Source: Crocosphaera subtropica ATCC 51142 (GTDB taxonomy: Bacteria > Cyanobacteriota > Cyanobacteriia > Cyanobacteriales > Microcystaceae). Taken from it: a stretch of 10,244 bases of DNA. Shown in pieces: positions 1 through 10,244 of this stretch (positions within the stretch are counted from its first letter, which is position 1; each line of letters begins with the position of its first letter). Location of the stretch: NCBI RefSeq assembly GCF_000017845.1, contig NC_010543.1, forward strand, positions 1-10,244, in the 5' to 3' direction. Below the pieces are notes generated by a model that saw only the letters and a program-made list of their open reading frames with translations, did no database searches and had not been told where the DNA came from. The position numbers and the translations under genes are program-made.

Positions 1-21
1 TCAAGAATGGGGATGAGTGGG
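1..21. repeat. Right half of a ~60-bp direct repeat (copy A) split across the window ends; the intact second copy is at 2231-2291
   Basis: 1-21 tcaagaatggggatgagtggg matches 2271-2291 at 20/21 positions. The left half of copy A is 10206-10244. The segment overlaps the last six codons and the stop of the recombinase gene. Confidence 0.8.
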
Positions 22-657
22 AGATGGTGTGGAGTTATCTTGGAGGGGTTGAGGATCACGAAAGCTACTTTTCCCGATATATGACAAACTCGATAAAGAC
101 GCGATCGCGCCTTTGACTTGATCTGGTTTGACTTCCAGGTAGGCATGGAGTTGGGTGAGGTTGTGATGGCCGCTGATTTCGGCGATGACTCGGAAGGGGA
201 TGTTAGCGTCGCTCATTTGGGTCAGGGCGGTGCGTCGGAAGCTGTGGGTGCTGACTCCTTCTAGTCCGATGGAACGACAGGCTTTACGGAGGATCAGGGA
301 GGCACTGTCGGGGTGAAGGTGGCCTTTGTTCCAACGTCCAGGGAAGAGGTATTCGTTCTCTGAATTGGGTCTATATTGCCCTAGAAGGTGTCTTAAATCC
401 TCTGAGGTAGGAATTGTTCGGCTGGCTAGTTTACCCTTGCTGTTGCCCTTTCTGATGGTCATGTAGGGTCGGACGGTTCCGAGGCGATCATATGCGTCGG
501 CAGTGAGTTGAGTGACGGCTTCGTTAATTCGACAAGCGGTATAGAGGCAAAAGCCGAATAGAGTGCGATCTCGTTGGGTTTTAAGTCCTTGGTTGAAGAG
601 GAGGTAAATTTCTTCAGGGGTAAGGATTTTAGCTTTGCCGTGCCGTTCTCGTTTCAT
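1..657 (-). CDS. Tyrosine recombinase / phage-integrase family, catalytic domain only (218 aa)
   Basis: ATG at 657-655 and TGA at 3-1. Catalytic residues are readable: Arg in TACRINEA, H-x-x-R in THSFRRT, His in SGHHN, Tyr in HAYLEV. The first catalytic Arg is at residue ~43, so the usual ~100-aa N-terminal core-binding domain is absent. The gene lies 18 bp downstream of, and co-oriented with, the 676-1170 gene. Confidence 0.9.
   Translation of the reverse strand: MKRERHGKAKILTPEEIYLLFNQGLKTQRDRTLFGFCLYTACRINEAVTQLTADAYDRLGTVRPYMTIRKGNSKGKLASRTIPTSEDLRHLLGQYRPNSENEYLFPGRWNKGHLHPDSASLILRKACRSIGLEGVSTHSFRRTALTQMSDANIPFRVIAEISGHHNLTQLHAYLEVKPDQVKGAIASLSSLSYIGKSSFRDPQPLQDNSTPSPTHPHS
101..108. 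repeat. HIP1 octamer GCGATCGC (cyanobacterial highly iterated palindrome), single copy
   Basis: Exact GCGATCGC read at 101-108. It is used only as a taxonomic hint. Confidence 0.6.
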
Positions 658-675
658 GGCTGGTGTTTAAAGTAA

Positions 676-1170
676 TTATTCTGGTTGATCGGATTTAGTG
701 GCGTTTTCAACGGCTTTTAAGTGTCTTTCTTTCAAGTCTCTGCGTCTTTGGTCATCTTCTTCTCGGCGGTAGTCGTTGAGGTTTTTAACTTTGCCTTTCC
801 AGCCGTAGTAGGGATTTAATCGAAAAGCATAGGAGCGTCCAACTTTGGGACCTCTGAGAATAATCCCTTTCTCTTCAAGAACAGAAATAGCCCTAGAAAC
901 ATTAGGCTTTTTCATCTCAAGCTTTTCTGAAATTTCATTTTGAGTGACTTGAATCCAGTTTTCAAAGTCGAGACGGGATAGCAAAAGTAAAAGAACCCTA
1001 TAAGTTTCACCTTTAAGGTCTTTATCAGTGGCTAGGAGTTCTAATGCTTCTTGACTATTCATGACCCAACCCGTTGAATAAGGATTCTGCTTAACTCCAC
1101 AATAAACTACTACTCCATCTAAAACTTCGCCTGTGTCTTGATCTACCGAGGCTATATTTCTACGTTTCAT
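676..1170 (-). CDS. Winged-helix DNA-binding protein, RepL-like (replication/maintenance) or recombination regulator
   Basis: I prefer the ATG at 1170-1168 (MKRRNIAS...), which has GGAGAG 5 nt upstream, over the TTG at 1185 used by the ORF track. The pattern GWVMNSQEALELL...YRVLLLLLSRLDFENWIQVTQNEISEKLEMKKPNVSRAISVLEEKGIILR...YAFRLNPYYGWKG fits a RepL/MarR-type winged helix. The C-terminus is basic and acidic. Confidence 0.7.
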   Translation of the reverse strand: MKRRNIASVDQDTGEVLDGVVVYCGVKQNPYSTGWVMNSQEALELLATDKDLKGETYRVLLLLLSRLDFENWIQVTQNEISEKLEMKKPNVSRAISVLEEKGIILRGPKVGRSYAFRLNPYYGWKGKVKNLNDYRREEDDQRRRDLKERHLKAVENATKSDQPE

Positions 1171-1187
1171 TAGGCTCTCCAACAAAT

Positions 1188-1228
1188 AGTTATCATATAT
1201 GATAATTGAGTTATCATATATGATAACT
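1188..1228. promoter_or_regulatory. Two tandem palindromic operator sites overlapping a sigma70-like promoter for the 1170->1 operon
   Basis: AGTTATCATATATGATAACT at 1209-1228 is a perfect 20-bp palindrome. 1188-1207 agttatcatatatgataatt matches it at 18/20, with a perfect 16-bp core TTATCATATATGATAA at 1190-1205. The two centres are 21 bp apart. On the minus strand, TTGAAA (1241-1236), a 17-nt spacer and TATGAT (1218-1213) place the -10 inside the distal palindrome. Confidence 0.6.
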
Positions 1229-1465
1229 ATCCAATTTTCAAACCCTTATGTAGAGCCACTCATAAGTAGGTTCCTTTATGTCTCTTGTAATAAAAATCTA
1301 TAAGCTGTGCTTATCAATGGGGGTGTAATCCGAACTGGACAAAGCTCTTAAGAGATTTTAACTAAAATTAATAATATTTTTAGATTTACCTAGAGAATTA
1401 GTGTTTATTATTACAGCATTACATTATTAAAAAAAGAATTGTGAATTGTAAGGAGTTAATTAATT

Positions 1466-2113
1466 ATGAAAGTATCAAATTTCAAAAAGCCATTAATTTA
1501 TTTAATTTTATCCGTAACTTTAGTTAACATATTTGCTGATAAAGCTGATGCTTTTAAGTTAGAACTTAAAAGAGTCGGTGAATGGGATCAAATGATTTTT
1601 AATCCTTTCACGGGTAATAAAATTGGAACAATTACAGTACCTCACTTTAGGTTAGAAAAAATAGAAATTCAGTTAGGTCTTAATAATACAGGAAAAGTTT
1701 TTCTAGATAAAGGAGTATTAGCAAACAACTTTTTAGAAGATTTAGGTGAAGGAGTTATTCCAGTTACAATGGATGGTCAAGAAATTGCATTTGATAATAC
1801 CATGTTTCCCGATATTCCAGGATCTGGATTTACAACAGATACTAATAACGGAACTAATTTTTTAATAACTTTTGATGAGCCTTTTACGGAACCAGTAGGA
1901 TCAATTGTAGATGTTTCAGATATGAACATTTTAATATCAACTCCTTTAAATGTTTTTGATACTTCTTTAGTTGAAGGAAGTGTTTTTAACAGTGCAATGA
2001 CGGATAGTGAACCTGCTGAAATAGTTTCTACACCTGAAAAGTCTGTATCTTCTATAACTTTATTGAGCTTATTAGGAGTAGGAATGTTTTTGAAAAAGAA
2101 AGTAAATGTATAA
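1466..2113 (+). CDS. Secreted protein with a PEP-CTERM-like C-terminal sorting signal (215 aa)
   Basis: AAGGAG at 1450-1455 lies 10 nt before the ATG. The N-terminal signal peptide is LIYLILSVTLVNIFADKADA/FK. The C-terminus is TPEKSVSS + hydrophobic ITLLSLLGVGMFL + KKK. The gene is visibly more AT-rich than the integrase operon. Confidence 0.75.
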   Translation: MKVSNFKKPLIYLILSVTLVNIFADKADAFKLELKRVGEWDQMIFNPFTGNKIGTITVPHFRLEKIEIQLGLNNTGKVFLDKGVLANNFLEDLGEGVIPVTMDGQEIAFDNTMFPDIPGSGFTTDTNNGTNFLITFDEPFTEPVGSIVDVSDMNILISTPLNVFDTSLVEGSVFNSAMTDSEPAEIVSTPEKSVSSITLLSLLGVGMFLKKKVNV

Positions 2114-2150
2114 AAAGCTTGGAATGGTTGTATATCCTATATACCTGTTG

Positions 2151-2182
2151 CTCTACACTGAGTATGAATACTTAGTGTAGAG
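2151..2182 (+). terminator. Strong stem-loop between the convergent genes (possible terminator, no T-tract)
   Basis: ctctacactgagtat (2151-2165), loop ga, atacttagtgtagag (2168-2182). This is a 15-bp stem with one G:U-type position. No U-run follows, so intrinsic-terminator function is uncertain. Confidence 0.4.
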
Positions 2183-2230
2183 ACGATTTAAGCAGCCCAC
2201 CAGGGGGGCAGTTAGCGCAGGGGGTAGTGA

Positions 2231-2291
2231 AGAAATAATGCGACGATAGGAGCAACGATCTTGCTTGTCTTCAAGAATTGGGATGAGTGGG
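2231..2291. repeat. Copy B of the ~60-bp direct repeat (candidate att/recombination site)
   Basis: agaaataa (2231-2238) equals 10206-10213. tgcgacgataggagcaacgatctt (2239-2262) is identical to 10217-10240. tcaagaattgggatgagtggg (2271-2291) matches 1-21 at 20/21. The copies differ by a 3-nt and a 4-nt indel. Copy B sits in the intergenic space between the convergent PEP-CTERM genes. Confidence 0.85.
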
Positions 2292-2320
2292 GAATAATGT
2301 GCCTTGAGTATAAGTGATCA

Positions 2321-3493
2321 CTAATTATTGTGTTTATGTTTAGGAATCAAACTTATAACTAAAATTGAGAAAGTGAAAAGACTTAATAAGGAAGAAGACT
2401 CTGGAACGGTTACTGAGGTAATGCGCCAAATTTTTCCTGCTCCGGCTCGATTTGTTCCATCTGAAACAAACAAACCTCCACCAAGTATGCCTTCAGTATC
2501 AAATGCTACATCAATAGCATCTATATTTGTCAAAAACGGAATTAGAGTTCCATCAGGTTTTAGGGTAAAAAGTGTTCCATCGTCATTCCCGAAACTACTG
2601 CCTTCTGTAGCAACAAAAAGATCAGAACCAAACACTCCACCTGGGCCTAGTTCAATAAGTTCCAAACCGCTCAGACCATCAACTAAAAGAGTAGAAGTTC
2701 CATCTAAATTAACTAAAAAAAGTGCATCATTCATTGTTGCCTCTCCATCTGTTTGCAATGAAAAGGTTCCTGTAACAAACCCTCCCCCTTCTTGCCATTG
2801 TCCAAGATCATTAATAGAAGCATAAGCGGCTGGTTTATGGCGATGAATAAATGTAGTTAAAGTTGGCTCTGGAAAAATAGCTGAAGACACAGAAGCAAAA
2901 ACATTACTACTTCCATCTGAATTAATTTGAAGAATATCTCTTGAGGCTTGAGAATCTGATCCAATTGAGCCATCAGTAGCGAATATAACACCACCAGGTC
3001 CATAAGTTAATACAGGAGGACCAAAAGGTGATGATGAAATATTTGAAGCAAAAGTTGTGAGAGTCCCGTCAGAAAGCAAACGGCGAATTCTTTGATCACG
3101 CGGCTCTGAAATCAGAATACCGTCTCCGTATGAACCTCTCGCAAAAAGCATTGATTCTGCGCTATTTAACTGATCTGTAACTATAGAAATAGTTCCTGCG
3201 TGATCTATTCTCATTAAACGATTACCACCAGGTAAAAAACTGGGTCCAGGGGTTACATACAATCCTGCTGGAAAACCATTTTCTCCACTAGAAATTGTTA
3301 ATTGAAATGCGTCTAGATCTGGATCTATAGATGCCAAATCTACAAAAAGCTCAACTTTAAAACGGTCAGAATTTACTAAAGTAGGAACAGCTTTAGCATT
3401 AGGTATAGAACCCATAGTTAAACTAATAAAAACACTAATAAAACTAGGTAAAGAAGATAATATTTTTCGAGAAAAGTTATCAAATAAAAACAT
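2321..3493 (-). CDS. Secreted beta-propeller-like repeat protein with a PEP-CTERM-like C-terminus (390 aa)
   Basis: Signal peptide ...SVFISLTMGSIPNAKA/VP. Recurrent (S/L/D)DG(T/S)xxxF/L strand motifs are present (SDGTLTTFAS, SDGSSNVFAS, LDGTSTLLVD, DDGTLFTLKPDGTLIPFL). The C-terminus is VPESSS + hydrophobic LLSLFTFSILVISLI + PKHKH. Confidence 0.8.
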   Translation of the reverse strand: MFLFDNFSRKILSSLPSFISVFISLTMGSIPNAKAVPTLVNSDRFKVELFVDLASIDPDLDAFQLTISSGENGFPAGLYVTPGPSFLPGGNRLMRIDHAGTISIVTDQLNSAESMLFARGSYGDGILISEPRDQRIRRLLSDGTLTTFASNISSSPFGPPVLTYGPGGVIFATDGSIGSDSQASRDILQINSDGSSNVFASVSSAIFPEPTLTTFIHRHKPAAYASINDLGQWQEGGGFVTGTFSLQTDGEATMNDALFLVNLDGTSTLLVDGLSGLELIELGPGGVFGSDLFVATEGSSFGNDDGTLFTLKPDGTLIPFLTNIDAIDVAFDTEGILGGGLFVSDGTNRAGAGKIWRITSVTVPESSSLLSLFTFSILVISLIPKHKHNN

Positions 3494-3595
3494 ATTTTTA
3501 TTTAAAAAAATTTACTGCTACAAAATTAGTATAGTTAAAAAATAAAAAAATTAAATTAAATTAAGATTAAGTAATGATGCCTATGGTTAAGTGGT

Positions 3596-5986
3596 TTAAA
3601 GTGAAAATCCTCTACCTCGACTACGTTTCTGCTCTTGTTCTCTTTCCCATCTTAATTGAGCCATAAGAGCCTCATTCCAATCTTTATGATGGTTTGGCAC
3701 TACTCGACTAAGTTGAGCCGTAGAAGGAGCAATATTATTAAGCTCCTGAGCGATTCCCTGACCAGCTTCATCCTTATCAGTAGCGATAATAATTTGTCCC
3801 CCTTGGCTGTGGATCTTCTCAAAGGCTGTTTTAAGTAGGGTTTTCTGCTTTTCTGATAACGTGCCACCGGTGGCCATATAACGGGTGTTGGCATCAGGGA
3901 ATAGTTGATGATAGCTTAAGCAGTCTAGAGGGCTTTCACAGATGACTAATTTAGTATCAGTAGAGGCTGGTTTAGAGAACCATAGCCCTTTACTGCCACC
4001 TTTAGAGAAGCCTTTAAACTGTTGGTTACGAATTTCATAGCCACAGATACCCTCACGGTCATGGTAAGGAAAAATGACATTATTACGGCTGTCAGTGTAG
4101 ATTTTGTCTTGAAATTTAGGATTACTGGTGGTTTGTGGGTTGATGCCTCGTTGGGTAAGATAAGGATGGTTTGTAATGGGTTTAAAGCGTTCAAATTGAG
4201 TGAGTATGTTGTGTCTATCTGGGGTGCTTGGGGTTAGTTTAGGGGTAGATTTTTTAGGGGTGTAAGTAGAAGAATAGGTATCATTTAACCAGGGTCTAAG
4301 TTCTTTTCTAACTTCTCCTAAGTTGAGGTTTCTTTTATTCTGAATAAAGTCAATGATTGAGCCACTATCTCTATCATCTTTAACGGATGAGTAAAAATAG
4401 TGTCCATCGGCTTGATTAAGACCAACGAGAATCTTATCCCCTTGGTTATCTTTGAGGACAAGACAATTAACTGAACTTTTTTTCTTATCTATAGTATAAC
4501 CTTGTGTTTGAGCATAATCAGCTAGGTTAATTTGTTTGCATCGATGCAACTCTTCAGCTTGTTTATCTGCTATTTTTCTAAGACGTTCATGATGTCTTGA
4601 TAAGCGTTTTCGAGTTCGGTTATCCTGTTCGATAAGTTGTTGATGGTGCTGTTGAGTGAGTTGATTTGCTTGGTTAAGTTGGTCATTTGTTCGTTCTGTT
4701 GTTGCTTGTCCTTCTCGTATTGAATGGCAAAGTTCTTGAAGGTTTCTAGTAGCTCTTTTTCTAGTTGGTTCATCGTCTTCTTCTACAGCTTTAAGCAGGG
4801 CTTGCCTTTGCATTTCCAATTGGTCTTGTGATTGCTGTTGGGAGGTAATATTATGAATTTCCCTTGACTGGTTTGATAAAGTTCTATCCCCCAAGTCTTC
4901 TGCTTGAGTTGATTGAGGGTGATTCTGTTGGTTTGAATTTGTTGAAATTGTTTTGTTAAATATTGAGTCATCCCCCAACTGCCTATCAAGGAACCTGTTA
5001 AGAGGCTGATAAGAATTGTCCCTGGCAGTAGTGAAGTCCATTTCAGATGGTTTTTGATATTCTGTTGAGTAGCTTGAATATCGTTGGTGATGGTAGTCTC
5101 TACGTTTTGACACATTTTCTGACAGTTTTTCTTGAGCTTGTTTAATTCTTGATTGATTATCTGCTCTTGTTGCTGTCTGTCCTGTTGCCGTTTCCGTTGT
5201 AGGTTCTTGTCCAAGTCGCCAAGATGCACTATAAATTCCTCCTTTTAATCTAATGCGTTTATTTAGGTCATCATGGGTAACGGTGATGTAATCTTCCCCT
5301 TGCCTTGTAATGGTAAAGGCTGCGTCTTCTAGGGTGGTAATGATATCGTTACGGTTTTGGATCTGTCCTTCTTCTATATAAGCCGTTAAGTAATTGGTGA
5401 TGATCTTCCGAGCATCGTCCCGGCTGATGGGGGTTTGTCCAGCAAGTTCTAAGCGATGGTTTTGGGCATTAATTAAGGCTTGATGACCAGGATAATAGGT
5501 TCTAGAGCGTTCTGGGTCATCGGGGCTTGCCCATCCTTGAGAAGTGTTCCAAAGGTCACGCCAGGGTCTAAAGTAACTTTCCCATCCAGGGGGAGCAATA
5601 TTTAAGCTTTTACCAGTGGTTAATTCAACTCTAGGGGTAACAAAATGGAGTTCTACCCTATCATTGCCTGTGTGGGTATGCCTTACCCATAAAATGTCAT
5701 ACTGATCCTTATCTAATCCAGCAAAGGCGACGTTTTCAAAGGAGTTAATAAGGGCTTGTTGTTGTTCATTGTTAGGAGCATCTTCAGGAGCAAAGCTAAG
5801 AACGCCACTACGGTATTTATGTTTGAAGTTTAGGGAATCAATTAAGTTAATGGTTTGTTGAGGATCTCCTTTAATTAGTTCGGGTTGAGGGTCACGAATG
5901 ATACCTTTAGCATCAGTTTCTTTAAGGATATATTCAACTGGGGCTTTACCTTTTCCCGTCCCACGGTCAAAGAACTTAAGTAACAT
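3596..5986 (-). CDS. MOB relaxase (ColE1 MbeA-like, MobA/VirD2 relaxase domain) fused to a DUF3991 + Toprim primase-like C-terminal domain
   Basis: I prefer the ATG at 5986-5984 (MLLKFFDRGTGKGKAPVEYIL...), which has GAGGA 9 nt upstream and an 11-bp overlap with the mobC stop; the ORF-track start at 6040 runs through mobC. The N-terminus parallels MbeA as I recall it: KFxxRGxGxGxxPVxYxL with Tyr19, YRSGVLSF, and WVRHTHTGNDRVELHFVTP as the metal-binding motif. Next comes a Q/S/N-rich linker. The C-terminal part has a DUF3991-like segment (NLADYAQTQGYTID...GSIIDFIQ) and a Toprim domain (LVICESPLD ... IIIATDKDEAG at ~3761-3790). Confidence 0.9.
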   Translation of the reverse strand: MLLKFFDRGTGKGKAPVEYILKETDAKGIIRDPQPELIKGDPQQTINLIDSLNFKHKYRSGVLSFAPEDAPNNEQQQALINSFENVAFAGLDKDQYDILWVRHTHTGNDRVELHFVTPRVELTTGKSLNIAPPGWESYFRPWRDLWNTSQGWASPDDPERSRTYYPGHQALINAQNHRLELAGQTPISRDDARKIITNYLTAYIEEGQIQNRNDIITTLEDAAFTITRQGEDYITVTHDDLNKRIRLKGGIYSASWRLGQEPTTETATGQTATRADNQSRIKQAQEKLSENVSKRRDYHHQRYSSYSTEYQKPSEMDFTTARDNSYQPLNRFLDRQLGDDSIFNKTISTNSNQQNHPQSTQAEDLGDRTLSNQSREIHNITSQQQSQDQLEMQRQALLKAVEEDDEPTRKRATRNLQELCHSIREGQATTERTNDQLNQANQLTQQHHQQLIEQDNRTRKRLSRHHERLRKIADKQAEELHRCKQINLADYAQTQGYTIDKKKSSVNCLVLKDNQGDKILVGLNQADGHYFYSSVKDDRDSGSIIDFIQNKRNLNLGEVRKELRPWLNDTYSSTYTPKKSTPKLTPSTPDRHNILTQFERFKPITNHPYLTQRGINPQTTSNPKFQDKIYTDSRNNVIFPYHDREGICGYEIRNQQFKGFSKGGSKGLWFSKPASTDTKLVICESPLDCLSYHQLFPDANTRYMATGGTLSEKQKTLLKTAFEKIHSQGGQIIIATDKDEAGQGIAQELNNIAPSTAQLSRVVPNHHKDWNEALMAQLRWEREQEQKRSRGRGFSL
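4570..4773 (-). CDS. Candidate overprinted gene inside the relaxase gene: 67-aa coiled-coil protein, MbeD/MobD-like
   Basis: ATG at 4773-4771, 9 nt after the TAG of the 4783-5229 ORF and in the same frame as it. That frame differs from the relaxase frame. The heptad-like sequence is MNQLEKELLETFKNFAIQYEKDKQQQNEQMTNLTKQINSLNSTINNLSNRITELENAYQ. Confidence 0.45.
   Translation of the reverse strand: MNQLEKELLETFKNFAIQYEKDKQQQNEQMTNLTKQINSLNSTINNLSNRITELENAYQDIMNVLEK
4783..5229 (-). CDS. Candidate overprinted gene inside the relaxase gene: 148-aa membrane-anchored protein, MobB/MbeB-like accessory
   Basis: GTG start at 5229-5227, preceded by a perfect AAGGAGG (5244-5238) with an 8-nt spacer. The frame differs from the relaxase frame. 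The product has a charged, Q-rich coiled-coil N-terminus, one clear TM helix (WTSLLPGTILISLLTGSLIGSWGM) and a small C-terminal domain (WGIELYQTSQGKFIILPP...WKCKGKPCLKL). Confidence 0.55.
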   Translation of the reverse strand: MHLGDLDKNLQRKRQQDRQQQEQIINQELNKLKKNCQKMCQNVETTITNDIQATQQNIKNHLKWTSLLPGTILISLLTGSLIGSWGMTQYLTKQFQQIQTNRITLNQLKQKTWGIELYQTSQGKFIILPPNSNHKTNWKCKGKPCLKL

Positions 5987-6335
5987 CTTCGTTGTCCTCT
6001 GAATTAGGAGAAGGTTTATCAGATTTAACTGATAGTTCATGTAGGGTTTCTTGGATCAGTCTAAGAGCTTGAATAACCTCAATAGCTTCGGCGGTTTGTT
6101 TGTAGGTATTAGCCCATTTAGCGATTTGGTTTAGATTATTGCCAATGCGAGCGATCTGCCTAGTTTGTTCTTGAACTAATGAACTATTTGAAGCTGTCCA
6201 AGTTCGAGTTTTGGACATAGCTTGTCGGATAAGATTAGAGAGAGTAAGACCTGAGAGTACGGCCTTTTCTTGCCAAGCTAATTTTTCAGAAGGAGTTACC
6301 CGAATTGTTAGATTAATGTTACGTTTCTCAGTCAT
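5976..6335 (-). CDS. mobC: MobC/MbeC-family relaxosome accessory protein (ribbon-helix-helix N-terminus)
   Basis: I prefer the ATG at 6335-6333 (MTEKRNINLTIRVTPSEKLAWQEKAVLSGLTLSNLIRQA...). The longer track ORF to 6434 reads through G5/C5 repeat DNA. The RHH motif plus the IARIGNNLNQIAKWAN motif are typical of MobC. The stop overlaps the relaxase start, suggesting translational coupling. Confidence 0.85.
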   Translation of the reverse strand: MTEKRNINLTIRVTPSEKLAWQEKAVLSGLTLSNLIRQAMSKTRTWTASNSSLVQEQTRQIARIGNNLNQIAKWANTYKQTAEAIEVIQALRLIQETLHELSVKSDKPSPNSEDNEDVT

Positions 6336-6350
6336 AATAAAAAGAGAAGA

Positions 6351-6648
6351 ACATTCCTTTCCCATCTGCCCGAAGGGGGTTTTAGGGGGTTTCCCCCTAA
6401 ACAGCAGCCCCATGTTAGAATCTTTGTGATTCAACTATAACATAAGTACATGGGGTCTGCTGGCTTCCGCTTCACGGAAGGGACTACACTGAAAGGCTAT
6501 CTAGGGGTAATGGGGTTACAGTAATAAGATAATTATAAGGTATTTTCCTAATCGGAAAATAGTTATTTGTGAATGGGGGATAATCCCCCAAACCCCCTTA
6601 CTGGGGGACACCCCCAGACCCCCATTAGGGCAGATGGGAAAGGAATGT
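6351..6648. other. Candidate oriT / highly structured element bounded by perfect 21-bp inverted repeats
   Basis: acattcctttcccatctgccc (6351-6371) is the exact reverse complement of 6628-6648. Internal hairpins: tttaggggg-ttt-ccccctaaa (6381-6401), cttccg-cttca-cggaag (6464-6480), tattttcc-taatc-ggaaaata (6541-6561), ggggg-ataat-ccccc (6575-6589), ctggggg-aca-cccccag (6601-6617). The element lies immediately upstream of mobC-relaxase. Confidence 0.55.
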
Positions 6649-6772
6649 CTTTGTTTGATTAATTGGTTTAATATTGATAGTAGTTATTATGGAGGTGGGA
6701 TTATAGAAAGGCAAACATTGGGGGCTTTAGAGAGGGCTTATTTGTCACTTCAGGATATAGTGACTAATTTAT

Positions 6773-6931
6773 ATGGTGAAGCGACTGTTTGAAATAGGAA
6801 AATTAACGGTAGGACAAGCAGCAGAATTGGCGGGTTATTCTAAACCGACTTTTATCGAGTTACTTGGTAAATTAGGGGTTCCTGTGATTGATTATCCCCC
6901 CCAAGAATTAGAAGAGGAAAAAATTACTTAA
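6773..6931 (+). CDS. Small ORF (52 aa), UPF0175-family antitoxin-like; possibly N-terminally truncated
   Basis: This ORF is not in the supplied track, probably because it is short. The translation is MVKRLFEIGKLTVGQAAELAGYSKPTFIELLGKLGVPVIDYPPQELEEEKIT*. The G-x-AAELAG...F..LL...G(I/V)P....EL.EE pattern is typical of UPF0175 C-terminal halves. There is no obvious SD, an in-frame stop lies 9 nt upstream, and no PIN-type partner gene follows. Confidence 0.4.
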   Translation: MVKRLFEIGKLTVGQAAELAGYSKPTFIELLGKLGVPVIDYPPQELEEEKIT

Positions 6932-7087
6932 TTTATCTTTTTATAAAATAAGTATAACATTATAACGTGATTTTAGTTACAGTGTTATTAACTTTGTTAT
7001 ACACTTATAAATTAAATGGTTAATAATCACGATAATTAGAGTTGACTATAACTACAGTTTAGTTTTTATTTAAAACGGTGTTTTTAA

Positions 7088-7124
7088 ATGTGTCCAACAT
7101 TGTACACTATTATGTTAGACACAT
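7088..7124. repeat. 13-bp inverted repeat carrying the TGTC(C/T)AACA motif, downstream of the 7203-7490 gene
   Basis: atgtgtccaacat (7088-7100) and atgttagacacat (7112-7124) are reverse complements at 12/13, with an 11-nt spacer. They share their core with the sites at 8279-8331 and 8566-8577. Confidence 0.5.
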
Positions 7125-7202
7125 AATAGTAAAAATTGGCTATTGATGGGGAATAGTACCCCAGACAACCGTTATGTAGATGAAAAAAGGGTGGTGTTTT
7201 TT

Positions 7203-7490
7203 CTAAAAGGGGTCAATAGCATAGGTTAATAATTCCTTAGTGATTCGGTTAAAGTCTTTGATTGACTGAGCTTGATCTAATTGATTTAATAGAGCTTGTC
7301 TATCGTCTTCTTTGGGGAAGTAATGCCCTTTAAAACTTGTCCAGTGTTTGAGATACCCTCTAATTAAATCAGCATCTTCTTGGTTAAAGTTTGAGGAGTT
7401 ACTAAATAGCTTTTTGACGGCGTTAGGTAATTGACCGCTTTGTTCGTTTCTCCAATAAACTAAGGTATGGTCTGGATAGTTATAAAACAT
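7203..7490 (-). CDS. Hypothetical protein (95 aa), second gene of the RHH-GIY-YIG operon
   Basis: ATG at 7490, with AGAGG ~10 nt upstream and a 33-bp gap after the upstream gene. I recognise no motif in MFYNYPDHTLVYWRNEQSGQLPNAVKK...ELLTYAIDPF. Confidence 0.65.
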   Translation of the reverse strand: MFYNYPDHTLVYWRNEQSGQLPNAVKKLFSNSSNFNQEDADLIRGYLKHWTSFKGHYFPKEDDRQALLNQLDQAQSIKDFNRITKELLTYAIDPF

Positions 7491-7523
7491 TTTATTTTGC
7501 CTCTGATTGTGTTAGTTAATAGC

Positions 7524-8279
7524 TTAGGATTGAAAGAATTTAGACAAGCTGCTTCCTTCTTCAGTGGGTCGATATTTCCAACCGCTTAACTCTTCAAGGT
7601 ACTCAATGGGGTCAACTTCTAATAAGGAAGCTGCATCCTCTAAGTCCTTAACTGTATTGAAACCGAAATGCTTGGCTAAACCACTGCGAGTAACGCCTTC
7701 TCGTAAGTCTTCTGATGAGGGGTTCCATTCTTGTAACCCTCGTTTGGGTAAGTAGTTTTGAAGCTTCTTAACTACCTTCTCTGACCCAAGTTGAACCAAA
7801 ACTGATAAGGTATCATTGAACTGCTTTTTAAGGGTGGTCAATTCCTGTTCTAGTTTCTCAAATTGGTCAGAGGTTACTAATGCTTTGGTTTGAATTGTCT
7901 CAGTGGGTTCTGATTGGAACTCTTCTATAGTTTGGTTTAGGTTATCAACAGAGTCAAAAGTAAAGTAACCTATACGGGAATCCATAGAGGACTCTATAAA
8001 GTATTGATACTTGTGATGACTATTCCAACGAGTTCTTAAGTTATCTGCTTTGCCAATGTAGAGAAGTTGATGGTCTAAAGTATAAACAAAATAGATTCCA
8101 GGTTGAGAGGGTAATTTTACCCGTTCAGTGATATGAACCGAGGGTATAGAACTTAGTAACATCCCGATAATTACATCGGTCTTATTTTGTCGAGTCTGTT
8201 CTACTTGTTCATCAATACCCTTCATTAACTCAGAGGGACATCTGATAGTAAAGCTTGATGTGGATTGAGTTTTAGCCAT
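7524..8279 (-). CDS. Ribbon-helix-helix + GIY-YIG nuclease-domain protein with an unknown C-terminal domain
   Basis: I prefer the ATG at 8279-8277 (MAKTQSTSS...); the ORF track starts at the TTG at 8288. RHH-like N-terminus: FTIRCPSELMKGIDEQVEQTRQNKTDVIIGMLLSS. GIY-YIG motif: PGIYFVYTLDHQLLYIGKADNLRTRWNSHH. This is followed by a coiled-coil stretch and a ~90-aa C-terminal region. Confidence 0.8.
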   Translation of the reverse strand: MAKTQSTSSFTIRCPSELMKGIDEQVEQTRQNKTDVIIGMLLSSIPSVHITERVKLPSQPGIYFVYTLDHQLLYIGKADNLRTRWNSHHKYQYFIESSMDSRIGYFTFDSVDNLNQTIEEFQSEPTETIQTKALVTSDQFEKLEQELTTLKKQFNDTLSVLVQLGSEKVVKKLQNYLPKRGLQEWNPSSEDLREGVTRSGLAKHFGFNTVKDLEDAASLLEVDPIEYLEELSGWKYRPTEEGSSLSKFFQS

Positions 8280-8331
8280 GTTAGACAACGTTAATTATTT
8301 TAACTTGTATTGTAATCTAATTTGTCTAACA
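8279..8331. promoter_or_regulatory. Inverted TTGTCTAACA sites bracketing the promoter/start region of the RHH-GIY-YIG gene (candidate RHH operator)
   Basis: tgttagacaa (8279-8288, overlapping the start codon) is the exact reverse complement of ttgtctaaca (8322-8331), with a 33-bp spacer. The spacer contains TACAAT and TAAAAT -10-like hexamers on the minus strand. Confidence 0.5.
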
Positions 8332-8565
8332 AATGTAAGTGAAATAACCTAATTATACTTAACTGATACAAATAGTAAAATTAACTAACTACTTATAGTT
8401 ACGCTGCACATATAAACGTATAACACTGTTAAACAATATGTATATTATACTGTTTAATTTAGGAGTATTTAAAAATATAAGTAAGCACGAGTAAACTGTC
8501 TTTACTTAATAAAGTAAATTACATAAGACAGTGTTGTGTTGTTAAATATATAGTGTAGTTGATTA

Positions 8566-8577
8566 TGTCTAACAAAT
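8566..8577. repeat. Additional direct copy of the TGTCTAACAAAT 12-mer
   Basis: tgtctaacaaat at 8566-8577 is identical to 8323-8334. Confidence 0.5.
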
Positions 8578-8884
8578 ATAGTTATTTATTCAGAAAGCTG
8601 GTTAAACTTGAGAGTTAATATAAGAGTTTAGCTAATTCACTTAATAAATTAATTAGAGTATTATCTTAATAAGAATGCACTGTATAATAAATAAAATTAT
8701 AAATACTTTCAGCTTAGACTGTAACTGTATGTTAAGTAGTTAATTTGTTATTGTTATTATTTGTATTTTTCTGATAGAGTAAAAATAATGATCCTCTATG
8801 AAAAGCATTAATATCTTTTCTAAACTACTTAAATGTTTAGATTTTAGGTTCATAAATTAAAATTTGATATTAAATCTTCACAAA

Positions 8885-9370
8885 ATGTTAAATCGTTTAA
8901 ATTGGCCTGAAATTGTTGGTGGAATTATTGGAAGTATTTTAACAGTTTTTGGTTTATATCTATTTGATAAAATTGGTTTAATTAGTTCAGAAATTGTTAT
9001 TCCATCAAAGGCAATAATTCCTTTTAATTCAAATGAATGTCCTAGTGGTTGGTCAGATTATAGTCAAAGTGCTGGTCGTTTTATTATCGGTGTTGGTCAA
9101 GGAAGTAATCTTACAGAGAGAAGATTGGGAGATTTAGGTGGAACAGAAAAACATATGTTAACTGTTGATGAGATACCACAACATTATCATAACTACGAAG
9201 ATTATCATTATTATGATCAAGAGATAGGTGATCCAAATTATCAAACTCCTCAGGGTGATGAAACTGGTATATTAAAATATAGAGAAGGACAAACTACCGA
9301 AATTGGCGGGGGAAAACCTCATGAGAATATACCACCTTTTGTTGCCTTAAAATATTGTGAAAAAGAATAA
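8885..9370 (+). CDS. Membrane-anchored phage-tail-collar-domain (MdpB/COG4675-like) protein
   Basis: I prefer the ATG at 8885; the ORF track starts at the TTG at 8864. N-terminal TM helix: WPEIVGGIIGSILTVFGLYLF. Tail-collar-like core: AIIPFNSNECPSGW...GRFIIGVGQGSNLTERRLGDLGGTEKHMLTVDEIPQHYH...GGGKPHENIPPFVALKYC. Confidence 0.7.
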   Translation: MLNRLNWPEIVGGIIGSILTVFGLYLFDKIGLISSEIVIPSKAIIPFNSNECPSGWSDYSQSAGRFIIGVGQGSNLTERRLGDLGGTEKHMLTVDEIPQHYHNYEDYHYYDQEIGDPNYQTPQGDETGILKYREGQTTEIGGGKPHENIPPFVALKYCEKE

Positions 9371-9425
9371 TAATAAAAATAATATTTATCACGCTAAACT
9401 GTAATCCCTAGAAGGGACATTTGAT

Positions 9426-9944
9426 TTAGGTTTCTGGCTCTGTTTCTTTACCTTTAAGCATTACCATTAGACGGCGTTTAACATCGCCGTTGTCTTCTTT
9501 GCGGGCTAAAGTCTTAGTAGTAAAAGCTGCATATTTCTTGCTAGTATTCCAGCTTTTCCAAACTTCATCTGGATCTAAACAGTAAGCATAAACTGTTCCT
9601 GCTCCTAACTTAATTCGTAAGACAATATTGTTTTCATCAAGCCATTTGGTTCCTCTTTGAACTGAGCGAATACTAATATCTAATTCATCAGCTAGTAGTT
9701 GTTGAGAAGCAACAACAGCACCCGTACCAGGTTCAATGTGTTTGGCTAAAAACATATAGATTCTGGCAGCTAATGGATATTCTCCAAGAATACCTATAAC
9801 TCTATCAAAGCCTTTTGGATACATTTGAACAAAGTTTTTGTTTTTTTTTCTATCTTTATTTTTCTGTTCTTCGTTTAACCGTTCATCGACTAATTGTATG
9901 AAACGTTGTAAACGATCTTCTGTTGTTGCAGCGGTCTTATCCAT
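9426..9944 (-). CDS. Second RepL-like winged-helix protein (candidate plasmid replication/maintenance protein)
   Basis: ATG at 9944-9942. The sequence NFVQMYPKGFDRVIGILGEYPLAARIYMFLAKHIEPGTGAVVASQQLLADELDISIRSVQRGTKWLDENNIVLRIKLGAGTVYAYCLDPDEVWK has the same architecture as the 676-1170 product. Confidence 0.7.
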   Translation of the reverse strand: MDKTAATTEDRLQRFIQLVDERLNEEQKNKDRKKNKNFVQMYPKGFDRVIGILGEYPLAARIYMFLAKHIEPGTGAVVASQQLLADELDISIRSVQRGTKWLDENNIVLRIKLGAGTVYAYCLDPDEVWKSWNTSKKYAAFTTKTLARKEDNGDVKRRLMVMLKGKETEPET

Positions 9945-9986
9945 CTTAGAAATTCATTTGTCCGGTGTACCTGCCATTTCAGTCAA

Positions 9987-10017
9987 ATTATACGACGGAT
10001 GTGTCGTAATTTACGAC
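9987..10017 (-). promoter_or_regulatory. Putative promoter with TACGAC/GTCGTA operator repeats for the 9426-9944 gene
   Basis: Perfect TATAAT on the minus strand (9992-9987). It is embedded in tacgac (9991-9996), gtcgta (10003-10008) and tacgac (10012-10017), which form two overlapping palindromic sites. No convincing -35 was found. Confidence 0.4.
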
Positions 10018-10036
10018 AAATTTTTTCACCATTTAT

Positions 10037-10070
10037 CTAAGTATTTTTACTTACACTAAGTATTTTTACT
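10037..10070. repeat. Two direct 15-bp repeats CTAAGTATTTTTACT (iteron-like)
   Basis: 10037-10051 and 10056-10070 are identical, with a 19-bp period. They lie upstream of the putative promoter of the second RepL-like gene. Confidence 0.6.
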
Positions 10071-10073
10071 CAT

Positions 10074-10111
10074 GACACGCTAATGGCAGGTAGACACGCC
10101 ATTAGCGTGTC
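10074..10111. repeat. Perfect 14-bp-stem palindrome/hairpin
   Basis: gacacgctaatggc (10074-10087) and gccattagcgtgtc (10098-10111) are exact reverse complements, with the 10-nt loop aggtagacac. Confidence 0.65.
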
Positions 10112-10205
10112 AGGGGGTCAAGGGCTGAAACCTGCATGAAATAAGGATCTTTTATTTTTTCCTTCTTATCTCAGTTAATGAAGGGGTCTGGGGAACACTT
10201 TTCCC

Positions 10206-10244
10206 AGAAATAAAACTGCGACGATAGGAGCAACGATCTTCCTT
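10206..10244. repeat. Left half of direct repeat copy A (continues at 1-21 if the molecule is circular)
   Basis: agaaataa + aac + tgcgacgataggagcaacgatctt + cctt. The 24-mer at 10217-10240 is identical to 2239-2262. Confidence 0.85.

Follow-up and report, generated by a model that had tools for sequence, protein, structure and literature searches.

A partial second copy of a recombinase–RepL junction in a circular mobilisable plasmid of a unicellular cyanobacterium

Introduction

In Acinetobacter, plasmid cointegrates have been shown experimentally to be formed and resolved by the host XerC and XerD recombinases at XerC/D-like (pdif) sites, which are 28 bp long with an 11-6-11 layout (PMC5790767). 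'Simple' Xer-like tyrosine recombinases are composed of a core-binding and a catalytic domain (PMC8138268). The cyanobacterial plasmid described here resembles the Acinetobacter plasmids in being a modular mosaic with modules bracketed by such sites, and a tyrosine recombinase would likewise have joined small plasmids at short, related sites and left a hybrid site pair behind. Unlike in Acinetobacter, the plasmid encodes its own recombinase, which has no core-binding domain, no such core was seen in the repeat, and both fusion and resolution are here only putative.

Several other systems share part of this organisation. ColE1 cer/XerCD, P1 Cre-loxP and F ResD-rfsF resolve plasmid multimers at one site per monomer. 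As in these systems, a single plasmid tyrosine recombinase gene lies beside replication or partition genes, with the site adjoining the gene; unlike them, our plasmid has two related direct copies, and its protein of ~218 aa has no N-terminal DNA-binding domain. Small staphylococcal RC plasmids form cointegrates via RSA/Pre or through Rep-mediated events at origins, and RepL is the initiator family of pSN2-type plasmids. The likeness is that small multicopy cassette plasmids fuse at short shared sequences beside replication functions, but the repeat studied here showed neither a recombination site of the Pre/Mob type nor an HUH Rep. Finally, in Myxococcus phage Mx8 (intP/attP) and Sulfolobus SSV1, attP lies inside the gene of a viral integrase that targets chromosomal tRNA genes, and on integration of Mx8, intP becomes intX. 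Small plasmids of cyanobacteria, which are in demand as vector backbones, have been little characterised.

Results

The window, by which we mean the whole stretch of 10,244 bp analysed here, represents an entire circular plasmid, mobilisable and from a unicellular cyanobacterium, that has been linearised inside one copy (A) of a repeat. Among Logan assemblies of five sequencing runs, independently assembled contigs cross the 10244|1 junction: L001 (SRR6257742) equals window positions 976..1 joined to 10244..9859, L002 (SRR26036488) equals 47..1 joined to 10244..9094, and L003 (SRR26036489) equals 77..1 joined to 10244..9199, each at 100% identity. When L005 (1575-9228) and L007 (828-6505) are added, the circle is covered in full, again at 100% identity. 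Because contigs both read across the junction and tile the circle, the window is a closed replicon, as a first-pass annotation had proposed when it noticed that a ~60-bp direct repeat was split across the window ends.

The repeat itself was recovered by local alignment of the junction with positions 2151-2400: the ~60-nt block made of 10206-10244 plus 1-21 recurs in direct orientation at 2231-2291 (copy B). The two copies align over 8 identical nucleotides, a 3-nt indel, 27 nt with one mismatch, a 4-nt indel and 22 nt with one mismatch, and the 27-nt segment contains an identical 24-mer, TGCGACGATAGGAGCAACGATCTT. When the junction 120-mer was compared with the rest of the plasmid, its best local score was 84, against 22.3 ± 2.4 (maximum 33) in 200 block shuffles, which confirms the repeat. 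Its halves were also picked up separately (D1 and D2), with a gapless extension of 1-31 against 2271-2301 at 84%, and a 21-mer core is present in exactly two copies in the window even when up to 6 mismatches are allowed. The 60-mer is not a generic dispersed repeat, in line with the earlier reading, since its real matches in metagenomes (4/4) all lie at a recombinase 3′ end. Inspection of the 60-mer by eye revealed no dyad-symmetric core of the recombinase type.

What do the two copies consist of? The distal half of copy A (10206..10244, minus strand) comprises a 24-nt 'head' (complement of AAGATCGTTGCTCCTATCGTCGCA), directly downstream of the stop codon of the recombinase gene, and the start of an element that we call alpha; the proximal half (1..31, minus strand) comprises that stop codon (1-3) and the final ~10 codons of the gene. 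Copy A represents the usual boundary at which the recombinase stop codon meets the RepL upstream region and, because the order recombinase-copy A-RepL recurs in several related plasmids, it is an inherited junction and not a fresh insertion boundary. Copy B (2231..2301, minus strand) is built from a ~31-nt relic of the recombinase tail with its stop codon (2271-2301), a spacer of 8 nt (4 nt in copy A) and the 24-nt head. The relic had been noticed before and is read directly in the translations: its codons give PTHPNS* where the recombinase gives PTHPHS*, with 20/21 identity. The gene body upstream is absent, and similarity to int-like sequence stops at the ~31-nt tail. Copy B, which lies between the 3′ ends of two convergent cargo genes, is a second, partial version of the copy A junction type, in which another GC-hairpin element (beta) takes the place of alpha and is accompanied by an iteron-like palindrome. 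The head is invariant across lineages and occurs once per relative contig, and twice only in the window. Since this 24-mer is invariant, identity between A and B reflects constraint and neither dates nor locates a crossover.

Alpha and beta are different members of one GC-hairpin element family. The alpha tail (10129..10205, minus strand), with hairpin CTGGGAAAAGTGTTCCCCAG, is kept downstream of the recombinase in relatives, even in those whose RepL gene is unrelated. Beta (2178..2262, minus strand) joins the head to a GC-rich hairpin block (TTTAAGCAGCCC..GGGGGC..GCGCAGGGGGTA) and is also found beside recombinase/RepL regions in L016 (two copies), L021, L022 and L024, the alignment showing one compensatory change in the hairpin. 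Next to beta, a strand-neutral palindrome (2151..2182) made of two inverted copies of ATACTTAGTGTAGAG folds as a hairpin and matches the iteron-like repeats upstream of RepL (10052-10072) at 19/21 positions, a match reached by 0/200 shuffles. The RepL upstream region (10037..10112, strand-neutral), as read from its sequence, contains two 15-nt direct repeats, CTAAGTATTTTTACT, at 10037-10051 and 10056-10070, and a perfect 15-bp inverted repeat (10073-10087/10098-10112); it is presumed to be a control or origin region. Two perfect 20-nt palindromic units upstream of the winged-helix (wHTH) gene (1186..1230, strand-neutral), presumed to be an operator or iterons, are kept in L011 and L022.

Copies A and B cut the circle into arcs of 2.27 kb and 7.98 kb. 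The 2.27-kb arc carries the three genes that the first-pass annotation had listed, for the recombinase, a RepL-like wHTH protein and one secreted protein, together with the palindromic (presumed) operator of the wHTH gene. This AT-rich cargo gene (1466..2113, plus strand) encodes 215 aa with, by eye, a signal-peptide-like N-terminus and a PEP-CTERM-like C-terminus, and its product had no family match in a profile search. The 7.98-kb arc carries RepL, a relaxase-primase, NikA/MobC, an RHH-GIY-YIG protein, a small UPF0175-family ORF and another secreted-protein gene (2321..3493, minus strand; 390 aa, PEP-CTERM-like tail), whose stop codon lies ~20 nt from the copy B relic. The mobilisation block (3596..6434, minus strand) has matches in a Rippkaea orientalis plasmid and, at 91% nucleotide identity, in L010. 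It encodes a relaxase-DUF3991-Toprim fusion (3596-6040, minus strand; PF03432, 25.8 bits, cutoff 24.6) and a NikA/MobC accessory protein (5976-6434, minus strand; NikA-like 58.5 bits, MobC 51.1 bits), so that a relaxase domain and its accessory protein are both present, as befits a mobilisable plasmid. The oriT belonging to this relaxase is probably at 6338-6661, away from the repeat.

Each arc has its own RepL-like gene, as had been suggested. The RepL-family protein of the large arc (9426..9944, minus strand; 172 aa) matches PF05732 with 32.9 bits (cutoff 20.3), is 63% identical to its L024 homologue and is the candidate initiator of that arc. The MarR-like wHTH protein of the small arc (676..1185, minus strand; 164-169 aa) gives a marginal match to the same profile (21.2 bits for 169 aa, cutoff 20.3) and shares 30% identity with RepL over 54 aa. 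It is the probable initiator or regulator of a small replicon. The wHTH-recombinase gene pair is a portable unit kept in L011, L012, L013 and L022, and in L013, a circle of 5.1 kb, no other Rep candidate is apparent. Thus, the plasmid consists of two arcs with one replication gene each and directly repeated related sites between them, and we infer that each arc is able to replicate.

The recombinase (1..657, minus strand) is a tyrosine recombinase of 218 aa that contains the catalytic domain only (PF00589, 68.5 bits, cutoff 27.1, residues 13-177). Starting at its own residue ~3-10, it aligns only to residues 103-278 of XerA (4a8e); neither this alignment nor the profile search revealed an arm-binding domain or the N-terminal core-binding domain that marks 'simple' Xer-like recombinases. 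By eye, the catalytic residues are R43 (ACRINE), K~75, H139-x-x-R142 (HSFRR), H165 (GHH) and Y173 (LHAYL). The protein scores far below the cutoffs of the XerC/XerD/XerA equivalogs (58 vs 220; 35 vs 335). Its gene has a GC content of 52%, against 27-40% elsewhere, and a HIP1 site at 103-110. Nearly all of its 1655 homologues are cyanobacterial, and distant ones adjoin ParA or Rep genes on complete cyanobacterial plasmids; short contigs with homologues, considered as mini-circles, were rejected because they are fragments. The everyday role of the plasmid recombinase is probably multimer or cointegrate resolution.

The same junction recurs among related plasmid contigs. The order recombinase tail, head, alpha is also found, with an identical head, in L014, L016, L018 and L020, and a RepL-type gene follows the recombinase in L014, L018, L021, L022 and L024, even where the RepL genes are unrelated. 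Positions 1-116 of L016 are 100% identical to window positions 10129-10244 (92% for L014). The relic in L016 is an int-less vestigial junction, and a different recombinase (48% identical) and wHTH protein (37%) lie between this alpha/relic junction and a beta element. In L021 and L022, direct repeats of 150 nt (87% identical) bracket a module, one copy beginning at the recombinase stop codon and the other lying upstream of the module; L011 has a 19-nt direct repeat bracket. Finally, fusion is documented among the relatives: the circle L012 (11.5 kb) has the make-up of a heterodimer-like cointegrate, and one of its components, L013 (5.1 kb), was found by itself in a different metagenome.

Discussion

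How did the plasmid acquire its second junction? The explanation that we favour, with moderate confidence, is that the window is a fused two-replicon plasmid and that the duplicated junction is the scar of two small replicons fusing. A small wHTH-recombinase replicon would have fused with an int-less RepL/MOB plasmid carrying a vestigial junction, with the plasmid-borne recombinase as the likely catalyst. A crossover placed in the shared 24-nt block would account for the block being identical and yet followed by different alpha and beta tails. Supporting evidence comes from the two candidate initiators, one per arc, and from relatives that show bracketed modules, an int-less junction (L016) and a cointegrate (L012/L013). 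Parental plasmids were seen separately for this last relative (L013 alone, L012 fused), and none for the window plasmid. The comparative data thus favour the cointegrate of ~2.3-kb and ~8-kb circles that the first-pass annotation had offered as its alternative, but its further claim that the cointegrate is resolvable finds no support, because all contigs crossing A or B in the five runs are fused. Neither the 2.3-kb excised circle nor the ~8-kb empty-site plasmid that it anticipated was present in these contigs, and a 19-mer scan of metagenomes detected no empty site or circle junction. Today the plasmid exists stably and predominantly in its fused state, and excision may no longer be possible. 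Three features of the repeat also count against fusion at this site: (i) no dyad-symmetric core was visible in the 60-mer; (ii) the spacers of A and B differ by 4 nt; and (iii) copy B does not have the candidate core described below, the only core-like motif being single-copy. The outcome would look no different if homologous junction regions had undergone RecA-type recombination and deletions had come later.

A possible but doubtful alternative, partly compatible with two-replicon fusion, is that the recombinase acts at a core in its own gene and that copies A and B are by-products. The candidate core, ATCGGGAAA-AGTAGC-TTTCGTGAT (55..78, minus strand), encodes IGK-SS-FRD. Crossovers at ATCGGGAAA-N6-TTTCGTGAT would exchange the C-terminal tail and everything downstream between plasmids, and copy B would be the remnant of a second recombinase 3′ region after fusion and later deletion. 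The arms of this core are nearly invariant, its 6-nt centre ranks with the 10 most variable of the gene's 598 windows, and the tails beyond it belong to unrelated classes even between genes sharing 80-94% identity, although this comparison involves only ~10 DNA sequences. Homology between the L016 relic and the window starts exactly at the left arm, and homology between the window and L021/L022 stops at 53/54. The IGKxxFRD motif is missing from distant recombinase homologues and is therefore not a general protein constraint. On the other hand, the dyad of the core (7/9) is not significant by itself, since by a rough estimate chance alone yields a few such dyads in each gene; a C-terminal tail that is disordered and has a short anchor motif would likewise appear hypervariable; and a second core of this type was undetectable at copy B and at the distal repeats of L021 and L022. 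Among sites in the plasmid, 55-78 is a better candidate for crossover than the 60-mer. If the core is real, recombination would alter the 3′ end of the recombinase gene, as in Mx8; unlike in the viral systems, plasmids would recombine with one another, and the exchange would be confined to the final ~17-22 codons.

Somewhat less probable is that the repeats are cis-acting control or origin elements, the head, the alpha/beta hairpins and the iteron-like motif belonging upstream of Rep genes. There would be two copies because the plasmid has, or once had, two replicon regions, which homologous or illegitimate recombination would have brought together and deletions shortened; the recombinase would only resolve multimers at another site. 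Such a role agrees with the arrays of alpha and beta units between recombinase and RepL in L024, L021 and L022, with the iteron-like palindrome flanking copy B and its relation to the RepL upstream repeats, and with the invariance of the 24-mer across lineages. In L021/L022, the repeated 150-nt element lies ~300-400 nt upstream of three different genes, after a palindromic promoter-like sequence, a position equally compatible with a recombination site and with an element that regulates in cis or serves as an origin. Recombinase relics and deletions are also common among relatives (L016, L010, L020). But copy B is not upstream of a Rep gene, lying instead at the 3′ ends of two convergent cargo genes; alpha goes with the recombinase even where the RepL genes are unrelated; and the tail codons and stop of copy B are kept at 20/21 though the gene is gone, which is unexpected for a neutral relic.

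We regard it as improbable that the 2.27-kb arc is an active integrated element, with A and B as attL and attR, that is excised as a circle and reinserted into similar plasmid sites, the wHTH protein perhaps being a directionality factor. In its favour, both repeats have the same orientation, and the stop codon of the recombinase gene falls within one of them; the same bracket surrounds different module contents in L021, L022, L011 and L016; module boundaries lie at the recombinase stop codon in the L012 halves; and alpha variants have been exchanged between L021 and L022. As in the lambda prophage (attL-int-xis...attR), direct repeats flank a segment whose integrase gene reads toward one of them, and the first-pass annotation had accordingly proposed a lambda-type layout. 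That proposal is weakened on several counts: the recombinase has neither arm- nor core-binding domain, its neighbour looks like a RepL-type initiator or regulator and not like a Xis, and no tRNA or chromosomal target was found for the repeat-bracketed module. Moreover, a defined overlap identical in both copies is doubtful: they share the 24-mer, but this is invariant across lineages anyway, the adjoining spacers differ by the 4-nt indel, and no dyad was seen by eye. One of the two 'att' sites is in addition the junction that several plasmids have inherited. The wHTH protein is RepL/MarR-like and apparently the sole Rep candidate of L013, the head is duplicated in the window only, and neither the contigs nor the 19-mer scan yielded the excised circle or empty site. 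An assembly artefact, in which misassembly or a concatemer would have produced the terminal repeat and the apparent circularity, has nothing in its favour and can be dismissed, both junctions being reproduced and the circle tiled at 100% identity in independent Logan assemblies of five runs.

The plasmid combines two candidate replicons, a mobilisation block and a recombinase cassette, with defined junctions. The recurrence of the wHTH-recombinase pair beside unrelated Rep genes provides a concrete, testable model of plasmid mosaicism. Tentatively, cyanobacterial plasmid recombinases of ~215 aa that lack a core-binding domain and travel with a RepL-like wHTH protein may recombine in the last ~80 nt of their own gene; the variable 6-bp centre would confer a private specificity on each plasmid lineage, and crossovers would swap the C-terminal tail and the downstream Rep/origin module. 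If core 55-78 is not real, the window is an ordinary composite plasmid with a duplicated junction. If it is real, the cassette would serve to shuffle replicon modules between small plasmids that share a cell, a process of which the A/B repeat would be one fossil, and would represent a natural orthogonal set of recombination sites served by a very small recombinase, of interest to plasmid biologists and tool builders alike.

The plasmid is a closed circle with a direct repeat

Logan assemblies cross the 10244|1 junction at 100% identity in three contigs (L001, from SRR6257742, = 976..1 + 10244..9859; L002 = 47..1 + 10244..9094; L003 = 77..1 + 10244..9199), which together with two further contigs of the plasmid's own sequence (L005, 1575-9228; L007, 828-6505) tile the whole circle. 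Thus, the window ends are adjacent, as the first-pass annotation had proposed, and because independent assemblies cross the junction and tile the circle, the window is a whole circular molecule of 10,244 bp. When the circular junction was aligned locally to 2151-2400, the direct repeat was confirmed as well: copy A (10206-10244 + 1-21) pairs with copy B (2231-2291) over 8 identical nucleotides, a 3-nt indel, 27 nucleotides with one mismatch, a 4-nt indel and 22 nucleotides with one mismatch. The 27-nt block contains an identical 24-mer, TGCGACGATAGGAGCAACGATCTT (hereafter the head). The repeat scored 84 versus 22.3 ± 2.4 in block shuffles, gapless extension gave 84% identity between 1-31 and 2271-2301, and a 21-mer core occurs in only these two copies in the window, allowing up to 6 mismatches.

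The possibility that the 60-mer is a generic dispersed repeat, raised in the first-pass annotation, was rejected: in a 19-mer scan of metagenome contigs, the related matches fell on four contigs, all at the recombinase 3' end, and the remaining three were chance matches in unrelated high-GC contigs. PLSDB gave no match to either repeat region, and no tRNA or known RNA was found at the repeats. Folding predicted a sole hairpin at 2151-2182, the region of alpha, the GC-hairpin element beyond the head of copy A, being unremarkable. By eye, a relaxase nic site in the 24-mer was rejected, with no ATCCTG-type match there and a probable oriT at 6338-6661.

Each arc carries a RepL-type gene

The repeat divides this mobilisable cyanobacterial plasmid into arcs of 2.27 and 7.98 kb, and each arc has one RepL-type gene. 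The short arc encodes a 218-aa tyrosine recombinase (1-657, minus strand), a MarR-like winged-helix (wHTH) protein with a marginal RepL match (676-1185, minus) and a secreted protein (1466-2113, plus). The long arc encodes a second secreted protein (2321-3493, minus), a relaxase-DUF3991-Toprim fusion (3596-6040, minus), NikA/MobC (5976-6434, minus), a 52-aa ORF with a UPF0175-family Pfam tag (6773-6931, plus), a 254-aa RHH+GIY-YIG protein (7524-8288, minus) and a clear RepL (9426-9944, minus; RepL172, after its 172 residues). The sole PLSDB DNA match of the window was the relaxase of a Rippkaea orientalis plasmid, and ~4.7 kb of backbone is common, at 89-91%, to the window and L010, a contig of 'Unicellular cyanobacterium SU3'.

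The two secreted-protein genes are convergent onto copy B; their products have no Pfam or NCBIfam match and show, by eye, signal-peptide-like N-termini and PEP-CTERM-like C-termini (VPESSSLLSLF...KHK; TPEKSVSSITLLSLLGVGMFLKKK). Long inverted repeats of G-run and C-run motifs surround the NikA/MobC gene start (6338-6661) and probably form the oriT. L012 and L013, plasmids without a relaxase, share this motif and might therefore be mobilised in trans. The RHH+GIY-YIG protein is kept across the plasmid family (L010, L012, L013, L014, L020, L023), its gene directly following the recombinase in L012, L013 and L023. A 168-aa ORF at 8864-9370, absent from the relative L014, has an N-terminal membrane-like segment and weakly matches, under cutoff at 24 bits, the C-terminal domain of phage baseplate Gp10.

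A catalytic-domain recombinase paired with a winged-helix protein

The recombinase aligns only over the catalytic domain (XerA residues 103-278), where the catalytic set R, K, H-x-x-R, H, Y is complete, and its 218 residues leave no room for a core-binding domain. Its family comprises at least 1655 proteins of ~215-240 aa, almost all cyanobacterial and many plasmid-borne. Distant members are single-copy and have ParA or Rep genes as neighbours where they sit on complete plasmids, a placement consistent with maintenance or resolution. Members of the close subgroup carry recombinase and wHTH genes as a pair (L011, L012, L013, L022), and L013, a 5.1-kb circle, has no Rep candidate other than the wHTH protein; because of this pairing and of L013, we read the wHTH protein as an initiator or regulator and not as an Xis. 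Look-up of the 164-aa wHTH protein returned no exact record. Directly upstream of its gene, at 1186-1230, lie two perfect 20-nt palindromic units (ATAGTTATCATATATGATAA / TTATCATATATGATAACTAT), kept in L011 and L022 and likely an operator or iteron set.

The GC content of the recombinase gene is 52%, versus 27-40% in the remaining plasmid, and a HIP1 octamer (GCGATCGC) at 103-110 retains its position in most close homologues. A recombinase scan of genome contigs found two distant loci only; L010 is nonetheless a backbone relative. At 10973-11209, 1.6 kb from its relaxase, L010 carries a relic of the recombinase N-terminus and wHTH 3' end, 90% identical to window 505-728, and it has a second, 64%-identical recombinase. 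In Nostoc pNPM10 (L028, 3053-3300), a distant homologue has its stop codon at the start of four tandem copies of a 31-38-nt motif, spaced by ~70 nt; here, too, repeats adjoin a gene of this family at its 3' end. We found no description in the literature of the recombinase/wHTH cassette or of the junction elements alpha and beta (the GC-hairpin element beyond the head of copy B).

Copy A is an inherited junction and copy B a partial paralogue

Each of the four related metagenome contigs (L014, L016, L018, L020) has the block immediately behind a recombinase tail and the same alpha sequence beyond it, and the 24-mer does not vary between lineages. A RepL-type gene lies 3' of the recombinase in L014, L018, L021, L022 and L024; RepL172 and the RepL of L021/L022 (RepL202) are unrelated, yet both come after the recombinase. 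Because this order of recombinase tail, block and alpha, then a RepL-type gene, recurs in relatives, copy A is an inherited junction of the plasmid group. In L020 (1324-1800) a deletion equivalent to window 9819-10182 truncates RepL, joining codon ~43 to alpha; thus, RepL is dispensable in at least one relative.

The distal part of copy B belongs to the beta family (head plus GC hairpin, with one compensatory change), found also in L016 (twice), L021, L022 and L024. Proximally, copy B retains 31 nt of a recombinase tail as a relic, stop codon included, which shares the CCCAATTCTTGA variant with a relic in L016. About 50 nt past beta lies a palindrome of an iteron-like motif, matching the RepL upstream repeats at 19/21, a level reached by 0/200 shuffles. 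Because it combines beta, relic and iteron-like palindrome, the region of copy B is partially paralogous to the entire recombinase-to-RepL intergenic region and is not a minimal att site. Int-like sequence past the relic was without significance, since 180/500 and 814-2076 of 3000 shuffles scored at least as high. A TTAGTGAT half-site at the stop codon of the 390-aa gene was rejected as a chance-level 7/9 match.

Is the short arc mobile today?

The first-pass annotation took the short arc for an excisable module in a lambda-type attL-int...attR arrangement. The layout holds; the remainder of the analogy does not, and present mobility gained no support: contigs crossing A or B all show the fused arrangement. 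Crossover between A and B would give a circle junction of the form ...GGGGGTAGTGAAGAAATAATGCGACGATAGGAGCAACGATCTT + (CCTT or GCTTGTCT) + TCAAGAATGGGGATGAGTGGGAGATGG... and an empty site of the form ...CCCAGAAATAAAACTGCGACGATAGGAGCAACGATCTT + spacer + TCAAGAATTGGGATGAGTGGGGAATAATGTGCC...; neither was found in the 19-mer scan of metagenome contigs. Two short contigs with recombinase homologues (P0026, P0005; 2.0-2.2 kb), considered as free 2-kb mini-circles, proved to be fragments. No dyad was seen by eye in the repeat, and the spacers of A and B differ by 4 nt.

A serious rival is that the repeat unit is a cis-regulatory or origin element: three genes in L021 and L022 also have the repeated unit upstream, preceded by a palindromic promoter-like sequence. 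In these two contigs, a stretch of ~150 nt whose first copy begins exactly at the recombinase stop codon recurs as a direct repeat (87%) upstream of the wHTH-containing module, and L011 has a 19-nt direct repeat at equivalent positions. The L016 relic, without int, comprises core, tail, stop, head and alpha and is 100% identical to window 10129-10244; beside it lie another recombinase (48% identity) and wHTH (37% identity), and a beta element closes the bracket. L012 (1-11631) is circular (119-nt overlap), an 11.5-kb heterodimer-like cointegrate of two syntenic plasmids whose homology restarts exactly past the recombinase stop, and its 5.1-kb component occurs alone as L013 (1-5240) in a different metagenome. 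One part of L012 has the wHTH and recombinase genes, the other a 154-aa gene instead; the fusion point falls within 115 nt of 92% identity and not at the recombinase. From L011, L012, L016, L021 and L022, fusion and module exchange beside the recombinase 3' end are thus recurrent in this family.

Where would such exchange occur? By sequence comparison, positions 55-78 inside the recombinase gene form a better candidate crossover site than the repeat, but not an established one. Close homologues are conserved through ...SYIGK-xx-FRD, with unrelated tails beyond. In the DNA, the two arms (ATCGG(G/A)AAA, T(T/A)TCGTGAT) hardly vary and the 6-nt centre differs in nearly every lineage; by variability among ~10 DNA sequences, the centre is one of the first 10 of 598 windows and the right arm falls within the lowest 4%. 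Homology also breaks at this motif: the L016 relic starts at the left arm, and L021/L022 part from the window at 53/54. Distant homologues lack the motif. Three points weigh against the site: the sample was of only ~10 DNA sequences, the dyad (7/9) by itself falls short of significance, and copy B lacks a core of this type. Core/tail relics upstream of the L021 and L022 distal repeats are weak at best (11/500, 258/500), and viral contigs gave zero matches to the pattern. A second core-like site at 6551 (5 mismatches) was rejected, at estimated chance level. L003 and L002, from different runs, end at or near 55-78 (at window 77 and 47), which could reflect either a branch in the assembly graph, if core and tail also occur in another context there, or just a coverage gap.

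What is the origin of the composite plasmid? A wHTH-recombinase mini-replicon most likely fused with a RepL/MOB plasmid bearing a vestigial junction, by a crossover within the shared head that the recombinase would have catalysed, yielding a fused form that would be stable at present. The closest experimentally documented analogue is found in Acinetobacter plasmids, which fuse and resolve via XerC/D sites. The plasmid is of a known kind, a composite or cointegrate with recombinase-associated junction repeats; its variant features are a recombinase without core-binding domain coupled to a RepL-like protein, and the alpha/beta junction elements.

Follow-up and report, generated by a model that had tools for sequence, protein, structure and literature searches.

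A ColE1-type mbeB/mbeD arrangement overprinted on a relaxase-primase gene in a cyanobacterium

Results

Two small genes overprinted within a relaxase gene

Two open reading frames located inside a cyanobacterial relaxase gene are very probably real genes, namely divergent orthologues of ColE1-type mbeB and mbeD that are overprinted in the +1 frame between the relaxase and the primase domain of their host gene (Table 1; ORF1, mbeB-like; ORF2, mbeD-like). The locus lies in a window of 10,244 nucleotides, i.e., the whole stretch of DNA that was analyzed. It is a known ColE1-type arrangement in a new host group, which was overlooked by annotation: in the RefSeq record of the Rippkaea plasmid pP880103 as well as in the Chondrocystis record, the relaxase is the sole gene annotated at the overprint.

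Table 1. Coordinates of the features at the overprinted relaxase locus
Feature	Position	Strand	Basis
NikA-like/MobC-family relaxosome accessory gene, upstream of the relaxase	5976..6434	-	NikA-like 7.6e-16, MobC 1.8e-13
Host gene, MbeA-like relaxase fused with a DUF3991-Toprim primase domain	3596..5986	-	Pfam, NCBIfam, alignment
mbeB ribosome-binding site (predicted)	5230..5246	-	AAGGAGG at 5238-5244 and 8-nt spacer
mbeB-like gene within the relaxase (+1 frame; 148 aa, GTG to TAG)	4783..5229	-	ORF list, homologues, coding signature
Spacer between mbeB stop and mbeD start, 9 nt, AAGAAGACG	4774..4782	-	sequence
mbeD-like gene, 67 aa, ATG start, same +1 frame as mbeB	4570..4773	-	ORF list, PF04899, synteny

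The relaxase ORF (3596..6040, minus strand) encodes 814 aa from its first ATG (6040) and 796 aa from MLLKFF (5986), the latter being the start used in all relaxase homologues. Both small ORFs are contained in it and share one common frame, +1 relative to the relaxase; the coordinates agree with the first-pass annotation, which had described two consecutive same-strand ORFs in a shifted frame, 9 nt apart. The overprint had been placed on a Q/S/N-rich linker, and the composition bears this out: the overprinted segment (relaxase residues 253-472, counted from MLLKFF) consists to 40% of Q, S, N, and T vs. 23% and 28% in its flanks. Upstream, mobC runs with its 3' end into the beginning of the relaxase gene, an order of mobC and relaxase that is common to the Rippkaea, E. 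coli, and Methylomarinovum annotations and to the Zooshikella ORF list. Short inverted repeats were observed upstream of mobC. A scan for promoters and terminators gave no usable signal.

Start signals and predicted proteins

On the minus strand, ORF1 is preceded by AAAAGGAGG-AATTTATA-GTG, i.e., AAGGAGG, an 8-nt spacer, and the start codon, so that the 148-aa frame appears in the ORF list and in the sequence just as first described. In the relaxase frame, the AAGGAGG coincides with the codons for K-G-G in the conserved motif RLKGGIY. Purine-rich K-G codons 5' of the mbeB start were also found in E. coli, Zooshikella, Methylomarinovum, and all cyanobacterial loci, with a full AGGAGG in the closest relatives of the window and a weaker SD-like stretch in other lineages. 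These signals bear on the possibility that ORF1 is reached by a programmed frameshift from the relaxase frame, which would yield a fusion of the relaxase N domain with MbeB and leave the starts of the ORFs unused. Two database proteins (P0235 and P0283) are indeed such relaxase-N::MbeB chimeras. We nevertheless rejected this explanation and give it hardly any probability: the +1 frame carries a stop 5-6 codons 5' of the start in six of the seven loci with a full-length ORF1 (it is open for 18 codons in Xenococcus L007), the GTG/ATG start and the purine-rich, SD-like K-G stretch are conserved in all lineages, P0235 contains two frame shifts as seen in assembly errors, and the mbeB of ColE1 is annotated as a gene of its own.

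ORF1 ends with a TAG codon (4783-4785); the 9 nt AAGAAGACG separate it from the ATG of ORF2 at 4773, a distance that probably permits coupled translation. The corresponding spacer measures 0-9 nt in other lineages and 282 nt in Rippkaea, where it is mostly made up of a 45-bp tandem repeat (4.6 copies).

In the predicted layout of the ORF1 product, a long helix at the N-terminus precedes a single hydrophobic helix that carries the motif GSWGM, and the C-terminus forms a small beta domain marked by TWGIELYQ..GKFIILPP..W.C.G.PCLKL. A coiled-coil N-terminus and a strong transmembrane helix had been proposed for ORF1. The AlphaFold model (mean pLDDT 70.6, pTM 0.27) contains a helix over residues 3-67, in line with the first part, whereas "strong" was an overstatement: the single hydrophobic segment TSLLPGTILISLLTGSLIG (residues 65-83) reaches a moderate Kyte-Doolittle 19-mer mean of 1.53. 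Comparison of the model with PDB folds returned no match with E <1 and hence no functional lead from structure, and the ORF1 profile retrieved only coiled-coil noise from the PDB sequences. ORF2 begins with the motif M-x-x-LE-K-E-LL...Y-E and continues as a heptad coiled coil, as initially read from its sequence, with hydrophobic residues at positions 30, 33, 37, 40, 44, 47, 51, 54, 58, 61, and 65 in an unbroken 3-4 spacing. Predicted products of the +1 frame include the peptides TWGIELYQTSQGK and ELLETFK.

The coding signature belongs to the alternative frame

Homologous loci (L001, L003-L007, and L009-L012; Rippkaea, Chondrocystis, Crocosphaera, Xenococcus, and SU3) were compared with the window. 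They are not near-identical copies, as their nucleotide identity is as low as 65%. In all homologous loci found, the +1 frame is open and its peptides are kept (28-100% identity), with conserved start and stop positions. Over the 444-nt mbeB overlap, five divergent loci contain 0 stops in the +1 frame and 7-13 in the third frame.

The per-position divergence, given in relaxase codon order, was 0.435/0.338/0.305 in the mbeB overlap and 0.362/0.283/0.224 in the mbeD overlap, compared with about 0.25-0.29/0.16-0.21/0.47-0.54 outside; the excess usually seen at third positions has thus moved to the alternative frame, and relaxase codon position 3 is the least variable one within the overlaps. Congruently, synonymous differences in the relaxase frame dropped to 0.215 (mbeB overlap) and 0.137 (mbeD overlap) vs. 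0.39-0.49 outside. Conservation of the alternative frame and suppressed synonymous variation had been named as the checks to be made on this locus, and both came out in favor of overprinting.

On the protein level, the mbeB overlap is 0.52-0.96 identical to the window when read in the mbeB frame, compared with 0.41-0.94 for the relaxase frame; for mbeB codons 91-148 the corresponding values are 0.73-0.77 and 0.47-0.53. Across this overlap, the relaxase frame is no more conserved than the non-coding third frame with its 7-13 stops, the two identities being equal. This supports the earlier suggestion that overprinting causes the odd composition of the linker. Where measured, i.e., in the mbeB overlap, these sequence comparisons suggest that the relaxase-frame sequence is mainly a side effect of selection acting on the other frame.

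A composition effect has to be weighed here, since a Q/S/N/T-rich linker poor in +1 stops might produce spurious long ORFs by chance that give rise to no protein. The linker composition is indeed biased, and when the synonymous codons of the relaxase were shuffled 5000 times, the longest open run averaged 79 codons and occasionally extended up to 214, the single-window probability therefore being just about 0.01 (P = 0.009 for ≤2 stops in the +1 frame of the region, P = 0.010 for a +1 open run of ≥154 codons). Accordingly, the window alone excludes chance only moderately, and it is the comparative evidence that makes the case decisive. The absence of +1 stops in five divergent loci, the conserved start and stop positions, the codon-position signature and synonymous suppression, and the significant homology of the ORFs to annotated MbeB and MbeD families effectively refute chance ORFs, which we regard as extremely improbable.

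Homology of ORF1 to MbeB

A tblastn search with ORF1 gave matches in 1112 plasmid records, and among the 40 of these that were listed 25 are annotated as "MbeB family mobilization protein". Similarity to MbeB was detected by BLASTP (2e-14) and by hhalign against enteric MbeB (98.3% probability, E 1.8e-14, 140 columns). A profile built from cyanobacterial ORF1 sequences only found 266 clusters in 1.84 billion proteins, and an 81-sequence sample of these clusters aligned to enteric MbeB with 99.8% probability (hhalign, E 2.3e-30). The resemblance to ColE1 mbeB that had been noticed at first reading is thereby substantiated.

The HMM comparison, which had likewise been proposed, turned out divided: ORF2 matched MbeD_MobD at 22.5 bits, whereas ORF1 gave no match to Pfam MbeB_N (PF04837). 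That model was matched by only one of 12 cyanobacterial homologues (E 0.0067) and one of 81 members of the wider family, and it seems to cover the enteric subgroup only. The NCBIfam search with ORF1, also without a match, is uninformative because no MbeB model exists there (E. coli MbeB matches none either). A weak DUF6753 match of ORF1 (20.2 bits vs. a cutoff of 27) was shared by three of 12 homologues. Judged by sequence similarity and by its position within the relaxase gene, ORF1 is an MbeB homologue, albeit one missed by MbeB_N.

Homology of ORF2 to MbeD

ORF2 exceeded the gathering score of Pfam MbeD_MobD (PF04899) by a narrow margin on a coiled-coil background (22.5 vs. 21.6 bits). Ten out of ten cyanobacterial ORF2 homologues matched this family (best E 4.8e-7), and hhalign aligned ORF2 with enteric MbeD from residue 1 over 69 columns (91% probability, E 1.1e-6). 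E. coli MbeD was not matched by ORF2 in a pairwise BLASTP comparison, the similarity needing profiles to be seen, and the equivalog cutoff of NCBIfam NF033829 (60 bits) was not reached by ORF2 of the window (13 bits) or of Chondrocystis (27.7 bits), compared with 121 bits for E. coli MbeD.

These low scores leave room for a mixed interpretation, in which ORF1 is a true MbeB and ORF2 merely an unrelated coiled-coil peptide in the mbeD slot that owes its Pfam match to composition. Besides the BLASTP and NCBIfam results, it can draw on the 53 Pfam families matched by ORF2 at E <1, nearly all of them coiled coils, and on an identity to MbeD of only 17% in the hhalign alignment. We consider it unlikely, though, given that PF04899 is the sole family matched by all ten homologues, that the alignment includes M-T/N-x-LE-x-x-LL...Y, an N-terminal motif without heptad character, that NCBIfam MbeD tops the matches of the Chondrocystis ORF2 (2.5e-6; residues 1-65 on profile positions 1-68), and that E. 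coli and Zooshikella agree with the window in frame, order, and spacing of the mbeD slot behind mbeB. On the basis of profile similarity and synteny, ORF2 is classified as an MbeD homologue, as had been presumed from its resemblance to ColE1 mbeD.

Comparison with known mobilization systems

In ColE1 plasmids, mbeA is overlapped by mbeB and mbeD (PMC6118388). MbeB has been described as a relaxosome component, and a putative role in entry exclusion is given for MbeD (PMC5935869); another paper ascribes entry exclusion to mbeD (PMC2831885), and the reality of MbeD exclusion has been questioned (PMC11493245).

ORF1 shares with MbeB of the ColE1/ColK/ColA type the location inside the relaxase gene, the +1 frame, and a start codon within RLKGxxY. 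This offset and start position were found in the window, four other cyanobacterial loci, Zooshikella, Methylomarinovum, and E. coli. Common features on the protein level are the helical N-terminus, the hydrophobic helix with a (S/G)WG motif, and the C-terminal motif TL..L..KTWG[VI]......G.F[IL][IV]LP....W. In contrast, identity to the aligned MbeB sequences is only 15-23%, and ORF1 is shorter (148 aa vs. 165-186 aa of aligned full-length enteric MbeB), with a reduced stretch before the hydrophobic helix. Its N-terminus (MHLGDL...) also gives no match to Pfam MbeB_N, and its conserved C-terminal Cys pair (C140, C145) is missing from enteric MbeB and found in Methylomarinovum. Finally, the host is a cyanobacterium, unlike those of ColE1-type plasmids.

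Like ColE1-type MbeD, ORF2 comes immediately after mbeB without a change of frame, 0-9 nt separating the two, and combines the N-terminal M-x-x-LE-x-x-LL with a heptad coiled coil; its length is also similar, with 67-93 aa across the cyanobacterial loci and 77 aa in E. coli. Behind mbeB, both E. coli and Zooshikella have an mbeD, whereas Methylomarinovum, with an identical mbeB frame and start position, carries no mbeD-like ORF. Differences to MbeD are the profile-profile identity of 17%, the score under the NCBIfam equivalog cutoff, and a coiled-coil middle of variable length among the cyanobacterial copies.

The host gene is likewise related to MbeA (MOB_HEN), with relax_MbeA_E1 as its top NCBIfam match (1e-47; 163 bits vs. 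a cutoff of 500) and the same gene order mobC-relaxase(mbeB, mbeD). However, in the alignment motif III of the window reads HTHTGNDRVELH (H...E.H; H-x8-E-x-H), whereas E. coli and Zooshikella carry HQDKGRLELN (H...E.N; H-x6-E-x-N in E. coli MbeA), and the window relaxase additionally has the C-terminal DUF3991-Toprim primase fusion. With its H-E-H residues and a score well below the MbeA cutoff, it falls outside the H-E-N triad variant of the MOB_HEN type.

MobB of RSF1010/R1162 is likewise the product of a small accessory gene that is overprinted, in another frame, on the stretch joining the relaxase to the primase domain of a fusion gene. The likeness is an analogy of layout only, the host gene of the window likewise being a relaxase-primase fusion: the RSF1010 relaxase is of the MOBQ type, whereas that of the window is MbeA-like, and no RSF1010-type plasmid was among the 40 listed of the 1112 tblastn matches to ORF1.

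Discussion

We propose that the mRNA of a mobC-relaxase operon is translated in two frames. Independent initiation at the internal AAGGAGG/GTG within the RLKGGIY codons would produce the 148-aa MbeB-like protein, and ribosomes restarting 9 nt past its stop would produce the 67-aa MbeD-like coiled coil. By analogy, the MbeB-like protein may cross the membrane once: its N-terminal part would be helical and followed by a hydrophobic helix, and the small beta domain at its C-terminus would carry the Cys pair. In analogy to ColE1 genetics, it would act as a mobilization accessory factor and the MbeD-like protein as a small auxiliary or exclusion factor. Once relaxase and DNA have formed their complex with MobC at oriT, the MbeB-like protein might help to pass it on to the coupling protein and T4SS of a helper conjugative element; we infer this docking role, as the biochemical role of MbeB is ill-defined even in ColE1. 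The relaxase frame in the mbeB overlap would stay open so as to tether the primase domain.

The finding shows the mbeB/mbeD overprint of ColE1 in a further phylum and in a relaxase fused with a primase, and a family of small cyanobacterial plasmids gains two genes absent from its annotation. It also means that most of the MbeB family is missed by existing HMMs. From a practical point of view, linker edits in these plasmids, or in the relaxase when used as cyanobacterial vectors, would break two hidden genes. In parallel, the locus offers a clean natural case for studying constraint shared between two frames.

We lean slightly toward the view that the overprint of mbeB, with or without mbeD, in the relaxase gene is ancient and fixed in a broad MbeA-like clade of Cyanobacteria and Proteobacteria, rather than an enterobacterial curiosity. 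If so, the start codon and ribosome-binding site of mbeB would be locked into RLKGxxY, and the MbeB family would be large (at least 266 clusters at 50% identity) and barely covered by Pfam and NCBIfam. The relaxase "linker" would have little sequence function besides staying open, and the cyanobacterial branch would add the primase fusion, the H-E-H variant, and possibly a disulfide-bonded extracytoplasmic tip of MbeB.

Two genes nested within the relaxase gene

The mobilization operon of the window is encoded on the minus strand and consists of a NikA-like/MobC gene followed by the relaxase ORF, the latter matching the NCBIfam model relax_MbeA_E1 (1e-47). The first ATG of this ORF is at 6040; in all homologues the protein begins with MLLKFF (ATG 5986), from which the first-pass annotation had also counted its residues. 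From this start, the relaxase and mobC-like genes overlap by 11 nt, at the end of the latter (stop codon 5976-5978). A promoter/terminator scan brought up no usable signal.

The first-pass annotation had described two same-strand ORFs in a shifted frame inside the relaxase gene, and both were confirmed in the +1 frame. The GTG of ORF1 is preceded by a Shine-Dalgarno sequence at 8-nt spacing (AAAAGGAGG-AATTTATA-GTG), exactly 9 nt separate its TAG from the ATG of ORF2, and the overlapped relaxase linker (residues 253-472) has the odd composition reported for it, with 40% Q+S+N+T vs 23-28% elsewhere. All elements of this observation were confirmed, with a single overstatement: the hydrophobic helix of ORF1 is present, but moderate (Kyte-Doolittle 1.53) rather than strong.

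Features of the window, with strand and assignment
Feature	Position	Strand	Assignment or remark
Tyrosine recombinase	1-657	-	partial
RepL-like winged-helix protein, 169 aa	676-1185	-	candidate replication initiator
Protein without Pfam match (E<=0.01)	1466-2113	+	tail ..TPEKS..hydrophobic..KKK
Protein without Pfam match (E<=0.01)	2321-3493	-	tail ..VPESSS..hydrophobic..KHKH
Relaxase ORF, 814 codons	6040..3596	-	Pfam: MobA/VirD2-type relaxase domain, DUF3991, Toprim
ORF2, 67 aa	4773..4570	-	ATG start, +1 frame vs relaxase
ORF1, 148 aa	5229..4783	-	GTG start, +1 frame vs relaxase
NikA-like/MobC gene	6434..5976	-	precedes the relaxase
UPF0175 ORF	6773-6931	+	antitoxin-like
Protein	7524-8288	-	RHH + GIY-YIG
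Protein with weak phage baseplate Gp10_C match	8864-9370	+	24.3 bits, under cutoff 27
RepL-like winged-helix protein, 172 aa	9426-9944	-	candidate replication initiator

Among the other genes, the two RepL-like products are paralogous, and the two proteins without Pfam match each have a hydrophobic segment at the N-terminus and end in a tail that, by eye only, resembles a PEP-CTERM sorting signal.

Chance or coding

Judged from the window alone, the case against chance is only moderate: when the relaxase codons were shuffled synonymously, stops in the +1 frame were this rare, or the open run this long, with P ~0.01. The comparative sequence evidence for real coding frames is decisive. Homologous loci came from the plasmid collection (Rippkaea orientalis pP880103 and Chondrocystis NIES-4102 plasmid6) and from GTDB genomes (loci L004-L012, of Crocosphaera chwakensis, "unicellular cyanobacterium SU3", Xenococcus, and Crocosphaera sp. 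Alani8). At every locus covering the region, both peptides were found in the +1 frame, with start and stop positions kept and no stop within the frame, down to 65% nucleotide and 41% relaxase identity. Outside the overlaps, divergence of the relaxase at codon positions 1/2/3 follows the normal pattern (~0.25-0.29/0.16-0.21/0.47-0.54), whereas position 3 is the least variable within the mbeB (0.435/0.338/0.305) and mbeD (0.362/0.283/0.224) overlaps. Read in the order of the alternative frame, these values give the classic coding pattern (mbeB 0.34/0.24/0.44, mbeD 0.25/0.17/0.29). Synonymous variation in the relaxase frame, counted among codons with unchanged relaxase amino acid, is suppressed to 0.215 (mbeB) and 0.137 (mbeD) vs 0.39-0.49 outside; this check had been called for in the first-pass annotation.

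Where ORF1 aligns without gaps (444 nt), its own frame consistently exceeds the relaxase frame in amino-acid identity, most strongly so at ORF1 codons 91-148 (0.73-0.77 vs 0.47-0.53), and the relaxase frame is conserved no better than the third frame, which has 7-13 stops. In none of the six full-length loci, however, is the relaxase frame interrupted, and a few motifs belong to it alone (SASWRLG, KRRDYHxQRY, RQLGDDSIFN); it is therefore translated through, though mostly as a passenger there.

Relationship to MbeB and MbeD

The resemblance of ORF1 to mbeB was borne out. A tblastn search of 72,556 plasmids returned 1112 records, nearly all small mobilizable enterobacterial plasmids, and among the 40 matches listed, 25 hit genes that carry the annotation "MbeB family mobilization protein". 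BLASTP against an E. coli MbeB gave 2e-14, spanning the hydrophobic helix and the C-terminal domain, and hhalign of 12 cyanobacterial against 19 enteric MbeB sequences gave 98.3% probability (E 1.8e-14, 140 columns). Searching 1.84 billion representative proteins with a cyanobacteria-only profile yielded 266 clusters (E<=0.001), most of the 150 listed being 150-190 aa, and an 81-member sample of them aligned with enteric MbeB end to end (99.8%, E 2.3e-30). Since Pfam MbeB_N was found in only one of these 81, the family is much wider than the current Pfam model. Taken together, sequence comparison identifies ORF1 as an MbeB homologue. Residues 23-125 also match Pfam DUF6753 weakly and below its threshold (20.2 bits vs 27; 3 of 12 cyanobacterial homologues), making a distant link between this uncharacterised family and MbeB possible. 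Two library proteins, P0235 and P0283, combine the N-terminal part of a relaxase with the MbeB frame; P0235 changes frame twice, so they look more like assembly frameshifts than natural fusions.

For ORF2, the proposed likeness to mbeD is borne out by its best match, Pfam MbeD_MobD (22.5 bits vs a gathering score of 21.6). All ten homologues from cyanobacteria match PF04899 (best E 4.8e-7), and no other family is common to them all; hhalign against 20 enteric MbeD gave 91% (E 1.1e-6) from residue 1 onward, aligning MNQLEKELLETF..Y with MTELEMHLLNAL..Y. ORF2 falls below the NCBIfam MbeD equivalog cutoff and pairwise BLASTP found no match to E. coli MbeD; it is an MbeD homologue, but for these reasons a distant member.

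Architecture shared with other mob modules

The module of the window is a ColE1-type mob module on a cyanobacterial plasmid. The order mobC then relaxase is common to the window, E. coli, Zooshikella, and Methylomarinovum, and in these the +1-frame mbeB identically starts within the relaxase motif R-L-K-G-x-x-Y, the K-G(-G) codons of which supply its purine-rich ribosome-binding site. In E. coli and Zooshikella as well, mbeD follows in the same frame 0-9 nt past the mbeB stop; Methylomarinovum has all shared features except mbeD. This shared layout points to an overprint inherited from a common ancestor rather than to convergence. On Rippkaea pP880103, the relaxase linker is made longer by a 45-bp tandem repeat (locus L001, 3471-3677; 4.6 copies, 81% matches). 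The repeat sits in the spacer between mbeB stop and mbeD start, so that neither overprinted gene is disrupted. The Methylomarinovum tepidoasis plasmid IN45P, typed non-mobilizable in PLSDB, carries an unannotated mbeB-like ORF of 163 aa with a Cys pair (locus L016, 2728-3219) in the +1 frame of a relaxase gene annotated only as "hypothetical protein", and no mbeD-like ORF of 60 aa or longer comes after it.

Compared with ColE1-type enteric proteins, the window MbeB is very divergent (15-23% identity), as is MbeD (17% in the profile alignment), and the relaxase differs by its C-terminal DUF3991-Toprim primase. This relaxase-plus-primase arrangement recalls RSF1010 MobA/MobB in layout alone; RSF1010 mobB had also been invoked in the first-pass annotation. 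Motif III is H-E-H in the window relaxase vs H-E-N in enteric modules. At ~5620-5660 (relaxase residues ~110-122, counted from MLLKFF) the cyanobacterial clade has HTHTGNDRVELH (H...E.H), E. coli MbeA and Zooshikella have H...E.N, and Methylomarinovum has H...H.H, which looks like a graded series from the canonical histidine triad to the ColE1 "HEN" variant.

Proposed function

The AlphaFold model of the ORF1 product (mean pLDDT 70.6) predicts a long N-terminal helix (3-67), a second helix including the hydrophobic segment (73-111), and a four-strand beta domain (116-147), in which two cysteines are conserved among the cyanobacterial and Methylomarinovum proteins. Fold searches with this model brought no PDB match below E 1, and a PDB sequence search with the ORF1 profile returned coiled-coil noise only, giving no functional lead. 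In ColE1, mbeB and mbeD overlap mbeA (PMC6118388). The literature places MbeB in the relaxosome and regards MbeD as a putative entry-exclusion protein (PMC5935869, PMC2831885); whether MbeD acts in exclusion is debated (PMC11493245). Two conserved coding frames and a conserved internal start with Shine-Dalgarno sequence are shown here, and the short spacer is compatible with coupled translation. By analogy to ColE1, the MbeB-like protein would be a membrane-anchored accessory helping to deliver the relaxase-DNA complex to the coupling protein and type IV secretion system of a helper, and the MbeD-like coiled coil may act as an auxiliary or exclusion factor.

Annotation status and significance

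Public annotation of the Rippkaea and Chondrocystis plasmids holds only the relaxase at this position, and the exact ORF1 product is absent from database records. Cyanobacterial-type MbeB forms only five 90%-identity clusters among 5.8 billion, the members looked up being on ~1 kb contigs, mostly Tara metagenome scaffolds; the relaxase ORF is truncated there, and gene callers therefore choose the inner genes. No paper in the literature searched names MbeB in connection with cyanobacteria. The finding is real and its mbeB/mbeD interpretation right: two unannotated genes of known ColE1 type are newly recognised, which is useful, if not very surprising to a plasmid specialist, and hints that the mbeB/mbeD overprint is old and widespread.

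Follow-up and report, generated by a model that had tools for sequence, protein, structure and literature searches.

A predicted ColE1-superfamily origin of transfer bounded by inverted copies of a dispersed repeat on a plasmid of Crocosphaera subtropica ATCC 51142

The segment at positions 6351-6648 of the window (the whole stretch of 10,244 nucleotides analysed here, positions 1 to 10,244 of contig NC_010543.1 of Crocosphaera subtropica ATCC 51142) is probably the origin of transfer (oriT) of a ColE1-superfamily mobilisation module (MOBHEN within MOBP) that encodes MobC and a relaxase-primase fusion. The inverted arms that bound it are copies of a short repeat that marks such origins on many related plasmids, including tiny ones without transfer genes. 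Identification as an oriT, one of two readings offered by an earlier note on this DNA, is strongly supported by homology and comparative evidence, because the module encodes a ColE1-family relaxase and MobC, the nick octamer is conserved and lies on the correct strand, and the hairpins covary.

Major features of the element and its neighbours are collected in Table 1. The arms form a perfect 21-bp inverted repeat (ACATTCCTTTCCCATCTGCCC and its exact reverse complement) that encloses 256 bp, giving a repeat-bounded element of 298 bp. Among 200 dinucleotide-preserving shuffles of the window, none gave a perfect inverted repeat longer than 14 bp when the arms could be separated by up to about 540 bp. 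Beyond the perfect arms the symmetry continues imperfectly (59-nt arms, 76% complementary) and is accompanied by modules of the form GGGGG-N-GGGGG-N-CCCCC, a single one to the left and two to the right. The earlier note had described this architecture correctly, and at least six hairpins were located where it had counted at least five. Folded as single-stranded DNA, positions 6340-6660 reach -86.5 kcal/mol on the + strand (z = -12.0) and -82.9 kcal/mol on the - strand (z = -12.9). Neither Rfam (E up to 1) nor a tRNA scan matched anything in the window. We also considered a G-quadruplex: the - strand of the distal half carries four G5 runs, and the proximal side only two. A 52-aa open reading frame begins in the right arm, and its frame is not conserved in the related sequence L011.

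Table 1. Features of the predicted transfer origin and the adjoining mob genes (window coordinates)
Feature	Position	Strand	Remarks
Relaxase, MbeA-like N-terminal domain with DUF3991 and Toprim (primase-like) C-terminus	3596..5986	-	ORF 3596-6040, likely start 5986
mobC, ribbon-helix-helix relaxosome accessory protein, ColE1 MbeC homologue	5976..6335	-	Pfam NikA-like E 3.4e-16, MobC E 1.2e-13
Proximal (mobC-side) arm with 18-nt core TTCCTTTCCCATCTGCCC (6354-6371)	6351..6371	+	Perfect inverted repeat with 6628-6648
Proximal G module: G5 run 6375-6379 and hairpin C, TTTAGGGGG-TTT-CCCCCTAAA (6381-6401)	6375..6401	+	
Hairpin B, long stem-loop CAGCAG-CCCCATGT ... ACATGGGG-T-CTGCTG	6402..6462	+	3' foot within nick octamer
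Predicted nick region GCTGGCTT	6459..6466	+	Cleavage predicted at G6463/C6464
Hairpin A, CTTCCG-CTTCA-CGGAAG	6464..6480	+	Begins at first base 3' of predicted nick
Distal-half hairpin TATTTTCC-TAATC-GGAAAATA	6541..6561	+	
Two distal G modules: hairpins 6574-6590 and 6601-6617, C5 runs 6593-6597 and 6619-6623	6574..6623	+	
Distal arm, second copy of the core unit	6628..6648	-	Inverted relative to proximal arm

The mob genes and the predicted nick region

The element lies directly upstream of mobC, which is followed by the relaxase gene, as the earlier note had placed it. Both proteins are homologous to their ColE1 counterparts: MobC is 31% identical to MbeC over 97 aa (E 4e-9), and the relaxase N-terminus aligns with MbeA over 290 aa at 32% identity (E 4e-45), its catalytic-tyrosine motif PVEY falling on PVDY of MbeA. 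The relaxase N-terminus matches 3,689 plasmid records, chiefly small enterobacterial plasmids of the mbe type; the relaxase domain found no meaningful match among PDB sequences. In ColE1, too, the accessory gene stands directly upstream of the relaxase gene (PMC5703827), and the order of the two genes is the same in the window. The relaxase is distinguished from that of ColE1 by fusion to DUF3991-Toprim and by its motif III, and there are no overlapping mbeB/mbeD reading frames as in ColE1. The MOBHEN family takes its name from an H-E-N motif III. Here the motif is H-x7-E-x-H (VRHTHTGNDRVELHF against VEHQDKG--RLELNF of ColE1), the N being replaced by H, and the protein is therefore a relative of the MOBHEN family and not a canonical HEN member.

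The heptamer CTGGCTT at 6460-6466 (+), whose likeness to the ColE1 nick region the earlier note had pointed out, belongs to GCTGGCTT, which occurs once in the whole window. The likeness is borne out: the ColE1 oriT sequence with its nick site is CTGGCTTA (PMC5703827), and the ColE1 record CP077348.1 has ACTGGCTTA. The window reads CTGGCTTC at 6460-6467 (+) and agrees with the ColE1 octamer at 7 of 8 positions. Strand and position agree as well. In both plasmids the octamer is antisense to the mob genes (mobC is on the - strand) and occupies the 3' foot of a CCAGY...RCTGG stem, which is hairpin B in the window and CCAGT...ACTGG|CTTA in ColE1. Across 36 distinct related elements the motif is near-invariant, being GCTGGCTT or a one-mismatch variant of it, and many of them have exactly CTGGCTTA.

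The hairpins around the motif are conserved in place more than in sequence. The distance from core to motif is 84-91 nt in most of the 36 relatives and about 52 nt in a group with a short hairpin, yet the roughly 50 nt between them are unrelated in sequence among relatives. RNAalifold on a MAFFT alignment did not recover hairpin B, because its stems are too diverged to align, and its conservation was judged instead by folding 24 distinct relatives one by one: 19 of them form it in the same position and close it with C(AGC)/(GCT)G (mean z -4.9), from stem sequences that are unrelated. Hairpin A is replaced in relatives by CTTAGC-TTYC-GCTAAG or CTTCCC-TKAC-GGGAAG at the same position, so that structure is kept while sequence changes. 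The stem of hairpin C is retained in all relatives, with compensatory changes at its innermost pair, and AGGGGGTTT in the proximal G module is repeated at a 10-bp spacing. On the far side of the nick, many relatives carry GAGCGATYAGCGAG at the position of the distal-half hairpin, and the double distal G module is common to L009, L011, L100, L104, L155, L190, L126 and L160.

A similar arrangement extends beyond the cyanobacteria. Among the matches listed for Gemmatimonadota and Acidobacteriota, 18 of 58 mobC loci have CCAGCC-hairpin-GGCTGGCTT on the antisense strand 91-150 nt upstream of mobC, compared with 4 of 58 such loci for a control region.

The arms as copies of a dispersed repeat

Each arm is one copy of a unit of about 45 nt, made up of the 18-nt core TTCCTTTCCCATCTGCCC and a G5/C5 hairpin module, and the two arms are the only core units in the window. 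We found 112 core units in 47 unrelated flank contexts, and 22 distinct repeat-bounded elements of 232-422 bp, again in unrelated flank contexts. Many of the related contigs come from the JAAUX-JAAUY assemblies. Unit and element are both multi-copy across plasmid-sized metagenome contigs; the genuine units are all on contigs of at most 22 kb, and no chromosomal copy was seen among the metagenome contigs scanned. Circular contigs of 1,682 and 2,194 bp, together with other small contigs, carry only a RepL-like protein and the element. The core also occurs on plasmids with a different replicon (CyRepA1/DUF3854). Only two related plasmids are found in PLSDB, Rippkaea pP880103 and Chondrocystis plasmid6. 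When viral contigs were scanned for a 14-mer, nothing beyond single, chance-type matches emerged, and the only literature hits for the core sequence were unrelated primers.

Across 24 diverse relatives, 14 of the 18 core positions never vary. Of 24 distinct cyanobacterial mobC loci, 20 have the core immediately upstream of mobC and 3 more have a diverged form of it; the non-cyanobacterial relatives lack it. Core and nick motif are altered together in the most distant clade, whose MobC is 47-53% identical, and read TTCTTTTTCCTACTGCC and CTAGCTTA there. Several lineages have an ATG inside the core in frame with mobC (MGKE...), which may be the true mobC start; the diverged core of L090, L037 and L083 lacks it.

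The distal arm is more variable. Crocosphaera-type relatives have it, with a perfect 18-bp core and differing flanking bases. It is absent from Rippkaea pP880103, L008, L012 and L096, and L004 has no distal arm in place, only a core copy that follows the relaxase gene. Conversely, the proximal core is missing from L148 and L169, whose elements otherwise appear intact. Since elements with a single core look intact whether they lack the distal copy (Rippkaea, L008, L096) or the proximal one (L148, L169), inverted pairing of the two cannot be essential.

Core copies are not confined to the element. Some plasmids have 4-6 of them, at gene-module boundaries, and 'type-2' copies, in which a small CGCC-GGA-GGCG hairpin follows the core, come after genes, precede repL or lie within the 3' end of mobC, where a core copy encodes the last codons of the gene (SFPSAPP). 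We most likely see in the core a binding site for a relaxosome protein; the copies whose oriT function is not obvious fit a more general plasmid-wide signal better than a purely relaxosomal site. Two other roles were considered and found no support. As a mark of the +1 of promoters the core is not borne out, there being no fixed -10 position in the 47 flank contexts; as recombination crossover points the cores are not borne out either, with 0.6% of homology breakpoints between related plasmids lying within 15 nt of core centres, against 1.1% for random positions.

Alternative readings of the element

The arms could also be the terminal inverted repeats of a non-autonomous mobile element, either MITE-like or a cassette that site-specific recombination at the cores would move, that carries or has invaded an oriT. 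The earlier note had offered a MITE inserted in the oriT as its second reading and suspected further copies. The latter suspicion was well placed, in that the arms belong to a dispersed repeat of about 45 nt and the element recurs on many plasmids, mob-less ones included, but the copies do not behave as those of a MITE. The terminal inverted repeats are real, the 256-bp interior is short and non-coding, the repeat-bounded versions and core units stand in the unrelated contexts described above, conservation ends within a few bases outside the cores, tight core-core palindromes occur in L133 and L146, and a short tyrosine recombinase is present on all the larger plasmids. Against this, the 22 distinct repeat-bounded elements, inspected as the earlier note had proposed, show no consistent target-site duplication. 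Relatives without the distal arm have an orthologous interior (hairpin C, hairpin B, nick motif and hairpin A) in syntenic position upstream of mobC; they retain all of it, so that none represents an empty site, and the idea that an insertion parted mobC from its native promoter finds no support. The nick-bearing half adjoins mobC in 20 of 20 cases, breakpoints between related plasmids are, as given above, not enriched at the cores, the conserved mob block of the window lineage runs 134 bp past the distal arm, to 6782, and the absence of chromosomal copies from the contigs scanned, with genuine units confined to small contigs, points the same way. This reading is already weakened, and we regard it as highly unlikely. 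Still less credible, and in our view very improbable, is an invertible switch of the fimS or gut-inverton kind, in which the 218-aa tyrosine recombinase of this plasmid (window 1-657) flips the 256-bp segment and reverses the nick strand or a promoter; the inverted junction would then read, for example, as the mobC flank and arm followed by TAATGGGGGTCTGG. The dimensions do match fim-type switches (21-bp arms, 256-bp interior), the short recombinase is on the same plasmid, and two draft contigs end inside the element. Those ends, however, are not at the arm boundaries, the interior is oriented alike in all 7 Crocosphaera-type sequences (the window, L009, L011, L100, L104, L155 and L190), each of the 20 mobC-linked elements turns its nick half towards mobC, and repeat-bounded elements occur on mini-plasmids without a recombinase.

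Three further readings concern what the arms do. A mobC-sense transcript that began upstream of the distal arm could pair its pyrimidine-rich distal core ACAUUCCUUUCCCAUCUGCCC with the purine-rich GGGCAGAUGGGAAAGGAAUGU just 5' of mobC, which has the in-frame AUG, and so hide the translation start of mobC. All 21 nt are complementary, a promoter-like TTGCCT-17-CATAAT on the - strand (6714-6686) points into the distal arm, the AUG is in frame in several lineages, and plasmids without the distal arm have a same-sense core copy at the mobC 3' end, about 350 nt downstream. We nevertheless think such pairing a very doubtful explanation: both cores are invariant on mini-plasmids that lack mobC, the AUG is missing from the three diverged cores named above, no promoter position beside the cores is fixed across the 47 contexts, a promoter scan gave fewer sites than shuffles, and there is no Rfam match. 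A little less remote, though unlikely, is that the distal half and the dispersed cores are single-strand priming or single-strand-origin signals on the transferred strand, making the element an oriT with an adjacent ssi or sso; it is equally unlikely that, as this would entail, the DUF3991-Toprim primase or host enzymes make the complementary strand there in the recipient. The relaxase has a primase-like Toprim domain, the plasmids of the group have RepL-type replicons, units of the distal type are also found by themselves, remote from any nick motif, and the distal unit shares with 12 of 13 non-proximal cores in mob plasmids one polarity, hairpin then GGGCAGATGGGAAAG, on the predicted transferred strand. 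That strand bias, however, equals the gene-orientation bias of these plasmids, the proximal copy, which is the most conserved, has the opposite polarity, and the idea is purely inferential. Slightly more room, though this too is unlikely, may be given to the possibility that the 14-18-nt core TTTCCCATCTGCCC is a cis signal not described before, used plasmid-wide by small plasmids of cyanobacteria and reaching beyond one oriT. The core would then mark both ends of a portable oriT element and recur at gene-module boundaries, nearly always in one polarity on the predicted transferred strand. Either the Toprim primase fused to the relaxase, or another transferred protein, would recognise its copies in single-stranded form, in which case the relaxase-primase would own dispersed priming signals, or the copies would be crossover or recognition sites that let the oriT and other modules move between plasmids.

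Predicted mode of action and relation to known systems

In the oriT reading that we prefer, the relaxase would nick the + strand between G6463 and C6464, within GCTGG|CTT, a single base beyond the 3' end of hairpin B and directly before hairpin A. Transfer would then carry the + strand 5'->3' away from mobC, so that hairpins B and C, the proximal arm and the mob genes would enter last, as the termination and recognition side. The units of about 45 nt would be sequence-specific binding sites, for MobC on the G-rich repeats spaced 10 bp apart and for MobC or the relaxase on the core. One unit would always be found between the nick and mobC; in the window lineage an inverted second unit flanks the nick from the opposite direction, and the nick region is thus bracketed. 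So bracketed, it may form a self-contained oriT that works also as an orphan oriT on the RepL-only mini-plasmids, and inverted pairing could loop the duplex or pair both ends of the transferred strand. For the whole family, cleavage, the nicked strand and mobilisation are predicted from comparison with homologous systems.

The closest known parallel is the ColE1/pMB1 bom (oriT) with MbeA and MbeC. The hairpins 5' of the nick are GTCGGGGCGCAGCCCTGAC and CCAGT...ACTGG in ColE1 and hairpins C and B here, and further 5' ColE1 has a G-rich repeat and a G/C hairpin that by eye are comparable to the proximal G module. ColE1 has no counterpart of the 18-nt core or of the second inverted unit, its hairpin corresponding to hairpin B is about 33 nt long against about 60 nt here, and rop intervenes where the oriT abuts mobC in the window. 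The host here is a cyanobacterium, unlike that of ColE1. The IncU plasmid RA3 likewise has a bicistronic operon of mobC and relaxase beside its oriT, and its MobC, like that of the window, is a ribbon-helix-helix protein with an LxxxGxNlNQiA motif. RA3 MobC binds an operator inside oriT/mobCp, just upstream of mobC, stimulates transfer and is autoregulated. In RA3 a single imperfect palindrome, placed between the -35 and -10 boxes, forms the operator, whereas the candidate sites here are an asymmetric 18-nt core and tandem G5 repeats, duplicated in inverted orientation 256 bp away.

Plasmids with only an oriT (pOriT), orphan oriTs that are mobilised in trans, have been described as a concept in a preprint (bioRxiv 10.1101/2024.01.30.577996). 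The 1.7-2.2-kb RepL-only circles, which carry the nick element without mobC or relaxase, resemble them and are candidates for mobilisation in trans, whereas the window copy adjoins its cognate mob genes. The likeness to MITEs and invertons lies in an interior that is structured, non-coding and about 250 bp long, in the roughly 20-bp terminal inverted repeats around it and in the many copies in the community; here, in contrast, target-site duplications, empty sites and orientation polymorphism were not found among the elements compared, and the interior is a conserved oriT.

To our knowledge, transfer origins of cyanobacterial plasmids are essentially uncharacterised. The present analysis offers a precise predicted oriT, with its putative nick at G6463/C6464, for a widespread family of Crocosphaera/Cyanothece-type and microbial-mat plasmids, and indicates that the nick-site architecture of ColE1 extends to cyanobacteria and Gemmatimonadota. 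RepL-only plasmids of about 2 kb share this origin without mob genes and so may be mobilised in trans. The compact 300-bp origin, together with mobC and the relaxase, could serve in mobilisable vectors for marine nitrogen-fixing cyanobacteria, and the 18-nt core repeat provides a defined entry point into the organisation of these mosaic plasmids.

Inverted repeat and mobilisation genes of the element

The window covers part of a small plasmid of a cyanobacterium, to which Crocosphaera contigs and Rippkaea orientalis pP880103 are most closely related. The hairpin-rich element upstream of mobC is bounded by a perfect 21-bp inverted repeat around 256 bp, exactly as the earlier note described; when the window was shuffled 200 times with dinucleotides preserved, perfect inverted repeats reached 14 bp at most. 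Past the arms the symmetry continues imperfectly as G5/C5 modules, giving 59-nt arms that are 76% complementary. Where at least five separate hairpins had been claimed inside the element, at least six local hairpins were found. Folded as single-stranded DNA, both strands of 6340-6660 are far more stable than shuffled sequences (z = -12.0 and -12.9).

Features of the window, and core copies in related loci (L-numbers)
Feature	Position	Strand	Description
Proximal arm	6351-6371		ACATTCCTTTCCCATCTGCCC
Distal arm	6628-6648		exact reverse complement of proximal arm
Hairpin C	6381-6401
Hairpin B	6402-6462
Hairpin A	6464-6480
Other local hairpins	6541-6561, 6574-6590, 6601-6617
Nick motif	6459-6466	+	GCTGGCTT; single occurrence in window
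mobC	5976-6335	-	NikA-like RHH and MobC domains; directly left of element
Relaxase	3596-5986	-	800 aa, after mobC; N-terminus, weak MobA/VirD2 match; C-terminus, DUF3991 and Toprim
ORF inside relaxase gene	4783-5229	-	148 aa
ATG within proximal-arm core	6363-6365	-	in frame with mobC (MGKECSSLFI-MTEK...)
ORF from mirror ATG of distal arm	6634-6792	+	52 aa
UPF0175 (antitoxin-like) ORF	6773-6931	+	matches profile positions 27-72 of 75 only
Short tyrosine recombinase	1-657
RepL/MarR-like proteins, two different	676-1185, 9426-9944
RHH-GIY-YIG protein	7524-8288
Close inverted core pairs	L133 ~1150-1195; L146 2609-2657; L113 10230; L163 4469
Type-2 core copies	L012 5305, 8621, 9752; L092 3399, 10321, 14230, 18089, 15720		L094/L095: 5 copies in 11.9 kb

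The N-terminal 256 aa of the relaxase match 3,689 plasmid records, mainly small enterobacterial plasmids with mbe-type mobilisation genes. This N-terminal part is 32% identical to ColE1 MbeA over 290 aa (E 4e-45), and MobC aligns to ColE1 MbeC (E 4e-9). The catalytic-tyrosine motif is kept, whereas motif III reads H-E-H instead of the H-E-N typical of MbeA, and the window relaxase carries the fused DUF3991 and Toprim domains. ColE1 and the window have in common the order of a MobC-family gene followed by the relaxase. Given this homology and gene order, we place the module in the ColE1 (MOBHEN/MOBP) mobilisation superfamily, as a distant member whose relaxase is fused to a primase-like domain. 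The annotation shows nothing similar to mbeB or mbeD overlapping the relaxase gene.

The block 3595-6782 is the sole part shared at 90-93% identity with three related contigs (L190, L100, L009); the other segments common to them and the window occur in a different arrangement, which suggests that the plasmid family is mosaic. Gene callers start many mobC homologues at the core ATG or further upstream, with predicted proteins of 129-158 aa; the assigned mobC start is tentative. C. chwakensis (L011) does not keep the frame opened by the mirror ATG. The UPF0175 ORF is probably N-terminally truncated, or frameshifted relative to the 52-aa ORF, and no toxin partner was identified downstream of it.

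A predicted nick site and its conservation

MOBHEN oriTs lie upstream of mobC, and the ColE1 oriT sequence containing the cleavage site is CTGGCTTA (PMC5703827), in agreement with the ColE1 nic region named in the earlier note. In the ColE1 record this motif is antisense to the mob genes, at the 3' foot of a CCAGT...ACTGG stem. The window motif is likewise antisense to mobC, whose start is 128 nt away, and forms the 3' foot of hairpin B (CAGCAG...CTGCTG); the next base opens hairpin A. The same motif or a one-mismatch variant occurs in 36 distinct related elements, many having exactly the ColE1 sequence, and its distance from the core, the 18-nt part of each arm, is fixed at 84-91 nt (~52 nt in a short-hairpin subgroup). 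The ~50 nt separating core and motif are unrelated in sequence among relatives, yet in 19 of the 24 distinct sequences they fold into a hairpin that C(AGC)/(GCT)G closes (mean z -4.9). The comparative data argue that the motif is more than a 7-mer coincidence.

Several relatives have the proximal core, G5 hairpin C, hairpin B and nick motif in the same order upstream of mobC, joined by hairpin A in the mobC-linked clade. They comprise Rippkaea pP880103, Crocosphaera contigs and mat-metagenome plasmids (MobC 60-74% identical), with a diverged form on Chondrocystis plasmid6 (MobC 48% identical); several that keep this interior are missing the distal arm. The core is present in 20 of 24 distinct cyanobacterial mobC upstream regions, and three more combine a diverged core, TTCTTTTTCCTACTGCC, with an altered nick motif, CTAGCTTA; this joint change suggests a site evolving along with its mob proteins. 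On this comparison the interior is native, not inserted. Two draft-genome contigs, from the unicellular cyanobacterium SU3 (L002) and C. chwakensis CCY0110 (L003), end at their position 1 within the element rather than at the arms, probably an assembly problem arising from hairpins and repeats; in CCY0110 the rest of the element is supplied by a second contig, L011, which overlaps L003.

The mobC loci on chromosomes of Gemmatimonadota and Acidobacteriota (MobC 40-52% identical) are an independent clade with a matching arrangement: among the matches listed, CCAGCC-hairpin-GGCTGGCTT lies antisense, 91-150 nt upstream of mobC, in 18 of 58 loci, against 4 of 58 for a control region. From this arrangement and the conserved motif we predict that the + strand is cut between G6463 and C6464 and leads away from mobC during transfer. 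Together with the homologous mob proteins and conserved hairpins, the ColE1-type motif makes it highly probable that 6351-6648 is an oriT nicked at this position, which upholds one of the two readings in the earlier note.

Repeat units and alternative readings

Each arm is one copy of a ~45-nt unit, in which the core TTCCTTTCCCATCTGCCC is followed by 3-4 nt, then by a G5 run and lastly by a hairpin with a G5/C5 stem. Scanning metagenomes for the 18-mer core gave 116 stretches; in these and the other loci compared, 112 units were counted in 47 unrelated outer-flank contexts, the genuine ones all on plasmid-sized contigs of at most 22 kb. There are two forms, 'P', leading into hairpin B and the nick motif, and 'D', leading into AACAAATAA and often GAGCGATYAGCGAG. 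In 22 distinct elements of 232-422 bp, including lineages quite unrelated to the window, the nick is bracketed as in the window by a P unit and an inverted D unit. Between distal unit and nick, GAGCGATYAGCGAG(AC) preceded by AACAAATAA is conserved in many elements (L103, L107, L120, L130, L134, L140, L162, L167, L169, L175, L193, L199); its window counterpart is the hairpin TTTTCCGATTAGGAAAA, containing TAGCGA, the sequence of the CS-6 motif of ssoA single-strand origins.

Inverted core pairing recurs at several spacings, since core copies were also found in inverted pairs that enclose no oriT, either abutting (rc-core, then core) in a tight palindrome or separated by only 47-60 nt. Some related plasmids carry type-2 copies, ...TCTTC-TTTCCCATCTGCCC-CC(C)GCCGGAGGCGAA, with a small hairpin CGCC-GGA-GGCG after the core and compensatory variants CGTC/GACG and TGTC/GACA. 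These number 4-6 per plasmid and are dispersed, mostly after genes and in gene-sense orientation; other sites are upstream of repL and within the last codons of mobC, where the copy encodes SFPSAPP (SFPSAPPPEAN-stop) and the relaxase starts ~35 nt downstream. Nearly all share the distal arm's polarity on the predicted transferred strand, the ground for a less likely reading of the core as a plasmid-wide signal. That reading is not needed for the element in the window, which has only two core copies, both in arms.

The earlier note's other reading, a MITE, is not supported: inspection of the flanks found no target-site duplication among the 22 elements, there is no empty site, and orientation is fixed relative to mobC. 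Related plasmids show no excess of homology breakpoints at cores, and the mob block conserved in the window's lineage reaches 134 bp beyond the distal arm. The short tyrosine recombinase would be a candidate enzyme for an inverton, but orientation is the same in 7 of 7 close relatives and 20 of 20 mobC-linked elements. A promoter at the core is rejected, as no fixed -10 position appears over the 47 flank contexts. Both arms could possibly pair as RNA on a mobC-sense transcript, which is hard to square with both cores being invariant on plasmids without mobC. The element also adjoins mobC on plasmids whose replicon differs (CyRepA1/DUF3854), which assigns it to the mob system and not to replication by RepL.

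Proposed mechanism and orphan origins

Computation shows a ColE1-type oriT, in which the nick motif lies between two hairpins and repeated units resembling recognition sites stand on either side. MobC (RHH) may bind the 10-bp-spaced G-rich repeats, and the invariant core may be read by MobC or the relaxase; as a precedent, the operator bound by RA3 MobC lies inside oriT, a short way upstream of mobC. We give slightly less than even odds that relaxosome proteins bind the arms. The inverted second unit brackets the nick region, and the bracketing could create a protein-mediated loop of ~270 bp, helping to melt the nick. Alternatively, the 21-nt arms, one at each end of the transferred strand, could pair after transfer and bring its 5' and 3' ends together for re-ligation; the predicted single-stranded fold closes on exactly the 21-nt arm stem. 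Arm pairing would be at most an enhancement, because intact-looking elements with only one core exist.

An oriT of a MOBHEN/MOBP module is a known kind of element. New in the literature searched are this kind in cyanobacteria, with a relaxase-Toprim fusion; the bounding of the element by inverted repeats that are built from a dispersed core unit; and its occurrence as an orphan origin on mini-plasmids with RepL. Of the 36 nick elements, 15 stand apart from mobC. On circular L169 (1,682 bp) and L199 (2,194 bp), and on other tiny contigs (L148, L162, L134, L193, L103, L120, L175), the element is accompanied by a RepL-like protein alone, with neither mobC nor relaxase; the two circles are clean, with terminal overlaps identical at 111/111. 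The RepL-like protein resembles that of window ORF 676-1185.

MAGs of Gemmatimonadota (Longimicrobiales, Palauibacter) and Acidobacteriota have very numerous chromosomal mobC homologues (L013-L088, e.g. L013, L016, L020 and L050), several per genome, and the upstream motif there reads CCAGCC-hairpin-GGCTGG/CTTA. This motif suggests many ColE1-type mobilisable islands in both phyla. For the RepL mini-plasmids, the best reading is that they carry an orphan oriT, and those with RepL only are candidates for mobilisation in trans.

Follow-up and report, generated by a model that had tools for sequence, protein, structure and literature searches.

A plasmid-borne ribbon-helix-helix/GIY-YIG protein of cyanobacteria, probably a self-regulating and sequence-targeted endonuclease

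The window, by which we mean the whole 10,244-nucleotide stretch of DNA analyzed here, encodes a 251-residue protein in which a ribbon-helix-helix (RHH) module is joined to a GIY-YIG nuclease core. Our best explanation is that this protein is probably a self-regulating, sequence-targeted GIY-YIG endonuclease, the product of a conserved, free-standing backbone gene and not one half of a two-protein system. The gene is carried by small, mobilizable plasmids whose hosts are unicellular and baeocystous cyanobacteria. Such plasmids are in demand as vector backbones, their biology is poorly understood, and a conserved backbone gene has now been identified on them.

Domain architecture and active site

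The operon consists of two genes, and the larger protein can be divided into four parts plus a conserved linker, the limits of which are approximate.

7524..8279, minus strand: nuclease gene (ORF of 251 aa, ATG at 8279)
7203..7490, minus strand: gene for a 95-aa protein (ORF, 33 bp downstream of the nuclease gene)
Residues 8-45 of the 251-aa protein: RHH module
Residues 46-58: conserved linker
Residues 59-126: GIY-YIG core
Residues 137-175: long helix (coiled coil)
Residues 185-251: C-terminal domain

The preliminary description of this DNA had proposed a protein in which an RHH module is joined to a GIY-YIG core, with an uncharacterized C-terminal region after it, an architecture that is borne out by Pfam, by the structural model, by Foldseek, and by a profile alignment with UvrC. 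The core is recognized by Pfam PF01541 (E=1.1e-5, 26.1 bits versus a gathering cut-off of 22.6), the match covering only the N-terminal half of the Pfam model. The RHH_1 match in the 251-residue protein falls slightly under the gathering score (E=1.3e-3, 19.0 bits versus 20.5); PF01402 is precomputed in several relatives, and RHH_1 matches P0132 with E=3.3e-7. Two RHH helices are predicted (residues 16-29 and 33-43), while the β-strand is unformed in the AlphaFold monomer model. When the structure model was searched with Foldseek, the N-terminal domain of UvrC was retrieved (1yd6, 1ycz, and others) with a probability of 1.00, a target TM-score of 0.50-0.55, and E=3e-3 to 8e-3, followed by Eco29kI and the GIY-YIG domain of GRXS16, with NikR as a weak match. 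The predicted RHH and GIY-YIG assignments are thus backed by structure prediction and by the Foldseek matches to UvrC, Eco29kI, and NikR. Foldseek also supports the three-stranded sheet with flanking helices that defines the GIY-YIG fold. By sequence as well as by fold, the core is closest to the N-terminal domain of UvrC, with which the pattern LPxxPG-Y...YVGKA-NL..R...(Y/H) aligns residue by residue.

As for the active site, degeneration of the catalytic residues would have spoken against a nuclease, and the alignment shows that they are retained. The GIY and YIG motifs correspond to G61-I62-Y63 and Y74-I75-G76, which lie in β-strands with the spacing of 10-11 residues that is expected in the superfamily. 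Among the 28 sequences of the family alignment, Y63, G76, R84, and H88 are invariant, and Y74, K77, and E120 are nearly so (at least 90% conservation for Y74 and E120). In the profile alignment, R84 and H88 align with the Arg and Tyr of UvrC ...KSLKERVRSYF, i.e., the helix-1 Arg and the His/Tyr four residues later are both present. E120 is part of helix 111-123, which follows strand 102-107, and can be assigned as the metal-binding Glu on topology, not by residue-level superposition. No counterpart of the canonical Asn (N88 in UvrC, N90 in I-TevI) is conserved in residues 121-135, a stretch with pLDDT below 50 in which E124-P125-x-x-T128 is conserved instead. The C-terminal domain is modeled with confidence (pLDDT 83) and has no significant match in the PDB, the best E-value being 0.8 and the weak matches being mostly helix-turn-helix (HTH) or winged-helix proteins. 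In libraries of defense-system and phage proteins (PADLOC and PHROGs), the nuclease gave generic GIY-YIG matches only.

Distribution and selection

The protein has more than 168 homologues, which extend down to about 52% identity and nearly all of which have 251-252 residues. They were found in 27 genome loci (often several per genome) and 80 metagenome loci, on small mobilizable cyanobacterial plasmids that include complete ones, and several copies per genome are common. The host genera of these plasmids are Crocosphaera, Gloeothece, Chondrocystis, Pleurocapsa, Hyella, Chroococcus, and Aphanothece. In databases, the family is labeled only "GIY-YIG nuclease family protein." Literature searches for RHH/CopG modules fused to GIY-YIG domains, or for this family in cyanobacterial plasmids, returned nothing relevant, in agreement with the earlier view that no described system matches the arrangement. 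A search of PLSDB for near-identical plasmids matched only a relaxase fragment of a Rippkaea plasmid.

Selection on the gene is strong, purifying, and uniform, with a dN/dS of 0.03-0.13 across every domain, and the GIY-YIG core has the lowest dN of all domains when the window is compared with its 98%-identical relative L007 (related loci are designated by L numbers). Since the nuclease gene is disrupted at two loci, L023 and L030, it can be dispensable. We found no conserved partner gene in the loci; the neighbors vary and include ParA, RepL-like proteins, MobQ/MobC relaxase modules, and integrases. A parA gene lies directly downstream in 5 of 31 clustered loci and within two genes in 8 of 31, as well as on the complete plasmid AP018287.1, and the parA genes that follow the nuclease have a small downstream ORF of their own.

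Palindromic sites around the operon

The non-coding DNA around the operon contains repeated copies of a short palindrome. The exact 9-mer TGTCTAACA occurs four times in the window, versus 0.07 +/- 0.25 expected from 200 dinucleotide shuffles, none of which reached four. With one mismatch allowed, there are seven occurrences against 3.0 expected, which is not significant alone. TGT-N3-ACA is a better description of the motif and has seven occurrences in the 10.2-kb window (starting at 6995, 7091, 7113, 8279, 8323, 8427, and 8566). All seven lie within 6995-8574, in the intergenic DNA on either side of the operon, and there are none in the other 8.6 kb. Positions below that carry a sign are relative to the start codon.

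8279..8287: proximal operator-like site at -8, TGTTAGACA (TGTCTAACATG on the gene strand), overlapping the ATG start codon
8323..8331: operator-like site at -52, TGTCTAACA, inverted relative to the -8 site, 44 bp center to center
8427..8435: site at -156, the gene strand reading TGTTTAACA and then GTGTTAT
8566..8574: distal site at -295; the 12-mer TGTCTAACAAAT is common to 8323-8334 and 8566-8577 (direct copy)
7088..7124: downstream pair, TGTCCAACA at 7091-7099 and TGTTAGACA at 7113-7121, 22 bp apart
6995..7003: third downstream site, TGTTATACA; the equivalent position (+1276) has a site in L007

The downstream pair forms a 12/13 inverted pair (7088-7100 and 7112-7124), the second site of which centers a perfect palindrome at 7106-7130, and it is only partly conserved in L007. 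Every coordinate reported earlier for the ORFs, the inverted pair, the direct 12-mer, and the 12/13 pair agreed with the sequence. Of the five motif copies counted in that description, four are exact and the fifth (7091-7099, TGTCCAACA) has one mismatch, while the copies at 8427-8435 and 6995-7003 had been missed. The statement that the motif brackets its own genes is correct for the clade of the window, but other subfamilies are without downstream sites.

Sites in related loci

The expectation that the motif should be conserved in related plasmids was confirmed and can be generalized to TGT-N3-ACA at fixed upstream positions. The same palindrome is found upstream of the gene, at about 10 times the frequency in shuffled sequence, in 78 related loci (29 genome and 49 metagenome). 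In the upstream 600 bp, there are 83 sites in the 29 genome loci versus 9.1 +/- 2.7 after shuffling, and 153 sites in 49 independent metagenome loci versus 13.3 +/- 3.6, part of this enrichment reflecting shared ancestry of the upstream regions, which makes the loci not fully independent. Upstream of the gene there are 5-5.7 sites per kb, compared with 0.19-0.39 per kb in the remainder of the loci and in other intergenic DNA. Across subfamilies that are 59-98% identical, the sites fall at -8, -51/-52, ~-111, ~-168, ~-295, and ~-430, with the arms of the palindrome kept and the central triplet varying. The -8 site is present in 12/29 genome loci and 9/49 metagenome loci, the -50 to -52 site in 15/29 and ~24/49, respectively, and sites at -286 to -301 recur in many loci. 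The composite element TGT(C/A)TAACAGTGTTAT of the -156 site recurs at ~-167 in a 59%-identical subfamily. An ATG-anchored, column-by-column conservation profile was uninformative, being blurred by a 1-bp offset between subfamilies. In L015, an additional cluster of sites lies more than 2.6 kb away from the gene.

Subfamilies in which the β-strand of the RHH module reads AVTFRCP or TFSLRLP are without the palindrome and have other upstream repeats instead. Since the presence of the palindrome thus tracks the type of RHH β-strand, TGT-N3-ACA is very probably the cognate site of the RHH module, a link that rests on co-occurrence and covariation. Autoregulation via these predicted operators is therefore probable and well supported. 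A site array that extends over ~430 bp exceeds the needs of simple autoregulation.

The upstream block

Non-coding DNA upstream of the gene is shared with the closest relatives, with which it can be aligned to ~-456, while the flanks beyond are unrelated.

8288..8735, minus strand: non-coding block of ~450 bp that travels with the gene
8352..8379, minus strand: best sigma-70-like promoter match, TTTACT-16-TATAAT (consensus match only)

The TATAAT of the candidate promoter is conserved in L007 and reads TCTAAT in L008 and L009. If this promoter is used, the -52 and -8 sites fall in the 5' leader. The region as a whole is AT-rich (~570 bp, GC 0.22-0.25), with phased candidate protein-binding sites and a conserved inverted repeat.

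Several other explanations for the repeats were considered. Large degenerate inverted repeats around the operon, which several short inverted matches had suggested, were rejected because the local alignment of 6932-7202 with the reverse complement of 8289-8863 scores at the level of shuffled sequence (26 versus 24.9 +/- 3.0). In the window, the -52 and -8 sites can fold into a hairpin in the 5' leader (-11.4 kcal/mol, z=-2.3). This pairing is not conserved, since in relatives the -52 and -8 sites are either direct copies of each other or have different central triplets, and we therefore rejected a leader RNA hairpin as the reason for the motif. The downstream pair forms a stable stem, yet it is non-canonical as a simple terminator; it may work as a hairpin besides being a pair of sites. 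No known RNA families or tRNAs were detected in 6700-9000 or in the whole window.

Proposed mechanism

Together, these findings suggest how the protein might act. First, the N-terminal RHH module would dimerize and read the 9-bp TGT-N3-ACA, as motif statistics and the β-strand match indicate. Second, the two promoter-proximal sites, 43-44 bp or about four helical turns apart and one of them on the start codon, would mediate negative autoregulation. Judging from this anatomy, autoregulation would limit the amount of a nuclease that could be harmful. The same operators would control the passenger 95-residue gene in the window and may control the downstream parA in other plasmids. Third, the coiled-coil helix could connect dimers that sit on one face of the DNA, at spacings of 22, 44, and 104 bp. 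This would produce a nucleoprotein array on the plasmid, comprising upstream sites to ~-430 and, in the clade of the window, the three downstream sites. Fourth, the UvrC/Cho-type core would be catalytically competent, as suggested by the retention of Tyr63, Tyr74, Lys77, Arg84, His88, and Glu120 under purifying selection, and the short, highly conserved linker would hold it near RHH-bound DNA. We infer that the core would nick or cut near a subset of sites, and that at its own operators the protein would act as nothing more than a repressor, as I-TevI does.

Most probably, the protein serves the plasmid; it might process plasmid DNA at the array or discriminate against sibling plasmids, whether co-resident or incoming, and a role in post-segregational killing is less likely. 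More tentatively, protein and phased array may constitute a new cis/trans module for plasmid maintenance or competition, in which the coiled coil would bridge RHH dimers into a nucleoprotein complex and the tethered GIY-YIG core would then nick or cut in a regulated manner. In such a module, the cut might either trigger recombination or replication restart on the home plasmid or destroy siblings on whose site array the protein is bound in another geometry. The latter would amount to a nuclease-based incompatibility among co-resident plasmids. Specificity would be set by the variable central triplet and the RHH strand. A nuclease with sites on its own replicon must somehow avoid self-destruction, which counts against our explanation.

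The RHH module and TGT-N3-ACA make up a testable protein-DNA pair, with fixed site positions and a proximal spacing of 43-44 bp. If the protein is active and site-directed, nature would have combined repression and cleavage in a tethered GIY-YIG enzyme a second time, after I-TevI, here with a dimeric RHH module. The protein could then bear on plasmid coexistence or incompatibility in polyploid cyanobacteria and could be used as a compact scaffold for targeting and nicking. If it is a repressor only, it amounts to a plasmid regulator of the ordinary kind with an unusual domain.

Relation to known systems

RHH arrays of the type known for CopG (pMV158), omega (pSM19035), and ParG (TP228) can double as operator and cis-acting maintenance site. 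These proteins resemble the one described here in their RHH module, in the repeated short sites upstream of their own operon, and in being encoded on plasmids. However, they have 45-80 residues, no enzymatic domain, and contiguous repeats with a periodicity of 7-13 bp, whereas in the protein of the window the RHH module is combined with a nuclease, a coiled coil, and a further domain, and the sites are 43-130 bp apart. In type Ib partition systems, parA and the gene for an RHH protein form an operon; the window contains no ParA. A ParB-like role, considered in view of the frequent downstream parA, was not adopted, since those parA genes have a small partner ORF of their own and parA is absent from this plasmid.

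The closest analogue of the 251-residue protein is I-TevI, a tethered GIY-YIG nuclease and autorepressor whose operator overlaps its own promoter, lacks a cleavage motif at the right distance, and is bound without being cut (PMC2988022). Like I-TevI, I-TevII/III, and the Seg-type enzymes of phage T4, the protein links a GIY-YIG domain to a separate sequence-specific binding module, and its operator-like sites, one covering the start codon and one at -52 within the promoter and leader, are conserved family-wide and would allow autorepression as in I-TevI. The order of the parts is reversed, however. In I-TevI, the catalytic domain is N-terminal and is connected by a long linker to a C-terminal binding module made up of a zinc finger, a minor-groove helix, and an HTH, whereas in the plasmid protein the predicted RHH module, of a type that is obligately dimeric, comes first and is followed by a short linker, with a coiled coil and an uncharacterized C-terminal domain added. 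Moreover, I-TevI is encoded in a phage intron and not on plasmids, it has a single operator instead of at least six phased sites, and the similarity is limited to generic GIY-YIG motifs (1mk0, E=0.37).

The closest core is that of UvrC/Cho (the URI type of GIY-YIG domain), but UvrC lacks a sequence-specific module and reaches damaged DNA through recruitment by UvrB, while here targeting would be provided by the RHH module and no repair partners are nearby. Eco29kI, Cfr42I, and Hpy188I are likewise sequence-specific GIY-YIG nucleases on mobile DNA, and placing a dangerous nuclease under a small DNA-binding regulator recalls the C-protein control logic of such restriction-modification systems. 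In contrast to these enzymes, recognition would be effected by the fused RHH module and not by the catalytic domain, and the sites are on the element's own DNA. Restriction enzymes are accompanied by an adjacent cognate methyltransferase; no methyltransferase domain was found in any ORF of the window.

Alternative explanations

The likeness to I-TevI also invites the view that the gene is a homing-type selfish cassette, which would cut cassette-free plasmids at an operator-like site and have itself and its ~450-bp block copied by repair, under I-TevI-like autorepression. The tethering of a GIY-YIG domain to a sequence-specific module and the operators over its own promoter and start codon agree with this, as do the presence of block and gene, at 94-98% protein identity, on unrelated flanks (window, L007, L008, and L009), the several copies per genome on different plasmids, and the disrupted copies. 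We nevertheless consider homing unlikely. The uniform, strongly purifying selection and the near-invariant length of more than 168 homologues down to ~52% identity are unlike the usual cycle of gain and decay. No recurrent host gene or insertion point was seen, the gene lying amid rep, par, and mob genes in shifting order, and no empty or defined target site was found in the loci compared. The shared block can be explained just as well by mosaic recombination between related plasmids, and a UPF0175/DUF3368 flank is shared too. Finally, homing has no need of six or more phased sites.

It is equally doubtful that the protein is a pure regulator, i.e., a plasmid-wide repressor or architectural protein like CopG, omega, or ParG in which a non-cutting GIY-YIG-like domain would serve for oligomerization or DNA contact. 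The invariance or near-invariance of the catalytic set (the GIY Tyr, the YIG Tyr, Lys, Arg, His, and the helix Glu), its alignment with the UvrC active site, and the lowest dN being that of the core all point the other way. What such a regulator would account for is the likeness of the operator arrays to those of RHH regulators and centromere-binding proteins, the distant site cluster in L015, a canonical Asn that is not evident, and the lack of a partner able to neutralize a toxic nuclease. The recurrent downstream parA is also in its favor, but these genes come with their own small ORF, and the window has no parA.

Neither homing nor nicking at an origin is favored. In the latter case, the AT-rich upstream array would be a replication origin at which a GIY-YIG nick starts replication, which we regard as highly improbable. 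The composition of the ~570-bp region, its phased sites and conserved inverted repeat, and each plasmid having its own copy of the gene are compatible with an origin, and RepL-like genes, whose products have no recognizable nuclease motif, adjoin the nuclease in ~8 loci. However, GIY-YIG enzymes hydrolyze DNA with no covalent intermediate and cannot complete a rolling-circle round. The tandem repeats directly upstream of each RepL-like gene in the window (1188-1226 and 10037-10070) are better origin or iteron candidates, and some family members are on plasmids that have CyRepA1-type or other replication genes. There are no DnaA boxes above chance, and the disrupted copies are on apparently maintained replicons.

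The 95-residue protein

The preliminary description named first, among several options, an addiction or exclusion pair, with the nuclease as toxin and a co-transcribed 95-residue protein as inhibitor or immunity factor. The two genes are on the same strand, 33 bp apart, and are probably co-transcribed, and RHH modules are typical of antitoxins and repressors. The small protein shows real conservation at the protein level and, as had been noted, no recognizable motif: searches of Pfam, NCBIfam, PADLOC, and PHROGs gave no domain. In toxin-antitoxin and nuclease-immunity systems, the two genes co-occur across homologues, but the neighborhood survey confined this pair to part of the clade in which the nuclease is at least 94% identical (window, L007, and L091). 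There are 7 homologue clusters for the small protein versus more than 168 nuclease homologues, and the role of dedicated partner did not hold up. The small gene is absent from L008, L009, L043, L044, and L046, where the nuclease is 96-98% identical, and from all more distant loci, while L041 and L045 have truncated copies adjoining an intact nuclease gene. With such patchy co-occurrence, we give the addiction pair almost no credence.

The 95-residue gene is an occasional accessory passenger and not a conserved partner of the nuclease. It also occurs without the nuclease (L005, L006, L039, L040, and L042). In L005 and L006, it directly follows a gene for a small HNH nuclease, which hints at a link with DNA-acting enzymes and is a point for the addiction pair; elsewhere, it follows a C5-methylase (cytosine methylase) fusion gene, which is a point against it.

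Architecture and active site of the nuclease

The 251-aa protein encoded at 7524-8279 on the minus strand was proposed, in a preliminary description made from the sequence alone, to join an RHH module to a GIY-YIG core and an additional C-terminal region. Domain searches and structure prediction strengthen this proposal. Pfam detects GIY-YIG above threshold, over the N-terminal half of the model only, and RHH_1 just under threshold, and NCBIfam matches the N-terminal domains of UvrC and Cho. In the AlphaFold model (pLDDT 73), four regions can be distinguished:

Residues 16-43, two RHH helices
Residues 61-123, beta-beta-alpha-alpha-beta-alpha core
Residues 137-175, single long helix
Residues 185-251, compact C-terminal domain

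The core is matched by Foldseek to the UvrC N-terminal domain (probability 1.0), to Eco29kI, and to the GIY-YIG domain of plant GRXS16, and the N terminus shows a weak match to NikR.

The active site is well preserved. The family profile LPxxPGiYfvY..llYvGKAdnLrtRwnsHh aligns with the active-site segment of UvrC. An alignment of 28 family members, 58-85% identical to the window protein, shows no variation at Y63, G76, R84, and H88 and at least 90% conservation of Y74, K77, and E120; the canonical Asn of GIY-YIG cores is the sole expected residue that is not evident. The protein is under purifying selection, with a dN/dS of 0.03-0.13 overall when compared with three close relatives, and low values in each domain. 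Since the active-site residues are conserved, the profile aligns with UvrC, and dN/dS is low, the catalytic residues are not degenerate.

The C-terminal domain (residues 168-251, window 7527-7778), which bears the signature PPRGxQxW ... EGIxRxxL ... YLEELSGW ... RFFPP, is modeled confidently (pLDDT 83) and has no significant structural match in the PDB. When a profile was run against 1.8 billion representatives, the RHH + GIY-YIG unit was also found joined to other C-terminal regions, and the C-terminal domain itself is also found standalone or once or twice in tandem behind SUKH/SMI1-KNR4 domains.

A palindromic array upstream of the nuclease gene

All coordinates in the preliminary description, which reported five copies of TGTCTAACA around the operon, agree with the sequence. 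Four of these copies are exact, where 0.07 would be expected (none of 200 shuffles reached four), and the fifth has one mismatch, at which stringency the count is not significant by itself. The motif is better described as a 9-bp palindrome, TGT-N3-ACA. Its seven copies in the window, which include two overlooked sites (8427-8435 and 6995-7003), all lie within 6995-8574, where they occupy the intergenic regions on both sides of the operon; the remaining 8.6 kb contains none. Counted upstream from the start codon of the nuclease gene, the -8 and -52 sites are inverted and 44 bp apart, and 104 bp separate -52 from -156. The downstream pair is 22 bp apart. All three spacings are close to whole numbers of helical turns. 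If the best promoter match were used (8379-8352, minus strand, TTTACT-16-TATAAT, a consensus match only), both proximal sites (-8 and -52) would fall in the leader.

When all family loci are lined up at the start codon, this architecture recurs. The last base of the -8 site abuts the ATG, and further sites recur at -51 or -52, near -111, at -156 to -170, at -286 to -301, and at about -430; with such fixed upstream positions, the motif is indeed conserved in related plasmids. The TGT and ACA arms are constant and the central triplet is variable (CTA/TAG, AAA, AAG, ATG, ATA). Within 600 bp upstream, 29 non-redundant genome loci contain 83 sites versus 9.1 +/- 2.7 in dinucleotide shuffles, and 49 independent metagenome loci contain 153 versus 13.3 +/- 3.6, the upstream regions being homologous and the loci therefore not fully independent. 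Upstream, the sites number 5-5.7 per kb, compared with 0.19-0.23 per kb elsewhere in the loci and 0.39 per kb when their other intergenic DNA is considered. The argument for the motif is that its sites have survived within sequence otherwise unalignable between subfamilies. Moreover, the palindrome goes with the RHH strand S(I/F)T(I/V)RCP, and the subfamilies with AVTFRCP or TFSLRLP lack it and have other upstream repeats, a covariation that would be expected of a cognate protein-site pair. As for the suggestion that the sites bracket the operon, this is true of the window, but the downstream pair is kept only in part in the 98%-identical relative L007, and other subfamilies have no downstream sites.

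The closest relatives remain alignable over about 450 bp of upstream non-coding DNA, and the flanks are unrelated beyond about -456. The gene and its array therefore move between backbones as a unit. Within this conserved block lies an inverted repeat, ACTGTCTT / AAGACAGT (8485-8492 / 8516-8523), in which a C and a G jointly become T and A in L007 and in the related locus L008, amounting to one compensatory change; as single-stranded DNA, the repeat has a modest fold (z=-1.7).

A nuclease gene of mobilizable plasmids

The window appears to be a cyanobacterial plasmid that is complete, small, and mobilizable. The following ORFs are encoded:

1-657, minus strand, tyrosine recombinase
676-1185, minus strand, RepL-like winged-helix protein
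3596-6040, minus strand, relaxase-primase
5976-6434, minus strand, NikA/MobC protein
6773-6931, plus strand, truncated UPF0175 antitoxin-like ORF, 52 aa
7203-7490, minus strand, 95-aa ORF
7524-8279, minus strand, 251-aa ORF
8864-9370, plus strand, tail-collar-like ORF, 168 aa, divergent from the nuclease gene (Pfam E=6.5e-5, PHROGs E=5.7e-10)
9426-9944, minus strand, second RepL-like winged-helix protein

Two predicted secreted proteins are also encoded. An element of ~60 bp is restored across the end/start junction (10205-10244 + 1-21) and has a second, direct copy, roughly 90% identical, at 2230-2291. It is thus likely that the sequence is circular and that the window makes up the whole plasmid of 10,244 bp. 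The segment between the two copies, which may be recombinase target sites or a co-integrate scar, encodes the tyrosine recombinase, one RepL-like protein, and a 215-aa secreted protein. Both RepL-like genes have their own tandem repeat pair directly upstream (1188-1226; 10037-10070), consisting of AGTTATCATATATGATAA twice at 21-bp spacing and CTAAGTATTTTTACT twice at 19-bp spacing, which are candidate iterons or operators. At the place of the truncated UPF0175 ORF, L007 and another related locus, L009, have a full UPF0175 + DUF3368 (PIN-like) pair, the DUF3368 gene being missing from the window. The product of 8864-9370 resembles the C-terminal domains of phage tail-fibre, collar, and baseplate Gp10 proteins, an unexpected cargo for a small plasmid.

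The nuclease has more than 168 homologues, nearly all of 251-252 aa and mostly from short contigs, which are named, where at all, "GIY-YIG nuclease family protein." The nearest relatives are from Crocosphaera and another unicellular cyanobacterium. Members that match at full length (51-61% identity across 99% of the protein) are carried by three complete plasmids, a 22-kb one in Chondrocystis NIES-4102 and two in Gloeothece citriformis PCC 7424 (18 and 15 kb). In an 11.5-kb Chondrocystis plasmid, a fourth copy straddles the start of the record. Each of these four plasmids was typed as mobilizable. A genome scan yielded 27 loci, and many genomes had two to four of them spread over different contigs; a metagenome scan added 80 more. 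On larger contigs, the nuclease gene lies amid transposases and integrases. Two copies are broken by stop codons or frameshifts, possibly through assembly error (L023, 3239-3986; L030, 6001-6748). L023 shares a 32-kb contig with the intact L017, suggesting that plasmids fused into a co-integrate and that this left one copy redundant. Finally, L013 and L014 lie ~10.6 kb apart on CAYTUO010000024.1 (21,221 bp), share their gene order, and do not differ in upstream sequence. In this contig, one plasmid of ~10.6 kb was probably assembled twice, head to tail, and the two loci were therefore counted once.

The 95-aa gene is a passenger

The 95-aa protein, which the preliminary description had paired with the nuclease in a two-gene system, is a real, conserved small protein with only seven homologue clusters. 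Its gene adjoins the nuclease gene in the window, in L007 (= L004), and in L091, with truncated copies in L041 and L045. Five loci whose nucleases are 96-98% identical (L008, L009, L043, L044, and L046) lack it, as does every more distant locus. Elsewhere, it lies 6 bp after a gene for a ~100-aa protein with a clear HNH motif (CxxC...HH...N...CxxCH; L005, 5687-6288, and L006, 2831-3421) or 43 bp after a C5-cytosine methylase fusion (L039, 1-2028). The pairing is therefore not sustained, and the 95-aa gene is a passenger, with a tendency to follow genes for enzymes that act on DNA.

No other gene is a constant neighbor at the nuclease loci. ParA is directly downstream in 5 of 31 clustered loci and within two genes in 8, and parA, where downstream, has its own small downstream ORF. 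RepL-like proteins adjoin the nuclease gene in about eight loci, and integrases and MobQ or MobC-relaxase modules are frequently nearby.

A model for nuclease function

On the best-supported reading, the 251-aa protein is a GIY-YIG nuclease that stands alone, regulates its own gene, and is targeted by its RHH module, and its gene belongs to the backbone of this plasmid group. RHH dimers, bridged by the coiled coil, would bind the TGT-N3-ACA palindrome; the proximal pair of sites would repress the nuclease gene; and the nuclease would act on DNA near a subset of sites, sparing its own operators. The closest working analogue is I-TevI, likewise a tethered GIY-YIG nuclease, which also represses its own promoter since the operator there has no cleavage motif at the right distance (PMC2988022). 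The 251-aa protein is not a member of the I-TevI family because its domain order and type of DNA-binding module are different. Nucleases that are tethered to a DNA-binding domain and repress themselves are a known kind of system; literature searches returned no description of an RHH + GIY-YIG fusion or of this nuclease family.

Among rival readings, the gene and array, mobile as a unit, could form a homing cassette, or the protein, despite its retained catalytic residues, could act as a regulator only, its nuclease fold being inert. A nickase acting at an origin in the array before the nuclease gene is disfavored because the tandem repeats upstream of the RepL-like genes are likelier origin candidates. 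Least likely is a toxin-immunity pair, the 95-aa gene not being a partner of the nuclease.

The pairing of protein and site is defined unusually well and lends itself to direct tests, and the gene occurs widely on plasmids of importance for cyanobacterial genetics. In one related plasmid, L015, a second cluster of six TGT-N3-ACA sites, three of them exact TGTCTAACA/TGTTAGACA copies, is found at 2005-2803, 2.6-3.4 kb from its own nuclease gene and upstream of an uncharacterised 97-aa ORF, with one more site (3419) near a HigB/HigA-like pair. This cluster could possibly reflect a regulon, or cross-talk with the nuclease of the co-resident plasmid L008 from the same MAG.
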